DNA of 64,000 nt from positions 7,509 to 71,508 of the forward strand of contig JAGLRN010000017.1 of NCBI GenBank assembly GCA_023136265.1, read 5' to 3'. A program made the position numbers and the translations under genes. Under the pieces are notes generated by a model. That model was given only the letters and a program-made list of their open reading frames with translations. It searched no databases and was not told the DNA's origin. Positions within the stretch are counted from its first letter, which is position 1. Every line of letters begins with the position of its first letter. Shown piece by piece: positions 1 through 64,000 of this stretch. This DNA comes from Thermoplasmata archaeon (GTDB lineage Archaea > Thermoplasmatota > Thermoplasmata > RBG-16-68-12 > JAGMCJ01).

Positions 1-219
1 CTCGTTACCCGAGCGGGAGGAGAGGAAGACCCCCCTTGCCGCGGACCTGATCCTCTGGTTCTTGAGAAGCTCACCGAACCTCTCCGCAGAGGCCCCAGTC
101 CCGATGAGGAACCCCGCCTCCTTTCTGATGTCCAGGTCTGGAAAGACATTCTTCATCGCCCGCTCGACCTTCCGTGCGTCCTCCGTCGGATTGCAGGGAG
201 TCCTCACCTCAATCCTCAT
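1..219 (-). CDS. UPF0201/DUF54-like small protein, 5' part only (gene continues beyond window start)
   Basis: Minus-strand translation MRIEVRTPCNPTEDARKVERAMKNVFPDLDIRKE... has the 'M.IEV...PTED..KV..A..N.F' N-terminal pattern I associate with archaeal UPF0201 proteins. GC3 is high. ORF runs off the window edge. Confidence 0.4.
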   Translation of the reverse strand, partial: MRIEVRTPCNPTEDARKVERAMKNVFPDLDIRKEAGFLIGTGASAERFGELLKNQRIRSAARGVFLSSRSGNE

Positions 220-287
220 CGCGCGGAAGAACGCGAACATCGAGATAAGAGTTGCGAGGTGGAAAGATATTTAGATTTGTTCGGACA

Positions 288-1763
288 ATGAGCTATGGAA
301 TGCGGAGCAAGCTTTTGAGCTTAGTTCTCGACAAGGGAACCCTTCTTGAGCCCGAGGCTGCCAGCTACATCCTGGAGAAGGAGGACCCGATCTCTTATGT
401 CGAGGATCTGTTCACGCGCTTTCGGGACAAGCCCTTCGTGATCACGATGGAAGAGATTACCAGGGCGGAAGGGATTGCCGTCTTTGCGGCAGAGAAGGCA
501 AAGCGGATACCAGTGGCGGCACCGAGACCGCCCAGGCCGAGGACCCGCGACGTGGGGTCTTCCGCCAAGGACTGTGAGAGCGACATCCGCATCCTGAAGG
601 ACATCACGGGAGAATCGACATGCCAAGGCTCGATAGATGACTTCCACTGCCATTTCAGGAACAGGTTTCACCAGCTCTCAGGAATACTCAAACAAAGGAG
701 AGAGCTGAGGGGATGCGAGGACATCTCGAAGGCAAAGCGGCTGATGAGGGAGATCCGTTTTGTCTGCATGGTCCGCAAGGTGAACAGGACCCGCTCGGGT
801 CATCTCATTCTTGATGTGGAGGACGAGACAGACACAGTGTCGGTTCTGATACCCCCCGAGATGCACTCGGATGACTTCATCCCCGACGAGGTCCTCGGGA
901 TTGTGGGAAAGACAGGCAAGAACGATTTGATGATCGCCGAGAGGGTGTTCAGGCCCGACGTGCCACGAGGCAAGCGGTTCAACGAGGCCGATGTTCCCGT
1001 GTCCGTGGCCTTCCTCGGTGACATCCACGTGGGAAGCAAGACATTCCTTCCCGACCGCTGGGCGAAGCTCGTGGAGTGGCTTGGGAACTCGGACGACCTG
1101 GCGAGAAGGGTGAAGTACGTTGTCGTTCCGGGCGACGCCGTCGACGGGATAGGCGTCTATCCCGGTCAGGACAAGGACCTCGAGATCGATGACATCTACG
1201 GGCAGTACGAGGCTCTTGCGAACCTTCTCTCCCAGCTCCCCGATCACGTGGAGATAATCCTCCAACCCGGGAACCACGATGCCGTCCGACCCGCAGAGCC
1301 TCAGCCAGCTCTTCCCTCCGATGTGAGGAAGGTGTTTCAGGACAACGTGACTTTCGTGGGAAACCCGTGCCTGCTCAGCCTTCACGGTGTCGAGATTCTG
1401 GCCTATCACGGCAGGAGCCTCGATGACTTCGTCGGAGCCTTCCCCGAGGTGTCGTACGAGAGACCGCTGGCGGGGATGAGGGAGATGCTCATCCGGCGTC
1501 ATCTCGCACCCATATACGGCGGGAAGACCCCGATTGCCCCCGAGAGAGAGGACTATCTGGCGATCGACAGGGTTCCCGACGTCTTTGCCACGGGACACGT
1601 CCACTGGGCCGGTATCGAAGAATACAAGGGAGTTGTGATGATCAACTGCTCGACCTGGCAGTCACAGACGGCATTTCAGAGGATGCACAACATGAACCCC
1701 CTTGTCTGCCGCGTTCCGATAGTCAATCTCGAGAGCGGTGCGTACACGATGCTCGAGTTCTAG
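288..1763 (+). CDS. polB: DNA polymerase II (PolD) small subunit DP1, calcineurin-like phosphoesterase/exonuclease
   Basis: GDIHVGSK, VVVPGDAVDG and PGNHD metallophosphoesterase motifs, and DP1-type N-terminus MSYGMRSKLLSLVLDKGTLLEPEAASYIL. The track ORF starts at 252 (TTG); ATG at 288 or 300 is more likely. TATA-like gatatttagattt at 265-277. Confidence 0.9.
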   Translation: MSYGMRSKLLSLVLDKGTLLEPEAASYILEKEDPISYVEDLFTRFRDKPFVITMEEITRAEGIAVFAAEKAKRIPVAAPRPPRPRTRDVGSSAKDCESDIRILKDITGESTCQGSIDDFHCHFRNRFHQLSGILKQRRELRGCEDISKAKRLMREIRFVCMVRKVNRTRSGHLILDVEDETDTVSVLIPPEMHSDDFIPDEVLGIVGKTGKNDLMIAERVFRPDVPRGKRFNEADVPVSVAFLGDIHVGSKTFLPDRWAKLVEWLGNSDDLARRVKYVVVPGDAVDGIGVYPGQDKDLEIDDIYGQYEALANLLSQLPDHVEIILQPGNHDAVRPAEPQPALPSDVRKVFQDNVTFVGNPCLLSLHGVEILAYHGRSLDDFVGAFPEVSYERPLAGMREMLIRRHLAPIYGGKTPIAPEREDYLAIDRVPDVFATGHVHWAGIEEYKGVVMINCSTWQSQTAFQRMHNMNPLVCRVPIVNLESGAYTMLEF

Positions 1764-1766
1764 GCC

Positions 1767-1820
1767 GTGTTGTCCTGAAATCTCCAACAACGGAAGAGCA
1801 AGGACAGGCTCGTCTTCACC
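1767..1820. repeat. Copy A of a ~52-bp interspersed direct repeat (core tctccaacaacggaagagc)
   Basis: gtgttgtcctgaaatctccaacaacggaagagcaaggacaggctcgtcttcacc is ~80% identical to 3150-3206, and the 19-nt core is identical. It lies 4 nt after the polD-DP1 stop. Confidence 0.8.
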
Positions 1821-1868
1821 AAGGGAGCGCAGACCCGGAAGCACCTCGACCTGGCGTACTCACGCACG

Positions 1869-2078
1869 TCAACCCAGCAGTCTCTCTCCCCGATCCCGCA
1901 GGTGATACCTCACCCGCCTCCCGTCCCGCTCGCGCCTCACCGGACCGAGCTCCTGCATCCGCCCGAGAGCGCCCGCCCGCATGGTGTTCACGACCTTCAC
2001 GGACTTGGAATTCCCTACAAGCATCTTCTCCGTCAGCTTGTCAGCCGTGTCCTCCCCCATCGCGATCCAGTGAGCCAT
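1869..2078 (-). CDS. Hypothetical small protein (69 aa from ATG; the frame is open a further 28 codons upstream with no canonical start)
   Basis: High-GC3, protein-like translation MAHWIAMGEDTADKLTEKMLVGNSKSVKVVNTMRAGALGRMQELG... The overlapping + ORF 1902-2219 is Pro/Arg-rich junk. Confidence 0.35.
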   Translation of the reverse strand: MAHWIAMGEDTADKLTEKMLVGNSKSVKVVNTMRAGALGRMQELGPVRRERDGRRVRYHLRDRGERLLG

Positions 2079-2176
2079 CCTTCTGCAGAGCTCGTACTCG
2101 CCCTTGACCTCGTGCTCGAAGTACTCCAGCAGGAAGTCTATCTCTTCCCTGCTGAAGACCTCCGTCGAAATGCCGT

Positions 2177-2198
2177 CGAAACGATTTCATATGGGCGG
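2177..2198. repeat. 22-bp motif cgaaacgatttcatatgggcgg, copy 1 (contains the CATATG palindrome)
   Basis: Identical 22-mer at 2531-2552 and a partial copy (cgaaacgatcc) at 3136-3146. It sits just upstream of the minus small ORF, and copy 2 sits upstream of the + ORF at 2579. Confidence 0.8.
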
Positions 2199-2295
2199 TG
2201 TGCGCCCGCCAAGTCGTGACAGATTCCAGGGAAATCTCCAGGTTTGCGGTGGGTTTTCCGTAGGTCTTCCTCAGTCATTCTCTAGCTCGTCCTAT

Positions 2296-2506
2296 GGTTC
2301 CTCCTGGGTTCCCGCCTAGGTTTCTTGTGAGATCCTTGTGGAATCCTTGTGACATCCTAGGGACTTACCAGGGACCTACTTGCTACATCCTTGCAGGTTC
2401 CTTGCTTGGTCCTTGCAGGTCGCTTGCTGGTTCCTTGCCGAAACCTTGCTCCTCCCTTGCTATTCCTTGCAGGATCCTTGCTGTTCGCTGCTTGCTCCCG
2501 TGCTTG
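2296..2506. repeat. Degenerate tandem array of ~16-18 copies of a 10-12 bp unit (consensus about tccttgcagg)
   Basis: gatccttgtg gaatccttgtg acatcctaggg ... ttccttgcagg atccttgctg ttcgctgcttgc tcccgtgcttg. The only overlapping ORFs are low-complexity (CRSLAGSL...). The array is bounded by the two 22-bp motif copies. Confidence 0.8.
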
Positions 2507-2530
2507 AAAGCGCACGTTTTGCGAAGTTAC

Positions 2531-2552
2531 CGAAACGATTTCATATGGGCGG
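2531..2552. repeat. 22-bp motif cgaaacgatttcatatgggcgg, copy 2
   Basis: Identical to 2177-2198. It lies 27 nt upstream of the ATG at 2579, so it could be a promoter (BRE/TATA-like) element. Confidence 0.8.
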
Positions 2553-2578
2553 GTGGATTCTGACGAAGTGGTAGGGAC

Positions 2579-3121
2579 ATGACTGAGGACAAAGGGCGGC
2601 TTCTGCTTAGGGAAAGCAGGAAGTGGACAAGAAGGAGGAAGATAGAACTATTGTTCCTTCCTGTTATGCTTTGGTTCCCTGTAATATTCTTTCTCTACAT
2701 GATGATCCGGTATCCTTGGGTATTCTCCCATCTGCATCTGACCCTCTTTCTGATCTCCGTTCCATTCGTTTCTCTGAGTCTCTATGGGGTTTTCATGGCT
2801 GCGAAAGCGGGGCCTCTCAATCTGCACGAAACGGGCATCGATAATTTCCGCGCCGGCCTCCTGAAATGGAAGTTCACACACTTGAGAGAGATCGAAACCA
2901 TAGCGATTCAAGTATTCGGCTCCCAAGTCGTAATCCGCTTCTACGTAAGGAACCCTTGGGTGATACACGTCAATCCCCTCATCCCAGAGAAGGAAGACAG
3001 GCGAATGGACAAGCTTCGGGAGGTAGTTGAAATCATGAAGTCCAAAGGTGTCAGGGCGGGATTCGGAGGCAAGCGTGAGGATTTGGAGTTCTTGGAGAGG
3101 AGGCAAGACAGAAGAGCATAG
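2579..3121 (+). CDS. Hypothetical membrane protein (2 predicted TM helices plus a soluble C-terminal part) in a lower-GC segment
   Basis: ATG preceded by the 22-bp motif. Hydrophobic LFLPVMLWFPVIFFLYMMI and LTLFLISVPFVSLSLYGVF segments. GC3 is about 65%, higher than the overlapping antisense ORF 2648-3256, which also looks protein-like. The call is uncertain. Confidence 0.35.
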   Translation: MTEDKGRLLLRESRKWTRRRKIELLFLPVMLWFPVIFFLYMMIRYPWVFSHLHLTLFLISVPFVSLSLYGVFMAAKAGPLNLHETGIDNFRAGLLKWKFTHLREIETIAIQVFGSQVVIRFYVRNPWVIHVNPLIPEKEDRRMDKLREVVEIMKSKGVRAGFGGKREDLEFLERRQDRRA

Positions 3122-3149
3122 AGATGCCTTTTCTCCCGAAACGATCCAA

Positions 3150-3206
3150 TGTGTTATCCCAGAGTCTCCAACAACGGAAGAGCGGGGACAGGCGAGACGT
3201 CCACAG
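3150..3206. repeat. Copy B of the ~52-bp interspersed direct repeat
   Basis: gtgttatcccagagtctccaacaacggaagagcggggacaggcgagacgtccacagg. It lies ~30 nt after the stop of ORF 2579-3121. Confidence 0.8.
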
Positions 3207-3501
3207 GAAACAGAGGTTCTTCTCATGGACCATCCTCCCACAACCGCTGAGCCCATCCAAGAAGTCTCCTTGGGCCATTCTTGTACCAGAAAGCCTTCTG
3301 AGATGTGTCATGCCTCCTTGAATCCCATGAAGCTTGCTGTGCTCTCCACTCTCGATCCGTCTCACTATGAACCTTGTCTCATCATCATTGAGCTTGTGGG
3401 ACATCCCGGCAGGGGATGTCTCCGTTGTTAATGATCTCGGGATGGCACAGCTCGAGTTCTAGACAGAAAAGCTTATCTGCACTGGTCAGGGTCAAGATTT
3501 C

Positions 3502-4212
3502 GTGCGGATAGGTGCCGTGGGCGACATTCATGGAGAGAAGTTCAAGGGGCCTTTTCTTGAGAGTCTCGCGGAGACCAAGGACCTAGATATGTTCCTCATC
3601 GCGGGCGATCTGACGGATGGGAGCGAGGTAGAGGTCTTCAAGAACATCCTGTCACTGATCGAGGGGAGTCTCAGCTGTCCGATAGTCTGTGTCTTCGGCA
3701 ACGAGGAGTACGAGCAGGACAGGGCGTCAATGAGCGAGAACGATGGAACGGTCTTTCTCGATGACGAGAGCGTTCGGATGGAGATTGACGGCCTCGACGT
3801 GAAGGTAGTGGGAAGCACGGGATGTCTGGACCGCCCGACATGGTGGCAGAGGACCAACATCTCGGGGATCTTCCAGAGGTTCAACCGCAGGTTGTCGATG
3901 ATCGACGAGATGCTCAGTGACGACGCATTCACGATTCTGCTCCTGCACTATGCTCCCACCTACGAGACCTTGGTCGGCGAGGAGGAAAGGTACTGGCCTG
4001 AGATGGGCTGCAGGAAGCTGGAGAGGGTCCTGCTCGAGAGGAGGCCGAGCCTCGTGTTCCACGGTCACGCTCACCGCGGGACGCCTGTCGCGGAGTTGAG
4101 GAGGAAGCAGCTCACTCTTTCCGACTTCGAGGGCGAAGAAAGGACGGTCCCCGTCTATAACGTCGCGTTCCCGCTGGTCAAGCACATCACCGTCGTCGAG
4201 ATCGATGCGTAG
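3502..4212 (+). CDS. Metallophosphoesterase (calcineurin-like, MJ0936/YfcE family)
   Basis: GTG start. Motifs GDIHGE, AGDLTD, GNEEY and FHGHAHRG. Confidence 0.75.
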   Translation: MRIGAVGDIHGEKFKGPFLESLAETKDLDMFLIAGDLTDGSEVEVFKNILSLIEGSLSCPIVCVFGNEEYEQDRASMSENDGTVFLDDESVRMEIDGLDVKVVGSTGCLDRPTWWQRTNISGIFQRFNRRLSMIDEMLSDDAFTILLLHYAPTYETLVGEEERYWPEMGCRKLERVLLERRPSLVFHGHAHRGTPVAELRRKQLTLSDFEGEERTVPVYNVAFPLVKHITVVEIDA

Positions 4213-4283
4213 ACGTCCTTCCAGAGAGCGCTGCGAGAAAGGTTTAAGTGAAATCCCTGGTATCTTATCCGTTGAAGGTGCGC

Positions 4284-5387
4284 ATGGAGTCAGAACCCGA
4301 GGACAAGGAGAAGAAGGACCGGAAGAGGAAATGGATCCGTTCCATCCTCTTCCTGCTCCGGGACCTGGGCGTCGCTGCGCTGATCGTGGGGATCATTCTT
4401 CTCTCTCTGTTTCTCTACACGGGTAACTGGCCTCCCATGGTCGTCGTCGAGAGCAAGAGCATGCAGCACAGCGACACCGAGAGTTTCGTTGGAGTCATAG
4501 ACACTGGCGACCTTGTCCTCGTTCAGAATGCACCTTCAAGCTCGGACATAATCACGTACGTGGAGGGTCGAGCCTCGGGATACGGCACTTACGGCGAGTT
4601 CGGTGACGTCATCATTTACAAAGAGGGAGGGCACTTCGAAGCCAAGAGCATCATACATCGTGCACTAATCCGATTGGATTGGAACGAATCGAGCGGGACC
4701 ATTGACATCCCCGATCTGGACAGATTGGAACTCGGCCCGGACTGGTCCGGGAAGATGTCGGGTGGCGAGGACGTCACGTCGCCCTATGGACTTGACGGTA
4801 CGATTACGCTCTACGACGTTGGCTTTGACGATGTGACTGTCACCCTTTCGATAAATACGTACATCTCCCAATTCGGTCCAAGCAACCAGAACGGCAGTGC
4901 GTTTGTTGCCTTGGGAGACAACAACGGAGGCCGCACCGATCCCCATATAATCAGGCAGGAGTGGATTGAGGGAAGGGCGAGGGGCGAGATCCCCTGGTTC
5001 GGGTTGCTGAAGCTCACTCTTTTCAGGGACTCTGGAGCTCCGTGCTGCAGCGAGATATACGATTCTGCTGCCCCGCGGAACAGCTGGGACTCGCTTCTGA
5101 TTGCGATAGTACTGATAATCGCTGTTCCGATCGCTCTGGATTTCGGCATCAGCTATGCTCTGGAGTTCCGTAGGAAGCGCAGGGAAGCGGCGGAAGAAGC
5201 ACCTTCTGAGGCAACAGGTGAGACTACTGAACCGGAAGCGACCGAGCCCGAAACGCCGCTGGAAGAAGAGGCGGAGAAGGAAGAGACGCTCGACGAGCCC
5301 GAATCGCTCGATGCAGAGACCGAGGAACAGGTGGAAGAGCCTCGGAGCGTTCAGGAGCCCGGAACTGACGAGGGGGAGCCCGAGTAG
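4284..5387 (+). CDS. Signal peptidase I (archaeal Sec11/S26B type) with a long inserted region and an acidic C-terminal tail
   Basis: N-terminal TM, VVVESKSMQHS (Ser region), GDLVLVQN and GDNNGGRTDPH boxes. Second TM near the C-terminus followed by an E/T/P-rich tail. The track ORF starts at 4248 (GTG); ATG at 4284 lies ~40 nt after TATA-like aaaggtttaagtg. Confidence 0.65.
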   Translation: MESEPEDKEKKDRKRKWIRSILFLLRDLGVAALIVGIILLSLFLYTGNWPPMVVVESKSMQHSDTESFVGVIDTGDLVLVQNAPSSSDIITYVEGRASGYGTYGEFGDVIIYKEGGHFEAKSIIHRALIRLDWNESSGTIDIPDLDRLELGPDWSGKMSGGEDVTSPYGLDGTITLYDVGFDDVTVTLSINTYISQFGPSNQNGSAFVALGDNNGGRTDPHIIRQEWIEGRARGEIPWFGLLKLTLFRDSGAPCCSEIYDSAAPRNSWDSLLIAIVLIIAVPIALDFGISYALEFRRKRREAAEEAPSEATGETTEPEATEPETPLEEEAEKEETLDEPESLDAETEEQVEEPRSVQEPGTDEGEPE

Positions 5388-5390
5388 AGC

Positions 5391-6623
5391 TCATATGAGG
5401 GTCGTCTGGAACTTCAGTCGGAAGTTCTTGACATTCGAGAGGAGTTCATCCCTTTCCAGCACCCGTCTCGTCTCGAGCGCAGGGACGCTCGACTGGATCT
5501 CCTTCGTTCGACCTCCCCTTCCGAAGGATTTCACACGGGCACTCACGAGCCCGAGCATGTCGAGTTCGGATATGAGGTCCGTTATGCGTCTCTGCGTCAG
5601 GATGCTCATGCCCGTCCTCCGGCAGAGCTGCTTGTACATGCTGTACACATCGCCGGTCGTCATCCTCGTGGCCCCCATCTCCTCGTTCATGATTATGCCG
5701 AGAAGGATCAGCTTCGATTGCGTGGGAAGCGACTTGACGGCCTCGATGACGCAGTCGAGCTCGAGCTGGTTCTTCGCCCGAAGCACGTGCCTGTCCGTGA
5801 TCTTGTTCTCATTGTTCCTCTCGGCGATCTCGGCCGCGACCCTGAGAAGATCAAGGGCTCTCCGCGCGTCCCCGTGCTCCTGTGCCGCGAGGGCCGCGCA
5901 CAGCGATGTGACGCTTTCGTCGATGACGTCGTCGTCAAAGGCCAGATCTGCTCTCTGACCGAGTATGTCTTTCAGCTCCTCGGCGTTGTACGGAGGGAAG
6001 ACCATCTTCTCGTCGCTCAGTCTGCTTCTGACCCTGGGATCGAGGAACTCCGTGAACTTGAGATCGTTGGATATGCCCAGGATGCTGACCTTCGCCTTCT
6101 TCAGGTCCTCGTTTATCCTCGTCAGATGATAGAGTACGTCGTCCCCGCTCTTGTAGATGAGCTTGTCGATCTCATCGAGTACGACAACCACCACGCGCCT
6201 CTCCTCATCGAGCTTCTCCCTCAGCATGTTGTAGACCCTCTCCGTTGGCCAACCTGTGAAGGGGATCCTCTCGTCGAAGTCCTCGATGAACCTGTTTCCC
6301 AAGTTCTGGAGAACACTGTACTGCGTGTCGGTCACCTCGCAGTTCATGTAGAGGTAGTCGACCCGCGACCACTTCTTCGCCTTCTCCACCTCCTTCTGCA
6401 GGTACTTCACCGTCGCAGTCTTCCCTGTTCCAGTTTTCCCGAATATCAGGACGTTGGAAGGTCTCTCGCCCCTCAAGGCCATCGCAAGGATGGAAGCCAG
6501 CTGCTTGATTTGCCTCTCCCTATGGGGCAGGTTCTCTGGGATATAAGAAGGTCTAAGGATGTCCCTGTCCTTCTTGAAGATAGCCTTCATTGCCAGGTAC
6601 GGCTCGAATATGCTGTCTTCCAT
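5391..6623 (-). CDS. cdc6: Orc1/Cdc6 replication initiator (AAA+ with C-terminal winged helix)
   Basis: Walker A GKTGTGKTAT, Walker B VVLDEID, and typical archaeal Orc1 length and organisation. Confidence 0.9.
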   Translation of the reverse strand: MEDSIFEPYLAMKAIFKKDRDILRPSYIPENLPHRERQIKQLASILAMALRGERPSNVLIFGKTGTGKTATVKYLQKEVEKAKKWSRVDYLYMNCEVTDTQYSVLQNLGNRFIEDFDERIPFTGWPTERVYNMLREKLDEERRVVVVVLDEIDKLIYKSGDDVLYHLTRINEDLKKAKVSILGISNDLKFTEFLDPRVRSRLSDEKMVFPPYNAEELKDILGQRADLAFDDDVIDESVTSLCAALAAQEHGDARRALDLLRVAAEIAERNNENKITDRHVLRAKNQLELDCVIEAVKSLPTQSKLILLGIIMNEEMGATRMTTGDVYSMYKQLCRRTGMSILTQRRITDLISELDMLGLVSARVKSFGRGGRTKEIQSSVPALETRRVLERDELLSNVKNFRLKFQTTLI

Positions 6624-6801
6624 GCCTCTCCCCCTGAGAATGCGAAAATGCCCTTTCGCGCCGGATACGAGAAGGACGACAAGGTATTGCCGAGTCCCTA
6701 CAAATACCTTTTCTTAGCCCCGGAATCCGTCGTTGTCGGCTCTCTCGAACACGCAAGGCCGGGAAGTTTGATATACGTCCCAAAGATATTAATGAAGTGA
6801 C

Positions 6802-7374
6802 ATGGCTCTCAAGAGGAAGTTGGCCGTCTCCGGGACTGGAATCGTAGTCGGCATAATCCTCATCGTGATAGCCCTTGCGTATTTCGTGACCGAAACAGGT
6901 AGCGGCCGCGGTCATTGGATGACCGGGGAGGATTCTCTCACGAGCGTCGGATGGATTACGATCACGATCGGAGTCATGCTCATAATCCTCTCTCTAATCT
7001 ATCTTGTCATACCCACCAAGGCTGCGGAGACAAGGAGCGTGACCAAGCTCTACCCGGATCTTGCGGTCATAAGCATCAAGGGAAAGGAAGCACTCAGGAG
7101 CGACATCCCGTTGGAAACCCCTTCCCCGCCCGACGAGGAGCCCTCCGCGTCCTTTGAGCAGATGGCCCTGAGGTTGCTCGAGGGGGATGAAAGGAGAGTA
7201 TATCGCAAGGTCGTTGAGGCCGGAGGAGAAATCCTTCAGAAGGACATCGTTTCGGCGGTGCCGTTCTCCAAGGCCAAGGTCTCGAGGATCATCGATAAGT
7301 TGGAGGGAAGAGGGCTCATCTCGAAAGAAAGGCACGGTTATACTAACAAGATTGTGCTAGCTAAGATGCAGTAA
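6802..7374 (+). CDS. Membrane-anchored winged-helix (MarR/TrmB-like) putative transcription regulator
   Basis: Two N-terminal TM helices, then C-terminal VYRKVVEAGGEILQKDIVSAVPFSKAKVSRIIDKLEGRGLISKER, which is wHTH-like. Confidence 0.5.
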   Translation: MALKRKLAVSGTGIVVGIILIVIALAYFVTETGSGRGHWMTGEDSLTSVGWITITIGVMLIILSLIYLVIPTKAAETRSVTKLYPDLAVISIKGKEALRSDIPLETPSPPDEEPSASFEQMALRLLEGDERRVYRKVVEAGGEILQKDIVSAVPFSKAKVSRIIDKLEGRGLISKERHGYTNKIVLAKMQ

Positions 7375-7495
7375 TCTGCCCGATTTCACGAGCTTTTCAT
7401 TTTCCGAAACCGGTTTCACGAAGGTATGATAGGTCGTTTCAGCCGATAAAGAGGACAATGGTTGCGAGGAGGACCTCGAACCAGGAGGTGAAAGA

Positions 7496-7912
7496 ATGAA
7501 CGCAAGAATAATGGCGGCCTTTGTGGTAATCGCCCTGTTGGGAACAGTAGGGACGGCCTTTGCGCTCGATACCGCTTCGGTCACGAAGAGCAATGCAGAC
7601 GACCAGATGTCAGACACGGGGGAGCAGAACGCCTACACGAACGGCCACGAGTGGAAACACCAATACAAGCCGCAGTGCCAGCACAACGAGGACGGTGCCC
7701 AAGAATCGCAGAACCAGGACATGAGCCAGAACAGGTACCAGTACCAGTACAAGTACAACGAGACGTGCGACAACGACGGAAACCAGTTCAAGCATCAGTA
7801 TAAGAACGAGGGGGAGAATCCGAACGATCCGGACTGCGACCAGAGTCAGGATAGGTTCAGGCACCGCGATCAGGACCACGAGAGGCCAGGGCCAGGGCCT
7901 GATGGGCCGTAG
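7496..7912 (+). CDS. Secreted low-complexity Q/N/D/Y-rich small protein
   Basis: Signal peptide MNARIMAAFVVIALLGTVGTAFA. Repeated HQYK/YQYQYKY motifs, 4 Cys. Followed by a hairpin plus T-run. Confidence 0.5.
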   Translation: MNARIMAAFVVIALLGTVGTAFALDTASVTKSNADDQMSDTGEQNAYTNGHEWKHQYKPQCQHNEDGAQESQNQDMSQNRYQYQYKYNETCDNDGNQFKHQYKNEGENPNDPDCDQSQDRFRHRDQDHERPGPGPDGP

Positions 7913-7940
7913 AACAACGCAAGCTCACCCACTCTAGAAG

Positions 7941-7970
7941 GGGACGCAAGTCCCCACCTTTCCCTTTTTT
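7941..7970 (+). terminator. Hairpin ggggacgcaagtcccc followed by a T-rich tract (cccttttttcg)
   Basis: Perfect 6-bp stem with a 4-nt loop, then an oligo-T run downstream of the 7496-7912 CDS. Archaeal termination typically uses oligo-T. Confidence 0.5.
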
Positions 7971-8059
7971 CGACCTGGATTGCGAAGTCCACAACGGTCC
8001 AGGGGAAAACATTAATACTCAGCCAGGCTCATATAGTTAGAAAGCAGGGGGAGGGGAAC

Positions 8060-10432
8060 GTGCGTATTCCTTTGTATGAGAAAATCTTCGTTACAGCAAT
8101 AGGGGCTTTGTTCCTGACAGGGAGTCTGCTTGCATGTGTGGGAAACATCGCCGATAATAGCGCGGATGATGGAGTCATCATCCAGTCGGGTAGCTATGAA
8201 GGCATTCCATCAGCCGATCCCAATGATGGAAAGTTTGTCTTGATAGCGTCAGCCGTGCATGAAACAATTGAGTCAAAGGTCGTGGCCTATATCGGCATTC
8301 CCGCGAACGAGTCGACGTTCGAGGTGGGTATATTCGACGGCGATGTTGGGCAACATTGGGATTATGTTGGTGACTTGCCAACAAGCTTCACCCTTTACAT
8401 GGACCCGTTGAAGAATGGAACGACCGCCTTATTCGTCGAGAGTTGGAGTAGCAATAGCGGTGTTCTGCCAGATGATGATTGGTACACCGAGTCTTTCTCG
8501 GTCTCTCCCGACGCTCAGGCTCCCAGCGGGAACTACTTCTACAGGCTCGTTGCTGAGTGGGAAGGCGGGACGCCTTCAAGTGGGCTGAACGACTTCAAGG
8601 TCAGGACGACCGGTCAGATTAGCCTTGCAGCTGGTCACGAGTTCGGATTTGCTGGCGGTCCTCAGGCTGGTATCGATCCGGAGTTTGGAACATCGGACAA
8701 CACCTACGACGGCGAATGGTGCTACAACTTTTACGTTCCAATAGCGAAATCCAGAGTTTTCTTCCTCGACGGTGACGCTGACCACATTTACGATACCGAC
8801 GATCCCAACACTCCCAACACTCCCCCTTATGATGAAGGGCAGAATTGGGGGAAGCCTAAGGACGACAATCCGGATCAGAAGTATCGAATCAGTCCGAACA
8901 TACACGTTGTTGTCACAGATCCAGACGGCAACACTTACTTGAACTCCAACCCCTCCGGCAACCAGGAATGGGAAATCTTCAGCATAGGAGACCTCCCCGA
9001 TGATGACTACAGTGTCAACTACTCTTTGTCTCCTGGCCTCTGGAAGTATGAGGTCAAAGGGATGGATGCTCACAACGCCAATTTCCTGGAAACGACATAC
9101 GAGGTCTTCGTATGCGGTTCAACGCCTCCACTTCCTGTGAATCCTCCACCTGAGGTAGAGCCAGACCACGACGAAGACGTGCCTGGAGGCGCAACCTACC
9201 ATTACCCGCACACAGTTACTAACAGGGGTGTCACTCAGGCCTACGACCTCACGGGTGAATCTACTCTCGGATGGTTTGCTGGGATATATGAAGATTCCAA
9301 CGCAAATGGCGTCTACGACGCAGGTGAGCCCGAGGTCGGCATAACACCAGATTTGGACACAAACGGAACCTACTACGTCCTAGTTGCCGTGGACGTTCCT
9401 GGGGGTCCGCCGGGAACCACCGATACGATCTCACTTACGGCGTCTTCTAGAATAGAATGGGCTGTTCAGGACTCAGCCGGCGATGAGATAAGGATAAATC
9501 AACCGCCTGATCCGCATGCAGGAGGTCCCTACCTTGCGGACGAGGGCGATACGGTGACCTTCGACGCTAGTGGCTCGAATGATTCAGACGGAGATCCCCT
9601 GCAATACATGTGGGACATCGATGATGATGGGGTTTTCGAGACCAACTACTCGAGCAGTCCAACATACAGCCATGTATTCGGCGATGACTACAATGGTACA
9701 GCTAGATTGAGGGTAACTGATGGCACCTATGAGGTAGAAGCGTTGTCGAATGTGACGATAGTGAACGTCGCCCCGTCTGTGCTGGGCTACCTCGACTCGC
9801 GCATCCTTACCGGAATCACCTTCCGGATCGCAGGGGAGAAGTGGCACGACGTCGAGTTCTTCCTTTACGAGGACGGAACCGAGGTCGCGTACGCACAAGT
9901 CGTACGTTATCCAGGCAGTCCGGACGATCAGGCCGTCACCTTGTCCGGTCTCAACATATCCCTATCCAGCGAGTACTCCGTCCTCGCACTATACACGCCC
10001 ATGGACGATCCCATAAACGGACAGATATGGGGCTCCACTCCCGCTTGGGTAATCCTGGACTTCGATGACGGTAACGACACGAGGATACATCACACGTTCA
10101 ACGTCATGCACAACGAGACTTGGACGTGGGAGATAGAGAGGTTGAACGAGTACTTCGGGGGTCACAACCTCACGTTCCACGCATCCGCGTATGACCCAGG
10201 AAGCGATGACCTCACCTTCACGTGGGACTGGGACGACAACAGCACAGAGACGCGAACCTACTTCAACAACGGAATTGGTCCTGATCCGTATCCGTCCTCG
10301 GATGTGAATCCAGCCTCAGTAGATGATGTCGCGACTCACTCATTCCCGGGCGGAGGCACGTATGTAGTCACTCTCACAGTGGCCGACGATGATGGTGGCT
10401 CCACTGTCATCACATTTACTGTTAGCATCTGA
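8060..10432 (+). CDS. Large secreted PKD-domain protein, paralog 1 of 3
   Basis: GTG start after gggggagggg SD. Signal peptide with LLAC (possible lipobox). PKD-like segments YMWDIDDDGVFE...VTDG and FTWDWDDNS...TVADDDGGSTV. Long blocks homologous to the proteins at 35631-37624 and 42503-44803. Confidence 0.8.
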   Translation: MRIPLYEKIFVTAIGALFLTGSLLACVGNIADNSADDGVIIQSGSYEGIPSADPNDGKFVLIASAVHETIESKVVAYIGIPANESTFEVGIFDGDVGQHWDYVGDLPTSFTLYMDPLKNGTTALFVESWSSNSGVLPDDDWYTESFSVSPDAQAPSGNYFYRLVAEWEGGTPSSGLNDFKVRTTGQISLAAGHEFGFAGGPQAGIDPEFGTSDNTYDGEWCYNFYVPIAKSRVFFLDGDADHIYDTDDPNTPNTPPYDEGQNWGKPKDDNPDQKYRISPNIHVVVTDPDGNTYLNSNPSGNQEWEIFSIGDLPDDDYSVNYSLSPGLWKYEVKGMDAHNANFLETTYEVFVCGSTPPLPVNPPPEVEPDHDEDVPGGATYHYPHTVTNRGVTQAYDLTGESTLGWFAGIYEDSNANGVYDAGEPEVGITPDLDTNGTYYVLVAVDVPGGPPGTTDTISLTASSRIEWAVQDSAGDEIRINQPPDPHAGGPYLADEGDTVTFDASGSNDSDGDPLQYMWDIDDDGVFETNYSSSPTYSHVFGDDYNGTARLRVTDGTYEVEALSNVTIVNVAPSVLGYLDSRILTGITFRIAGEKWHDVEFFLYEDGTEVAYAQVVRYPGSPDDQAVTLSGLNISLSSEYSVLALYTPMDDPINGQIWGSTPAWVILDFDDGNDTRIHHTFNVMHNETWTWEIERLNEYFGGHNLTFHASAYDPGSDDLTFTWDWDDNSTETRTYFNNGIGPDPYPSSDVNPASVDDVATHSFPGGGTYVVTLTVADDDGGSTVITFTVSI

Positions 10433-10440
10433 TGTGGCGA

Positions 10441-11289
10441 TTACTTCCGGAAAATCAGCGTGGGCCTGATCGAGTGATGCATCACCTTGGAGGCCACCTC
10501 CCCTAGAAGCATGTCTGCAACGGCCGATGTCCCCCGGTAGCCCATCACGATCAGATCGAAGTCCTGCTTCCTCGCCTCGGCCAGTATCTCTTCGGCGGGC
10601 TTGCCGATTCTGACCATTTCTCCAGCGGCCACCCCGTGTTCCTTGAGTATCTCGACCCCCGCATGCGCGAACTCCCAGGCTTGGTTCACGGCTTCGCTCG
10701 ACTTCCACGGCGAGATGGAGAGTATGGTCACTTCCGCCCCCGCCGCCTTCGCTATGCTCGCCGAATACCTGATGGCCCTGAACGAGCATTTCGACCCCGC
10801 GGTGCACATCAGAATGTTGGCGACATCTCTCATCCTCTTGACGACGATGATGGGCTTCTTCGTATGATGGACTATCTGCGATGAGATGCCTCCGAGCAGG
10901 AACTCCATCACCGCCGAAGCGCCGTGGGAGCCGACAACGAGGAGGTCGTACTCCTCCTCGTGGAGTTCTCTGAGTATCTCTGCCGAGGCGGAGGTCCCCT
11001 CCCGGATTTTGACGCCGATGTCCATCTTCCATTTCTTTCGGTACTTCGAGATTTCTGTGTCCATTCTGTGCAGTTGCCTGTCGACCTCTCTCTTGGTCTT
11101 GGTGACTATGGCGCCCCAGCCCGGGTAGACAAGGGCGTCCTCCACAACGTGGATGACCTCGACCTTCGCCCCTAGGACGCGTGCGAGGTTAATCCCATAA
11201 TGGAGCGCGTTGTTCCCTTCTATGTTCTCATCAACAGCCACCAACATTCTCTCGATCTCATCTGTCATTTCTTCACCCTGCCCATCCAA
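10441..11289 (-). CDS. Universal stress protein, tandem UspA domains
   Basis: Two USP repeats, each ending in a VVGSHG...G(S)V-type motif (VVGSHGASAVMEFLLGGISSQIVHH and VMGYRGTSAVADMLLGEVASKVMHH). Confidence 0.8.
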   Translation of the reverse strand: MDGQGEEMTDEIERMLVAVDENIEGNNALHYGINLARVLGAKVEVIHVVEDALVYPGWGAIVTKTKREVDRQLHRMDTEISKYRKKWKMDIGVKIREGTSASAEILRELHEEEYDLLVVGSHGASAVMEFLLGGISSQIVHHTKKPIIVVKRMRDVANILMCTAGSKCSFRAIRYSASIAKAAGAEVTILSISPWKSSEAVNQAWEFAHAGVEILKEHGVAAGEMVRIGKPAEEILAEARKQDFDLIVMGYRGTSAVADMLLGEVASKVMHHSIRPTLIFRK

Positions 11290-12223
11290 ATGCCACCTTT
11301 GCGAGCGTCACGATTCCCAGGGCGCAGATGGCAATGCCAACCATGACCCTCAGGTTCCTTGCATGGATCTTCTTCACCGTGAATGCGGCTGCGGGTACGG
11401 AGACCAATCCACCAAGAAGGAGCCATGGTACCAGTCCCCATTGTGCAGCGGGTACAAAGAGGAAGAAAAGAACCGCCCCGACAGCAGAGGTCAGCCCCTC
11501 CGCCACGGAGGCTATGCCAATCGCGCTTTTGCTGTGGACACCCGACAGGATCTGCCCGCCCGTCGCGATCGGACCGTAGCCACCGCCGCTCAGACCCTTG
11601 TTGAAAGCCGCGAAAAGGCCGAGCCCCATGATCTTCTTCATGGTCAGGACGAACGTCCTCTCGAATGTGAGGAGAATGACGGCGCCGATACAGAGAACAA
11701 GGATTCCGATGTAGAGCTGGATGTACAGCTCGGGAACGCTGACGAAGGCGACCACCGAGATTGTCACACCGATGATGCTGAACAAGGTGAGGATGCCTGT
11801 AATCCTCAAATCTCTTGAACCGACGCTAAGGTCCACATTCCCGAAGTACTGATGGAACAACCCCCCCACCATCCCAGTTATGAATTGGCTGAGCAGGAGG
11901 GCGGGGACTATCTCGAACAGGCCGAAGCCGATGACCAACAGGAGTGGAGTGAGGCTGGTCCCGTAGCCCATGCCGAGAGACGCGTCCGTGTACTGGAATA
12001 CGAACGCCAGTATGGTTATGAGAACGATTGTCTCCAGTTCCAGGTCCACAGATTCCTCTCCATCATACGTGCGGTCGTCCCATCGATTCGTATCAGCCCT
12101 TCGTTCGGGGAAACACAGTGCAGATGGAACACCCCGATTTAATATGTATCTCTTTGAGTTGGCCGACTGACCTCTCACTGTCCTTCCCCCCTCCATGAAT
12201 GCTCTTAAATAACGACCGCGCAA
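11273..12223 (-). CDS. TauE/SafE (DUF81) family sulfite/anion exporter-like permease
   Basis: Multi-TM protein with GMGYGTSLTPLLLV and GGGYGPIATGG motifs typical of TauE/SafE. Confidence 0.7.
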   Translation of the reverse strand: MRGRYLRAFMEGGRTVRGQSANSKRYILNRGVPSALCFPERRADTNRWDDRTYDGEESVDLELETIVLITILAFVFQYTDASLGMGYGTSLTPLLLVIGFGLFEIVPALLLSQFITGMVGGLFHQYFGNVDLSVGSRDLRITGILTLFSIIGVTISVVAFVSVPELYIQLYIGILVLCIGAVILLTFERTFVLTMKKIMGLGLFAAFNKGLSGGGYGPIATGGQILSGVHSKSAIGIASVAEGLTSAVGAVLFFLFVPAAQWGLVPWLLLGGLVSVPAAAFTVKKIHARNLRVMVGIAICALGIVTLAKVAFGWAG

Positions 12224-12292
12224 TCGCTTGGCCGAGGGAGAGGAACGCCGGAGGACATAGTCGAAATCAACCCCTGCACCGAAGACGGATTC

Positions 12293-13201
12293 GTGACTCT
12301 CGAAGCTAGATTCGACCTGAGCAAGATATCAGGATGCACATTCGGCGAGTACATCGACCCGAAACAGATGTGCCATCTGATGCGTACGATTGAGTTCTTC
12401 GACCGCTTCACGTGCTCAGATGAGATGGGCTATGCCTACGGGGAATCCGGCGGCAGACGCATCCACGCCTTTCAGGGCGGGAAGATAATCGTGCGCAGAG
12501 CAGAGGATGAGGCGGACGCTCGACGGATTCTCAGAGCACTCGCGCGGGTTATGTGGGGGTCCGTGAAGTGCGATTGCGAGCACGCGATGGTCCACTGTCT
12601 CTCTGGTGCGTGCGATGACTGCCTGGATGATGTGTGCGGTTGTCAGCTCGAACCGCCTATGGAAAGCGGGAAGTCGAAAGGACGGCTCAGGGGATGGGAG
12701 GTTCTGGACTTCGCTCAATCGCTGGAACACGGCGACAAGTACCGCTCCGCCACTCACAATCTGAGACAGGCGGGGGGGAAGCTGGCAGAGCTCACCGAAA
12801 TGCTCTCCCGCGGGAAGGGCGGCCTGGCGAGGCTGGAGAACGAGGTCAGGGCTCACTGCGTCGAGGCCGGAAGGCTGGCAACATCCTTCATCATCGAGAC
12901 CGACAACGGCTTTCATGCAGGCTTGGGCTTCCTCCTCCACGGGGTAGCTCTCAACATACTCACTGGCCTAGAGGCGCTCATCGACCTGAGCGGGAAGAAT
13001 GGCCAGGAGACCCTCACGGGCATTCCCGAGTTCGTCTCCGCTTGTCTCACGACCTTCTTCGAATCCGAGCACGAGAACCTCGAGAGGCTCAAGCATGAGC
13101 GCGAGAAGATTCTGAGCGGCGTCTCTGATGAGGACGTGATCATGATCATGAACGCCGGCTACCACACGGCGAGGATCCTGGGAAAGAGCTTTCCCAAGTG
13201 A
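12293..13201 (+). CDS. Hypothetical Cys-rich protein (CDCEH...HCLSGACDDCLDDVCGC)
   Basis: GTG start with no upstream ATG in frame. Coding-like GC3. No family recognised. It sits between a TauE exporter and cysteine desulfurase. Confidence 0.5.
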   Translation: MTLEARFDLSKISGCTFGEYIDPKQMCHLMRTIEFFDRFTCSDEMGYAYGESGGRRIHAFQGGKIIVRRAEDEADARRILRALARVMWGSVKCDCEHAMVHCLSGACDDCLDDVCGCQLEPPMESGKSKGRLRGWEVLDFAQSLEHGDKYRSATHNLRQAGGKLAELTEMLSRGKGGLARLENEVRAHCVEAGRLATSFIIETDNGFHAGLGFLLHGVALNILTGLEALIDLSGKNGQETLTGIPEFVSACLTTFFESEHENLERLKHEREKILSGVSDEDVIMIMNAGYHTARILGKSFPK

Positions 13202-13245
13202 TAAATATCCCAGCGGTCGTTCCTGAACCTTGGCGGAGGTGTTGA

Positions 13246-14418
13246 ATGAGGCGAGTCTATCTGGATTATGCTGCCGCGTCTCCCGTCGATCCTCGCGTGA
13301 TGGAGGAGATGCTTCCCTACTTCACTGACAAATACGGTAATCCTTCCAGCGTCTACTCCCTCGGGTTCGAGGCGAACACGGCCGTCGAGGAGGCGCGCGA
13401 GCGGGTTGCGAAGTTAATCGGAGGAGAGCCAAAGGAGATCATCTTCACATCCTGTGGCACGGAGTCCATCAATCTCGCGATTAAGGGCCTGGTCCACAGG
13501 AGTAAGGACAAGGGGAACCACATCATAACCTCGACCGTCGAGCACCCATCCGTGCTCTCAGCGGTCGATGAGCTGGAAAGGGGCGGCTTCTCCGTCACCC
13601 GCCTGCCCGTGGACGGAGGGGGTCTCGTGGACGTCGAGAGCGTCACAGCGGCGATAACGGAGAAGACCATACTCATCTCAGTGATGTACGCGAACAACGA
13701 GGTGGGGTCCATCCAGCCGATCAAGGAGATTGGAGAGATTGCCAAGGACAGAGGGATTCCGTTCCACACGGATGCGGTCGCTGCGGCGGGGAAGATACAC
13801 ATCAGCGTGTCCGAGGACAACATCGACCTACTCTCCCTGGCATCGCAGGATATGTACGGGCCGAAGGGCGCCGCGGCTCTCTACCTGAGGAAGGGGACAT
13901 CCATCTCTCCGATTCTGCACGGCGGTCGCCAGGAGAGAAAGCTGCGACCCGGGACGGAGAGCGTCCCCCTCATCGTGGGCATGGGAAAGGCCGCCGACAT
14001 TGCGGCGCAGGAGATGGAAGCCGAATCGGAAACGCTGAGCAAGATGAGGGACAAGCTGGTGAGGGGATTGACAACGAGTGTGAAGGAGTGCTACCTCAAC
14101 GGGAACCTTGAGAGGAGGCTTCCGAACAACGCGAACGTTCGATTCAGCTACATCGAAGGGGAGTCCATCATCCTAAACCTGGACATGAAGGGGATTCAGG
14201 CCGCAACGGGCTCCGCGTGCACATCCGAGACGCTCGAGTCATCACACGTCCTCACCGCGATGGGGATCCCGCCAGAACACGCGCACGGGTCGATTGCGTT
14301 CACTCTGGGCAGATGGACGAAGGGGGATGACATCGACTACGTGATCGAGACGCTCCCGCCAATTGTGAAGGAACTGAGGTCAATCTCCCCGATGGTTCCC
14401 GAAGGCTGGACGGACTAG
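13246..14418 (+). CDS. iscS: Cysteine desulfurase (class V aminotransferase, NifS/IscS group I)
   Basis: N-terminus MRRVYLDYAAASPVDPRVMEEM, PLP region, and ATGSACTSE active-site Cys motif. Confidence 0.85.
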   Translation: MRRVYLDYAAASPVDPRVMEEMLPYFTDKYGNPSSVYSLGFEANTAVEEARERVAKLIGGEPKEIIFTSCGTESINLAIKGLVHRSKDKGNHIITSTVEHPSVLSAVDELERGGFSVTRLPVDGGGLVDVESVTAAITEKTILISVMYANNEVGSIQPIKEIGEIAKDRGIPFHTDAVAAAGKIHISVSEDNIDLLSLASQDMYGPKGAAALYLRKGTSISPILHGGRQERKLRPGTESVPLIVGMGKAADIAAQEMEAESETLSKMRDKLVRGLTTSVKECYLNGNLERRLPNNANVRFSYIEGESIILNLDMKGIQAATGSACTSETLESSHVLTAMGIPPEHAHGSIAFTLGRWTKGDDIDYVIETLPPIVKELRSISPMVPEGWTD

Positions 14419-15557
14419 CGTTTACCGCCAGAAATCGCCCGCTCAAGATCCTCGATGATGTCCTCGGAGTTCTCGATCCCGATCGACAGGCGGATCAGGT
14501 TGTCAGGGATTCCGGATTCTCTTCTCTCCTTCGCGCCGATGTACTTATGCGAGGTCTCTAGCGGGAGGGATGCGAGACTCTCCACTCCTCCCAAGCTCGA
14601 GGCCAGTTTTATAAGTTCGAACCTTCTGGAAACCCGCCTTGCGTCTTTCGCGGCCCGCCCGACCTCGAAGCTGACCATCCCGCCAAAGCCCTTCATCTGT
14701 CTCTTTGCCAGCGCGTGATGCCCGAAGGACGTGAGGCCAGGATAGTGGACTTTCCCGATGTGCTTCAGATTCTCTAGGGCTTCCGCCACGGCCATCCCGT
14801 TCCCGTTGTGGACCCTCATCCTCAGGTCCAGGGTCTTCATCCCTCTTGTGATGAGGAAGGCGGCCAGCGGGTCGGTCGACCCGCCAAAGAGCCTCCTTCT
14901 CTGCTCGATCTTCTCAATCCACTCCTCCGAGGACACGGCAAACCCCGCGACGACGTCACTGTGTCCGTTGAGGTACTTGGATGCGCTGTGAACGATTATG
15001 TCCGCACCGAGTTCCAGGGGTCTCTGGTTGATCGGCGTGGCGAACGTGTTGTCCACAACGAGCATGGCAGAGTTCTGGTGGGCCATCTCGGCAATCTTCT
15101 TCACGTCGAGGATCCTCAGTAGCGGGTTCGTCGGAGTCTCGATGAGGATGGCCCTCGTCTCAGGGTTGAGAGCGTCTTCAAGCGCAGAGAGATCCTCACA
15201 ATCCACGAGGCTCACCGCGATCCCGTGGCGGGGGAGCTCCTTGTCCAAGAGGACACGGGTCCCTCCATACAGGTCCGGGATCGAGACGAGGTGGTCCCCC
15301 TTCTCGAGAACGGAGAGAAGCGTGGCGGTTATGGCCGCCATGCCCGATGAGAAGACGAGACATCCGTCCCCGCCCTCGAGCGCAGCGAGCTTGCTCTCCG
15401 CGGCCTCGATAGTGGGATTGGACAGCCTCGTGTAGACGTATTCCTTCTGCCATTCGGGGTAGTAGAACGTGGACGTCTGGTATATCGGCGTGACAAGAGA
15501 CCCAGTCGCCTCCTTCGTCTCCCCCGCGTGCACACAAATCGTGGATCGACCTGACAT
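14415..15557 (-). CDS. PLP-dependent Cys/Met metabolism enzyme (cystathionine gamma-synthase/beta-lyase or O-acetylhomoserine sulfhydrylase family)
   Basis: SASKYLNGHSDVVAG (PLP-binding Lys) and N-terminus STICVHAGETKEATGSLVTPIYQTSTF. Confidence 0.8.
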   Translation of the reverse strand: MSGRSTICVHAGETKEATGSLVTPIYQTSTFYYPEWQKEYVYTRLSNPTIEAAESKLAALEGGDGCLVFSSGMAAITATLLSVLEKGDHLVSIPDLYGGTRVLLDKELPRHGIAVSLVDCEDLSALEDALNPETRAILIETPTNPLLRILDVKKIAEMAHQNSAMLVVDNTFATPINQRPLELGADIIVHSASKYLNGHSDVVAGFAVSSEEWIEKIEQRRRLFGGSTDPLAAFLITRGMKTLDLRMRVHNGNGMAVAEALENLKHIGKVHYPGLTSFGHHALAKRQMKGFGGMVSFEVGRAAKDARRVSRRFELIKLASSLGGVESLASLPLETSHKYIGAKERRESGIPDNLIRLSIGIENSEDIIEDLERAISGGKR

Positions 15558-15604
15558 AGTATCCCACGGACTCGAATGGGATGACGATAGAAAAACCTAG
15601 TGAA

Positions 15605-16069
15605 TCAGTCTAGGGCGCCCTCCAGCCTGAGGAGGAACCTCTTCAACCTCACTCCACCGCCGAAGTGGCCGATCGAACCGTCGCTCCTGATCACCCTGTG
15701 GCAGGGGATGACGATGGGCGTGCGGTTGTTCCCGACAGCATTCCCGACGGCTCTGTATGCCCTCGGTCTGCCCACCGCCTCAGCCACCTGCTTGTAGCTT
15801 CTCATCTCACCCGAAGGGATGCCCGCCACGGCCTCGAGCACATCTCTCTGGAACTCGGTGTAGCCGGAAAGATCCAGCTTCAGCCTGCCGAAATCGACGG
15901 AATCGCCGTTGAAGTAGTCCTTGAGAAGCCCCTTGGTCTCCTCCAGCAGCTCCGAGCTGGCTCCCTCGGCTAGAGGATCTCCGTCAAGCAGTATCTCGTA
16001 GAGGCCGTCATCGCTCTCGAAGATCTGGAGGCAACCGTTGGAAGTGAAGAACAGCTTCGTCTTCATCAT
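15605..16069 (-). CDS. ogt: O6-methylguanine-DNA methyltransferase (Ogt/MGMT)
   Basis: YRAVGNAVGNNRTPIVIPCHRVI with a canonical PCHRV Cys. The track ORF is extended to 16189; MMKTKLFF (ATG 16069/16066) is the likely start. Confidence 0.8.
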   Translation of the reverse strand: MMKTKLFFTSNGCLQIFESDDGLYEILLDGDPLAEGASSELLEETKGLLKDYFNGDSVDFGRLKLDLSGYTEFQRDVLEAVAGIPSGEMRSYKQVAEAVGRPRAYRAVGNAVGNNRTPIVIPCHRVIRSDGSIGHFGGGVRLKRFLLRLEGALD

Positions 16070-16172
16070 CAATGTCAACGCGGGGCCATACATAAGGAAT
16101 TCGCCACCGCCAGCCCGCAAAGACCAAAATTGTTTAAACGGGGAACGTCTATCAATGTAAGCCACCAGGACG

Positions 16173-17954
16173 GTGATATCGATACACAAATGGAGTCGTC
16201 ATCTTGCAGGAATCTCGTTGCTCTTAATCGGGGCCCTGATCTTCTCCCCTCTTCCTGCAAAGGCGGAACTCATTCTCGATGTGTCGCACTCACCAGAGGT
16301 TCCACTTCCTGGTGAGAAGGTCAATGTGACAGTAAGGGTGGCCGATCCTTCGAACATCTCCTTCGTGCAGATAGGATGGTGCAATAACGATTCGGGATCG
16401 TGTTATCTGAGCGATGTGTACTACGGAGGGAACGACACCTATTGGAGTGGTATCGGTGGAGTAGGGGACATCGTGAACGGTACGGTGATCAAGTACAACG
16501 TCACCGTTGAGAACACGACGGGGCACAGGGACTACTACCCAGGGGGGACCGATAATGTCTACATCACATATGTCGGCCCTTCCCCTCCAGCGAAACCCAC
16601 ACCTCCGCTGATTACTCTCGAACTCGTGCTTGTCGAAGCCCTTCTCATATGCATCACTGTGGCCCTGCTAGGCATCTTGGCCTGGAGGAAGATGAATGGC
16701 CTGGAGACGAGCAAGGTGGCTGCCATGGGGATAGTCATCCTCATCATCTTAGCCATTGTCTACGGAGCCGTGACCATCCTCACTCGGCCCACTGAGGTCG
16801 AGCTCGCCAAGGATTTCCAAGCCATCGATACAGACGGCCACTCCTTCAACCTCTCCGACTTCCGCGGGGAGGTCGTGATCCTCGATTTCATGTCAATCAG
16901 CTGTGGGGGCTGTGAGATCATCGCCGGGACGATTATGGACGACGTCCACTCCCATTTCGATGAATCGGAACTCGAGGTGATATCGATAGATGTGAGCGTT
17001 GCCGATGATCTTGATTCTCTTAGGACATTCAAAGAGGACAAGGCATATCCTTGGCGGATGGCCATGGATCCTGGCGGTCTCGTGAACGACTACGCCGTGA
17101 GTTCCCTTCCAACGCTAGTGATAATCGACAAAGAGGGGTACGCGGTCAAGGTGGTCACGGATGCCTACACCTCCGCGAGCAGCATGCGGAGCATAATCGA
17201 CGATGCTCTGGCGGGGAGATCGCAAGCCATAGGAATCCAGGCGGTGGGCGGTATCCTCCTCGCAGTCTTCGCAGGATTCGCCACCTTCTTCTCGCCGTGC
17301 TCTTTTCCGATGCTCCCGGGGTTCGTGGCATACTATCTGTCCGCAGAAGCGGAGCAGGAGAAAAAAAGCACACTCAAAGTGCTCGGCAGCGGGCTCGTCG
17401 CCGGCACAGGGATCATCCTCGTCTTCCTTGTCATCGGGTTTGCCTGGATAGCGGTGGGAACGGCTGCCAACGTGGAGGAGTACACGCCGATCCTGGGACC
17501 GATCGTCGGAGCGGTCCTGATAGTCCTGGGATTGCTGATGTTCACGAACCTTCAGTACCACGCTCTGTTGAGGCCGTTCACCCGGCTCAAAGAGGCGATA
17601 ACGAAGGGGAAGAGCAAGGAGACTGGAGGCTACTACCCGAAGCTCTTCGGCTACGGCGTCGGGTACGGGGCCGCCGCGTCAGCCTGCACCGCCCCCCTCT
17701 TCATAGCCGTGCTCGCGCAGTCATCCATAACAGGGGGTCCGACCGAGAGCCTGTTCATCCTCCTCGTGTTCTCCCTCGTGATCGTCCTCCTGATGGTCGC
17801 CATCACGTTCATGCTCTCCGCCTTCGGTCAGGAGAGCGTAAGGAAGCTGAGCCAGTACACGGACCTCATCAAGAAGGTGAGCGCCGTCGTGCTCATAGTC
17901 GTGGGCGTCTACCTAATCTACTACTACATCACGACCCACATCACTTGGGTCTGA
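16173..17954 (+). CDS. Fusion: signal peptide, extracellular glycosylated Ig-like domain, TM, TlpA-like thioredoxin (CGGC), and CcdA/DsbD transmembrane electron-transfer domain
   Basis: GTG start. Signal peptide ...PLPAKA. FMSISCGGCE thioredoxin motif. FFSPCSFPMLPGF and AASACTAPLF CcdA motifs. Confidence 0.75.
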   Translation: MISIHKWSRHLAGISLLLIGALIFSPLPAKAELILDVSHSPEVPLPGEKVNVTVRVADPSNISFVQIGWCNNDSGSCYLSDVYYGGNDTYWSGIGGVGDIVNGTVIKYNVTVENTTGHRDYYPGGTDNVYITYVGPSPPAKPTPPLITLELVLVEALLICITVALLGILAWRKMNGLETSKVAAMGIVILIILAIVYGAVTILTRPTEVELAKDFQAIDTDGHSFNLSDFRGEVVILDFMSISCGGCEIIAGTIMDDVHSHFDESELEVISIDVSVADDLDSLRTFKEDKAYPWRMAMDPGGLVNDYAVSSLPTLVIIDKEGYAVKVVTDAYTSASSMRSIIDDALAGRSQAIGIQAVGGILLAVFAGFATFFSPCSFPMLPGFVAYYLSAEAEQEKKSTLKVLGSGLVAGTGIILVFLVIGFAWIAVGTAANVEEYTPILGPIVGAVLIVLGLLMFTNLQYHALLRPFTRLKEAITKGKSKETGGYYPKLFGYGVGYGAAASACTAPLFIAVLAQSSITGGPTESLFILLVFSLVIVLLMVAITFMLSAFGQESVRKLSQYTDLIKKVSAVVLIVVGVYLIYYYITTHITWV

Positions 17955-20061
17955 CACTCTCCCCGATCGTCATCCTCGCATCCACTATCTTCGCGCCCTT
18001 CTTCTTGCCGAAGACCATCATCGGATTGATGTCGAGCTCCTCGATCCGGTAGAAATCATTCACCAGCTGAGAGATCCGCTGGAGATGGTCCACGATGATG
18101 TTGACGTCGGAGGCCTTCTCCCCCCGGACGCCCGTGAGGAGCGGATATACCCTTATCGACTTGATCATCCTGTCAGCCTCCGCGTCCGTGAGAGGCGTCA
18201 GCCTGAAGGCCACGTCCTTCAGTATCTCGACGTAAATCCCCCCCAGACCGAACATGATCAAAGGTCCGAACTTCGGGTCGTTCTTCATCCCGAGGATAAC
18301 CTCCTTCCCACCCGTGACGAACTCTTGTATGAGATAGCCCGAGATGGAGAATCCAGACCGCTTGATCCTTCTCGTGATCTTCTTCAGCCTCCGAGCGAGG
18401 TCTCTCTCGTCCTCGATGTCCAGGGCTATCCCACCAAAGTCGGACTTGTGGACTATCTGAGGGGACATTGCCTTCAGCGCAACGGGATACTCGATCTCTG
18501 CCGCGAGCTTCTTCGCCTCTTCGAGGTCCTTTGCCACACCGTACTTGGCCAGAGAGAAGCCGTAGGCCTCGAGAACCTGCAGGACCTCGACCTCGTTGAG
18601 CCTGCATCTATCGTCCTGATTGCACGCATCGAATATCCGGGCCACGCTCTTGCGGTCGACCTTGAACTCCTTCACGGTCCCCCTGTCCCTCTGCAGGTAT
18701 CGGCCGTAGGCATACATCGAGGTCAGCGCCTTTGCGGCGGACTCTGGGAAAATGTAAGCGGGAACGCCGTTCGTCGTGAGCGCAACGAACCCCGGCGACT
18801 CCTCCGTGCTCCCGAGGAAGCAGGACAGTATCGTCTTCTTCTTGTGCCTTTTTGCCACTTTCAGGATGGCATTCGCGACCGCCAGCTCGTCCACCATCGC
18901 GGGCGGGACGAATATCACAAGGACGGAATCCACCCTCGAATCGTTCAGCACCGCTCGGAGGGCCGCTTCGTATCCTTTCGGGTCGCCGTGCGCGGTCATG
19001 TCGACAGGATTGGTCGTTGTCGCTTCATCCATCAGAGCAGCTCTCAGCTTTTCTTGGGTCTTCCGCCCGAGCGTTGGGACGTCAAGACCGACGCTCACGA
19101 GGGCGTCCGTCGCCATGATTGCGGGACCGCCAGCGTTCGTCACTATGCCAACTTGCCGGCCTTTTGGTGTAGGCTGCATGGAGAAAGCCGTCGCAAGGTC
19201 GAAGAGCTCCTCGATCGATCCCACCCGTAATACTCCACACTGCTCGAAAAGGGCGTCTGTCGCTTCGTCCAATCCCGCTAGGGAGCCAGTGTGACTTGCG
19301 GCAGCTCTCTTCCCCGCTTCCGTCCGTCCCGATTTCAGCGCAATGACAGGCTTTCGCGGGGTCACTTCCCTGGCTATCCTCACGAAGTTGCGCGGATTAC
19401 CGAAGCTCTCTATGTACATCAGTATGACATCCGTCTCAGGGTCCCTCCCCCAGTACTCGAGCAGGTCGTTGCCGGAGATGTCCATCTTGTTGCCCATGCT
19501 CACGAACTTGGAGAAGCCGATGTTTATCTTCCTGGCATGGTCGAGGACCGCAACGCCAAGAGCCCCGCTCTGGGACATGAAGGCGGTCCTTCCGTGGAGC
19601 GGGTAGGTGGGCGCGAAGGTCGAGTCCATAATCACCCCCGGGCACGTGTTTATGATGCCCATGCAGTTCGGCCCTATGGTCGCGATGTCGTGCTTTCTGA
19701 CGAACCGCAGGAGCTCCTCCTCGCGATTGGTTCCCTCCCCGCCGATTTCCTTGAATCCAGCCGTTATCACGACGGCCCCGTGAATGCCCTTCTCAGCGCA
19801 CTCCTCCATCGTGCTCATGACGTGTTCGGACGGTACGACAACGATTGCCAGGTCCACATCGTCTGGAATCTCGAGGACGGATGGATAAGCCCGTATCGAG
19901 TGGACATTCTTTGCCTTTCTGTTCACCGGATAGAGCGTTCCCTGGAAGCCGTACGTTATCAGCTTGTGCGTTATCTGGGCGCCCAACTTCTTCGGGTTTC
20001 TGGACGCGCCAATGACTGCTATCGACCTTGGATTGAAGACAGGATTGAGTCTGTGCCTCAT
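17941..20061 (-). CDS. acd: Acetyl-CoA synthetase (ADP-forming), fused alpha-beta NDP-forming acyl-CoA synthetase
   Basis: N-terminal CoA-binding region RSIAVIGASRNPKKLG, a succinyl-CoA-synthetase-like flavodoxin domain, and a C-terminal ATP-grasp domain. 706 aa. Confidence 0.85.
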   Translation of the reverse strand: MRHRLNPVFNPRSIAVIGASRNPKKLGAQITHKLITYGFQGTLYPVNRKAKNVHSIRAYPSVLEIPDDVDLAIVVVPSEHVMSTMEECAEKGIHGAVVITAGFKEIGGEGTNREEELLRFVRKHDIATIGPNCMGIINTCPGVIMDSTFAPTYPLHGRTAFMSQSGALGVAVLDHARKINIGFSKFVSMGNKMDISGNDLLEYWGRDPETDVILMYIESFGNPRNFVRIAREVTPRKPVIALKSGRTEAGKRAAASHTGSLAGLDEATDALFEQCGVLRVGSIEELFDLATAFSMQPTPKGRQVGIVTNAGGPAIMATDALVSVGLDVPTLGRKTQEKLRAALMDEATTTNPVDMTAHGDPKGYEAALRAVLNDSRVDSVLVIFVPPAMVDELAVANAILKVAKRHKKKTILSCFLGSTEESPGFVALTTNGVPAYIFPESAAKALTSMYAYGRYLQRDRGTVKEFKVDRKSVARIFDACNQDDRCRLNEVEVLQVLEAYGFSLAKYGVAKDLEEAKKLAAEIEYPVALKAMSPQIVHKSDFGGIALDIEDERDLARRLKKITRRIKRSGFSISGYLIQEFVTGGKEVILGMKNDPKFGPLIMFGLGGIYVEILKDVAFRLTPLTDAEADRMIKSIRVYPLLTGVRGEKASDVNIIVDHLQRISQLVNDFYRIEELDINPMMVFGKKKGAKIVDARMTIGESVRPK

Positions 20062-20169
20062 TCTTCCCCTCCGTTTGGAGAAGTGATAGACGATATAAAA
20101 CCGTGGCGTTGCTAACGGTTAAATATCGTCCACCTAATCGCTTTCCTAACTCACAAGGGAGGAGGTTAG

Positions 20170-21321
20170 TTGACTGTAAAGACGGGATTCGTGTACTCCG
20201 AGGAGTTCATGAAATACGATTTCGGACCCTTCCATCCGATGAACCAAATCAGAATTAAACTCACCTACGAACTGATGAAGGAGCTGGGGATTTTCGACCG
20301 AGAAGAGGTCATCCTCTCCGAACCCGAGGTCGCAACTCCAGAGCAGATCCAGCTGATCCACAGCAAGGACTACGTCGAGATGGTCAGGAACGTCAGCGAC
20401 GGGAAGTCCAAGCAGGGCGCCTTTCTGTTCGGTCTGGGTTCCGGGGACAACCCGATCTTCGAGGACATGTACTACGCCAGTGCCGTACACACCGGTGCGG
20501 TGATACACGCCGTGGACCTCGTCATGGACGGACAGGTCAATCACGCCTTCACGCCGGCGGGAGGGCTTCACCACGCCTCGCGGTCGAGAGCATCCGGGTT
20601 CTGCGTTTTTAACGACCCAGCAATCGCGATCAAGAAGCTTCTCGTCGAGGGCAAGGTGAAGAGAGCCGCCTATGTGGATATAGACGCGCATCATGGTGAT
20701 GGCGTTCAGGCGCTCTTCTATGACAGCCCTGAAGTTCTGACGATATCCCTCCACGAGAGTGGTAGGTACCTCTTCCCTGGTACTGGGTTCGAGAACGAAG
20801 TGGGGACTGGCGACGGCAAAGGGTTCTCCGTGAACGTCCCGCTCCCAACGTACACGAGGCACTCGTCGTACATCTTCGCCTTCAAGGAGATCGTCCCGCC
20901 TCTCCTGGAATCCTTCAAACCCGATCTGATACTCACCCAGCTGGGAGCTGACGCCCATCAGTCGGATCCACTGACGCATCTCATGATCGGCACGGAGACG
21001 TACGAACGGATTGCGGGAATCATCCATGACCTCGCCCACGGGATTTGCGATGGCAAGTGGGTCGGAGTGGGAGGTGGAGGCTACGACCCGGCTGTAGTGC
21101 CCAGGGTATGGACCGTGATCTTCAGCAAGATGGCCGGGATAGAGCTCCCCGACGAGGTCCCCGACAGCTGGAAGTTACTGTGCAAGAAGATGGCCGGAGA
21201 GGTCCCTTCAGACAAACTCCACGATGAGCTGGAGGAAACGGAGGTCGCGAGGGACATTCAGATTGTCGTGGAAGATGTGAAGAAATCCGTGTTCCCCTAT
21301 CATGGATTAGATTTTAATTAG
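20170..21321 (+). CDS. Histone deacetylase superfamily protein (AcuC/acetoin utilisation type)
   Basis: TTG start after gggaggagg SD. DIDAHHGDGVQ and PAGGLHHA HDAC motifs. Confidence 0.85.
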   Translation: MTVKTGFVYSEEFMKYDFGPFHPMNQIRIKLTYELMKELGIFDREEVILSEPEVATPEQIQLIHSKDYVEMVRNVSDGKSKQGAFLFGLGSGDNPIFEDMYYASAVHTGAVIHAVDLVMDGQVNHAFTPAGGLHHASRSRASGFCVFNDPAIAIKKLLVEGKVKRAAYVDIDAHHGDGVQALFYDSPEVLTISLHESGRYLFPGTGFENEVGTGDGKGFSVNVPLPTYTRHSSYIFAFKEIVPPLLESFKPDLILTQLGADAHQSDPLTHLMIGTETYERIAGIIHDLAHGICDGKWVGVGGGGYDPAVVPRVWTVIFSKMAGIELPDEVPDSWKLLCKKMAGEVPSDKLHDELEETEVARDIQIVVEDVKKSVFPYHGLDFN

Positions 21322-21342
21322 GAATCCCCTATTCGTATCGGG

Positions 21343-22068
21343 ATGGAGGACTACGTCGTCGAGGCAAGAGGCCTTGTCCGAAGATATGGCAATCTCGTGG
21401 CAGTGGACGGCCTGGATTTCATAGTCGAGAAGGGAGAGGTCTACGGTCTCATCGGTCCGAACGGTTCAGGCAAGACGACCACGATTAAGCTGGTCTGCGG
21501 GCTCCTCAAGCCTCACGCGGGAAATGTGCGAGTTCTGGGGATGCAGGTCCCTGATCCCAAGATCTCTCCTCAGATCGGCTACATGCCCCAAGGGGTCGCG
21601 ATATATCCAGACCTCACTGTCCACGACAATGTCAGGTTCTTCGGCGAGGTCTACGGCCTCTCGAAGAAGGAGATCGAGAAGAGGGAAGAGGAGCTCTTGG
21701 ATTTCGCGGGCCTCACGGAGAAGAGGAATGCACTGGCCTCCACCCTGAGCGGGGGGCTCAAGCACAGATTGTCCTTCGCATGCACTCTTGTTCATACGCC
21801 CAAAGTGTTGTTCCTCGACGAACCCACCGTTGGTGTGGATCCGGAACTCAGGTTTTCCTTCTGGGAGTACTTCTACGACCTCCGCAAGAAGGGCGTGACG
21901 ACGATAATTACCACGCACTATATGGACGAGGCACGCAAATGCACTCGCGTAGGTCTCATCAGGCAGGGGAAAATGGTCGCCGAGGACCATCCCAAGAAGC
22001 TGATGGAGCAGACAGGCACAGATTCCCTCGAGGATACCTTCCTTGCCTTTTGTAGAGGTGAGGCCTAG
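21343..22068 (+). CDS. ABC transporter ATP-binding protein
   Basis: Walker A GPNGSGKTT, signature LSGGLKHRL, Walker B LFLDEPT. Confidence 0.85.
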   Translation: MEDYVVEARGLVRRYGNLVAVDGLDFIVEKGEVYGLIGPNGSGKTTTIKLVCGLLKPHAGNVRVLGMQVPDPKISPQIGYMPQGVAIYPDLTVHDNVRFFGEVYGLSKKEIEKREEELLDFAGLTEKRNALASTLSGGLKHRLSFACTLVHTPKVLFLDEPTVGVDPELRFSFWEYFYDLRKKGVTTIITTHYMDEARKCTRVGLIRQGKMVAEDHPKKLMEQTGTDSLEDTFLAFCRGEA

Positions 22069-23309
22069 TGGGGGCCACTAGAATCCTGGCGATGGCGAGG
22101 AACATCCTGCTCAGACTGGTGCATGACCGAAGGACCCTCGGGATGATATTCGTCATGCCGATAATCTTCATCGGACTCTTCGGCTTCGCATTTGCCGGCG
22201 AGCCAGAAGACATAGGTACTATCGTGGTCAACCTCGATACTGGCATCGCCGTGGTTCCTGTGAAGGAGCCTGTGGGGAACATAACTATCCCGGGTTTGAG
22301 TCTAGCGGAAGGGATCATCGACGGCTTTGACACGAAGACGCTCATCCTGCACTTCTCGGACGATGCAGATGAAGCCCTCAAGAAGGTTGAAAACGGAGAG
22401 GCGTGGGCGGTCGTCTACTTCCCGGAGAACTTCACATCGCACCTTTTCGGGAAGTTGCTGAAGATAGCGAAGACCGAGACCATACCGGATCTCATTGGCG
22501 GGCAGAATTACAGCGTTGACCTGCAGAACATATCGACGTCCGATGCGAGGATTGACCTCCGCATCGACGGCTCGAACACGCAGGTCGCGGCGGCGATCAT
22601 CCAATCGATCTCAGAGACACTCTTGAAGAGCGTGGAAGAGAGCCATCCCGATCTCAGCTTCTCTGATGTGCTCAACATACACTACGTGTACGGCGAGAAC
22701 GCCAGGTTCATCGATTTCTTTGCTCCGGGAATAATGGCCCTTGTCGTGACCAACATCACGATAATGCTCACCATCGTATCGTTCGTCCGCGAGAAAACCA
22801 ATGGAACACTGGACAGGCTGTTCGTTTCTCCAATGAGGTCAACCGACATCGTCCTGGGCTATACACTGACCTTCAGTCTCGTTGCCCTGTTCCAGTCCGT
22901 GGAGATAATCGCCGTCGGCGTGCTCCTCTTCGACATTCGTATAGCGGGGAGTATCGCCCTAGCGCTTATGATCATAGTCCTCTACGCGATTGGTCTCCTT
23001 GGGCTAGGGTTCCTGCTCTCCACGATTGCGAGGAACGAATTCCAAGCGATTCAGTTCATTCCGATGATAGTCCTCCCGTCGATCATACTGGCGGGTGTTA
23101 TCTGGCCGATTGAATCCATGCCACTGATCATCCGCCCCGTTTCCTATGTCATCCCACTCACCTACGCGGCCGAGGCGCTGAGATCTGTGATGATTCGAGG
23201 ATGGGGACCCCTCGAAATCGGCGCGGACATACTGGCGCTCGTCATATTCGCGGTGATCACATTCTCTCTGAGCATACTGATTATGAGAAAGAAGGCCCAC
23301 CAGAGCTAG
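22068..23309 (+). CDS. ABC-2 type transporter permease
   Basis: Overlaps the ATPase stop. N-terminal TM, large extracytoplasmic loop, and 5 C-terminal TM helices (ABC-2 architecture). Confidence 0.75.
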   Translation: MGATRILAMARNILLRLVHDRRTLGMIFVMPIIFIGLFGFAFAGEPEDIGTIVVNLDTGIAVVPVKEPVGNITIPGLSLAEGIIDGFDTKTLILHFSDDADEALKKVENGEAWAVVYFPENFTSHLFGKLLKIAKTETIPDLIGGQNYSVDLQNISTSDARIDLRIDGSNTQVAAAIIQSISETLLKSVEESHPDLSFSDVLNIHYVYGENARFIDFFAPGIMALVVTNITIMLTIVSFVREKTNGTLDRLFVSPMRSTDIVLGYTLTFSLVALFQSVEIIAVGVLLFDIRIAGSIALALMIIVLYAIGLLGLGFLLSTIARNEFQAIQFIPMIVLPSIILAGVIWPIESMPLIIRPVSYVIPLTYAAEALRSVMIRGWGPLEIGADILALVIFAVITFSLSILIMRKKAHQS

Positions 23310-23752
23310 GATTCCTGAAGCTCGACCCTGCCGACCTCCACGCCCGCCTGCGTCAGCAGGTCCCTCCCCATGCTCTCAGGGTATTCGTCCAGGTAGACGA
23401 CCCGCATGATTCCCGCGTTGATGATCATCTTGGCACAGGTGTTGCACGGGATGATCGTGGAATACAAGGTCCCGCCCTTCGCGCCCTTTCCCGCCTGAAG
23501 TAGGGCGTTCATCTCCGCGTGGACGCCAGTACAGACCTCCATCCTCTCTCCGGAAGGTATGTTTTCCTGGTCCCTTATGCAGCCGATCTCATCGCAGTGC
23601 GGGAGCCCCCTCGGGTTTCCGTTGTACCCGCTGCTCTTTATCTCGTCTCCGGTCACGACTATCGCGCCGATCTTGTGTCGCGTGCACGTGCTTCTCTTGG
23701 AGACGTCCACAGCGATGTTCATGTAGTAGTGGTCCCTGGATATCCTGGACAT
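23306..23752 (-). CDS. dCMP/CMP deaminase (zinc-dependent)
   Basis: HAEMNAL and PCNTCAK zinc-binding motifs. The likely start is MSRISRDHYYMNIA; the track ORF is extended to 23794. Confidence 0.8.
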   Translation of the reverse strand: MSRISRDHYYMNIAVDVSKRSTCTRHKIGAIVVTGDEIKSSGYNGNPRGLPHCDEIGCIRDQENIPSGERMEVCTGVHAEMNALLQAGKGAKGGTLYSTIIPCNTCAKMIINAGIMRVVYLDEYPESMGRDLLTQAGVEVGRVELQES

Positions 23753-23838
23753 TGGCACACAAAGATAAGAAATGCCGAATATAAAAAGATTCATTCAGGG
23801 GAGGTCCATCTCTCCTCCCGCCAGAAAGGTGACTTGAT

Positions 23839-24682
23839 GGGTTCCAGCGTGGTAAGGATTAACGATCGGGCCATCGAACACGAAGTCAGGGGCAGCGGGC
23901 CTCCGTGCCTCTTGGCCCCGGTTGGCTGGGGAATCGATTACACCCTGTGGGCCCACTATCTCGCGGACTTGGAGAAGAAGCTCACGATGATATACTTCAA
24001 CCCGAGGGGGATAGGCGATTCATCCAAGATCACGTCACCATCCGACTGCTCCGTGGATTCCATCGTGTCGGACATGGAGCGGCTGAGGAAGCACCTGGGA
24101 TTCGAGAAGATTGCGGTCATGGGACATTCGGCAGGCGGTTTCTCCGCACTCAAGTACGCCATCAGGAGGCCGGAGAACGTCAGCGCCCTTGTTCTGATCG
24201 GAACCGCGGCGAACACGGAATACGAGGCGGACTTCGACGAGCTTCTCAGGACGGACAAGAGGATTGCTAGCATCCACGAGGAGATGGCGAAACCCGGGAA
24301 GGAGGAGATGACGAAGGAAGAGCTGATGAGACGGAACCTCATCCTTATGTTCTCTGTTTACTTCAAGGACTACGAGCCCTTCAGAGGGGAGTTCGAGGAG
24401 CTTCTCTCGGCCTCCAAGGTATCGCCCGACCACCTCAGATATCATCAGCAGGCTGACCTGCCCAGATATGACGTCCTCGACGATCTCCCGAAGATATCTT
24501 GTCCCACTCTGATTCTGGCGGGTGAACACGATCCCATCTGCCCGCCAAAGTTCTCCAAGGTGATGGACGACGCCATCCCAGGATCGAAGCTGATGGTGTT
24601 CGAAGACAGTGGACACTGGCCCCTCATCGAGGAGAGGGATGAGTTCGTGCGGAGCGTCGTCGATTTCCTCGAGGGGACCTGA
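23839..24682 (+). CDS. Alpha/beta hydrolase (proline iminopeptidase-like)
   Basis: GHSAGG nucleophile elbow. The true start is ATG 23839 (MGSSVVRIN); the 5' part of track ORF 23519-24682 is antisense to the deaminase. Confidence 0.7.
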
Positions 24683-25443
24683 TGCCTCTCGTCCGAATCA
24701 GCTCCGGGGACATCTACTACACAGCGCACGGGGAGGGCCATCCACTGATCGCTCTGCACGCTGGTCTAGGGACGGGCATGGGGGACTTCAGGAAGTACAT
24801 CCCGCTCTTGTCCGCCAGGTACAGGTTCATTCTCCCGGACAGGATTGGCTATGGAAGGTCGACCCACGTCGAGAGTTTCCCCGAGCCGTTCTTTCTGAAG
24901 CAGGTGGACGATCTTATCGAGTTCATGGACATGCTGGGGATCGAGAAGACCGCCTTCTGGGGATGGAGCGATGGCACGGTCATAGCCCTCAACCTTGCTC
25001 TCAGGCGACCCGATCTCGTTTCGGCCATCGTGGCGGAGGCAGGGCATTACTGTCCGGTAAAGGAGACGAATGCCCTGTTCGAGAGATTCCTACGACTCGG
25101 CGAGCTGACCGAGCAGGAGATTGGGTCCTTCTCGAGACAGCATAGCGATCCGTACTGGAAGACGCTTCTGCGGATCTGGGCCGAGCGGTGGCTGGCGCTC
25201 AATCGTTCGACGGACGACTTCTACGACAATAGGCTCGGTGAGACTCGCTGTCCTGTCATTTTCCTGATAGGCGACGGAGACGAGCACGTCCGCATCTGGG
25301 AGTTCGAGAAGATGCACGAGCTAGTGGAGGGATCAGAACTCATCGTTTTTGAGGGGGCGGGCCATGCGGCTCATCTAGGTCACAGCGAGAAGGCCTTCTC
25401 GCGAGCGATGTCGAGGTTTCTTGAGGAGCATTCCCTCTGCTAG
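24682..25443 (+). CDS. Alpha/beta hydrolase, second tandem copy
   Basis: GWSDGT nucleophile motif, HAGLGTG. Start overlaps the previous stop (ATGA). Confidence 0.7.
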   Translation: MPLVRISSGDIYYTAHGEGHPLIALHAGLGTGMGDFRKYIPLLSARYRFILPDRIGYGRSTHVESFPEPFFLKQVDDLIEFMDMLGIEKTAFWGWSDGTVIALNLALRRPDLVSAIVAEAGHYCPVKETNALFERFLRLGELTEQEIGSFSRQHSDPYWKTLLRIWAERWLALNRSTDDFYDNRLGETRCPVIFLIGDGDEHVRIWEFEKMHELVEGSELIVFEGAGHAAHLGHSEKAFSRAMSRFLEEHSLC

Positions 25444-25518
25444 AAGTAGATCCCTGTTCTTGATTCCCCTGCTGTTTCGAGGCTACTGTTTTTAAACCCA
25501 CAAGTCGTATCAAGACCA

Positions 25519-27105
25519 GTGGAGACCCCTTTCTCCGAGCTCGTTCAGGTGTGCAAGGCTCTCGAGTCCACGACCAAGAGGTTGGAGAAGAGGAGAGTCT
25601 TGGGGGAGTTTCTTCAGGGAGTCAACCCCGATGAGATCTCCCCAGCGGTACTGCTCGTCATAGGCAGGATCTTCCCGGAGGCGGAGTCAAAAGCCCTTCA
25701 CGTCGGATGGAGAACCGTCAAGAAGGCCCTCGGTCCGGGGAAGCAGGCCACACTTTTCGAGAAGCCTCTCAGCATTCTGGACGTCCGGAGGTCATTCGAT
25801 GAAATCGCCAAGGTCTCTGGTGGGGGCTCCATTAGCCGAAAGACGAACCTGATGAAGGCCCTGCTCGGTCGGGCGAGTGACGACGAGCGGGAGACGATCC
25901 TGAAGAATCTGTTCCGAGAGATGAGGCACGGTGTGAGTGAGGGCATCATGCTCGAGGCGATCGCCGACGCATCCGGCGCGGACGTCAACCTCGTCAGGCG
26001 GGCCCATATGTTGAGCGGGGACGTTGGCGGCGTAGCTCAGGTCGCGCTCACCTCAGGTCCTTCGGGACTCGAGAGGTTCGGACTGAGCCTCCTGAAACCC
26101 GTCAAGCCCATGCTCGGTGAGTTGGCGGAGAGCCTCGAGGACGTCTTCGAGGAGCATTCGACGGGAACCGCGCTAGAGTTCAAGTACGACGGCGCAAGAA
26201 TCCAGATACACCGCAAGGGGGACGAGGTCGGAATATTCACCCGCCGATTAATAGACGTGACGGCATCGCTCCCTGAGATACGGGAGACCGCCCTGAGCTT
26301 TCCCGCGAAGGAGTTCCTCTCGGACGGCGAGGTCGTCGCCGTGGATGGCGAAGGGAAGCCGCTGCCATTCCAGGACCTGATGAGGAGGTTCAGGCGGGTC
26401 CACGATGTGGATGAAGTGAGGAAGCAGATGCCACTCAAGCTCTACCTCTTCGACGTTCTGTATGTCGATGGGGAGATGTTGATTGACGAGCCATATGAAT
26501 CGAGGTGGCTTAGGCTGTCCGAACTCGCGCCAGACTATCTCGCGGAACGCATCGTATCATCTGAGTTAGGGGAAGCGACTGAATTCCTGGAAAGGGCGCT
26601 GGAGGCGGGGCACGAGGGCTTGATGGCAAAGGCTCTGGACAGCCCCTATCGCCCGGGTCACAGGGGAAAGAGGTGGTTCAAGGTCAAGCCCGCGGAAAGG
26701 CTAGACCTCGTCATCGTAGCGGCCGAGTGGGGCTACGGGCGAAGGGAAGGCTGGCTGAGCAACTACCATCTTGCTGTGAGGAACGAGGAGAGGGGCGGGT
26801 TCGAGATGATCGGGAAGACGTTCAAGGGGCTGACGGACGAGGAGTTCCAGTGGATGACGGACCGCCTCCTTTCGCTGAAGACGTCGGAAGACGGATACAC
26901 GGTTCTTGTCCGCCCGGAGGCCGTTGTCGAGGTCGCTTACAACGAGATCCAGAAGAGCACTCACTATGACTCGGGCTTTGCCCTCCGCTTCGCCAGGATA
27001 AAGCGCATCAGGGAGGACAAATCGCCCGAGGACGTTGATACGTTCTCCACGTTGAAAAGCCTCTATGAGAAGCAGTTCGAGCGGAAAGGCAGGTTGTCAG
27101 ACTGA
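25519..27105 (+). CDS. lig: ATP-dependent DNA ligase
   Basis: EFKYDGARIQIH (KxDG adenylation motif), OB domain, conserved C-terminal FPR..R motif. Confidence 0.9.
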   Translation: METPFSELVQVCKALESTTKRLEKRRVLGEFLQGVNPDEISPAVLLVIGRIFPEAESKALHVGWRTVKKALGPGKQATLFEKPLSILDVRRSFDEIAKVSGGGSISRKTNLMKALLGRASDDERETILKNLFREMRHGVSEGIMLEAIADASGADVNLVRRAHMLSGDVGGVAQVALTSGPSGLERFGLSLLKPVKPMLGELAESLEDVFEEHSTGTALEFKYDGARIQIHRKGDEVGIFTRRLIDVTASLPEIRETALSFPAKEFLSDGEVVAVDGEGKPLPFQDLMRRFRRVHDVDEVRKQMPLKLYLFDVLYVDGEMLIDEPYESRWLRLSELAPDYLAERIVSSELGEATEFLERALEAGHEGLMAKALDSPYRPGHRGKRWFKVKPAERLDLVIVAAEWGYGRREGWLSNYHLAVRNEERGGFEMIGKTFKGLTDEEFQWMTDRLLSLKTSEDGYTVLVRPEAVVEVAYNEIQKSTHYDSGFALRFARIKRIREDKSPEDVDTFSTLKSLYEKQFERKGRLSD

Positions 27106-27179
27106 GCGTCGCGGCTCCCGCCAAGTTCTTATTCTCGGATTCTTTTATCTTCCAGGTCCAGTGTCCCGGGAGGAATCTG

Positions 27180-28298
27180 ATGTCGAAATTCGTGGAATCC
27201 ATCGCCTACGACGAAGAACTCAAACGGGCCGCCAAGGTGGCCATTGAGGATGTCATGGCTGTGAAGGAGGGGGAGACCGTTCTCATCGTCTCGAATCCAG
27301 ATGATGAAGTTCGGAGGATATCCGAGGCCGTCTTCAACGCGTCGGTCGACTCCGGCGGGAAGACGTCAGTGGTCTTCCAAGAGCCTAAGACGCAGGTGGA
27401 CTTCGCCGAGGACGCCGTAATCAGGGCGATCGAATCGAATCCAGACGTTTTCATATCCATTAGCCGCCACAAGCTCGGAAAGGACAGGTTCAGGATGAAG
27501 GACCCCATCAGCGAGGTTGGGAAGGAGTTCGATCACATCTTCACGTACCTCTGGAAGACGAAGAAGCTGAGGTCGTTCTGGTCCCCCAGCATCACCACCA
27601 AGATGTTCAGCGAGACGGTCCCCATAGATTACGGGGAACTCAGGAGCAACGCCCGGAAGTTGAAGGAAATCCTGGACAAGGCCGATGCCGTCCACGTAAC
27701 CGCCAAGGCCGGAACGGACATGAGGATCGGGCTGAAGGGCAGGACGACCCACTTGGATGACGGGAACTTCACGGAGCCAGGCACGGGCGGGAACCTCCCC
27801 GCAGGCGAGGTCTACATATCACCCGAGCTGGAGTCCTCCGAGGGGACGATTGTCTACGATGGCAGTATATCCGCCCACAAGGGCGTGATCATAATCCGCA
27901 ATCCAATCAAGGTGAAGGTCGAGAGCAACTCCGTGACCAGCATTGAGGGCGGAGACGAGGCGAAGGCGCTAGAGAACGCCCTCGAAGTGAGCAAGGAGAC
28001 CGCACTTGAGATGGTCGAGAAAGGCTCGCTGACCCAAGAGCAGTCGGAGGAGTACGTCAATGGAGCCAGATGTCTCGGGGAGCTCGGGATCGGGCTGAAC
28101 AAGAATGCCAAGATAGTGGGCAACATGCTGGAGGACGAGAAGGTGTACGGGACCTGCCACATAGCCATCGGGTCCAACTACGACGAGGACGTGAAGTCGT
28201 TCACACATCTCGACGGGCTGGTCTGGTACCCGACCATAACCGCGATCTATCCTGACAACACAGAAGTGACGATAATGAAGGACGGAAAAATCGTCTAG
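27180..28298 (+). CDS. Aminopeptidase, M29 (aminopeptidase T/PepS) family
   Basis: N-terminus YDEELKRAAKVAIEDVMAVKEGETVLI and overall M29 architecture. Confidence 0.7.
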   Translation: MSKFVESIAYDEELKRAAKVAIEDVMAVKEGETVLIVSNPDDEVRRISEAVFNASVDSGGKTSVVFQEPKTQVDFAEDAVIRAIESNPDVFISISRHKLGKDRFRMKDPISEVGKEFDHIFTYLWKTKKLRSFWSPSITTKMFSETVPIDYGELRSNARKLKEILDKADAVHVTAKAGTDMRIGLKGRTTHLDDGNFTEPGTGGNLPAGEVYISPELESSEGTIVYDGSISAHKGVIIIRNPIKVKVESNSVTSIEGGDEAKALENALEVSKETALEMVEKGSLTQEQSEEYVNGARCLGELGIGLNKNAKIVGNMLEDEKVYGTCHIAIGSNYDEDVKSFTHLDGLVWYPTITAIYPDNTEVTIMKDGKIV

Positions 28299-28461
28299 AC
28301 CGCGCCCTCGAACTCTTCCTGTAAGTCGATTATGACCTGCTCCAAAACCTCTTCGAAAGTGGGACTCCTGTACTCTCTCACTCCCCCTAGCTCGCTTTGA
28401 ACACGAGCCAGATACGTGGAAGCGTCCTTGAGGAACTCAACATTACAGAGCGATTCTTCCA
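28297..28461 (-). CDS. Possible 55-aa acidic helical small protein (MEESLCNVEFLKDASTYLARVQSELGGVREYRSPTFEEVLEQVIIDLQEEFEGAV)
   Basis: ATG preceded by gaggacagaag. It fills the 375-bp gap between the peptidase and rps17e. Below the track's 60-aa cutoff. Speculative. Confidence 0.2.
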
Positions 28462-28674
28462 TCTTCTGTCCTCTTTCAGAAATGGCGTAAACAGATTTTG
28501 TATTTGAATCTTCCGCAGTGAGAACCGGTATGGAATGACCTTCTGAGGACCAAACTGGAGGAAATATGGATTCATCGATGTTCCTAGAAGGGCGCCGAAG
28601 TCAGAACAGCCAGGACAACATTTATTAATGATGGTCACATTGAAAGCTGAACGCCGAGATGAAATCACCTTGGA

Positions 28675-28875
28675 GTGAAACGCTTGGGTAACATAAGACC
28701 GACGTACATCAAGAGGATTGCCGTGGAACTCATCAAGAGATATCCGGAAGAATTCACCGACGACTTCGAGCACAACAAGAAGAAAGTCCAGGAGCTGACG
28801 GACGTGACTACGGCAACCTTGAGAAACAGAATCGCGGGATACCTCACAACGTTCAGGAAGCACTACGAGGCCTGA
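28675..28875 (+). CDS. rps17e: Ribosomal protein S17e
   Basis: [22 protein letters not shown] matches the S17e N-terminus. GTG start ~45 nt after TATA-like tttattaatg. Confidence 0.85.
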
Positions 28876-28905
28876 TCCCGGGCAAGTTTTTTGGCTTGCC
28901 GGGGA
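28876..28905 (+). terminator. Imperfect hairpin cccgggcaag...gcttgccgggg with an internal T6 run
   Basis: Inverted repeat flanking ttttttgg, immediately after the rps17e stop. Confidence 0.35.
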
Positions 28906-29004
28906 AAACCCGTGGCAAGCGTCCAACCTTCATCAACCCCCTGCCGTTAGGCTTATAGCCTGCGAAGTAGGAACGAGGTGGGCATCTCAACCTGGTGGCG
29001 AGAG

Positions 29005-30006
29005 ATGAACTACGCTGTCGAGACAAAAGATCTGACGAGGATCTTCCGCGTGAAGAAGCGGAGGAGAAGGCGCAGCGGAAGCAAGGGAGCGGAGCAAGAC
29101 GTCACAGCGCTGAAGGACGTGAACCTGCGCATCGAAGAGGGTGAGCTCTTCGGTCTCTTGGGTCCCAACGGTGCTGGAAAGACAACCCTGATAAAGATCC
29201 TCTGCACGCTTCTTCTTCCCACTTCTGGAAAGGCGTATGTCGCCGGGAACGACGTCGAGAAGGACCCATATCCGATCAGAAGGATCATCAACATGGTCTC
29301 GGGTGGGGAGACATCTGGCTACGGACTTCTCACGACCCGCGAGAATCTCTGGATGTTCTCCCAGTTCTACGGGATCCCCTCCAAGGAGGCCAAGAAACGG
29401 ATAGATGAGATGCTGGAGGCCTTCGGGATCTGGGACAAGAGGAACGCGAAGGTCAGGACGCTCTCGACGGGCGAGAGGCAGAAGGCGAACGTGATAAGGG
29501 GATTCATGACGGATCCGAGCATAATCTTCCTCGATGAGCCTACTCTGGGTCTTGACGTGAACGCGAGTCGAATAATCAGGAAGTTCATCAGCGACTGGGT
29601 GAGGGAGACGAGCGGGAGGACCGTTCTCCTCACTACCCACTATATGATGGAGGCGGACGAGCTCTGTGACAGGCTGGCAATCATAGACGAAGGTGGAATA
29701 GTCGCATGCGACACGCCTCGGAATCTGAAGAGGACGGTCAGCAAGGCCTCATCGCTCATGTTCGAGGTAGACTACCTCAGGGATCCTGACAAGCTCAAGG
29801 GAATCGAAGGCATTCAGAACTTTACCTACAAGCACAACGGTCAGATGAACAGGACGTTGCTCACCTTCATAGTACAGGACGAATCCGCAGTTGCGGACAT
29901 CGTCTCCAGAATCGTGGACCAGGGCGCGAAGATCCACTCGTTGGAGAAGAGGGAGCCCACGCTCGAGGATGTCTTCGTCTCTCTCGTGGGCAAGGGGCTG
30001 GCATGA
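29005..30006 (+). CDS. ABC transporter ATP-binding protein (ABC-2/DrrA-like with C-terminal extension)
   Basis: Walker A GPNGAGKTT, LSTGERQK signature, IFLDEPT. ATG at 29005; the track GTG start at 28978 is less likely. Confidence 0.85.
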   Translation: MNYAVETKDLTRIFRVKKRRRRRSGSKGAEQDVTALKDVNLRIEEGELFGLLGPNGAGKTTLIKILCTLLLPTSGKAYVAGNDVEKDPYPIRRIINMVSGGETSGYGLLTTRENLWMFSQFYGIPSKEAKKRIDEMLEAFGIWDKRNAKVRTLSTGERQKANVIRGFMTDPSIIFLDEPTLGLDVNASRIIRKFISDWVRETSGRTVLLTTHYMMEADELCDRLAIIDEGGIVACDTPRNLKRTVSKASSLMFEVDYLRDPDKLKGIEGIQNFTYKHNGQMNRTLLTFIVQDESAVADIVSRIVDQGAKIHSLEKREPTLEDVFVSLVGKGLA

Positions 30007-30848
30007 AGGAATACTTGCTGCTCAACCTGAGGGCCCTGAAGGGCCGAGCGTACCCAAGAGTAGTGGGAGGCACCCGGGAACTCAGCTGGATCTTCTTCGA
30101 CACGGTTCTCCCTCTTCTCACCGTAGCAGCGTATGTCTTCGTCTATAAGTATCTCGGAACCTTTGAGGGACCGCAGCAGGAGTACATCGCTCAGTTCATT
30201 GGGTACGTCATTCTCGGAGGTGCCATGACAGCCTACTGGATGAATGTCCTGTGGAGCATGGCGGCTCAGTTCTACTGGGAGAAGGAGATAGGCAACCTTC
30301 AGCTCTATATGATCGCTCCGATGTCGAGGATGGCGGTTCTCGGAGGCATGGCGCTCGGCGGGATGTTCTACACATCGGTGCGAGCGATATCCACGATAGT
30401 AATAGGTGTGCTCATATTCGGAGTGACCTTCTCCCTCGGCCCGCCGATATACTTGGTCCTCGTGTTCATCCTCACTCTGATAGCTCTGTACGGGATGGGG
30501 ATGCTCTTCGCATCGCTCTACATGATCTACGGAAGAGAAGCTTGGCACATGTCCAGTCTTCTCACCGAGCCCATCTATCTCGTCTCGGGGTTCTATTTCC
30601 CTGTGAGGTACCTAGGATCCATTGTCGCCCTTTCAGCATCGATAATCCCAATCACGCTCGGACTCGACGCTCTCAGGCAGCTCATGTTTACCGAAACCGC
30701 CGGCATCCACGGCTTCCTTCCTGTGGAAGTGGAGCTGGTCGCACTTGCGGTCCTGTCCGTTCTCTTCCTTTTCCTTGCCAGACACTCTCTTCGCTTCATG
30801 GAGAACCTGGGCCGAAAGACCGGGAGGTTGACGATGAGATGGCAATGA
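30003..30848 (+). CDS. ABC-2 transporter permease
   Basis: Six TM helices. Start overlaps the ATPase stop. Confidence 0.75.
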   Translation: MKEYLLLNLRALKGRAYPRVVGGTRELSWIFFDTVLPLLTVAAYVFVYKYLGTFEGPQQEYIAQFIGYVILGGAMTAYWMNVLWSMAAQFYWEKEIGNLQLYMIAPMSRMAVLGGMALGGMFYTSVRAISTIVIGVLIFGVTFSLGPPIYLVLVFILTLIALYGMGMLFASLYMIYGREAWHMSSLLTEPIYLVSGFYFPVRYLGSIVALSASIIPITLGLDALRQLMFTETAGIHGFLPVEVELVALAVLSVLFLFLARHSLRFMENLGRKTGRLTMRWQ

Positions 30849-31696
30849 AGGAGAACCTCAGGACCCTTCTTGGGGCCGGTTGGCTCGGCTGGCAGATGGA
30901 AGCCAACTGGACCGATCCGTTTCTGTTCTTGGTTTACTCTGTAGCGAAGCCTGTCTCTGGTGCCTTGATCCTTGTCTTCATGTACATCGTCATACTCGGC
31001 GGTGTCGCTGCTCAAAGCACGGCATTCGCCTACATATTCCTGGGCAACGCCTTCTTCATCTATGTAGGGCAGGTGCTCTTCGGTGTGACCTGGGTCATCC
31101 ACGAGGACAGGGAGCACTTCCAGACTCTGAAGTTGATATACATCTCACCGATCAGCTTCTACTACTACATCATAGGTCGAGCGGGAAGCAAAATCCTCAT
31201 CGCGACGATAGCTGTCGTGGTCACACTGCTCTTCGGTGTCTTTGCCCTGGGCATTCCCGTGGACGCGTTCACGATGGACTGGGGCCTTCTTATCCTCTGC
31301 TTGACTGTGGGCATGGCATGTTTGGTCTCTATCGGTATCGCTCTGGCGGGGATAACCTTCCTGACCGCCAAGCACAGTGGGGGAATCAACGAAGGCATCG
31401 CGGGTCTATTCTACGTCTTCTGCGGCGTCGTTTTCCCCATAACTCAACTCCCCGCGTGGGGCCAATCCCTCGGATATGCCATTCCAGTGACATACTGGCT
31501 GGAAGCGATGAGGAAGGCCCTGCTCCCAGCACAACAGTTGCAGGGCACAGGGCTCCAGGGCATCGAGAACATCTGGCTGGTCGCGCTGCTGGCCGTCTCA
31601 GCCCTATTCTTCTACTTCCTGTCAATACTCATTTTCAGACTGGGCGACTACCTCGCCAGGCGGGCGGGAAAAATCGATATGACTACCGCCTACTAG
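30839..31696 (+). CDS. ABC-2 transporter permease, second subunit
   Basis: MAMKENLRTLLGAGWLGW... multi-TM. ATGA start/stop overlap with the previous permease. The track ORF 30251-31696 is over-extended. Confidence 0.7.
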   Translation: MAMKENLRTLLGAGWLGWQMEANWTDPFLFLVYSVAKPVSGALILVFMYIVILGGVAAQSTAFAYIFLGNAFFIYVGQVLFGVTWVIHEDREHFQTLKLIYISPISFYYYIIGRAGSKILIATIAVVVTLLFGVFALGIPVDAFTMDWGLLILCLTVGMACLVSIGIALAGITFLTAKHSGGINEGIAGLFYVFCGVVFPITQLPAWGQSLGYAIPVTYWLEAMRKALLPAQQLQGTGLQGIENIWLVALLAVSALFFYFLSILIFRLGDYLARRAGKIDMTTAY

Positions 31697-32012
31697 ACTT
31701 CTCTCTCAAATAGGGCATCCTCATTACGTGACCGCATTCCCCGCAGGTTATCGTTATCCTTGAACTCCGGAGCCGCACCCTGCTGTTCTCAGACGGGAGC
31801 AGGAAGGAGCCACACTTGCGGCAGAACCTTCTCTTCAGGGCCGAAGGGAAGGGCGTGTTGTACCTCATGCCGATGCGCCTTGCCAGGTGGATATATCTAT
31901 TCGACCTCCTCAAGTTGCCCCGGAGGGCCTCCTTCTCGGCCTGCTGGAACAGAATCAGAATCCGCTCCCGCGCGATTCTCCTCTCGAGACCCTTCCTCCT
32001 CCTTTTTGCCAT
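31683..32012 (-). CDS. rnp4: RNase P protein component 4 (Rpp21/Rpr2)
   Basis: Zinc ribbon CRKCGSFL...CGECGH and ILFQQAEKEA N-terminal helix, as in archaeal Rpp21. Confidence 0.75.
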   Translation of the reverse strand: MAKRRRKGLERRIARERILILFQQAEKEALRGNLRRSNRYIHLARRIGMRYNTPFPSALKRRFCRKCGSFLLPSENSRVRLRSSRITITCGECGHVMRMPYLREKSSRR

Positions 32013-32073
32013 GGTCAGCTAGGGATGAAGACTTACTAGCAAATATGATTTAGGCTATGAGATATTACGGACC

Positions 32074-33165
32074 ATGACGAAATCGAGAGTGGGGAAGATA
32101 TTCCGACATGCTGAGAAGGGCATCGACTGCATCATATTCATGAACGGAACCGAGCCGCTTCTCGACATGACGTTCTTCTACGTTACAGGTTTCACATCGG
32201 GGCTCTTCGAGGGCAGCGCCGTTTTCACACATCCAGATAAATCGATGAGATTGGTGACATCGCTCCTTGAGCGGGAGAGCGCGAGAAGGGCGGACTTCCC
32301 CGTGAGGATATTCAAGAGCATCCAGGAGAGGGAGAAGAAGTTCAAGTCCTCGCTTCGAGGCTGCAAGAGAATCGGCGTGAACTCGCCGGAGCTCACGTAT
32401 CGGAACTACATGTTGCTCAAGAAGCTCGTTCCCAAAGCGGAGCTCATTGACGTATCCGAAGCTGTGATGAAAGCCAGGGTCGTGAAGGACAGGAAGGAGA
32501 TCGCGACGATAAGGAGAGCGTGCGAAATCTCATCCGAGGTCGCCAAGGAAATCATTCCCTACATAGACGTCGGAGTGAAGGAGTACGAACTCGCGGCGAG
32601 GATAAACTTCCTGATGCAGAAGAAGGGAGCGTCTGAACCCGCGTTCGAGACGATACCCGCCTCGGGGCCGAACTCGGCGGAGGCACACTACACGGCGGCG
32701 GACAGAACGCTTCAGAAGCGGGATTTCGTCCTCTTCGATTTCGGGGCCCGCTACAAGAAATACGTCTCGGACCTGACCAGGACCTACGTCCTGGGAAAGG
32801 CGAAGAAGAAGCAGAGGGAGATGTACGAAATCGTTCTGAAGACCCAGAGAAGCGCCATGAGGAGAATCCGACCGGGAGTGAAGGCATCAACGGTCCACAA
32901 TGCAGCCGCGAGGATGATAGACAAGACGAAGTACAGGGGCAAGTTCACCCACGGGCTCGGACATAGCATTGGGTTGTCGGTCCATGATGGAATGGGCTTG
33001 GGACCGTTCTCGGATTTCAAGCTCGAGAAGGGAATGGTCTTCACCGTCGAACCGGGGATATACGTTCGCGGATATGGTGGCGTTAGGATCGAAGACGATA
33101 TCGTCGTAACGAAGGGCGGCTGCGAGTCTCTGACGACAGCCGACCGCGACCTCATCGAGATCTAG
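32074..33165 (+). CDS. Xaa-Pro aminopeptidase/prolidase (M24 family)
   Basis: HGLGHSIGLSVHDG and FTVEPGIY metal-binding pita-bread motifs. Confidence 0.85.
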   Translation: MTKSRVGKIFRHAEKGIDCIIFMNGTEPLLDMTFFYVTGFTSGLFEGSAVFTHPDKSMRLVTSLLERESARRADFPVRIFKSIQEREKKFKSSLRGCKRIGVNSPELTYRNYMLLKKLVPKAELIDVSEAVMKARVVKDRKEIATIRRACEISSEVAKEIIPYIDVGVKEYELAARINFLMQKKGASEPAFETIPASGPNSAEAHYTAADRTLQKRDFVLFDFGARYKKYVSDLTRTYVLGKAKKKQREMYEIVLKTQRSAMRRIRPGVKASTVHNAAARMIDKTKYRGKFTHGLGHSIGLSVHDGMGLGPFSDFKLEKGMVFTVEPGIYVRGYGGVRIEDDIVVTKGGCESLTTADRDLIEI

Positions 33166-33665
33166 GACTGGAACTCTCGCACGATCTTTGGCGGGAAGCG
33201 CCCGGTCTCGATGTCCTTGATTATTCGGGCGACGGTCTCCCTTGCTAGCGACACTTGCTCTTCAGTTATCCAACCCTTCTCGATGGCTTCTTGAAACTCG
33301 TCCTCATCGAGTATCTCGTACCGCATGTCAGGCAGGACAAACACGTCGAGGTAGAGATCGATGATCTCATACCCTCCCTCGACGCGAGAAGGCTCAGTGT
33401 TCACGTTGCAGAAGTAACCCGTGAGGTTCCCATCCTTGTCTGTGACTACGATGATTTCAAGTGGAGGGTTGAAGAACTCGAACAACAGTGCACGATAGCC
33501 CTCTGCCACGACTTCCTGACCGTGTATGATCAACGGCCTTCTGAAATCGATGAAGTCGAACCGCGTTATGACAAGGTCCCCTCGGTCCTCAACCAATTCC
33601 TGCTCGTAGTCGAACGTCTCGCCGTGTGGCCTAATCACCCTGACAAGCACGACCCACAAACGCAT
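33162..33665 (-). CDS. Hypothetical protein, DUF402-like
   Basis: IDLYLDVFVLPDMRYEILDEDEF resembles the DUF402 acidic motif. Weak. Confidence 0.45.
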   Translation of the reverse strand: MRLWVVLVRVIRPHGETFDYEQELVEDRGDLVITRFDFIDFRRPLIIHGQEVVAEGYRALLFEFFNPPLEIIVVTDKDGNLTGYFCNVNTEPSRVEGGYEIIDLYLDVFVLPDMRYEILDEDEFQEAIEKGWITEEQVSLARETVARIIKDIETGRFPPKIVREFQS

Positions 33666-33677
33666 TCTCGCTTATAA

Positions 33678-35561
33678 CTACTCAACCGGTGGTTCTTCCT
33701 TCTTCCTGCGCTTGATGAGCACGAGCACAACCACGAGGGCCGCAACCACCATGAGCGCTATCGCCGCATACAAGACGTAGTCGAATCCCTTGTCATCTCC
33801 TTCATCATCCACGGGCGGATGGCTGTGCGGATCGTCGGGATCGGTCCCGTTCTGATACTCGACGAGGTTGGAGAACCCATCCCCATCTAGATCTTCATCG
33901 GCATCGGAGGGATCCAAGGGATCAAGAGAATTCGAGTGCTCCCAACCATCCGGCATCGTGTCCTCATCGGTGTCGTTGGACAGCGGATTCGTCCCAAGTC
34001 CATCCTCCGTCTCATCGGACAACCCATCACCGTCATCATCCAGGTCGCTGAAGTCTGGCTCACCGTCTCCGTCAGTGTCCAGGATGTCTCCCTCAAAGAT
34101 CTCCGTATGTGAGAGGTTCATGTCGACGCTCCTGTTGTGGTATGCGAAGAACAGAGTGGGGTGAGTAACCGTCACCATCGTGGTATTATGCACTCTCACA
34201 CCGTCTTCGTAGGTCTCGTGGGCAACCGTGACGTCTCGCACGTATCCCTGGACGTTGGTGACGTTGGAGAAAACGGATACACCGTTGTCTGTGATTTCAA
34301 CCGTGACATTATCGACTGGGTCCGACGTCTGGTGCTCGATGGTGTGGACGGTCAAGTAGTTCTTAACGAGGAGATGACAGGCTGGACAACCAGATCCTGC
34401 GGAGACCTTCCCGCCAAAAGTGGAGTTGACCACGACCAGAGCAGAACCTGACTCGAGGAAGAAATCCCTCAACGCCCCACTTATCGTCGAGTTGTAGAAA
34501 GTCGCGTCACCTTCGTAGGCGTACACGCCATCATCCACACCCGATATGTTTGCACCTTCGATGGTGCCAAACGAAGATCCGAGTCTCAGGCCAACAATGC
34601 TGCCTTCCGAGACATCGCCTAGGGACTGAACATTGGTGAAATCCAGGTGGAAGCCCACCTGCTCGTTTCCCCGGGCTACATTCATCCTGCTGATTAAGAG
34701 GCCGCTGCCCCAGGAATAGAAGCCAGCTACGTTATTGATGGCGGTGTTCGCAATCAGGACGGGTTGCGAAACAAAGGACCGCAGTCCATAAGTGTTGCCC
34801 TCCATCGTGTTGTTGCAGATAAGCGAAGTTGAGGATTCTAGTCGTATCCCGTGAGTGTTACTCATGAAAGTGCTGTTCTGGATTGTAACGTTCGTGTTTC
34901 GGACGTATGCACCGTTTTCCGTGTACGCGACCCTCACGTAGTTGAATACTGACGACTCACTGCCTGTGTCGAAGTACACGCCGTCCCAGTCCCCCTTCTG
35001 GGGCTCTGAGGAGTTCGAGGTGAAAATTATCATTTGGTTCCATGACCCCTGAGCGACCAAGGTTCCTGCAACAGAGAGCCTGGTTCCATTGTCAAACGCG
35101 ATAGTCGCTCCCGGATCGATGGTGAGTGTCGCATTAGCACCGACGACCAAATCCCCCTTGACAACCCTCGTGGAAGAGTCCCAGTGGTCGTCCACGACCT
35201 CGAAGGACACATTGTGGTAGAATACGTCAGGAAGCTGTGTATAGCTCGCGTTGACCCACCATGTCCCCGTCTGGTTAGCGGTGTAATTGCTTCTTGCGAG
35301 TCCGCCGTCGTCAGGATCGGATGCCACAGTGTGGACGAGCGAACCGGTAGGGTCGTACCACTGGAAATCCACATCGTTAAGCTCAGATGGCGGCGAGCCC
35401 GTGAAGTTCAGTAGCGCACCCGCCACGACCTTGGATTCGTTCACATAATCCGAGACCACTGTCACGATGTCGCTCACAGTAACAGCTGCTCTCACGTTGA
35501 CGCCGGCGAACGTGCTCGTGACAAGGATTGCCATGATGGTGATGGCAAGGCGGCTTTTCAT
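33678..35561 (-). CDS. Cell-surface right-handed beta-helix glycoprotein with TSP3-like Ca-binding D-rich repeats and a C-terminal TM anchor
   Basis: Signal peptide MKSRLAITIMAILVTSTFAG. More than 25 N-x-S/T sequons. PbH1-like repeats (NNTMEGNTYGLR, ANTAINNVAGF). DTDGDGEPDFSDLDDDGDGLSD repeats. C-terminal LYAAIALMVVAALVVVLVLIKRRKKEE. Confidence 0.75.
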   Translation of the reverse strand: MKSRLAITIMAILVTSTFAGVNVRAAVTVSDIVTVVSDYVNESKVVAGALLNFTGSPPSELNDVDFQWYDPTGSLVHTVASDPDDGGLARSNYTANQTGTWWVNASYTQLPDVFYHNVSFEVVDDHWDSSTRVVKGDLVVGANATLTIDPGATIAFDNGTRLSVAGTLVAQGSWNQMIIFTSNSSEPQKGDWDGVYFDTGSESSVFNYVRVAYTENGAYVRNTNVTIQNSTFMSNTHGIRLESSTSLICNNTMEGNTYGLRSFVSQPVLIANTAINNVAGFYSWGSGLLISRMNVARGNEQVGFHLDFTNVQSLGDVSEGSIVGLRLGSSFGTIEGANISGVDDGVYAYEGDATFYNSTISGALRDFFLESGSALVVVNSTFGGKVSAGSGCPACHLLVKNYLTVHTIEHQTSDPVDNVTVEITDNGVSVFSNVTNVQGYVRDVTVAHETYEDGVRVHNTTMVTVTHPTLFFAYHNRSVDMNLSHTEIFEGDILDTDGDGEPDFSDLDDDGDGLSDETEDGLGTNPLSNDTDEDTMPDGWEHSNSLDPLDPSDADEDLDGDGFSNLVEYQNGTDPDDPHSHPPVDDEGDDKGFDYVLYAAIALMVVAALVVVLVLIKRRKKEEPPVE

Positions 35562-35630
35562 GTGACCAAGACCATGGTTTGCACTATATATTCGTTTCCT
35601 GAATGGCTGGCAAACGGTAGAAGTCCTGGC

Positions 35631-37624
35631 CTACTTGCGGCCAGGGACGAGTCCCCAGTAACCTATGCTGTGCCCATACTCGTTGTTCAGGTGGTCAGCT
35701 ATCTCCGTCGCAGTCGCGTACTCGCCATTATCGTACAGGTCCATCAGGTGGTCCAGCGCTTCCGAGGCCGTCATCTCAGTTCCGTCGGGGAAGGTAACAA
35801 CATCATCGGAACCTACAGTCCCGCTGCCGACGTTGTATTCCCAAGCTGTGATCTGAAGCAGGGCCAACTCCCCCTGGTTGGCGCCTCTGCCTCCCCCTCC
35901 TCCCCCCGTGGGACAGATATCTCCTTCCCCGACCGTAATCGTGGTCGTAACGGTGGCCGAGCCACCATCATCATCGGTTACAGTGAGAGTGACTACATAC
36001 GTTCCAGGTGAGCTGTAAGTATGAGTCTGAGTGTCCTGGACATTGAGCGGCGGAGTAGTTCCGCCGAAGTAGGGCTCGTACGGACTCGAATCGGGATCGT
36101 TAGGCGGCACTCTGGAGGGGTCATAGTAGTAGGTCGTGGTCGTGACGTTGCTACCGTCTCCCCAATTCCATGTGAATGTCAGGTCATCGCTGCCTGGGTC
36201 TGTTGCCGATCCAACGAAGGTCAAAGGCGCACCTACGAGTGCCCCGATGTTGATATCAACGATCCAAGGCTCCACGTGAATGAAGTGCTCGCTGTCCCTC
36301 TCGATGGACTGCTGCACGTTGAAGGTGTGTTTTATCTTGCACTGTCCACCCTCCGCGAAGTCCAGGATTATCCAGACGGGATTGGCTCCCCACAGCTGTC
36401 CGTTGATGGGCTGATCGCCCATTATCGCGTCGTTGAGGTCCTCGTACGGATCGTATGTGACCACCGCGGTATAGTTGACGGAGTCACCCGCATCCAGGCG
36501 AATCGTGATACCCTGGTCCCCAGAGCTTGGATTGAGCATCGGGTCCCCAGGCCACCTCTCTACCTCGATGTTGGCGGCTATGTCATCGTACTGGCCGGTC
36601 TCCCTATCGTAGTTCTCGTAGAGAGTGAGCTCCACATTGTGCCATTTCTCTCCAGTGACTCTCAAGAAAACCGTGACCTCGACGTACGCTCCCTCTATCG
36701 TTGCAGTCGGATCCACATTCAGTACGTCCACATAGCCGAAAGCCGTCCCCGTCAGGCCATCATCATCCGTCACGGTGAGTTTCACTTCGGTGTAGTAGTC
36801 ATCGTACCAGATGAACGTCACGATCGGGCCCGTCGCGTCGACATCGTTGTCGTAGATGCCATCGCCATCACTGTCGACAAACACGTCAAGGTCCCATTCG
36901 TAGCTGACTATCGTGCCGTCAGGGTCGGAAGAACCGGAACCGTCAAGTGTGACCAGATCGCCCTCGTGGATTGTTTCCGGGGTTATGACGATATCAGGCA
37001 CCGGCGGCTCCTCATCCTCGGGTATCATTGCCGAGGAAATGAATGTCAGGTCATGACCGTTCGGGGTCTTGTAACCCGTAACGGGGTCGAACGCGTCGAA
37101 GTGGATCTCGAAGTACTCATCTGGATCTGGGCCCAGCGTCACTGTCGTGTCGAGTCTCACGGTAGTCTTGCCAGGAAGTACCTCAGGCTCGTAGAAGTAT
37201 ATGTCCCAGATTGCTTCGTCTCCTGAGTATACATGATGCTTCCCTCCCCAGGCCTCATCAAACGGATTGAACTCCGTGTTCCCGAAGTCAGGGAGGTATG
37301 ACGCTTCACCCTCAATGTCTATGCTCACAAAGTCATCCGATGTCGTCCAGTTGTGAATCGCAATGGCGATTCTCAAATCGGTGAGATCATCATTTCCTCT
37401 GTTCTCGACAATCATCTCAAAAGTGCAGACAACATCTGGGCCAAAGTCACAATAGGTAACCCACCCACCAGCTTTCCAACCTCCGCCTTTCGCTCTTTCG
37501 CCAGGATCAGCGTTCAGCCAGATGTGGGCACCACCCCCACCGCCTGCAAGAACTGCCGGGAGTAGGGCAAGCATCATCATAGAAGCGCAGGCTAGAGCTA
37601 CGGTTCTCTTCACGTTCTCTCGCA
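35631..37624 (-). CDS. Large secreted PKD-domain protein, paralog 2 of 3, with a distinct C-terminal domain after a GGGGGG linker
   Basis: Start MRENVKRTVALACASMMMLALLPAVLA (ATG about 37624 after a ggaggaaggtg SD); the track ORF is extended to 37919. PKD segments (YEWDLD..., FTWNWGDGS...TVTDDDGGSATV). GEKWHNVELTLYEN block shared with paralog 1. Confidence 0.75.
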
Positions 37625-37650
37625 TGTCTTTCACCTTCCTCCAAACCCCA

Positions 37651-37740
37651 AGAGGCTGTGTCCGCGCCGAGTTGGAGCGTGCGTGTGGGCGAAAAGACGC
37701 CCCTCCTCGACGCCTCGTTGGACAGCCTCCCCCTTTTTTT
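37651..37740 (-). promoter_or_regulatory. GC-rich nested stem-loop element plus A8/T8 tract in the leader region of PKD paralog 2 (possible structured 5' UTR or small ncRNA)
   Basis: gaggctgtgtcc pairs with ggacagcctc, enclosing gggcg-aaaaga-cgccc and gcgccgag/ctcgacgc. It is followed by cccccttttttttg and lies between a TATA-like tatataaaag (37772) and the minus-strand ATG. Confidence 0.35.
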
Positions 37741-37928
37741 GGAAGCTTATGCACTCCACAAATGAGTCTGGGGAGTATATAAAAGCGGACTGGAAACCAT
37801 CCTGAATGATACCACATACCAGGCCATGTACCACGCGGTTGAAATCTGGATTGAGGCATAAAAGCCCAGCCTCGCTCTTCCGGCAATGCGAAAGTAATAT
37901 ATTCGGCGTAGTCAATCATTAGACAAGT

Positions 37929-40460
37929 GTGGGCATGAAATTTCGAGCACTTCTAGTCCTGACGGTCATCATCATTCTGTCCTGTTTTGCGAAGGACGTC
38001 TCGGCAGCCCTGACTGTGACCAACGTCACAGTGACCATGGATCGCTCCACTTTCTATGCCAACCAGTCAACTGCTACTGCAACAGCTGTCATAGAGTACA
38101 CGGCGGGCGCAGCGAAGGATATCGGTGATGTTAGTTTCACTTGGTTCAGACCAGATTGGAGCATAGCCGCCATCAGGATAGACACGGGAAAGGATGATGC
38201 GAACGCCACAAGCGCCATAACGGTCGACATGGGCGGCACATGGCACGTGAACGCCACTTACGTGAACCAAACAGACCAGTTCGACAACGTATCATTTGAA
38301 GTGGTGAGCGCTGGGGTCGTCGTTGTTTCTGACATGGTTCTAGTGGTGAACGCCCCCTATTTCGAATTGGGTGAAACGGTTGTCGCAACTTCGGCTCTTG
38401 ATTACGCAGGGAATGTCAGTCTCTTCGTGGCAGTCGATTTCACATGGATCGACTCCTCGAGCGCAGTTGTGAGGTCGATGAATGTTGTTCCCAATTCAAC
38501 TGGTGTCGCGATAGACACCTGGGGATCCGACAGCGTGGGCCCTTTCCTCATGTATGCGAACTACACGGGAGACGCACCGGTTTCCAGGTCGGTCAGCTTC
38601 GAGGTTTTCCCCACGAGGGTGAGGACCTGGCATAATCTCAGTGTCGTCGTGGATGAGGTCTGGGACTTGGCTGGAGAGCCGTACGGTGTCTGTGAAAACA
38701 TCACAATCGAGGCGGGATCAACGCTCACAATTGAAGCGGGCGTCACCGTGAGATTCTGCGAAGACACTCACATGACCGTGGACGGCGCGCTGGTCTCCGA
38801 TGGATCTCTGGATTCTTTCGTGAACTTCACCGCATTCGGCTTCTTCCCGCCAAAGGGTTACTGGGGTGGCATCATCGTGAACCCCTCCAGCGGTAGCTCC
38901 AGTAGCATCACCCACTCCCGGGTGAGCTTCGCATCAATCGGCATGCTGATAACCTCTGCAAGCCCAACCATCGAGAGAAGCTCGTTCGAGAATATAAGCA
39001 TCGCGGCCATCCAGTTCGATAATGCCACTGCGAATGCTGAGTTCAACTCGTTCGACGATGTCGGCAGAGGGATCTCCGCATCGGCTTCGGACATCGGGAT
39101 GAGGTTCAACACCTTCTCCAACGTCATGATGGGATTGGCCCTGATCGATTCCAACGCCACGCTACACGGAGACACCATCTTCAATTCGACGTCATTCGGA
39201 ATCCACGCATTCAACAGCTCCATTTCCGCTTCCCAGATCAACATCTCGCTCTCCGGCGGTAGCGCGATCAGACTGCAGTCCCAATCGCTTGCGATCATCG
39301 AATCATCTGTCATTGAGAACAGCTGGTACGGTGTCGATGCCTTCTCATCGACCTTCCACGTGAACGAGAGCAGCCTACTCACGAACGACAACGCTGTCAG
39401 GGCGAACGACGGGCAGGGAGACCTGGTTAACACGAGCATCCTCAACTCCGTGGACTTCGACTTCACGTTGGAAGGTGGAAGCTCAGTGATCGCACTCAAC
39501 TGCACGCTCAATGACAGCAAGGTCCAGGTGCTTCCAGCTTCGCGGCTCACCGTGAAGTACTTCTTGGATGTGCAGGTTGCAGACGAGGGTACCGGTGATC
39601 CAATCGGGAACGCCTTTGTGGAGATTCTGGATGATGGCTCCAGTATCTTCTCTTCGAGGACACCTTCGAGCGGCAGGGTGAGATGGATTCCCGTCACTGA
39701 CAGGATATTTGACGGAGCCGACACGCCAACAAAGCACAATATAACGATCAAGATCAGAAAGGATGGATATGACATCGTGGAGCCCGAGAGGACTGTCGAT
39801 ATGTACACATCCCGTCTGGAGGTCTTCCTCGCTACGGAGGCCATTCAAGACATATGGGAGGAGGTTCTCGATCCATTTCTCCTAATGATCCTCTTGATTG
39901 TCATCGCAATTGTGGTCGCCGCCGCCATCATGGTTCGAAGGAGGACAAGGGAGGAAGAGGAGATTGTCCCTGAGAAGAAGGTCCGCAAACCTACTGACTA
40001 CACCCTTAAGAAGGGCACGAGCTATCTTGTCGCTGGGGAGAAACCCGATCTCGCTTTCGGGATATTCTCGAATGCCATCAAAGGCGGAGCTAGCGGACTG
40101 TGCATCACAAGGACGTATCCCGACGAGGTCTCCGAAGAATACGACGTGGGAGATGCCCCGATTCTATGGCTCTCACGAGACTCCAGGCGGGCCAACATTA
40201 GTCCCACGAATTTGGGCGCGATAATCCTTGAGGCGCAGAGGTTCCTCAAGAAGGAGGAGGGCAAGGAGACGATTGTGATGCTCGATGGCATCGAGTACCT
40301 CATCGTCCAGAACGATTTCTCCAAGGTCATCAAGTTCGTTCAGACCTTGAAGGATACGATTTCCGTGGCCGGGTCCAAGCTCCTCATCCCGTTCAACTTG
40401 GCCGCATTGGAGGAATCGAGGCGGGCGTTGCTGACCCGCGACTTGGAGCTATTGGAGTGA
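37929..40460 (+). CDS. Cell-surface beta-helix glycoprotein with a TM segment and a C-terminal cytoplasmic DUF835-like domain
   Basis: Signal peptide MGMKFRALLVLTVIIILSCFAKDVSA. N-terminal domain paralogous to the 33678-35561 protein (TWHVNATY...NVSFEVV). Many PbH1-like repeats. TM LLMILLIVIAIVVAAAIMV. Tail with GLCITRTYP...WLSRD...LDGIEYLIVQNDF...LIPFNLAAL...LLTRDLELLE, matching my recollection of DUF835. Confidence 0.75.
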   Translation: MGMKFRALLVLTVIIILSCFAKDVSAALTVTNVTVTMDRSTFYANQSTATATAVIEYTAGAAKDIGDVSFTWFRPDWSIAAIRIDTGKDDANATSAITVDMGGTWHVNATYVNQTDQFDNVSFEVVSAGVVVVSDMVLVVNAPYFELGETVVATSALDYAGNVSLFVAVDFTWIDSSSAVVRSMNVVPNSTGVAIDTWGSDSVGPFLMYANYTGDAPVSRSVSFEVFPTRVRTWHNLSVVVDEVWDLAGEPYGVCENITIEAGSTLTIEAGVTVRFCEDTHMTVDGALVSDGSLDSFVNFTAFGFFPPKGYWGGIIVNPSSGSSSSITHSRVSFASIGMLITSASPTIERSSFENISIAAIQFDNATANAEFNSFDDVGRGISASASDIGMRFNTFSNVMMGLALIDSNATLHGDTIFNSTSFGIHAFNSSISASQINISLSGGSAIRLQSQSLAIIESSVIENSWYGVDAFSSTFHVNESSLLTNDNAVRANDGQGDLVNTSILNSVDFDFTLEGGSSVIALNCTLNDSKVQVLPASRLTVKYFLDVQVADEGTGDPIGNAFVEILDDGSSIFSSRTPSSGRVRWIPVTDRIFDGADTPTKHNITIKIRKDGYDIVEPERTVDMYTSRLEVFLATEAIQDIWEEVLDPFLLMILLIVIAIVVAAAIMVRRRTREEEEIVPEKKVRKPTDYTLKKGTSYLVAGEKPDLAFGIFSNAIKGGASGLCITRTYPDEVSEEYDVGDAPILWLSRDSRRANISPTNLGAIILEAQRFLKKEEGKETIVMLDGIEYLIVQNDFSKVIKFVQTLKDTISVAGSKLLIPFNLAALEESRRALLTRDLELLE

Positions 40461-40489
40461 AGGGTTTAATATCCGCACACAATTGACCG

Positions 40490-41215
40490 ATGGAAGGCAT
40501 GAAATCATACAGAACCTTCGTCAAAGGCCTCGATGAGGAAATCGAAGGGGGCATCCCCCAGGGTCATGTTGTTCTTATCGCGGGTCCTCCAGGGACGATG
40601 AAGTCGAGCTTGGCGTACAGCATGCTCTACCACAACGCCGCCAAGAAGAAGATTCGCGGCATGTACTTCACGCTCGAGCAGAGCAGGAAGAGTCTAGAGT
40701 TCCAGATGTCTCGTCTGAAAATGGATCCGAAGCTGGTCATGGACACTCTCAGGGTACAGGACCTGTCGAGGATAAGAAAAGGAATAGACGAGGTCAGGGG
40801 AAGACCCAGGTTCGGCAGGGAGGTCGAACGCCCCTGGTTGGAGGTTCTGAAGAAGATTCTCGAGGACATGAGAGATACTGAGAAGTACGAACTCCTCGCG
40901 ATAGACTCTCTGCCCATCCTCGAGATAATCTCAAAGCTCAAAGACAGAAGGATTCAGCTCTTCCACTTCTTCGAGTGGCTCAGGGACCTCGGGCTGACCA
41001 CGTTGATCATCACAGAGACATCACCTCAGATAGGTGAGGTCCACGACGAGGACTTCCTCGCCGACGGAGTCATTAATATACTCATGGAGAAGGTCGGAGA
41101 CATAGATGTCTACCGACGGATAAGGATCGTGAAGCTCAGGGGAGTGAACCACAACACTGGGTTCTTCACGCTCGAGTACAAGCAGGACCGGTTCCAGGTC
41201 TCTCAGGTGATCTAG
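40490..41215 (+). CDS. KaiC-like/RecA-superfamily ATPase with a non-canonical P-loop (AGPPGTMKSS)
   Basis: KaiC-domain layout: GGIPQGHVVLIAGPPGTMKS, FTLEQS, Walker B LLAIDSL. The Gly preceding the P-loop Lys is replaced by Met. Confidence 0.8.
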   Translation: MEGMKSYRTFVKGLDEEIEGGIPQGHVVLIAGPPGTMKSSLAYSMLYHNAAKKKIRGMYFTLEQSRKSLEFQMSRLKMDPKLVMDTLRVQDLSRIRKGIDEVRGRPRFGREVERPWLEVLKKILEDMRDTEKYELLAIDSLPILEIISKLKDRRIQLFHFFEWLRDLGLTTLIITETSPQIGEVHDEDFLADGVINILMEKVGDIDVYRRIRIVKLRGVNHNTGFFTLEYKQDRFQVSQVI

Positions 41216-42444
41216 GGCTCCTCGAAGAGATTCATGTATTTTATCACGGCAAGCTCTTCAGGCGTGTAGTCCTTCCTCTTTTCGAGCCCTTCTAGACCCT
41301 TTGTCGAGATCAGCTTGAACGACAGCGGGTGCCCCTCCGTCAAGCTGAAAATCCTCTCAAACTCCTTCTTCTCGATCTTCCTTTTGAGGAGCTTCTTGCA
41401 GCTCCTCTTGTCAAGCCCATCAAGGATGACCTCGCTAAGCGCCCCCCTCGCGAGCAGTTCCCTTTCCTTCGGTATGTCCCCGTTCTCGGAGATTAATACA
41501 ACCTTGGCCTCCGAGCTCCTCTCGACAACCTGGAGGACGTGATAGAATACCGTCGCCAGTTCAGGGGACATCTCCGCAAGGTCGTCGAAGAACAGCATGG
41601 CACGCGTGTCCTTGAGTCTCGTTGCGAGCGCGCCCAAAGCACTCCTCAGGTCTCTTCCCCCGCCTTCGAGATAGTCGCCCAATCCGGGCTTTCCAAGTTG
41701 CCCGAGGAAGGAAGAGAATGCGCCCAGAAGTGTCTCGGGGGTGTCCCACTGCCTGAAGGAGTACCAGAACAGGTTCAATCGGTTCTTGGACGCCGCATAG
41801 ACACGAGCCGCAAGCGATGACTTGCCCATCCCCTCAGCCCCGCGGATAGCCAGTATCTTGCCCTCAGATGCTTTCGTCCAGTCCTCGATCTCCTCCATCT
41901 CCTTCTCTCTTCCGTAGAACGGTTCCGTGAGAACCAGACCCTCCGCGAAGGACAGGAATCTCTCCTTCTTCTCGGAAGGCCTCATCTCCAGGTCCTCTAT
42001 GTTCAGTATGCCGCTGTCGTCCGTCCTACAGATGACCTCCGTTAGCGTGTGGCGAACCCCGACGTGCTTGTCGATGTCGAGGAGAGAGACCTCCTTGATG
42101 GAATCATCGTCCTTCCGTATCTTCACCCTCTTCTTCAGGACCTCCTCTTTGACTCGCTCGGCGAGACTGTATCCGTCCTCCGTGTAACCGTAGACCTTTC
42201 GCTTCCTCAGCTGTCCTCTCACCCTTCCCATGGCCTCGGTGACCAGGTCCTCCTTCTTCAGCTGAGAGATGGCCCTCGAAACGTGATTGACACGGATGCC
42301 CGTGGAGCCAGCGATGCCCTCCTGGGTGAGCCCAGAATGCACGTCCAGGAGATCCCTCGGCTGAGGAGTCTCCCGCAGATGAAGGATTATCTTCTCCTTG
42401 GCGGTCAGGTCATTCCTAGTGAGCCATTCTCCCCTTTTGACCAT
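41212..42444 (-). CDS. wHTH plus archaeal AAA ATPase (Arch_ATPase/PF01637-like) putative regulator
   Basis: N-terminal HTH (LTQEGIAGSTGIRVNHVSRAISQLKKEDLV), Walker A IRGAEGMGKSSLA, Walker B MLFFDDL. Confidence 0.7.
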   Translation of the reverse strand: MVKRGEWLTRNDLTAKEKIILHLRETPQPRDLLDVHSGLTQEGIAGSTGIRVNHVSRAISQLKKEDLVTEAMGRVRGQLRKRKVYGYTEDGYSLAERVKEEVLKKRVKIRKDDDSIKEVSLLDIDKHVGVRHTLTEVICRTDDSGILNIEDLEMRPSEKKERFLSFAEGLVLTEPFYGREKEMEEIEDWTKASEGKILAIRGAEGMGKSSLAARVYAASKNRLNLFWYSFRQWDTPETLLGAFSSFLGQLGKPGLGDYLEGGGRDLRSALGALATRLKDTRAMLFFDDLAEMSPELATVFYHVLQVVERSSEAKVVLISENGDIPKERELLARGALSEVILDGLDKRSCKKLLKRKIEKKEFERIFSLTEGHPLSFKLISTKGLEGLEKRKDYTPEELAVIKYMNLFEEP

Positions 42445-42502
42445 AATATTCCGAAATCGGATTGGTCACGCCCATTAAAAACCTAACGCTGGTTCCGCGA
42501 GG

Positions 42503-44803
42503 CTAGGGTGCATAGAGGTCCACGGTGACGCTGATGAGCGTCTCACCACCGTCATCGTCAGCGACCGTGATGACCAAGCTGTACGATCCCTCGGCCCAGT
42601 AGGAGTGACTGGCGCTTATCCGTACGTCGAATGGGTAGTTGCCATATGGGCTGTTTGGCGGGTCTGGTGCCAGGCCGTCATTGAAGTACGTCTCAACGTC
42701 GCTTGATCCATCGCCCCAGTCAATGGAGACGATTATGTCGTCACTTCCAGGATCGTGAATGTCAGTAGACAGAGAGACCTCGCCAATCGCGATGTTGTTC
42801 CCGTTGTTGATATCGTCAGCCACCGTCTTCACGTCCTCGAACTCGCTCTCGTTCGTCGAGGTCATGAGGATGTCTTCCGCCCACACAAGGATGTCCCCAA
42901 GGGTCGTTTCGTTCTGTCCGGGAGGCCTTGCCTGCGTCGTGAAGTTCAGCTTCCCGGACGCTACGTTCAACCACAGGGCCATCAACTGACCCTGGGCCCT
43001 GGAGTGCACCTCCTCTCCGGACGCCCATTCGAGCACAGTGCAGACATCATCCTCCGTGCTGACGTACGCGAAGAGGTCGGAGTTCGAGCTTATGAAGAGT
43101 ATCAGGTCATCGGTGATGCCCGTGTGGTTGCCGTAGGGTTCTGTGACGGTGCACTGATGGTTCCAGAAACCCTGCGTCCTGGGCTCGAGTACCGTGACAG
43201 AATAGACGAAGTTCCCTACAGTCGGATCCACGTTCTGCACCAGCAGAGGCACGTCCACGGTTTCCGAGTCCCCGTCATCGTCCACGACCGTGACCTGGAT
43301 TCCGAGGTTGAAGTCATCCCCATAGACATGGGAATCTGCGAAGTCGCCCGTTGCATCAGGTTCCTGGTTCTCTTCGGCGACGAGCGGTGCGCTGGTCTGA
43401 CCGTCGTTCCAGTCAATAAGGGCCGTGTGCGTGTCAAGCCATCCAGGGTCGTAGAAGGTCACGTGGACAGTGAACGATTGCCCCTCATCGATGGTCGACG
43501 GCTGGACGGTGATGGTGTCTATTGTCGGTGCGACATTGAAGCACCGGTAGTGCGTGGTTGTCATATCGCTCATCTCGTCATCGGAGACCTCCACGGTGAC
43601 ATCCGTCTCGTAAGGGCCGTCCCCGCAGGTCAGCTGAACAATTGGAAGAGAGGACCAGCTCGTGTCCCAAGCACCGTCGTGATCAAGGTCCCAGCGGTAC
43701 TTGAGCAGGTCGCCGTTCGGGTCGGAGCTACCGCCCGCATCGAGTAGGATGTCCGCCCCTTCATCCACCTCATACGGACCTCCGGCGTTGGCGACAGGCG
43801 GCTTGTTCACTCTGTACACCTCGATCAGCGGTTTCGCTGAATGGGAGTCATTCGACCCATCGTGGTCCACGTCCGCATATGCCCGCGGCAGGAAGTACCT
43901 TCCAGCCAACAACTTGGGAGTAACGAGCGTGTAGCTCAGCAACACCGTGTGGTATGGCGTGGGAGTCAAGTCATCATGGAAGCTAACGTCCGCCGCGGAC
44001 ACATTGACCTTCCATCTGATCGTCTGCGATCCGTCTGGATTGCCCACAACGGCATCAGGTGCCGGAACGATGGACCCCGGAACGTAGGAGTAGCCCATTG
44101 GAATAGTGTCCTCGATCACCGAGTTCACCGCGTGTGGGGGATTCGTGACACCCGGCCCGTAGATGGCCAGATTGGTGACAGTGAGCGTGATGGTGATGTT
44201 GTGGTTTATGGCATCCTCGACGTTCTTCCACAGAGGGGTCTTGCCCACAACGAGCGTAGGATGCAGGTCGAGGTAGTCCCATATCTCGTCGTTCGTGGGG
44301 TTTGGACCCTGAGCGATCTCCTGAAGTGCATAGGGCATTATCTCTCCCCCGAGGAAGATCGTAGCGCCATATTGGGTCCACTGCCTGTGTTCTGTGCACC
44401 ACCACACGATCGACCCTGGAGGCGCACCATCGCCGTACTCGTAGTCTAGGTAAGAATACGGGTCTACGACGGCACTCGTCAGAGCTCCATCCTGAGTCGT
44501 CTGAGGATTCCAAGATTCCAGGGGATGAGGACTCAAGAGCATCATCATCTCGTTTATGTTGACCTTGATGCTTCCGGAATTGGTCACCCTGAACACCGAC
44601 GGATAGCCGTACTGATTGACCTCCGACGTGATTTGGGCCCATCCTTTGGCGTAAGCTTCCCAGATCTTGATCATGTCAGGCATAGGCTGAGGTCCCAATG
44701 GGTCCTCCAGTCTCGCACTCGGTTCGGTTGCGGGTTCCGACACTGCGATCGCGGACGAAAGTAGCAGTATCGCGAACACCGACATCGTGGCGATTTTCTT
44801 CAC
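42503..44803 (-). CDS. Large secreted PKD-domain protein, paralog 3 of 3
   Basis: Signal peptide MKKIATMSVFAILLLSSAIAVSEP. PKD segments (KYRWDLDHDGAWD..., IDWGDGSSDVETYFNDG...ITVADDDGGETL). C-terminal block homologous to paralog 1. Confidence 0.8.
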   Translation of the reverse strand: MKKIATMSVFAILLLSSAIAVSEPATEPSARLEDPLGPQPMPDMIKIWEAYAKGWAQITSEVNQYGYPSVFRVTNSGSIKVNINEMMMLLSPHPLESWNPQTTQDGALTSAVVDPYSYLDYEYGDGAPPGSIVWWCTEHRQWTQYGATIFLGGEIMPYALQEIAQGPNPTNDEIWDYLDLHPTLVVGKTPLWKNVEDAINHNITITLTVTNLAIYGPGVTNPPHAVNSVIEDTIPMGYSYVPGSIVPAPDAVVGNPDGSQTIRWKVNVSAADVSFHDDLTPTPYHTVLLSYTLVTPKLLAGRYFLPRAYADVDHDGSNDSHSAKPLIEVYRVNKPPVANAGGPYEVDEGADILLDAGGSSDPNGDLLKYRWDLDHDGAWDTSWSSLPIVQLTCGDGPYETDVTVEVSDDEMSDMTTTHYRCFNVAPTIDTITVQPSTIDEGQSFTVHVTFYDPGWLDTHTALIDWNDGQTSAPLVAEENQEPDATGDFADSHVYGDDFNLGIQVTVVDDDGDSETVDVPLLVQNVDPTVGNFVYSVTVLEPRTQGFWNHQCTVTEPYGNHTGITDDLILFISSNSDLFAYVSTEDDVCTVLEWASGEEVHSRAQGQLMALWLNVASGKLNFTTQARPPGQNETTLGDILVWAEDILMTSTNESEFEDVKTVADDINNGNNIAIGEVSLSTDIHDPGSDDIIVSIDWGDGSSDVETYFNDGLAPDPPNSPYGNYPFDVRISASHSYWAEGSYSLVITVADDDGGETLISVTVDLYAP

Positions 44804-44873
44804 GTGGCTCCCCCAGTACCCATTTTACTTATTGGATTCGTAAGTGATAAGCTTTTCCACAGAATACCGCGGG

Positions 44874-45248
44874 TCAGACCGCCCTCATGAGGACGCGATC
44901 CCCGCTCAAGACTTTTCCTAGCGATAGGGCATCACCCTCCGGTTTGCCGAAGACATTGACGTTCTCGTACGCTCGGGGCTTGTCCGAGACGCTGACCGGG
45001 GTCCTTCCGAAGAACACGGCTATCGCCTTTCCAGCGGGCCAGAAGGCGACCTCTCCCACCTCGATGTCCTGACGACCATGCTCCTCCGGAATCTCCAAGG
45101 CCGTGGCGAAATAGAACTCGTCCCCCCACCTGACCGCCTCTCCCTCGATTGGCATGTTGTCGATGACGATCTCCGCTGTCCGGGGGTTTTCGTCCGTGAT
45201 TTCTCCCTCCAGCGTGATGTCCCCCGCCACCAGCTCGAAGCGGCTCAT
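44874..45248 (-). CDS. Cyclophilin-like superfamily protein (TM1367/DUF369-like)
   Basis: MSRFELVAGDITLEGEI...AVRWGDEFYF...GEVAFWPAGKAIAVFFGRTP...NVFGK pattern. The track ORF is extended to 45362. Confidence 0.5.
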   Translation of the reverse strand: MSRFELVAGDITLEGEITDENPRTAEIVIDNMPIEGEAVRWGDEFYFATALEIPEEHGRQDIEVGEVAFWPAGKAIAVFFGRTPVSVSDKPRAYENVNVFGKPEGDALSLGKVLSGDRVLMRAV

Positions 45249-45250
45249 CG

Positions 45251-45667
45251 TCAAACACCGATGTCGATGAAGGGCGATATTCCCAAGACTTTCACAAGGA
45301 CCAGGTTGAAGATGTACACAAACAGGATGATCAGGAATGTGACTATGAACGATTCCAGCCACTCGTCACCCAGGCTTGCTTCCGAGATTATGAGGAACCT
45401 AACGGTAATCATCAGTGCAAGAAAGGCGACGAGAATCCCTATGACCGCGTCCGTTAGGAGACCGGCGAGTAGCGGGACGATCACGACCGCCATTGCTGCC
45501 GTGATGAAAAGCCTGAGCGCATAGCTCGCGGTCACAACCTCCTCCCTCGTCACGAGCCTTGTCGCGATGTACAGGAACAGCATCACGATGAGCACCGTGA
45601 CGATGAAGAGGACCACGCTCACAATATCCATCGATATCGAGATATCCGCCATGCAGTCCGTAATCAA
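45251..45667 (-). CDS. Hypothetical membrane protein (4 predicted TM helices)
   Basis: Hydrophobic segments throughout. No recognised family. Confidence 0.5.
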   Translation of the reverse strand: MITDCMADISISMDIVSVVLFIVTVLIVMLFLYIATRLVTREEVVTASYALRLFITAAMAVVIVPLLAGLLTDAVIGILVAFLALMITVRFLIISEASLGDEWLESFIVTFLIILFVYIFNLVLVKVLGISPFIDIGV

Positions 45668-45691
45668 CCCGCGACTATTAACGTGTTTTTC

Positions 45692-46837
45692 TCAGAGTCT
45701 GCGGGAGCGCTTCCTCGTATCCAACCGTCTTTCCTTGTCCTCTCTGACGAAATCCTCGATCTGGTCCATCAGACCATCCAGTGCCTTGTGTATGTTCCAG
45801 TCGAAGTGCCGCGCGTAGAACAGTCCCCTGTCGGTCGCCAGTCTTGCCCTCATCGTGTACTTGCTCGTGTCCCCTTTCGAGTGATGCTGCGCGACGTGTA
45901 TATTCAGGATCTTAGGCGAGAGAATCTCGCCTGTCTTGTCTATCGTCTTCTGGATGCGCTCGTACATGGCGTCATAGATCTCGGGCTCCTCCTCAAGCCC
46001 CGTGATCTGGACGAAGACCTCCTCGGCCTTCCCAAATGAGGCGATGAGCTCTATGATGTCCACCTGAGTGACTATGCCTACTGGCTCCCTGTTTTCTGCA
46101 ACAAGGATGCTCGATACGTCCTTCTCTATCATCAGGTCGATCGCCTCGGACAGCCTGGCATCTGGCGGGACAGTGATGGGAGGCGTCCTCATCAGGCTCC
46201 CCACCTCAATCTCGAGGGCCTCCTTCTCGCCGACGACCTCACCTCTCGTCTCGCTCTCCCTCTCTCGGGCGAAGTAGTCCGCTAGGTCCCTTATGCCAAC
46301 GACACCAATGAGGTGCCCGCTGCTCTCGCAGACCGGAACTGACCTCTCATCCAAGTCCTTCATCAGGGCGCGGGCATCGTGCAGGGTGTGCGTCTCCAAC
46401 ACGCACTGCGGTGAGTGGGACATTATGCTGCTCACATCGACCTCGGACAGCATCTTCATCCCGCGCACGGACTCTATCAGGTCGATTCTCGAGATAAAGC
46501 CAAGGAGCTTCCTCTTCGACGTGACTGGAATGCCCCTCGATCCCGTCGACATCATCATCTCCGCGACTTCGGGAACGGAGTCCGTCTCCCCAATCCTGGG
46601 CGGGGCGACCATTATCCTCTCGACCTTCGTGCTCATCGGCAGACTCCTTCTCTTCGTGAGCGTGTTGTAGCTGACGATCCCGACAAGCTTCTTCCTTTCG
46701 ACGACAGGAACCTCGTGAACGCCGTGCCTCTTCATCTTGCCCAGGACCTCGGAGAGGCTGTCCTCTGGAGCGGCCACGACCGGCTCCTTTGACATGACGT
46801 CCTTTGCTTTGAGATCGTTGATATCGGTGTCCTTCAT
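45692..46837 (-). CDS. Four CBS domains fused to a C-terminal ribosome hibernation factor (HPF/RaiA/YfiA)-like domain
   Basis: Four CBS motifs (for example GVHEVPVVERKKLVGIVS, GIPVTSKRKLLGFISRIDL). The C-terminus VQITGLEEEPEIYDAMYERIQKTIDKTGEILSPKILNIHVAQHH...YTMRARLATDRGLFYARHFDWNIHKALDGLMDQIEDFV aligns position by position with E. coli HPF (LNITGNNVEITEAL...LHVNGGEIHASAEGQDMYAAIDGLIDKLARQL). Confidence 0.7.
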   Translation of the reverse strand: MKDTDINDLKAKDVMSKEPVVAAPEDSLSEVLGKMKRHGVHEVPVVERKKLVGIVSYNTLTKRRSLPMSTKVERIMVAPPRIGETDSVPEVAEMMMSTGSRGIPVTSKRKLLGFISRIDLIESVRGMKMLSEVDVSSIMSHSPQCVLETHTLHDARALMKDLDERSVPVCESSGHLIGVVGIRDLADYFARERESETRGEVVGEKEALEIEVGSLMRTPPITVPPDARLSEAIDLMIEKDVSSILVAENREPVGIVTQVDIIELIASFGKAEEVFVQITGLEEEPEIYDAMYERIQKTIDKTGEILSPKILNIHVAQHHSKGDTSKYTMRARLATDRGLFYARHFDWNIHKALDGLMDQIEDFVREDKERRLDTRKRSRRL

Positions 46838-46916
46838 CGTGCTCTCGAGGATAAGGTCTGCCCTCGTTAAAAGGTTTTAGTAAATGGAAGTTATTGTGGT
46901 CTGGAATGGTGATGGC

Positions 46917-47198
46917 ATGGCTGACGAAGCGAGGGCTCACGTAATCTTTCGCGGGAAAGTCCAAGGTGTGTTTTTCCGAGCGAACACGGAGGGCAGGGCT
47001 CGCGAGCTCGGTCTCAAGGGGTGGGTGAGGAACCTTCCTGACGGCTCGGTCGAGTCAGTTTTCGAAGGGCCTCGGGAGGCGGTCAAAAAGGCAATCGAAT
47101 GGTGCAAGAGCTCCCAGCCCCATGCAAGAGTGACCGATGCCGACATTGACTGGGAGGACTACAGGGGAGAGTTCTCCTCCTTCGAGGTCACGTACTAG
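46917..47198 (+). CDS. acyP: Acylphosphatase
   Basis: VIFRGKVQGVFFRANTEGRARELGLKGWVRNLPDGSVE has the canonical VQGVFFR and GWVRN motifs. Confidence 0.8.
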   Translation: MADEARAHVIFRGKVQGVFFRANTEGRARELGLKGWVRNLPDGSVESVFEGPREAVKKAIEWCKSSQPHARVTDADIDWEDYRGEFSSFEVTY

Positions 47199-48028
47199 TC
47201 GAACCTCTCGCCGTAGACGAGCTCTGGGTTGTCCTTGTGAATCTTGAGAACGTCCTCTTTGGAGAATGTGCCGTTCGCGAGGAAGGCCTTCATCCTCTTC
47301 GGGACCGTCGCTGGACCCAACACCGCACCCGGCCTCTTGGGGTCATCCAGGTAGTCCGTCTCCATCAGGAACCTGTTGCCCTGGGAGATCGCCTCCGTGA
47401 TGTTCCTGCGGCTCGAGACGATGGAGGGGAACAGCCCCGAGTTCCTTTCCGTGTCCACGATTGGCGTCGAGAAGTGCTTGACGACCTTCCCCCTCTCCAA
47501 GCCCGACGCGTCCGCCATCAGAGCGAGCTCCTTGAACACCCTGGGCGTGGCGCTCTCGGTGTGCAGGACGACCGGACATCCCACATCCGCGGCGAGCTTC
47601 ATCCCGTAGCTCAGAATCTCGTTCGAAGCATCCAGGATCCCCGAGTCAACCGGGAAGTGCGGTCTCCCGATCTCCCCTATGGCGATGGTCTTCCTCTCCT
47701 CGACCAGATTGGCGGCTGTCTCCATCCCGCTCTTCATTATCTCAATGGCATCGGGCAGAGGCATATGCTCCACAAGACGTAGCAGCTCCACCGGGTAGGG
47801 TCCAACCGTGACGAAGACTCTCAGCCCCGTCCCCCGCCTGACCTTCTCCGCCAAGGACAGGGTCAGCTCGAAGGCGGGTCCATGATCCCTCTCCTTCTCA
47901 ATCCTGTGCTCCTTGTGGGGAAGATGGGCGACGATCAGGTGCGTTCCACCGGCCCGCTCAAAATCCTTCGCCGCCTCTACGTTCCTCCCAGCCGACCTGA
48001 TGTGGAAATGATTGTCCAGAATCTGCAT
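47195..48028 (-). CDS. TatD-family metal-dependent hydrolase
   Basis: MQILDNHFHIRSAG N-terminus with a TIM-barrel hydrolase pattern. Confidence 0.7.
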   Translation of the reverse strand: MQILDNHFHIRSAGRNVEAAKDFERAGGTHLIVAHLPHKEHRIEKERDHGPAFELTLSLAEKVRRGTGLRVFVTVGPYPVELLRLVEHMPLPDAIEIMKSGMETAANLVEERKTIAIGEIGRPHFPVDSGILDASNEILSYGMKLAADVGCPVVLHTESATPRVFKELALMADASGLERGKVVKHFSTPIVDTERNSGLFPSIVSSRRNITEAISQGNRFLMETDYLDDPKRPGAVLGPATVPKRMKAFLANGTFSKEDVLKIHKDNPELVYGERFD

Positions 48029-48040
48029 TCTCTCACTAAG

Positions 48041-48535
48041 TTAGTGAAGAAGGCCGGCCGCGCCGAGCTCCTCGGTGATCTTCTCCACCGCTCTTTCCAC
48101 GTCCTCCGGCTTTCTCGCCCCGGTACAGACGAGCTTGCCAGACCCGAAAAGAAGAACTACCACCTTCGGGTCGTCGATCCTGTACACGAGTCCTGGGAAC
48201 TGTTCGGGCTCATATTCCACCTTCTCCAGTCCGAGGCTGATCGCGATTGCGTTGAGGTTGATCTTCGTCTCAAGATCAGAAGAGGCCACGATGTTCTGGA
48301 CCTCAACGTCCGGATCCGTGTTCACCTTGATTCCAGCGTCCTCGATCTGCTTTGCGACTTTCCTTATGGCCTTGTGAACATCGTCCAGGCTCTTCGCTCC
48401 AGTGCACACAACCTTACCGCTACGGAACAGCAGGGTAGCGGTCTTGGGCTCCTTCAACCTATAGATTAGACCCGGGAACTGCTCGGGCTCGTACTCGGAA
48501 CCGGTGAGCGCCAGAGCAATCGCCTGCAGGTCCAA
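48041..48535 (-). CDS. tbp: TATA-box binding protein. The annotated TTG start truncates the conserved N-terminal strand, so the true start is probably a few codons upstream.
   Basis: Two repeats of [11 protein letters not shown]...P....LLF.SGK.VCTGA. The open frame upstream encodes ...[18 protein letters not shown], the canonical TBP N-terminus, but contains no ATG, GTG or TTG. Confidence 0.85.
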
Positions 48536-48639
48536 CTCCTCTCCAAGAGAAGTCGATGCAACAACATTCTCGATTTTTATTTTTGCCAGTAGAATTCCTC
48601 CCTCTACCCAGACAGCGAAAAACTGCCTCTCTTCTCTGA

Positions 48640-48660
48640 TGGTATTTATATACCCCCTTA
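48640..48660 (-). promoter_or_regulatory. TATA box (minus-strand tatataaata) for tbp
   Basis: The plus strand reads ggtatttatataccc. A GGGAGG SD-like site follows ~45 nt downstream on the minus strand. Confidence 0.45.
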
Positions 48661-48685
48661 TAAAGCTATCGCGGTCGAAAACGTG

Positions 48686-49591
48686 CTAGACGCCGTACGA
48701 GTTCTCCATACCTTTGACCACGGCCAGCAGTGCGGAATTGAGGGGAGTCGGAACGCCTCTGTCGTTCCCCTGGCGGACGATCTCGCCCGTGATGGAATCG
48801 ATCTCCGTTTTTCTCCTCCTCACGACGTCCTGCAGCATGCTCGACATGTTCTGAGCAGTCATCCTCGCGACCCTCTTCGTCCTCTCCACCAAGTCATCCT
48901 TAGGGAGCGGGATCTCACACGTCGTCGCCACCTCAATCGCCTCAAGGCAGACATCTTCCAGCATCCCAGTGACTTCAGGGTTTCCCAGAAGATAACCGTT
49001 CCTTGCTCCGAGGATGGCGGTTAGCGGATTGATGCCAGCGTTCACTATCGCCTTCGCCCATACCTCCCCGCTAAGGTTCTCCGTGACGTCCGTCCTCATC
49101 CCGCAGGCGGTCAGCTCTCCTGCGAGGGAATCGAGGGACTCCCGTGAGACGCCCTTGTAGATGCCCGCAACGGTGTCTCCCATTCCCGCGTGAACGACGT
49201 CTCCTGGCCCCCTCAGCGTGGCCCCGTGACTCGTCGTCCCGCCGATAACGTTGTTCGCGTATCCCCCGATTGTCTCGAGATTGCCGAGGCCGTTCTGCAT
49301 CGTCACGACCGTGCTCAATCCTGGCAGTTTGGCCAACGACTTCATCGCGCTCCTCGTGTCGTAGAACTTCACTGTCAGGAAGACGTAGTCATAGCCCGAG
49401 AGGTCCTCTACCCTCTCCACGGCACTCGGTCTGGCCAGCATCTCAGTGTGACCAGAAATCCTGAGCCCTTCCGCTTGGATGCTGGACATGTGCTCCCTCC
49501 TTCCAACGAGGGTGACCTCATTCCGCTTTGAAAGGAGTGCTCCTATCAGGCTACCGAGTGCTCCCGCCCCGAAGATGAGGACTCTCATCAC
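48686..49591 (-). CDS. panE: 2-dehydropantoate 2-reductase (ketopantoate reductase)
   Basis: GTG start. Rossmann motif VLIFGAGALGSLIGALL. ApbA/PanE family length. Confidence 0.8.
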   Translation of the reverse strand: MMRVLIFGAGALGSLIGALLSKRNEVTLVGRREHMSSIQAEGLRISGHTEMLARPSAVERVEDLSGYDYVFLTVKFYDTRSAMKSLAKLPGLSTVVTMQNGLGNLETIGGYANNVIGGTTSHGATLRGPGDVVHAGMGDTVAGIYKGVSRESLDSLAGELTACGMRTDVTENLSGEVWAKAIVNAGINPLTAILGARNGYLLGNPEVTGMLEDVCLEAIEVATTCEIPLPKDDLVERTKRVARMTAQNMSSMLQDVVRRRKTEIDSITGEIVRQGNDRGVPTPLNSALLAVVKGMENSYGV

Positions 49592-49619
49592 AGCGAGAAT
49601 CGCCTCCAGATTCTTATGT

Positions 49620-50528
49620 TTATCCTCCCTTTCCCGCTGTCGCGGCCAGGTGCGCCTGCCTCAGTGGCTCTGGGATTCTGGTCTTGCACAGGCTCTTCAC
49701 GATTCGCACGGACGACTCAAAGGAGACAAGATGGCCCGGTGATATATAGATCGGTCTCTTGGAGGTCGAACTCCTCAGCGCGTATCCGATAGTCTCGTCA
49801 TTGTGCAGCACCCGCTCGGAATCGCCCACTCTGGAGGGGGTCCTGGTCTTTCCCACGAGGAGGCTCTTGGCCACGCCTATCGTCGGCTTCCCCAGCTTCA
49901 CGCCGACATGGCAGCCAATCCCCGCCCTTCGTGGATGCGAGTACCCATGTCCGTCAATCAGAAGGACGTCCACATCGTTCCTCACCCTCTCGTATGCGGT
50001 TCTGATCGCCGGGTACTCTCTGTAGGTCAGATAGCTGGGGATGTAGGGGAAGTCGATTTCCTTGACCACCACGTCCTTCTCGATGACGTCCAGGTTCTTG
50101 ACGTCGACCACTGCGAATGCACACACGGCACGGTCATCCTCGTACGCGAGGTCGAACCCGCAGACGTTCTTGACATCCTCGAAGTCGTCTTCGAGCACCA
50201 CAACATCCGCAACCTCTCTCTGCTCTTCGCGAAGGAGCTTGAGCGGGCATTCGGCCCGGAGATCGCGGAAGAGCACGTGGTCCAGGTCGCGGATCCTCCC
50301 ATCAATAACAGCGATACCCTCGTTCCTGAGGGACTCGATCTGCCACGGTCTCGCCTTCCCTTGGGCGTTGACAACGCGGTGGGATCGTTGGCGGCTCCTC
50401 GCCAGGAAGTCGGAGACCGCCCTCGAGGCCCTCACGTCCCCAAGGGCTTTCGCCACCTCACCGAACGTTGTCACGCGGCCTTCAGGAATCTGGGAGAGGA
50501 CTTTCTCCAGTTCGTGACTGAACATCAT
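49620..50528 (-). CDS. nfi: Fusion of an alkyltransferase-like (ATL; MGMT fold with Cys replaced by Ser) N-terminal domain and endonuclease V
   Basis: N-terminus IPEGRVTTFGEVAKALGDVRASRAVSDFLARSRQRSHRVVNAQGK follows the Ogt C-domain pattern but has SHRV instead of PCHRV. The C-terminus DVLLIDGHGYSHPRRAGIGCHVGVKLGKPTIGVAKS is EndoV. The start is taken at MMFSHE; the track ORF is extended to 50627. Confidence 0.7.
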   Translation of the reverse strand: MMFSHELEKVLSQIPEGRVTTFGEVAKALGDVRASRAVSDFLARSRQRSHRVVNAQGKARPWQIESLRNEGIAVIDGRIRDLDHVLFRDLRAECPLKLLREEQREVADVVVLEDDFEDVKNVCGFDLAYEDDRAVCAFAVVDVKNLDVIEKDVVVKEIDFPYIPSYLTYREYPAIRTAYERVRNDVDVLLIDGHGYSHPRRAGIGCHVGVKLGKPTIGVAKSLLVGKTRTPSRVGDSERVLHNDETIGYALRSSTSKRPIYISPGHLVSFESSVRIVKSLCKTRIPEPLRQAHLAATAGKGG

Positions 50529-50619
50529 GGAACCGCTGCCCCTGTTGTTTGATATTGGCGGGGCGGTTAAGAAGCTTATCAATAAAATGAAATAGCGACA
50601 CCTCCTTCCCGCGAATTGG

Positions 50620-51915
50620 ATGTCCATACTGCTGAGGGGCGGCTATGTTCTCACACAGAATGATGAGCGGGAGATACTCGCGGGCGATGTCCTCATCGAT
50701 GACGACAGGATAGCCGAGGTCGGGAAGGTCACCGCCGAGGCGGACCGCGAGATCGACTGCAGCGGCTCCGTGGTCATGCCCGGGCTGATAAACAACCACA
50801 ACCACGTGGCGAACACGATCATGAGGGGCTACGCGGACGACGTCCATCTCGAGCAGATGTTGGAGAAGGCCTTCACGGTGGACGACAAGATCACCACCAG
50901 GGACGTGCAGGTCGCCAGTCTGGCGGGTTGCGTAGAGATGATAAGGACAGGCACGACCTCCTTCCTAGACATGTTCTACTGGGAGAACGAGGTCGCCCGG
51001 GCGGTCAGGCAGACCGGGATGAGAGGCTTCCTCGGATGGGTGGTCCTCGACAGGGAGATCTCGACGCAGAAGGGGGACCCGCTCAAGAACTGCGCGGGCT
51101 TCATGCGCGACCTAAAGGGCGAGGAGCTGGTCAGCCCCCTCGTGGCGGTTCACGGCGTGTACACGTGCTCTGAGGAGACGTTCCTCGGTGCCAGGGACCT
51201 AGCCGAGCGGGAGGACGTCCCCGTCCACTTCCATCTCTCTGAGACGAGGAAGGAGGTCTACGGCCACGTCGAGAAGTATGGTCTGCGCCCGCCGGAGTGG
51301 CTGGAGAAGATAGGATTCCTCTGCGAAAGGGGCATCGCCGCGCACTGCGTCTGGCTCACGACAAACGAGATCAGGACGCTCGCCAAGAGAGGGGTCAGCG
51401 CGGTCCACTGTCCCGTGTCCAACATGAAGCTCGCATCGGGCGGGTTCGCCCCGCTCCCCGAGATGTTCGAGAACGGAATGACCGTCTGCCTCGGGACGGA
51501 CAGCCCCCTGTCGAACAACAGCCTCGACATGTTCGAGGAGATGAAGTTCTGCTCGCTCATGCACAAGGCGTCCCGCTGGGATGCCACGGTCGTGCCCGCT
51601 CAGAAGGCCCTTGACATGGCCACCATCGAGGGCGCCCGTGCCCTGGGAATGGAAGAATCGCTCGGGTCGATCGAAATCGGGAAGAAGGCCGACATCATAG
51701 TCGTGGACATGAAGAAGGCCAAGTCAACTCCGCTGTTCAAGTCGAGAATCCCGTCACATCTGGTCTACTCCTGCAACGGGGGCGATGTGTCCCATACAAT
51801 CGTCAACGGGAGGATCGTCATGGAGGGCTCGCGACCTACGAACGTTGACGAGGACGAGGTTGTCAGGAGTCTTCAGGAGCACGCGGACGAGATCTTCGGT
51901 GAGGGCAATGACTAG
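50620..51915 (+). CDS. Amidohydrolase, MTA/SAH/5'-deoxyadenosine deaminase (MtaD/DadD) family
   Basis: MPGLINNHNHVA metal-binding HxH, chlorohydrolase family length. Confidence 0.8.
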   Translation: MSILLRGGYVLTQNDEREILAGDVLIDDDRIAEVGKVTAEADREIDCSGSVVMPGLINNHNHVANTIMRGYADDVHLEQMLEKAFTVDDKITTRDVQVASLAGCVEMIRTGTTSFLDMFYWENEVARAVRQTGMRGFLGWVVLDREISTQKGDPLKNCAGFMRDLKGEELVSPLVAVHGVYTCSEETFLGARDLAEREDVPVHFHLSETRKEVYGHVEKYGLRPPEWLEKIGFLCERGIAAHCVWLTTNEIRTLAKRGVSAVHCPVSNMKLASGGFAPLPEMFENGMTVCLGTDSPLSNNSLDMFEEMKFCSLMHKASRWDATVVPAQKALDMATIEGARALGMEESLGSIEIGKKADIIVVDMKKAKSTPLFKSRIPSHLVYSCNGGDVSHTIVNGRIVMEGSRPTNVDEDEVVRSLQEHADEIFGEGND

Positions 51916-52558
51916 AATCTGCGGGGTGGACGAGGCGGGTCGAGGGCCGGTGATCGGACCGCTCGTCGTCGCTGGCGTCCTCGTGGAGAACGACGAGAGC
52001 CTTCGCGAGATGCGGGTGAGGGACTCCAAGAAGTTGTCCGCGAAAAGGCGGGAGGAGCTCGCCGGAAAGATTCTGGAGATAGCGGAGTGCGAGATCCAGG
52101 TCGTCCCCGCCGAGGACATCGATGAGATGCGGAAGCTGATGACGATCAATGAGCTTGAGGCGAGGGTGTTCGCCTCCGTGGTCAGGAAGCTGAGGCCCGA
52201 AATCGCGTACTTGGACTCCGCGGACGCGAACTGCGAGACGTTCGAACGCCTTGTGAGGAATGAGTTGGATTTCGATCTCAAGATCGTCAGCGAGCACAAG
52301 GCGGATGAGGTCTATCCGGTTGTGAGCGCGGCGTCCGTGATTGCGAAGGAGAGGAGGGAGGAGGAGGTGCGGAGAATCCGGGAGGAGCTGGGCGAGGAGA
52401 TCGGGAGCGGCTATCCTGCGGACCCCATCACGGTCGAGTTCATGAAAAAGTGGATAAGCGAGAAAGGGGGTTTGCCGCCATATACCCGGAGGAGCTGGGA
52501 GACCGCACGAAGAATGCTCGCCGAATCGAAGGTGAAGAAACTCGATGAATTCCAGTGA
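51908..52558 (+). CDS. rnhB: Ribonuclease HII
   Basis: MTRICGVDEAGRGPVIGPLVVAG has the RNase HII DEAGRGP motif. The ATG overlaps the preceding stop. Confidence 0.85.
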   Translation: MTRICGVDEAGRGPVIGPLVVAGVLVENDESLREMRVRDSKKLSAKRREELAGKILEIAECEIQVVPAEDIDEMRKLMTINELEARVFASVVRKLRPEIAYLDSADANCETFERLVRNELDFDLKIVSEHKADEVYPVVSAASVIAKERREEEVRRIREELGEEIGSGYPADPITVEFMKKWISEKGGLPPYTRRSWETARRMLAESKVKKLDEFQ

Positions 52559-52567
52559 GGTTGTACG

Positions 52568-52897
52568 ATGAAGATGCTTCTTATGGATGCGATAAGGAAG
52601 TTCAACGAGAAGGCAGAGACCGATGACAAACTCAAGAAGGAGCTGGAAGGAATCACAAGAAAGATTCAGGTCGATGTGACCGACGGCGAGGGCTACAACT
52701 TCGTCCTCGAGGACACGCGCGTCTCGGATCTTCGTGAAGGCGAGATCGAATCTCCCGACATCGTAATCACCGCGAGCACCGAGACGTTCACGGCGCTTCT
52801 GACAAAGGAGATGGGTCCGATGAAGGCCATCGCCACGAGGAAGTTGAAGATGAAGGCGTCCCTAGAGGATATGTTCAGGCTGCGGAAATTCTTCTAA
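52568..52897 (+). CDS. SCP2 sterol-carrier-like domain protein
   Basis: 109 aa with the C-terminal MGPMKAIATRKLKMKASLEDMFRL motif typical of SCP-2. Confidence 0.55.
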   Translation: MKMLLMDAIRKFNEKAETDDKLKKELEGITRKIQVDVTDGEGYNFVLEDTRVSDLREGEIESPDIVITASTETFTALLTKEMGPMKAIATRKLKMKASLEDMFRLRKFF

Positions 52898-52944
52898 CAC
52901 AAGACGATAGCTTTATTTCTCTCGAATGTTTCCTATCCTTTGAT

Positions 52945-53053
52945 AGCGGGGTGGGGTAGCTAGGAAATCCCGTCGGGCTCATAACCCGGAGATCCCTGGT
53001 TCAAAGGCGCTCGGTGTCGCAGGGCACGAGCACTGAAAATCCAGGCCCCGCTA
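52945..53053 (+). tRNA. Initiator tRNA-Met (CAT) with a ~34-nt intron inside the T-loop
   Basis: Acceptor agcgggg/ccccgct (A1:U72). Anticodon arm cggg-ctCATaa-cccg (three G:C pairs). T-arm cctgg-ttcaaa[intron ggcgctcggtgtcgcagggcacgagcactgaaaa]t-ccagg. Discriminator A. The intron carries an internal gctcg/cgagc hairpin. Confidence 0.6.
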
Positions 53054-53071
53054 TTCTATCGATTAGGAATC

Positions 53072-53968
53072 GTGCGGAAGGCCCGCCGACTTCTGCAGGC
53101 CTTGGGGGAGAGAATGACACGTCTGAATGACACCAGCGTCAGATCAGTCCAACAGTGCGGGAAGCCACAGGTCCTCAGGACGGACGCAGAGGAGATCATC
53201 ATCTGCAGCGCCTGCCTGGGTCACCTGAAGCAGGGTCTGGCGTCTACTGAGTGCGATTGCGGGAAGGTCTTCCACGTGAGCTGCGCCTCGAGGCTGGAGG
53301 ACTGCCCGAACTGCGGGGTTCGAATCGAGGACCGCATGATGGTCCCAGGGGTCAGGTCCGAGGAGGAGCCCGAGGTTGACTTCGAGAGCATCCCCATCCC
53401 AAAGCTCAGGCTGACATCCGAGGAGAAGCTCGAACTGCTCGAGGAGAGGCTTCTGTTGGGGGAGATATCCGAGGGGACCTTCCGAGAGCTGAGGGAGAAG
53501 CTCGTGACCGAGCTGGAGGCCGTCAGATATCAGTGCCCCTGCTGCGATCGCTTCATCGATAGAGAGGACGAATCGTGCGAGTGCGGGGCAATCTTCTCTG
53601 ATAAGGAAATCGGCAATGCCCTAGTCTGTCCGGAATGCAGCTCGCTTGTCCCAAAGGACGCCCAGTTCTGCGAGTCCTGCGGTGTCAGGTTCGTCGAGGA
53701 CGGGACATTCGTCTGCCCCGTCTGCTCGAGGGAGCTCGATCTGGATGCGGGAACGTGCGAGTGCGGGGCGAAGTTCTCGGACGAGGCCGTGCTCGGGTTC
53801 TACTGCCCACAGTGCGGGGAGTTCCAGGTGCAGGACAACGACCGATGCACGTCCTGCGGCGTTCGATTCGTCGAGGAGGAGGAAGTGCTCTATCAATGCG
53901 CGAGCTGCGGTGAGACCTTCCGCGAGGATATTGCGGACTGCCCGGCGTGCGGTGCGAGCTTCTCGTGA
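53072..53968 (+). CDS. Multi-zinc-ribbon protein (at least six CxxC...CxxC ribbons)
   Basis: Repeats such as CSAC...CDCG, CPNCG, CPCCDRF...CECG, CPECS...CESCG, CPVCS...CECG, CPQCG...CTSCG, CASCG...CPACG. GTG start 19 nt after the tRNA. Immediately upstream of ftsZ. Confidence 0.6.
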   Translation: MRKARRLLQALGERMTRLNDTSVRSVQQCGKPQVLRTDAEEIIICSACLGHLKQGLASTECDCGKVFHVSCASRLEDCPNCGVRIEDRMMVPGVRSEEEPEVDFESIPIPKLRLTSEEKLELLEERLLLGEISEGTFRELREKLVTELEAVRYQCPCCDRFIDREDESCECGAIFSDKEIGNALVCPECSSLVPKDAQFCESCGVRFVEDGTFVCPVCSRELDLDAGTCECGAKFSDEAVLGFYCPQCGEFQVQDNDRCTSCGVRFVEEEEVLYQCASCGETFREDIADCPACGASFS

Positions 53969-54016
53969 GGACTCGGACCGATTGCTCGAAGGACGGCATA
54001 TTCCGAGCCATCCACA

Positions 54017-54029
54017 TACTTTAAATATC
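54017..54029 (+). promoter_or_regulatory. TATA-like box actttaaatatcc upstream of ftsZ
   Basis: A/T-rich box ~40 nt upstream of the ftsZ ATG. Confidence 0.35.
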
Positions 54030-54066
54030 CATAATCATATTCACCCAGAGCAGGATGGGATGAAAA

Positions 54067-55191
54067 ATGAAGTCGATAGTAGATACCGCTTTGTCTAGAC
54101 ACGAAGAGGAGAAGAAGCGCGAGGAAGAATTGCCGGAGGAGATCGTAGCACCGGTCCCTTTGGGAGAGGACAAAGAGCTTGAAGAGATAGTGAAGTCCCT
54201 TCATGTAAGCATCAAGATCCTTGGTTGCGGAGGTGGAGGGTCCAATACCATCAACAGGCTCAACGAGGCTGGCGTTGTTGGGGCTCAGCTGATGGCTCTG
54301 AACACGGACGCGAAGCATCTTCTCTCGATTCACGCGCCTAAGAAGCTGCTCATAGGAAAGAGACTGACCAAAGGCCTTGGCGCTGGCGCCATCCCAGAGG
54401 TCGGTGAGCAGGCCGCGGCAGAGAACGAGGAAGAGTTGCGAGAGTTCCTTAGAGGAGCGCACATATGCTTCATCACCGCAGGAATGGGCGGAGGCACAGG
54501 CACCGGATCGGCGCACTATGTGGCAAGACTCGCAAGAACCCAGGGCTGCTTGACGCTGGGTATTGTGACGATGCCCTTCCAGGCCGAGGGGAAGCAGAGA
54601 TTGGAAGTGGCCAGGAGAGGTCTCGACAGGCTCAGAAGGCACTGCGATACGACCATCGTGATATACAACGACAGGCTCCTTGAACTCGTTCCGAGGCTGC
54701 CCATCGATGCGGCCTTCAAGGTCGCCGATGAGGTCCTCATGGAGTCCATCAAGGGGATGACGGAGATAATCACGAAGCCCGGGCTCGTCAACCTGGACTA
54801 CAGCGACCTGATGACCATCATGAAGAACGGCGGCGTGGCGATGATCGGAATCGGTGAGAACGACGAGGACAGGGACAGAGTAGCGCTCGCGATGGGCGAA
54901 GCTCTCGAGTCCCCGCTTCTTGGCGAGGTCGACCTTACGCATGCAAGGGGCGCCCTTGTGCGGATCATCGGCAGCCCGGACATGACGGTGTCCGAGGCCG
55001 AGAGCGCCGCGAGGATAATCGGTGAGAAGGTCAACCCGAACGCCCAGATAATCTGGGGATGTTCCATCGATCCGTCGCTTCAGAAGACGGTGAGAGTGCT
55101 GGTCGTCATCACGGGCGTGAAGTCCGAGCAGATCCTGAGCAGGGAAGGTCCCCAGGCCGTCGAGGAGCACGACATAGACGTGGTCCAGTAG
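54067..55191 (+). CDS. ftsZ: Cell division GTPase FtsZ
   Basis: Tubulin signature ITAGMGGGTGTGSA, plus GCGGGGSNTINRL and T7-loop region. Confidence 0.9.
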   Translation: MKSIVDTALSRHEEEKKREEELPEEIVAPVPLGEDKELEEIVKSLHVSIKILGCGGGGSNTINRLNEAGVVGAQLMALNTDAKHLLSIHAPKKLLIGKRLTKGLGAGAIPEVGEQAAAENEEELREFLRGAHICFITAGMGGGTGTGSAHYVARLARTQGCLTLGIVTMPFQAEGKQRLEVARRGLDRLRRHCDTTIVIYNDRLLELVPRLPIDAAFKVADEVLMESIKGMTEIITKPGLVNLDYSDLMTIMKNGGVAMIGIGENDEDRDRVALAMGEALESPLLGEVDLTHARGALVRIIGSPDMTVSEAESAARIIGEKVNPNAQIIWGCSIDPSLQKTVRVLVVITGVKSEQILSREGPQAVEEHDIDVVQ

Positions 55192-55208
55192 AGGGTCATT
55201 GACAGCCG

Positions 55209-55541
55209 GTGCGCATGGTCGTCCGCGATAAGGTCGGAAGGAAGAGGTATATCGTCTTCTCTGTCACTACTGAGAGTGCGCCATCTCATGACGATTTCGA
55301 GCGGGCAGCCGTCTCGTTGCTCAGGGAGAAGGGGGTTCTTCGCTCGGTCCGACCCAAGCTCATTGACTTCGACGGGCGAGTGGGCATACTGAGATGCGCT
55401 CACACGGGAAAGGACGAGGCGATTGACGTCCTGAACTCGATGACCGATGTGATGGGGGCGAAGGTGCGAGTCGAGACGGTCAAGACATCCGGGACTCTGC
55501 GCAAGGTAAGAGAGGTCGCGAAAGGCCTGGCCAGCGGTTGA
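55209..55541 (+). CDS. rnp2: RNase P protein component 2 (Pop5)
   Basis: RDKVGRKRYIVFSV...VGILRCAHTG...GTLRKV parallels archaeal Pop5 (KKRYIAFKV...IVRCDR...SGTIKRL). First gene of the conserved superoperon. Confidence 0.7.
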   Translation: MRMVVRDKVGRKRYIVFSVTTESAPSHDDFERAAVSLLREKGVLRSVRPKLIDFDGRVGILRCAHTGKDEAIDVLNSMTDVMGAKVRVETVKTSGTLRKVREVAKGLASG

Positions 55542-55598
55542 GAACAATCTCACAAAGTTTATAACACATACTAGCATTAACCGTAAAAAGGTGGATTT

Positions 55599-56321
55599 AT
55601 GCAACCAGGACAGATGGCTTATGATCGAGCAATCACGGTCTTTTCTCCCGATGGGAGATTGTTTCAGGTAGAGTACGCAAGAGTGGCAGTCACTCGTGGA
55701 ACGACGACCGCGGGACTCAAGTTCAAGGATGGAATCGTGCTGATGGCCGACAAGAAGATCGCGAGCAAGTTGATGGAGGCCTCATCCGTTGAGAAGATAT
55801 TCCAGATCGACGAGCACGTGGGCTGTGCCACGTCGGGACTGGTCGCCGATGCAAGGGTCCTCGTCGACTACGCGAGGATAGTGTCCCAGATAAACAAGGT
55901 GACCTATGACGAGAAGATATCCATCGACCTCCTTGTCAAGAAGATCTGCGACTACAAGCAGAACTACACTCAATACGGAGGCGTCAGACCGTTCGGCACG
56001 GCGCTTCTCGTGGCGGGAGTGGACAGTCAGGGAAATCATCTCTTCGAGACGGACCCCAGCGGCGCTCTCGTCTCCTACAAAGCGGGCAGCATAGGCTCTG
56101 GCCGCAACACTGTCATGGAGCTCTTCGAGGAGAGGTTCGAAGTGGACATGCCCATGGAGACGGCCATCCTTCTCGGATTGGAGGGACTGTCGAAGTCCAC
56201 CGAGAATAAGCTCGACGAAGAGGCCGTCGAGATAGGCATCGTCAGGAAGGGCGAGAAGTTCAAGAGGTTCACCAACGAAGAGGTCGCCAGCTATCTCGAA
56301 AAGGTCCCGAAGGCGTCCTAG
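55599..56321 (+). CDS. psmA: Proteasome alpha subunit
   Basis: MQPGQMAYDRAITVFSPDGRLFQVEYA canonical alpha-subunit N-terminus. TATA aaagtttataac and SD aaaggtgg upstream. Confidence 0.9.
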   Translation: MQPGQMAYDRAITVFSPDGRLFQVEYARVAVTRGTTTAGLKFKDGIVLMADKKIASKLMEASSVEKIFQIDEHVGCATSGLVADARVLVDYARIVSQINKVTYDEKISIDLLVKKICDYKQNYTQYGGVRPFGTALLVAGVDSQGNHLFETDPSGALVSYKAGSIGSGRNTVMELFEERFEVDMPMETAILLGLEGLSKSTENKLDEEAVEIGIVRKGEKFKRFTNEEVASYLEKVPKAS

Positions 56322-56328
56322 GAGTGGA

Positions 56329-57066
56329 GTGATGGGAAAGAGGGATTATCAGAAGGAACATACCACTGACATCCTCAAGGAAATGGTTATCGCCCGATTG
56401 GAGAAGGGCGGGGAGACGTTCGAGATCCTCATCGACCCGAACTGCGTGGACGAGATCAGGAGCAACCCCGAGGCGAGCGTTTCCGAATACATCGCCATAG
56501 ACAAGATCTTCCGGGACGTGAAGAAGGGAGAGCGGGCCTCCGAGGAGAAGATGATGGAGCTCTTCGGAACCGAGGACCCCGAAGAGGTCGCAGGCACGAT
56601 AGTGCGAAAGGGCGATATCCAGGTCACGACGGACCAGCGAAGGGCCATGACCGAGGAGAAGAGGAAGGCGATCGTCAGCCACATCTCGCGCAACGCGATA
56701 AATCCTCAAACGGGAACGCCACACCCTCCGCAAAGGATCGAGAACGCCATGGCAGAGGCGGGAGTGCACGTCGACCCGTTCAAGAGCGTCGATGGTCAGC
56801 TGAAGAGCGTCCTCGATGCTATTAGGCCCATCATCCCGATAAGCATCGAGAAGGTCAAGGTCGCGGTGAAGCTCCTTGCCGAGGATTGTCCCCGCTGCTA
56901 CGGCGACATAAAGGCCTTCGGCGACATCATTCAAGAGGAGTATCAGAAGGACGGGTCTTGGATAGGCGTTGTCGAGATGCCCGCCGGTATGCAGACGGAG
57001 TTCCTTGAGCGGATGAACCAGCGCACTCACGGGAACGTCGAGGTGAAGATACTCAAGGATGGGTAG
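56329..57066 (+). CDS. Ribosome maturation protein SBDS/Sdo1
   Basis: VIARLEKGGETFEILIDP FYSH domain and C-terminal domains. Conserved position after psmA. Confidence 0.85.
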   Translation: MMGKRDYQKEHTTDILKEMVIARLEKGGETFEILIDPNCVDEIRSNPEASVSEYIAIDKIFRDVKKGERASEEKMMELFGTEDPEEVAGTIVRKGDIQVTTDQRRAMTEEKRKAIVSHISRNAINPQTGTPHPPQRIENAMAEAGVHVDPFKSVDGQLKSVLDAIRPIIPISIEKVKVAVKLLAEDCPRCYGDIKAFGDIIQEEYQKDGSWIGVVEMPAGMQTEFLERMNQRTHGNVEVKILKDG

Positions 57067-57222
57067 CTGGAACGCAAAAGCTTTATAACCGAGTTGTTGA
57101 TTGTGAGGGCGGACTAGCGAAAAAGGATTTGATTCAGGAAGCCCTGAGGAAACTTGTTGAAAGATTCCTGGGATTGAATATTTCAAATCCCTCAGGCTAA
57201 GTAAGGAGAAGGACCTGATAAT

Positions 57223-57906
57223 TTGAGAGGAGATGGACCTCCAAAACGGGAGGTAGTTGTACCAGGAGACCTTTTGGGCACCGGGCTCAAGCCGGGCCTG
57301 GGCACGTTCAGCGTGGGAGGGAAGACATACGCTTCCCAGCTCGGAATAAAGAGGGTGAGAGGGGACTACGTCAACATAATCCCTCTGAGCGGGAGGTACA
57401 TGCCGCGACAAGGCGATACCGTTATCGGTGAGATCACCGACATTGCGGCCTCATACTGGCTGGTGGATATAAACGCCCCTTACCCAGCGCCGCTTCACGC
57501 CTCGGAAGTCCCGTGGAAGGTCGATTTCGGGGACACTTCCCGCTTCCTCAACGTCGAGGACGTCGTTCTTCTCAAAGTGCTCTCCGTCGACGAGGCGAAA
57601 CGAATCCAGGTGACGATGAAGGAACGGGATCTAGGAAGGCTCAGGGGCGGGCGGACGATAGATGTTTCGAACTCCAAAGTTCCGAGGATCATAGGAAGAA
57701 AAGGAAGCATGATTGGCTTGATCAAGGAGTACACAGAGTGCAGAATGTTTGTTGGTCAAAATGGAAGGATTTGGTTGGATGGATCTATGGATGGAATGTA
57801 TCTCGCCGTGAAGGCGATTAGGAGAATAGAAGAAGACGCACAGGTACTTGGTCTCACGGAGTCGATCGAAGTTATGCTCCGTGAAGCAACCGCCAAGAAG
57901 GCCTAG
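57223..57906 (+). CDS. rrp4: Exosome complex RNA-binding subunit Rrp4 (S1 plus KH)
   Basis: TTG start. GDTVIGEITDIAASYWLVDINAPY S1 domain, KH domain GRKGSMIGLIKE. Confidence 0.85.
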   Translation: MRGDGPPKREVVVPGDLLGTGLKPGLGTFSVGGKTYASQLGIKRVRGDYVNIIPLSGRYMPRQGDTVIGEITDIAASYWLVDINAPYPAPLHASEVPWKVDFGDTSRFLNVEDVVLLKVLSVDEAKRIQVTMKERDLGRLRGGRTIDVSNSKVPRIIGRKGSMIGLIKEYTECRMFVGQNGRIWLDGSMDGMYLAVKAIRRIEEDAQVLGLTESIEVMLREATAKKA

Positions 57907-57933
57907 GTGCAGTTTGTAAGGAGGATTTTGATG

Positions 57934-58686
57934 GAAGAAGGTAAATTGGTGAATGACAAGGGTATCAGGGTCGACGGAAGAAGAGTCGACGAACTAAGGC
58001 CCATCAAGCTGGAGGCTGGAGTCCTCAACCGCGCTGATGGGAGTGCATATATCGAATGGGGGAAGAACAAGGTTCTCGCTGCGGTTTACGGGCCGAGAGA
58101 GGCCCACCCCAGGCACAGACAGGACCCCGCAAGGGCGCTTGTCCAGTGCAGGTACAACATGGCCCCGTTCTCTGTCTCCGACAGGAAGAGGCCCGGACCG
58201 GACCGAAGATCGGTCGAGATATCGAAGGTGATCTCCGAGGCCTTTTCTCATGTGGTTCTCAGAGAGCAGTTCCCTCGGGCGACTGTCGATGTCTTCATGG
58301 AGGTCCTGCAGGCGAGCGCCGGCACTCGATGCACCGCGCTCACCGTTGCCGCGGTGGCCCTGGCCGACGCTGGGATACCCATGAGAGACATAATCTCGTC
58401 TTGTGCTTTCGGCAAGGCGGACGGACAGGTGATTCTCGACCTGGACAAGGCAGAGGACAATGAAGGCCAGGCGGACGTGCCGATTGCGATCGTCCCGCGA
58501 ACGAACGAGATCGTTCTGCTGCAGATGGACGGGCACATCACGAAAGAGGAGTTCGACAGTGGTCTGAAGATGGCCGTCGACGCATGCCACAGGATCAATG
58601 AAATGCAGAGGGACGCCCTCAGGAGAAGGTACTCCGTCACGGCCGACACGCACGAGGCCGTCAAGGCGATCTCGGAGGGGGTGTGA
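57934..58686 (+). CDS. rrp41: Exosome complex exonuclease Rrp41 (RNase PH)
   Basis: [48 protein letters not shown] 8 nt after gtaaggagg; the track GTG at 57907 is less likely. Confidence 0.85.
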
Positions 58687-58688
58687 CT

Positions 58689-59459
58689 ATGAAAGACGTA
58701 GTCTCAGAGCTACTCAGGGATCACATCTACAAGATGGCCGCCAGCGGCAAGAGAGTCGACGGAAGGGCACCCGAGGAGTACAGAGAGATCAAGGTTCGGA
58801 AGGGCTACGCTGGGAACGCGGAAGGCTCTGCCCGCGTCGATTTGGGCGAGACAGAAGTGCTCGTGGGCGTGAAGATGATCCTTGGTGAACCCTACCCGGA
58901 CAGGCCCAAGGAGGGCTCTATCGTGACAACTATGGAGCTCATACCGATGGCGAGCCCCACGTTCGAGGCGGGGCCCCCAAGAGAGAAGGCGATCGAGCTC
59001 GCTCGGGTCGTCGACCGAGGGATACGGGAGTCCAAGGCGATTGATCTGGGCAAGCTGTGCATAATCGAGGGTGAGAAAGTCTGGATCGTATTCATCGACG
59101 TCCACGTGCTCGACTACGGTGGCAACCTTTTCGATGCCAGCTCATTCGGAGCTCTGGCGGCGCTCACGAACGCTGTCGTTCCAGCGTCCAAGATCAACGG
59201 GGAGGACTACCCGCTCGAGGTCGAGCACCATCCGATATCGATCACCGCTACCAAGATCAAGGACGTGATTGTCTTCGACGCGTCCCTCGACGAGGACAGG
59301 GTCGCGGATGCGCGCTTGACGATCGCCACGGATGAGAATGGCCATATCAGAGCCATGCAAAAAGGTTTAAAGGGCAGTTTCACTTTGGATGAAGTCGACT
59401 ACGTGGTCAAGACAGCAAGAAAGCTGGCAGATGAGATCAGGCCCAAAGTTGTGGGATGA
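58689..59459 (+). CDS. rrp42: Exosome complex subunit Rrp42 (inactive RNase PH-like)
   Basis: KRVDGRAPEEYREIKVRKGYAGNAEGSARVDLGETEVLVGVK has the Rrp42 pattern. Overlaps the rrp41 stop. Confidence 0.85.
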   Translation: MKDVVSELLRDHIYKMAASGKRVDGRAPEEYREIKVRKGYAGNAEGSARVDLGETEVLVGVKMILGEPYPDRPKEGSIVTTMELIPMASPTFEAGPPREKAIELARVVDRGIRESKAIDLGKLCIIEGEKVWIVFIDVHVLDYGGNLFDASSFGALAALTNAVVPASKINGEDYPLEVEHHPISITATKIKDVIVFDASLDEDRVADARLTIATDENGHIRAMQKGLKGSFTLDEVDYVVKTARKLADEIRPKVVG

Positions 59460-59749
59460 TGGCGCGAAAGACGAAGAAAATCGGCATCTCGGGAAGGTTC
59501 GGAGCCCGCTACGGAGTCACGATAAGGAAGAGGATACGGGACATCGAGCGGGAGAAGGTGAAGAAGCACCTGTGCCCGAACTGCAACCACAAGGCCGTCA
59601 AGCGGGTCGATACCGGCATCTGGCGGTGCCGGAAGTGCGGTACGACGTTCGCTGGCGGGGCGTACAGGCCCATGGGGTCTCGCAACTTCCGAAGGACCAC
59701 GCAGGAGCCGGTGTTCAGGGAGCCTGATGAGGAAGCAGAAGAGGAGTGA
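59456..59749 (+). CDS. rpl37ae: Ribosomal protein L37Ae with an acidic C-terminal extension
   Basis: CPNCNHKAVKRVDTGIWRCRKCGTTFAGGAY zinc ribbon. Tail ...PDEEAEEE. Confidence 0.85.
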   Translation: MMARKTKKIGISGRFGARYGVTIRKRIRDIEREKVKKHLCPNCNHKAVKRVDTGIWRCRKCGTTFAGGAYRPMGSRNFRRTTQEPVFREPDEEAEEE

Positions 59750-59751
59750 TG

Positions 59752-59886
59752 ATGTACAAGTGCGCTCGATGCAAGGAGCCCATCCGCTCGAACGTGAGCA
59801 CGATCGGGATCCAGTGTGAGAAGTGCGGGTCCAGGATCTTCTACAAGGAGAGACCGAACGTCAAGAAGGTCATAGAGGCGAGATAG
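59752..59886 (+). CDS. rpoP: DNA-directed RNA polymerase subunit P (Rpo12/RpoP)
   Basis: MMYKCARCKEPIRSNVSTIGIQCEKCGSRIFYKERP, 44 aa, C4 zinc ribbon. Below the track cutoff. Start overlaps the L37Ae stop. Confidence 0.7.
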   Translation: MYKCARCKEPIRSNVSTIGIQCEKCGSRIFYKERPNVKKVIEAR

Positions 59887-59887
59887 C

Positions 59888-60118
59888 ATGAGGTCCGCCA
59901 GGATCACGCTATGCGGGCCTAAGGCGTCGATGATCAGGGAGGCGCTGCTCCCTGAAGCCTCGAAGGAGATCCCGAGGGCGAGGGTCAAGCTCGAAGGCGA
60001 CGACGATACACTCGAGATAATCATCGAGGCCGACGACACCGGGGCTCTCAGAGCAGCCATGAACGCCTATCTGAGATGGGTGGCGATTTCGGAGAGCATA
60101 GGAGAAGAGGTTGGTTAG
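59888..60118 (+). CDS. pcc1: KEOPS complex subunit Pcc1
   Basis: ALLPEASKEIPRARVKLEG...LEIIIEADDTGALRAAMNAYLRW closely parallels archaeal Pcc1 (ALLPE...LLEIEAED...LRA.LNSYLRW). Confidence 0.75.
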   Translation: MRSARITLCGPKASMIREALLPEASKEIPRARVKLEGDDDTLEIIIEADDTGALRAAMNAYLRWVAISESIGEEVG

Positions 60119-60119
60119 G

Positions 60120-60473
60120 ATGGCGCAGGAGATATCACCAGAGCTGCAGAATCAGATGGTCCAGTTCCAGCAGATTCAGCAGCAGTTGCAGATCCATGCC
60201 GGGCAAAGGGTCCAGTATGAGGCTAAGCTTCGCGAGATCGACGTCACCCTCGAGGAGCTGAAGAACGCAAAGGAGGACGCGACGATTTTCAAGAGCATCG
60301 GCACGCTCCTGGTGGAGGCCGATGACAGAGGGGCCATCGCGAAGGAGCTGGAGGAGCACAAGGAGACCCTCGGCATCCGGCTGGAGGGGCTGAAGAAGCA
60401 GGAGAAGTCCCTGCAGGACAGGTTCCAGGAGCTCCAGAAGGCGATAAGCGAGGCCATCACGCGTTCCGGATAG
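60120..60473 (+). CDS. pfdB: Prefoldin beta subunit
   Basis: Coiled-coil protein MAQEISPELQNQMVQFQQIQQQLQ... At the conserved position at the end of the superoperon. Confidence 0.8.
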   Translation: MAQEISPELQNQMVQFQQIQQQLQIHAGQRVQYEAKLREIDVTLEELKNAKEDATIFKSIGTLLVEADDRGAIAKELEEHKETLGIRLEGLKKQEKSLQDRFQELQKAISEAITRSG

Positions 60474-60518
60474 GCCGCACGAAAACCCTTAAATCCCTGG
60501 CTTCTTTCTGATGGTTGC

Positions 60519-61202
60519 ATGGCGGACGATGAATGTTCCGGTGGCAGCAGCATAAAGAGGTCATTGCTGATCATGGTCGTAATCCTCCTCATCATGATTA
60601 TGCTTCAGCCCAGTCTGAGGATGGCCTTCGGGGACATGGTGGGGTTGGCTCTCGAGCCGCTCATCGGATTCAACGGACAGTTGGCCGTCGTGTCGATGAT
60701 GTTCGCCGGATTCATAACAGGAACGATATCCATACTGATCAGGCATTTCACGACGGACTGGATAGCAGTGGCGAAGTCCCAGAAGGCCATGAGCGAGTTC
60801 AACAAGGTCTATCGGGAGACGGTGATGTCCGGCAACCGCGATAAGGTCGAGAAGCTCCAGAAGGTCCGCCAGGAGACCATGGCGGAGTTCAGCGGCATAC
60901 AGATGTCTCAGCTCAAGACACTCGCCGTCACGATGTTCGCCGTCATAATCATCTTCGCGTGGCTCATGAGTTTCATCAGCTCTGGGGTCGTCAGTTCGAA
61001 GTTCTCGGTCCCGTGGAGCCACGATGCGGACATGAAGGCCGTGGTGATATTCATACCGCAATGGGTCCTCCTCTACGCCGTGTTGTCCTCTCCTCTCACG
61101 CTCCTCCTGCCGAGGATCTTGAAGTACTACTCCTACAAGAAGAAGCTAGAGGCCGAGGAGTATGAGGACGAGGGGTGGGAGGACGAATCAGCGGTGGATT
61201 GA
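60519..61202 (+). CDS. DUF106 family membrane protein (archaeal Oxa1/YidC/EMC3-like insertase homolog)
   Basis: Three TM helices with a cytoplasmic coiled-coil loop (KAMSEFNKVYRETVMSGNRDKVEKLQKVRQETMAEF). The position next to pfdB/cmk is typical. Confidence 0.65.
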   Translation: MADDECSGGSSIKRSLLIMVVILLIMIMLQPSLRMAFGDMVGLALEPLIGFNGQLAVVSMMFAGFITGTISILIRHFTTDWIAVAKSQKAMSEFNKVYRETVMSGNRDKVEKLQKVRQETMAEFSGIQMSQLKTLAVTMFAVIIIFAWLMSFISSGVVSSKFSVPWSHDADMKAVVIFIPQWVLLYAVLSSPLTLLLPRILKYYSYKKKLEAEEYEDEGWEDESAVD

Positions 61203-61753
61203 TGATCGTAACTATCGGCGGAAGACCGGGGAGCGGCAAGACAACAGTTGCACGAAGGGTCGCCGAGAAGCTGGGTTTTGAGCTGGTTTGCGCCGGTGAG
61301 GTCTTCCGAAGCCAGGCAAGGAAGATGGGCGTGGACCTCGAGGAGTACGGCAGGCGGGCGCTCGAGGACGACAGCATCGACAAGACGCTCGACTCGTTGG
61401 TCCTTGACAGGATCCGGGCGACGTCCTCTCAGGGGATGAACGTCGTCGCGGACGGTCGACTTACAGGTCAGATGCTCTCAAGGGAAGGCGTCCAGGCGTT
61501 CAAGGTCTGGATCGATGCCGACATCGGCGTCAGGTCCCAACGGATTGCGGGGCGGGACCGCATCGGCGCGGACGTGGCCCTGCGCCGCATTGAGAAGCGG
61601 GAAGAGGTCGAGAGGAAGCGGTACTCCTCGATCTACGGTATCGACCTCGACGACCTTTCGGCGTACGATCTCGTGATAGACTCTTCCGACCTGAGGCCGG
61701 GGGAGGTCTTGGAGCGAATTGTGGACGGTCTGAAGAAATGCGCGGGAATATGA
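61202..61753 (+). CDS. cmk: Cytidylate kinase (archaeal type)
   Basis: MIVTIGGRPGSGKTTVARRVAEKLGF P-loop. The track ORF is extended to 61175. Confidence 0.8.
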   Translation: MIVTIGGRPGSGKTTVARRVAEKLGFELVCAGEVFRSQARKMGVDLEEYGRRALEDDSIDKTLDSLVLDRIRATSSQGMNVVADGRLTGQMLSREGVQAFKVWIDADIGVRSQRIAGRDRIGADVALRRIEKREEVERKRYSSIYGIDLDDLSAYDLVIDSSDLRPGEVLERIVDGLKKCAGI

Positions 61754-62667
61754 GCGAAGAGGACCCCGCCGAGGAAGTGGAGCGGCTCTTGGGTTCCGGG
61801 GTCATCAATGTGGACAAGCCGCAGGGACCGACGTCGCATCAGGTGTCCGCTTGGGCCAGGAAGATGCTGGACGCTGAGCGGGCAGGACACGGCGGGACGC
61901 TCGATCCCCGCGTGACCGGAGTCCTGCCAATCGCACTCAACCGCGCGACAAAGGCCCTCGGCGCGTTGCTGTACGGCGACAAGGAGTACGTGGGCGTCCT
62001 TCACCTCCATCAGGACGTCAAGGAGGAGAGGGTCAGAGGCGTCATGAAGGATTTCGTGGGAGAGATATACCAGGTTCCGCCGGTGCGGGCGGCCGTGAAG
62101 AGGAGGAGGCGGACGAGGTGGATATACGAGCTCGAGCCGCTCGAGTTCCAGGGAAGGAATGCTCTCTTCAGGGTCCGGAGCGAGTCGGGGACATACATCC
62201 GCACTCTCTGCGTGGACATCGGTGAAGCCCTCGGCGTGGGGGCCCACATGGCCGACCTGAGGAGGACGAGGTCCGCGGGATTCTCCGAAGATGAGAGCGT
62301 CACGCTGCAGGACGTTCTCGATGCTTACGTATTCTGGAAGGAGGACCGGGATCCCTCGCATCTGAGAGAAGTGATACTTCCCATGGAGAGCCTTCTCTCA
62401 CATCTCGCACGCGTCACTGTCAAGGATTCGGCCGTGGACGCACTGTGCCACGGTGCGGACCTTGCTGTCCCCGGGGTCTCGAGACTGGATTCAACATTCG
62501 TGTCCGGGGATGTCGTTGCGATGTTCACGCGGAAAGGAGAAGGCATCGCTATCGGGAAGGCAAGGCTGAAATCGAGCAAGATAGTCGAGAAGGACCGCGG
62601 AGTCGCTGTCAACGTGCAGCGAGTCTTCATGTCGCCGGGGACGTATCCGAAGATGTGGAAGAGCTGA
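61738..62667 (+). CDS. cbf5: tRNA/rRNA pseudouridine synthase Cbf5 (H/ACA RNP catalytic subunit, TruB family with PUA)
   Basis: VINVDKPQGPTSHQV and GTLDPRVTGVL catalytic Asp motif. C-terminal PUA domain. Confidence 0.9.
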   Translation: MRGNMSEEDPAEEVERLLGSGVINVDKPQGPTSHQVSAWARKMLDAERAGHGGTLDPRVTGVLPIALNRATKALGALLYGDKEYVGVLHLHQDVKEERVRGVMKDFVGEIYQVPPVRAAVKRRRRTRWIYELEPLEFQGRNALFRVRSESGTYIRTLCVDIGEALGVGAHMADLRRTRSAGFSEDESVTLQDVLDAYVFWKEDRDPSHLREVILPMESLLSHLARVTVKDSAVDALCHGADLAVPGVSRLDSTFVSGDVVAMFTRKGEGIAIGKARLKSSKIVEKDRGVAVNVQRVFMSPGTYPKMWKS

Positions 62668-62727
62668 GCGGGCAAATCAGTTATCTTTTTATTCCCGCTT
62701 CGAATAGGTGGACTGGCGGAGCCCGAT

Positions 62728-62812
62728 GCCGAGGTGGCCCAGTCTGGTAAGGCGCGAGCCTGGAGAGCTCGTGGTGCTTTGCACCTCGGGAGTTCGAATC
62801 TCCCCCTCGGCG
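62728..62812 (+). tRNA. tRNA-Ser (GGA)
   Basis: Acceptor gccgagg/cctcggc. Anticodon arm cgagc-ctGGAga-gctcg. Long variable arm ggtgc/gcacc. T-arm gggag-ttcgaat-ctccc. Confidence 0.7.
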
Positions 62813-62865
62813 CTTTTCTACTAGTAAATATCAAATACGGGTAATACGATAGGCCTTCGATAAGA

Positions 62866-63390
62866 ATGGGCAAAACGGACACCATCAAGAAGCGAGCAAT
62901 CTACGTCTATCTTCCCTCTTTGGAGATGGTGCACCATTGGAAGGAGCTTGCCTCTCGTCAGGACTTATCAGTGTCGAAGTTCGTGACCGAACACGTCGAG
63001 GATTCTCTTCGTCAGGAGGAGGGAGAAGAAGGCTTCATGTCTCGAGCGGAACTGATGAAGAAGGCGACAGAACTCGAGTCACAAGTGGGCGAGTTGTCCA
63101 GGGAACGGAGGATGTTGCGGACAGTGGTGGGGAAGCTCGAAAGGGACCTCAAGGTCCAGTCCACTAGGGATTTTCTGGACGAAGAGTTCGAGGGAACAAG
63201 GAGCTTCGACAGAGAACTGGTGGAACTGCTCAGAGTCGGTAGATCCCTCATGGACGATGAGCTGTTGGAGGGACTGGGTTTGGAATGCGATGATATGGAA
63301 GCCAGAAAAACCGTCGGCAAGCAGCTGGAATCACTCGAGTCCTACGGACTGGTGAAAGCAACCAGCAATGGATGGGTTTGGAGGGAGTGA
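62866..63390 (+). CDS. Ribbon-helix-helix (CopG-like) protein with coiled-coil C-terminal part, integrated-element associated
   Basis: N-terminus KKRAIYVYLPSLEMVHHWKELA (beta-strand then helices) is RHH-like. Located between tRNA-Ser and the integrase. Confidence 0.5.
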   Translation: MGKTDTIKKRAIYVYLPSLEMVHHWKELASRQDLSVSKFVTEHVEDSLRQEEGEEGFMSRAELMKKATELESQVGELSRERRMLRTVVGKLERDLKVQSTRDFLDEEFEGTRSFDRELVELLRVGRSLMDDELLEGLGLECDDMEARKTVGKQLESLESYGLVKATSNGWVWRE

Positions 63391-63394
63391 TCGG

Positions 63395-64000
63395 ATGGAG
63401 TCTGTTCCTGCAGGGAAAGGAGAGGAAATATCGGGTGAATCGCTTCTTCAGGATTTCATCGAGGACTGCGCTCTCAGGGGCATGGCGAAGGCAACGGTTA
63501 GAAGCTACAGGTCAAATGTTGGGAAGTTCCTGCGGTTTCTTGAACGAGAGAATGGAAGCATTCATGACCTCGACCAAGAACATCTCAAGGGCCTCTTCGC
63601 TCTTCTCAGGAAAAGGAGATTCTCTGCCAACACGATCCTGAACTACTTCAGCTCAATATCAAGCTTCTACGACTTCCTCATATCGGAGGGACTTGTTCCG
63701 ACCAATCCCGTCGTCCCTTTCAGAAGGCGCTACCTACGGAGGGTAAGCCGCGAAAGGGAGAAGAGCAGGGCGAACTCCCCCAGAAAGCTCCTTTCCGCCC
63801 GCGAAATGTCCATACTTGCGAACTCCATCCTTAGCGTCAGGGACAGGGCAATAGTGGTTCTTCTGGCCAAGACCGGAAACAGGAGGGGAGAACTTGTGAG
63901 AATCGATGTTGACGACATCGATTGGGATGAGATGTCGATACGATTGAAGGAGCACCCGAAAGGGAGCAACACAACAGTTTTCTTTGACTCTGAGACCGCG
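63395..64000 (+). CDS. int: Tyrosine recombinase/integrase (XerC/D or phage-integrase family), 3'-truncated by window end
   Basis: N-terminal SAM-like core-binding domain (VRSYRSNVGKFLRF...NTILNYFSSISSFYDF). Start of the catalytic domain RAIVVLLAKTGNRRGELVRIDVDDID (box I Arg). The frame is open to the window end. Confidence 0.8.
   Translation, partial: MESVPAGKGEEISGESLLQDFIEDCALRGMAKATVRSYRSNVGKFLRFLERENGSIHDLDQEHLKGLFALLRKRRFSANTILNYFSSISSFYDFLISEGLVPTNPVVPFRRRYLRRVSREREKSRANSPRKLLSAREMSILANSILSVRDRAIVVLLAKTGNRRGELVRIDVDDIDWDEMSIRLKEHPKGSNTTVFFDSETA

Follow-up and report, generated by a model that had tools for sequence, protein, structure and literature searches.

A probable integrated element at a tRNA-Ser(GGA) gene of a Thermoplasmata archaeon and the archaeal family of its integration module

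Thaumarchaeota carry cryptic integrated elements, a class with no virus or plasmid hallmark genes, some of which have integrases of the XerC/XerD family that are unsplit on integration and target tRNA genes in their 3′ part (Krupovic et al. 2019, PMC6563490). The att repeats of the thaumarchaeal elements are short, with a median of 17 bp, tandem integrations are possible, and the commonest gene families across all of these elements include restriction-modification and CopG/RHH genes (PMC6563490). A second system of interest is SNJ2, of the haloarchaeal pleolipoviruses, in which the integrase is co-transcribed with Orf2 (a coiled-coil protein) and Orf3 (a MarR-like winged-helix protein); these proteins stimulate recombination, and the att core, which lies in a tRNA gene, is 14 bp long (Wang et al. 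2018, PMC5861418; PMC8371274). The SNJ2 family is reported to be restricted to Halobacteria. Accessory factors of archaeal integrases are little known, and a review of the subject names the SNJ2 cofactors only (PMC8371274).

Here we describe a locus at one end of a 64-kb stretch of DNA (the window) from a Thermoplasmata archaeon. We consider it very probable that positions 62814-64000 of the window are the left end of a mobile element that integrated site-specifically at the 3′ end of a tRNA-Ser(GGA) gene, and that this element is one of a family with a fixed integration module. The original prediction of an element integrated at this tRNA is upheld by a site that is polymorphic among relatives, by the presence of the same module at many tRNA genes, by a right-end repeat in one relative (L172), and by an integrase that scores below the threshold for chromosomal XerA. 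Like the thaumarchaeal cryptic elements, the locus combines a tRNA 3′ target with a Xer-like integrase that is unsplit on integration, and the 15-bp repeat and the tandem second integrase element of L172, together with the cargo of the family, are also similar to what has been reported there (PMC6563490). It is unlike those elements, as far as they are described in that survey, in having a fixed partner protein of about 175 aa and a palindrome adjacent to the tRNA (PMC6563490). Some members of the present family come from Nitrososphaerales MAGs, whereas the host of the window is a Thermoplasmata archaeon.

The likeness to SNJ2 lies in the predicted coiled coil and winged helix, which here would be united in a single protein whose gene directly precedes that of the integrase, and in a core of similar size (15 bp). 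SNJ2, however, uses two accessory proteins, in which no RHH-like region has been reported; the two systems are compared here through their descriptions. The resemblance is a functional analogy and does not argue for membership in the SNJ2 family. Finally, as in the pNOB8-type (type II, lambda-like) integrases, the integrase gene is unsplit and the att site lies outside it, in the tRNA 3′ end, but the att sites reported for that type are 40-50 bp long and its motif is R...YxxR...Y, in contrast to the 15-bp repeat and the HxxR motif found here.

The tRNA-Ser(GGA) site and its occupants

The single tRNA gene that ARAGORN found in the 64-kb window is an intact tRNA-Ser(GGA) gene on the forward strand (62728-62813), which scored 54.7 bits over 62728-62812 with the Rfam tRNA model. 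This gene is the integration target, and its 3′ end is both the starting point of the element and the left junction (attL). The last genes of a housekeeping run, cmk (61175-61753) and cbf5 (61750-62667), end shortly upstream of it, in keeping with the earlier observation that this run halts at the tRNA. The GC content is 0.516 downstream of the tRNA compared with 0.564 ± 0.022 in the host part, which is a modest signal because 9 of 206 host windows are equally low. By analogy with L172, the att core of the window element is predicted to be ATCTCCCCCTCGGCG (62798-62812, forward strand), which is made up of the 3′ strand of the T stem and the 3′ strand of the acceptor stem.

The DNA that follows this tRNA varies among close relatives. 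Over the 10 kb of host flank that lead up to the tRNA, the window is 99.8-100% identical to contigs L004 to L009; after the tRNA the sequences differ, and the flank-identical contigs part from one another 1-3 nt past position 62813. In L004 the tRNA is followed by the same element as in the window, but at only 97.6% identity. The same tRNA is followed in L005 and L007 by an integrase gene of an unrelated type, whose 396-aa product has a zinc ribbon, and in L006 by a third sequence type, while the L008 and L009 contigs break at the tRNA. In a further relative, L040, whose host flank is 96% identical, the tRNA is followed by 200 nt and then by a convergent surface-protein gene, with no integrase. 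Gene order beyond the tRNA thus varies even inside the strain population. The comparison with relatives bears out integration at this site, since L040 and contigs whose flanks are 99.8-100% identical either have no integrase here or have another sequence in its place.

Two other observations on the relatives were reinterpreted. Three contigs (L001, L002 and L012) start inside the tRNA gene, and we dropped the reading of these starts as boundaries of an att repeat; strain heterogeneity accounts for them instead, because the breaks at k = 55 and k = 31 all indicate a branch 2-3 nt past the tRNA end. We have also withdrawn L111 and L065 as additional copies of the window element. For L111 this was because the tRNA on that contig is a tRNA-Ser(CGA) with an intron, the hairpin after it is common to L095 (Candidatus Methanocrinis natronophilus strain Mx), and no homologous gene is visible.

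A two-gene module shared across archaea

The window element is one of a widespread archaeal family, as yet unnamed, with a fixed integration module that is common to several phyla. Relatives of the small protein and of the integrase, in both cases at about 50-57% identity, occur together: the pair is found in hundreds of archaeal contigs, from Thermoplasmata, Methanotrichaceae, Bathyarchaeia and Nitrososphaerales. Wherever upstream DNA was at hand, a tRNA gene on the same strand ends 50-80 nt upstream of the small gene. Of the 85 family loci examined, 45 showed this arrangement, and the others mostly had no upstream DNA. The tRNA is for Leu in 27 cases, for Glu in 9 and for Ser in 4, with a few of other kinds, and the surroundings of the two-gene module differ from one genome to another. 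Some modules have decayed, such as L120, in which the integrase is truncated.

Just past the tRNA in the window is a 12-bp palindrome, TCTACTAGTAAA (62817-62828; family consensus TTTACYRGTAAA), which we propose as the binding site of the small protein. This is the sole match to the motif within the 64-kb window, where 0.07 would be expected by chance. Of 73 family loci, 69 have the palindrome, with two mismatches or fewer, at 38-42 nt upstream of the start codon, and 80 of its 91 occurrences in 1.57 Mb of fetched DNA are directly upstream of a homologous gene. In the alignment of the family's upstream regions, conserved columns come after the palindrome; in the window they correspond to a TATA-like box, TATCAAATAC (62829-62838, forward strand; family consensus TTTTAAATAC), 27 nt upstream of the ATG. 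The spacing between box and start codon seen here is typical of archaeal promoters, and for this reason we regard the box as the putative promoter of the two-gene operon.

The first gene of the pair (62866-63390, forward strand) encodes a predicted DNA-binding protein of 174 aa, an assignment based on the ORF and on PHROG, AlphaFold and Foldseek results. Modelling suggests a protein of three parts, which starts with an RHH-like region, continues as a coiled coil and ends in a winged helix. The label of RHH protein in the original prediction is weakly supported. In its favour are a match to a PHROG Arc-like repressor over residues 12-49 and the two helices of the AlphaFold model, at residues 19-31 and 36-51. 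However, the match is statistically weak (E 7e-4), the model of the monomer lacks the strand, and an hhalign comparison with CopG, while in register, is not significant (probability 1.35%). The same model has a long coiled coil at residues 60-104 and a C-terminal winged helix, and Foldseek returned winged-helix matches at 2-2.7 Å; the coiled coil and the winged helix had not been part of the earlier description. A Pfam search of the protein gave no match, and its family, which comprises 688 clusters at 50% identity, is without a Pfam domain.

The second gene, for a XerA-like tyrosine integrase, has its ATG at 63395, four bases after the stop codon of the small ORF, and its 5′ part fills the remainder of the window (63395-64000, forward strand). 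The tRNA, the small ORF and the integrase were all found where they had been predicted, as was the truncation of the integrase by the window end, with 202 of 321 codons visible. These 202 residues are identical to MCK4948925.1 (P0001), a protein annotated as a tyrosine recombinase/integrase on a 72,390-bp contig of a Thermoplasmata MAG. A full-length, near-identical copy matches Pfam Phage_integrase (PF00589) with E 1.8e-23 and 83.6 bits against a cut-off of 27.1, and the SAM-like N-terminal domains PF13495 and PF02899 are also above cut-off. An unsplit integrase gene of 321 codons adjoins the tRNA in P0001, L001, L004, L010 and L012, and the SSV-type (suicidal) split of the gene was seen in none of these five.

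The similarity of this integrase to archaeal XerA, the dimer resolvase that acts at dif, raises the question of whether the two genes might be a chromosomal dif recombinase and a partner regulator, and so part of host housekeeping. The archaeal XerA model (NF040815) is the top NCBIfam match, the closest solved structure by sequence is that of T. acidophilum XerA (5HXY, E 2e-18), and identity among relatives is about 55% across phyla. Furthermore, the integrase shares with XerA a SAM-like N domain joined to a catalytic domain and the conserved Arg, Lys, His-x-x-Arg and Tyr. However, it scores 175.4 bits on NF040815 against an equivalog cut-off of 220, and eight relatives within the family score 161-187 bits, all below 220; scores under this cut-off argue that the enzyme is not the chromosomal dif recombinase. 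The family integrases also have, by alignment, an invariant Asp where XerA has its second catalytic His. Moreover, the gene is variably present among near-identical strains, with no conserved synteny downstream of the tRNA; it always adjoins a tRNA and a partner gene; the module occurs at differing tRNA genes in differing contexts; and the L172 element is bounded by att repeats. A housekeeping role of this kind, which the original prediction had named as the contrary case, is therefore extremely unlikely.

Whether the window copy is still mobile is a separate matter. Across 22 family integrases, residues R163, K189, H265, R268 and Y300 are conserved, R163 and K189 being the two that fall within the window. 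Beside these two residues the window integrase has changes found in no other family member, I to N next to Arg163 and R to G next to Lys189, at positions that are invariant or nearly so in the 21 relatives (Ile/Val/Leu and Arg, respectively). Because these two unique substitutions adjoin catalytic residues, this copy of the integrase may be impaired, and the element could be an immobilized remnant that did integrate but no longer moves, as the decayed modules elsewhere would also allow. Against this, the 321-codon frame is intact in P0001, the catalytic residues themselves are retained, and both changes are missing from sister copies in the same samples and could be errors of the MAG consensus. 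On this evidence we think an immobilized copy rather unlikely.

Ends, cargo and nature of the element

The clearest view of a whole element comes from L172, which is 9.4 kb long, has both ends visible, and is bounded by an exact 15-bp repeat of the tRNA 3′ end. The only part of the tRNA to be repeated is positions 70-84 of 85, an exact copy of which lies 9.4 kb downstream. A second perfect palindrome is found just before this right repeat, and a second integrase element then follows in tandem. Both ends were seen in L172 alone, and no repeat appeared in some 20 further loci for which the downstream DNA extended to 10 kb. For the window element, the equivalent of the att core has no second copy in the 5.7-7.7 kb of element present in L010, L012 and L001, and the available copies, with the same reach, contain no tRNA matches of at least 12 nt. 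A search for attR among matches of at least 11-12 nt in L001, L004, L010, L012, L005, L107, L120 and L132 was likewise negative, and the exact 3′ half of the tRNA had no match in IMG/VR. A walk along the flank by way of the surface protein reached L223, a relative MAG with a 79% identical cbf5 and not the species of the window, in which a degenerate copy of the tRNA 3′ end (18/26) lies at the expected place beside the flank gene.

Several other candidate right ends were rejected. A 16-mer in L107 with one mismatch matches the anticodon arm alone and does not extend, and a 13-mer in L170 matches the 5′ part of the tRNA and was treated as chance, as was a 17-mer in L176 with one mismatch, which falls within an ORF of 693 aa. 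In L160 and L135 there is a second perfect palindrome, but it is a chance match, because it coincides with the part of a P-type ATPase gene that encodes the conserved TGES-LPV motif; and no tRNA fragment follows the palindrome-like site in L174. The many orphan matches to the 26-mer of the tRNA 3′ end were not counted as attR because they may be intron-bearing tRNAs missed by ARAGORN.

As to cargo, the genes seen so far in the window element encode small regulators and proteins of unknown function, and those of the wider family include restriction-modification, TIR, GmrSD, SIR2, transposase and extra integrase genes. The original prediction had allowed for a provirus or an integrative plasmid, but we saw nothing in favour of either: profile searches found no virion, replication or conjugation genes in 5.8-7.7 kb of the window element, nor among 137 cargo ORFs of 23 relatives. 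The integrase and a 358-aa cargo protein, searched against genome, viral and metagenome contig collections, gave nothing or a single match of 23% identity.

Temperate viruses typically show integration in a tRNA gene, an adjacent integrase and small repressor-like proteins; here the integrase is followed by several small genes of RHH/CopG-like type, and the rest of the element, beyond 5.8-7.7 kb, is unseen. It is therefore conceivable that the unseen rest encodes capsid or packaging genes and that the module serves a temperate archaeal virus. We consider this highly improbable, given that no virion or packaging family was detected in the visible part or in the cargo of the relatives, that the small protein has no relative among the 2.9 million viral contigs of IMG/VR and no match in the GenBank phage collection (tblastn, E <= 0.01), and that the complete relative L172 contains only GmrSD, SIR2-like and MazE-like genes as cargo. 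An integrative plasmid or integrative-conjugative element, with its replication or transfer genes outside the retrieved part, is slightly less remote and still improbable. In its favour are a 768-aa protein of the L012 variant (N-terminal winged helix, coiled coil and zinc ribbon; function unknown) and a 280-aa protein with RHH and coiled-coil regions and weak NikA/MbpA-like matches (E about 1e-3). However, the NikA-like matches are under curated cut-offs, the Rep, MCM, primase-polymerase, VirB4 and VirD4 families were undetected in the element and in the relatives' cargo, and none of the 72,556 PLSDB plasmids encodes a relative of the small protein. As genes for capsid, terminase, replication and conjugation were all missing from what was seen, we prefer the term cryptic integrated element to provirus or plasmid, and it is the best name because the cargo seen so far consists of small regulators and proteins of unknown function.

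Proposed working of the module and its significance

Our working model for such a cryptic element is as follows. Reading from the tRNA 3′ end, the module comprises the 12-bp palindrome, 3-5 nt on, the TATA-like box, the gene for the protein of about 175 aa and the gene for the XerA-like integrase of about 320 aa, which remains whole upon integration. The integrase would recombine a core of about 15 bp that the element has in common with the 3′-terminal bases of the tRNA. In the circular form, the small protein may bind palindromes on either side of the core, where it could help to assemble or direct the recombination complex. It may also repress or time the operon, a role that we propose because its site abuts the TATA box. 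We can go further and suggest, as a tentative and on balance doubtful idea, that this protein serves, as a single chain, as a dedicated architectural and directionality factor bridging two palindromic arm sites around the core, and that with the Asp-variant XerA-like integrase it forms a pan-archaeal module which prefers long-arm tRNAs (Leu and Ser) and tRNA-Glu and carries defence islands between strains.

In itself the result for the window is routine, being the boundary of a strain-variable island in a Thermoplasmata MAG. The site has wider uses, however. As at least two unrelated integrase types use the same tRNA in one population, it offers a natural system for the study of attachment-site competition. 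Furthermore, the family provides a compact candidate for an accessory factor of an archaeal integrase, with a defined predicted binding site. Finally, the signature of a tRNA 3′ end followed by TTTACYRGTAAA, a conserved gene of about 175 codons and an integrase marks the left edge of integrated elements, and would be useful in uncultured archaea of several phyla, where the borders of islands are otherwise hard to call.

Sequence polymorphism at tRNA-Ser(GGA)

The final 1.3 kb of the window is filled by a tRNA-Ser(GGA) gene (62728-62813; ARAGORN; Rfam tRNA, 54.7 bits), a small-protein ORF of 174 codons (62866-63390) and an integrase ORF that starts at 63395, four bases past the small ORF, and is cut by the window end. 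A 12-bp palindrome, TCTACTAGTAAA (62817-62828), is the sole window match to the family motif described below. Upstream of the tRNA lie archaeal housekeeping genes, with cmk and then cbf5 last. The tRNA and both ORFs lie where the original prediction had placed them, with a housekeeping run that ends at the tRNA and a small gene and integrase leaving the window. The order cmk-cbf5-tRNA-Ser(GGA) (61175-62813) is also kept in Methanosarcinales, Methanotrichaceae and Thermoplasmata (contigs L017, L039, L049, L062, L066, L075, L082 and others). In those genomes the tRNA ends in the same 26 nt, which the CGA and TGA isoacceptors also have.

The central claim, that an integrated element lies at this tRNA, was supported by strain comparison. 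An exact-protein look-up of Cbf5 retrieved six contigs from sister samples and one NCBI MAG, which are 99.8-100% identical to the window across 10 kb to and including the tRNA, and which diverge among themselves from 1-3 nt past its end. In contig L004 (11065-13634) the tRNA is followed by the window element, 97.6% identical to window 62814-64000, next to a host flank that is 100.00% identical over 10,014 bp; the drop in identity falls precisely where the tRNA ends, as if variants of the element were swapped independently of the chromosome. In L005 and L007 it is followed by an unrelated integrase (396 aa) that has a zinc ribbon at its C terminus and in L006 by a third sequence running 42 nt to the contig end, while L008 and L009 end at the tRNA itself. 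Furthermore, the GTDB genome L040 (flank 96% identical) has the tRNA, 200 nt of non-coding DNA and a convergent surface-protein gene, with the integrase absent; it is probably an unoccupied site, and the L006 tail is loosely similar to it. The GC content falls from 0.60-0.63 directly 5' of the tRNA to 0.52 past it, which is a modest signal because the host mean is 0.564 +/- 0.022.

The zinc-ribbon integrase (L005:11107-12297, L007:5589-6704 and L107:6013-7200, minus strand) shares the tRNA-Ser(GGA) site with the window element in contigs 99.8-100% identical upstream, and is preceded by its own palindrome, TTAACCAAAGGTTAA. The L107 element also encodes a 578-aa OLD/AriA/GajA-like ATPase-TOPRIM protein. 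In L005 this integrase gene is followed by one for a beta-helix/NosD-like secreted protein, relatives of which (28-38% identity) are encoded at window 34773-35165 (minus strand) and 38604-39116.

The integrase and its small partner

The 202 in-window residues of the integrase are identical to MCK4948925.1 (321 codons), annotated as a tyrosine recombinase/integrase from a Thermoplasmata MAG; the window probably derives from the 72,390-bp contig that encodes this protein. The near-identical, full-length protein of L001 (321 aa) matches Pfam Phage_integrase (1.8e-23) and two SAM-like N-terminal domains. A chromosomal XerA-type dif recombinase would be an alternative: the top NCBIfam match is the archaeal XerA equivalog and, among solved structures, Thermoplasma acidophilum XerA is the closest in sequence (5HXY, E 2e-18). 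However, the match scores 175 bits against a cut-off of 220 (161-187 bits for eight relatives), and this reading also fails on the differing sequence after the tRNA in near-identical contigs. Across a 22-member alignment, the catalytic Arg, Lys, His-x-x-Arg and Tyr positions are conserved, and at the aligned position where T. acidophilum XerA (motif LGH) has its second catalytic His, all 22 members carry an Asp (motif ELRGD; residue 291 of MCK4948925.1, past the window end). The window copy differs from its 21 relatives in having Asn rather than Ile/Val/Leu at codon 162 (63875-63883), adjoining catalytic Arg163, and Gly rather than Arg at codon 190 (63956-63964), adjoining Lys189. Sister-sample copies have neither change; the two substitutions in the window copy could reflect impaired activity or a MAG consensus error.

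The small protein had been labelled a ribbon-helix-helix (RHH) protein. It has no Pfam match, and a profile comparison with CopG aligned in register without significance; there is a weak PHROG match to Arc-like repressors (E 7e-4, residues 12-49), and the label is no more than plausible. An AlphaFold model from a 16-sequence alignment (mean pLDDT 74) has short helices at 19-31 and 36-51, a long helix at 60-104 and, at the C terminus, a bundle of three helices with a hairpin. About 60 residues of this last region can be superposed at 2-2.7 A on DNA-binding domains of the winged-helix type (BirA, CggR, MarR-like); the E-values are weak. On these results, the predicted architecture is a plausibly RHH-like part, a coiled coil and a winged helix.

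A two-gene module tied to tRNA 3' ends

Many proteins are 52-58% identical to the integrase, with names from Bathyarchaeia, Thermofilum, Thermoproteota and Nitrososphaerales MAGs; relatives of the small protein are about 179 aa (48-55% identity), and a full HMMER scan with it returned 688 clusters at 50% identity, of which 417 reach E <= 1e-10. In all contexts fetched, the two genes are neighbours. Scanning JGI metagenomes with the small-protein alignment added 80 loci, and wherever upstream DNA sufficed, a same-strand tRNA ends 50-80 nt 5' of the small gene (Leu 27, Glu 9, Ser 4 and a few others, among which are mistyped intron-bearing genes). About half of those contigs start within 260 nt upstream of the small gene, consistent with assemblies breaking at variable sites. 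Among GTDB genomes, a Methanotrichaceae MAG also has the module after tRNA-Ser (L064; 38% and 47.5% identity), and a decayed copy comes after tRNA-Ser(TGA) in a Methanomassiliicoccaceae MAG (L120:1807-3140), where the small protein is 28% identical and the integrase is an N-terminal domain alone, directly followed by a host-like histidine kinase gene.

Directly past the tRNA, the family has a palindrome, TTTACYRGTAAA, and then a TATA-like TTTTAAATAC. The palindrome is found with at most two mismatches in 69 of 73 loci, ending 38-42 nt ahead of the small-gene start codon, and 80 of its 91 occurrences in 1.57 Mb of fetched DNA lie directly 5' of a homologous gene; the single match in the window compares with a chance expectation of 0.07. 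In Candidatus Methanocrinis natronophilus Mx (L095:7176-7362) and a Thermoplasmata MAG (L111:3788-3870), palindrome-like sequences (TTTACTTGTAAA / TTTACTAGTGAA) after tRNA-Ser are followed by a common hairpin, GAACTACCCTACCCTAAAGGGTAGGGC, and the small gene is not in that place.

One locus, L172, is bounded on both sides. The last 15 nt of its tRNA-Ser(CGA), ATCCCTTCCCCGGCG, recur exactly once, 9.4 kb downstream, with a second perfect palindrome twelve nt left of the right-hand repeat. If the ends were joined, the attP would read palindrome, N12, 15-bp core, N4-5, palindrome. Besides the module, GmrSD, SIR2-like and MazE-like proteins are encoded in the 9.4 kb. Beyond the right repeat comes a zinc-ribbon integrase of the second type, indicating a tandem array and suggesting tandem use of one site. 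A serine recombinase gene (8122-8982; Resolvase and Recombinase domains) lies just 5' of the targeted tRNA, which thus has mobile-element genes on both sides. L172 is a single example: where 10 kb of DNA past the module could be searched at other loci (about 20), no repeat was seen. A MAG with 79% Cbf5 identity has a degenerate copy of the tRNA 3' end (18/26) at the expected distance ahead of an ortholog of the L040 flank gene, with a restriction-modification gene and a large transglutaminase-like gene beyond. Exact copies of the tRNA-Ser 3' 26-mer also occur outside ARAGORN-called tRNAs (L014, L022, L026, L028, L032, L047, L069, L076, L081, L086, L092, L096, L097, L099, L103, L108, L123, L126); they may include both intron-bearing tRNA genes and att sites left behind.

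Element content and a proposed mechanism

Independent contigs extend the window element to 4.6 kb (L001), 5.8 kb (L010, a 117-kb contig) and 7.7 kb (L012, an 87%-identical variant). Past the integrase are small proteins (two CopG/RHH-like), a 358-383 aa protein with no detectable family and a 280-aa RHH and coiled-coil protein; L012 encodes an integrase fragment, a 382-aa winged-helix protein and a 768-aa protein with winged helix, coiled coil and zinc ribbon. The direct repeat of the tRNA 3' end that the original prediction had sought was absent, at 11-12 nt or longer, from these stretches (up to 7.7 kb). Nor did its provirus or integrative plasmid gain a hallmark gene: no capsid, terminase, replication, conjugation or defence families were detected in the same DNA, and the 137 ORFs that lie up to 10 kb downstream of the module at 23 loci included no virion or conjugation families. 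Recurrent there were further integrases, ResIII, TIR, DNA methylases, transposases, QueC/PAPS reductase, SNF2, Cas1 and glycosyltransferases. Searches of IMG/VR, the GenBank phage collection and PLSDB gave no relatives of the small protein.

Islands that carry an integrase and lie at a tRNA gene are ordinary, and archaeal islands with Xer-like integrases and RHH proteins are already known. The fixed pairing with an apparently uncatalogued small protein, the palindrome and the Asp variant are undescribed in the literature searched. In kind, the window element and its family match the Thaumarchaeota cryptic integrated elements, in which Xer-like integrases target tRNA 3' ends, the median att repeat is 17 bp long and tandem arrays occur (PMC6563490).

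We have demonstrated the anatomy of the element, its polymorphism, the family-wide link to tRNAs and one bounded element. As for mechanism, we propose that the integrase would exchange strands within a core of about 15 bp common to the element and the last tRNA bases, so that the tRNA would stay intact, and that the small protein would bind the palindromes. The nearest functional precedent, by analogy, is SNJ2, in which recombination at a tRNA-gene core of 14 bp is stimulated by two proteins co-transcribed with the integrase, one with a coiled coil and one MarR-like (PMC5861418; PMC8371274); this is likeness rather than membership, because the small protein has no sequence similarity to anything in the GenBank phage collection. 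Since one palindrome abuts the TATA-like box, binding of the small protein there would control the operon. The reconstructed attP has palindromes on both sides of the core, and the small protein may for that reason also help to shape or direct the complex that carries out recombination.
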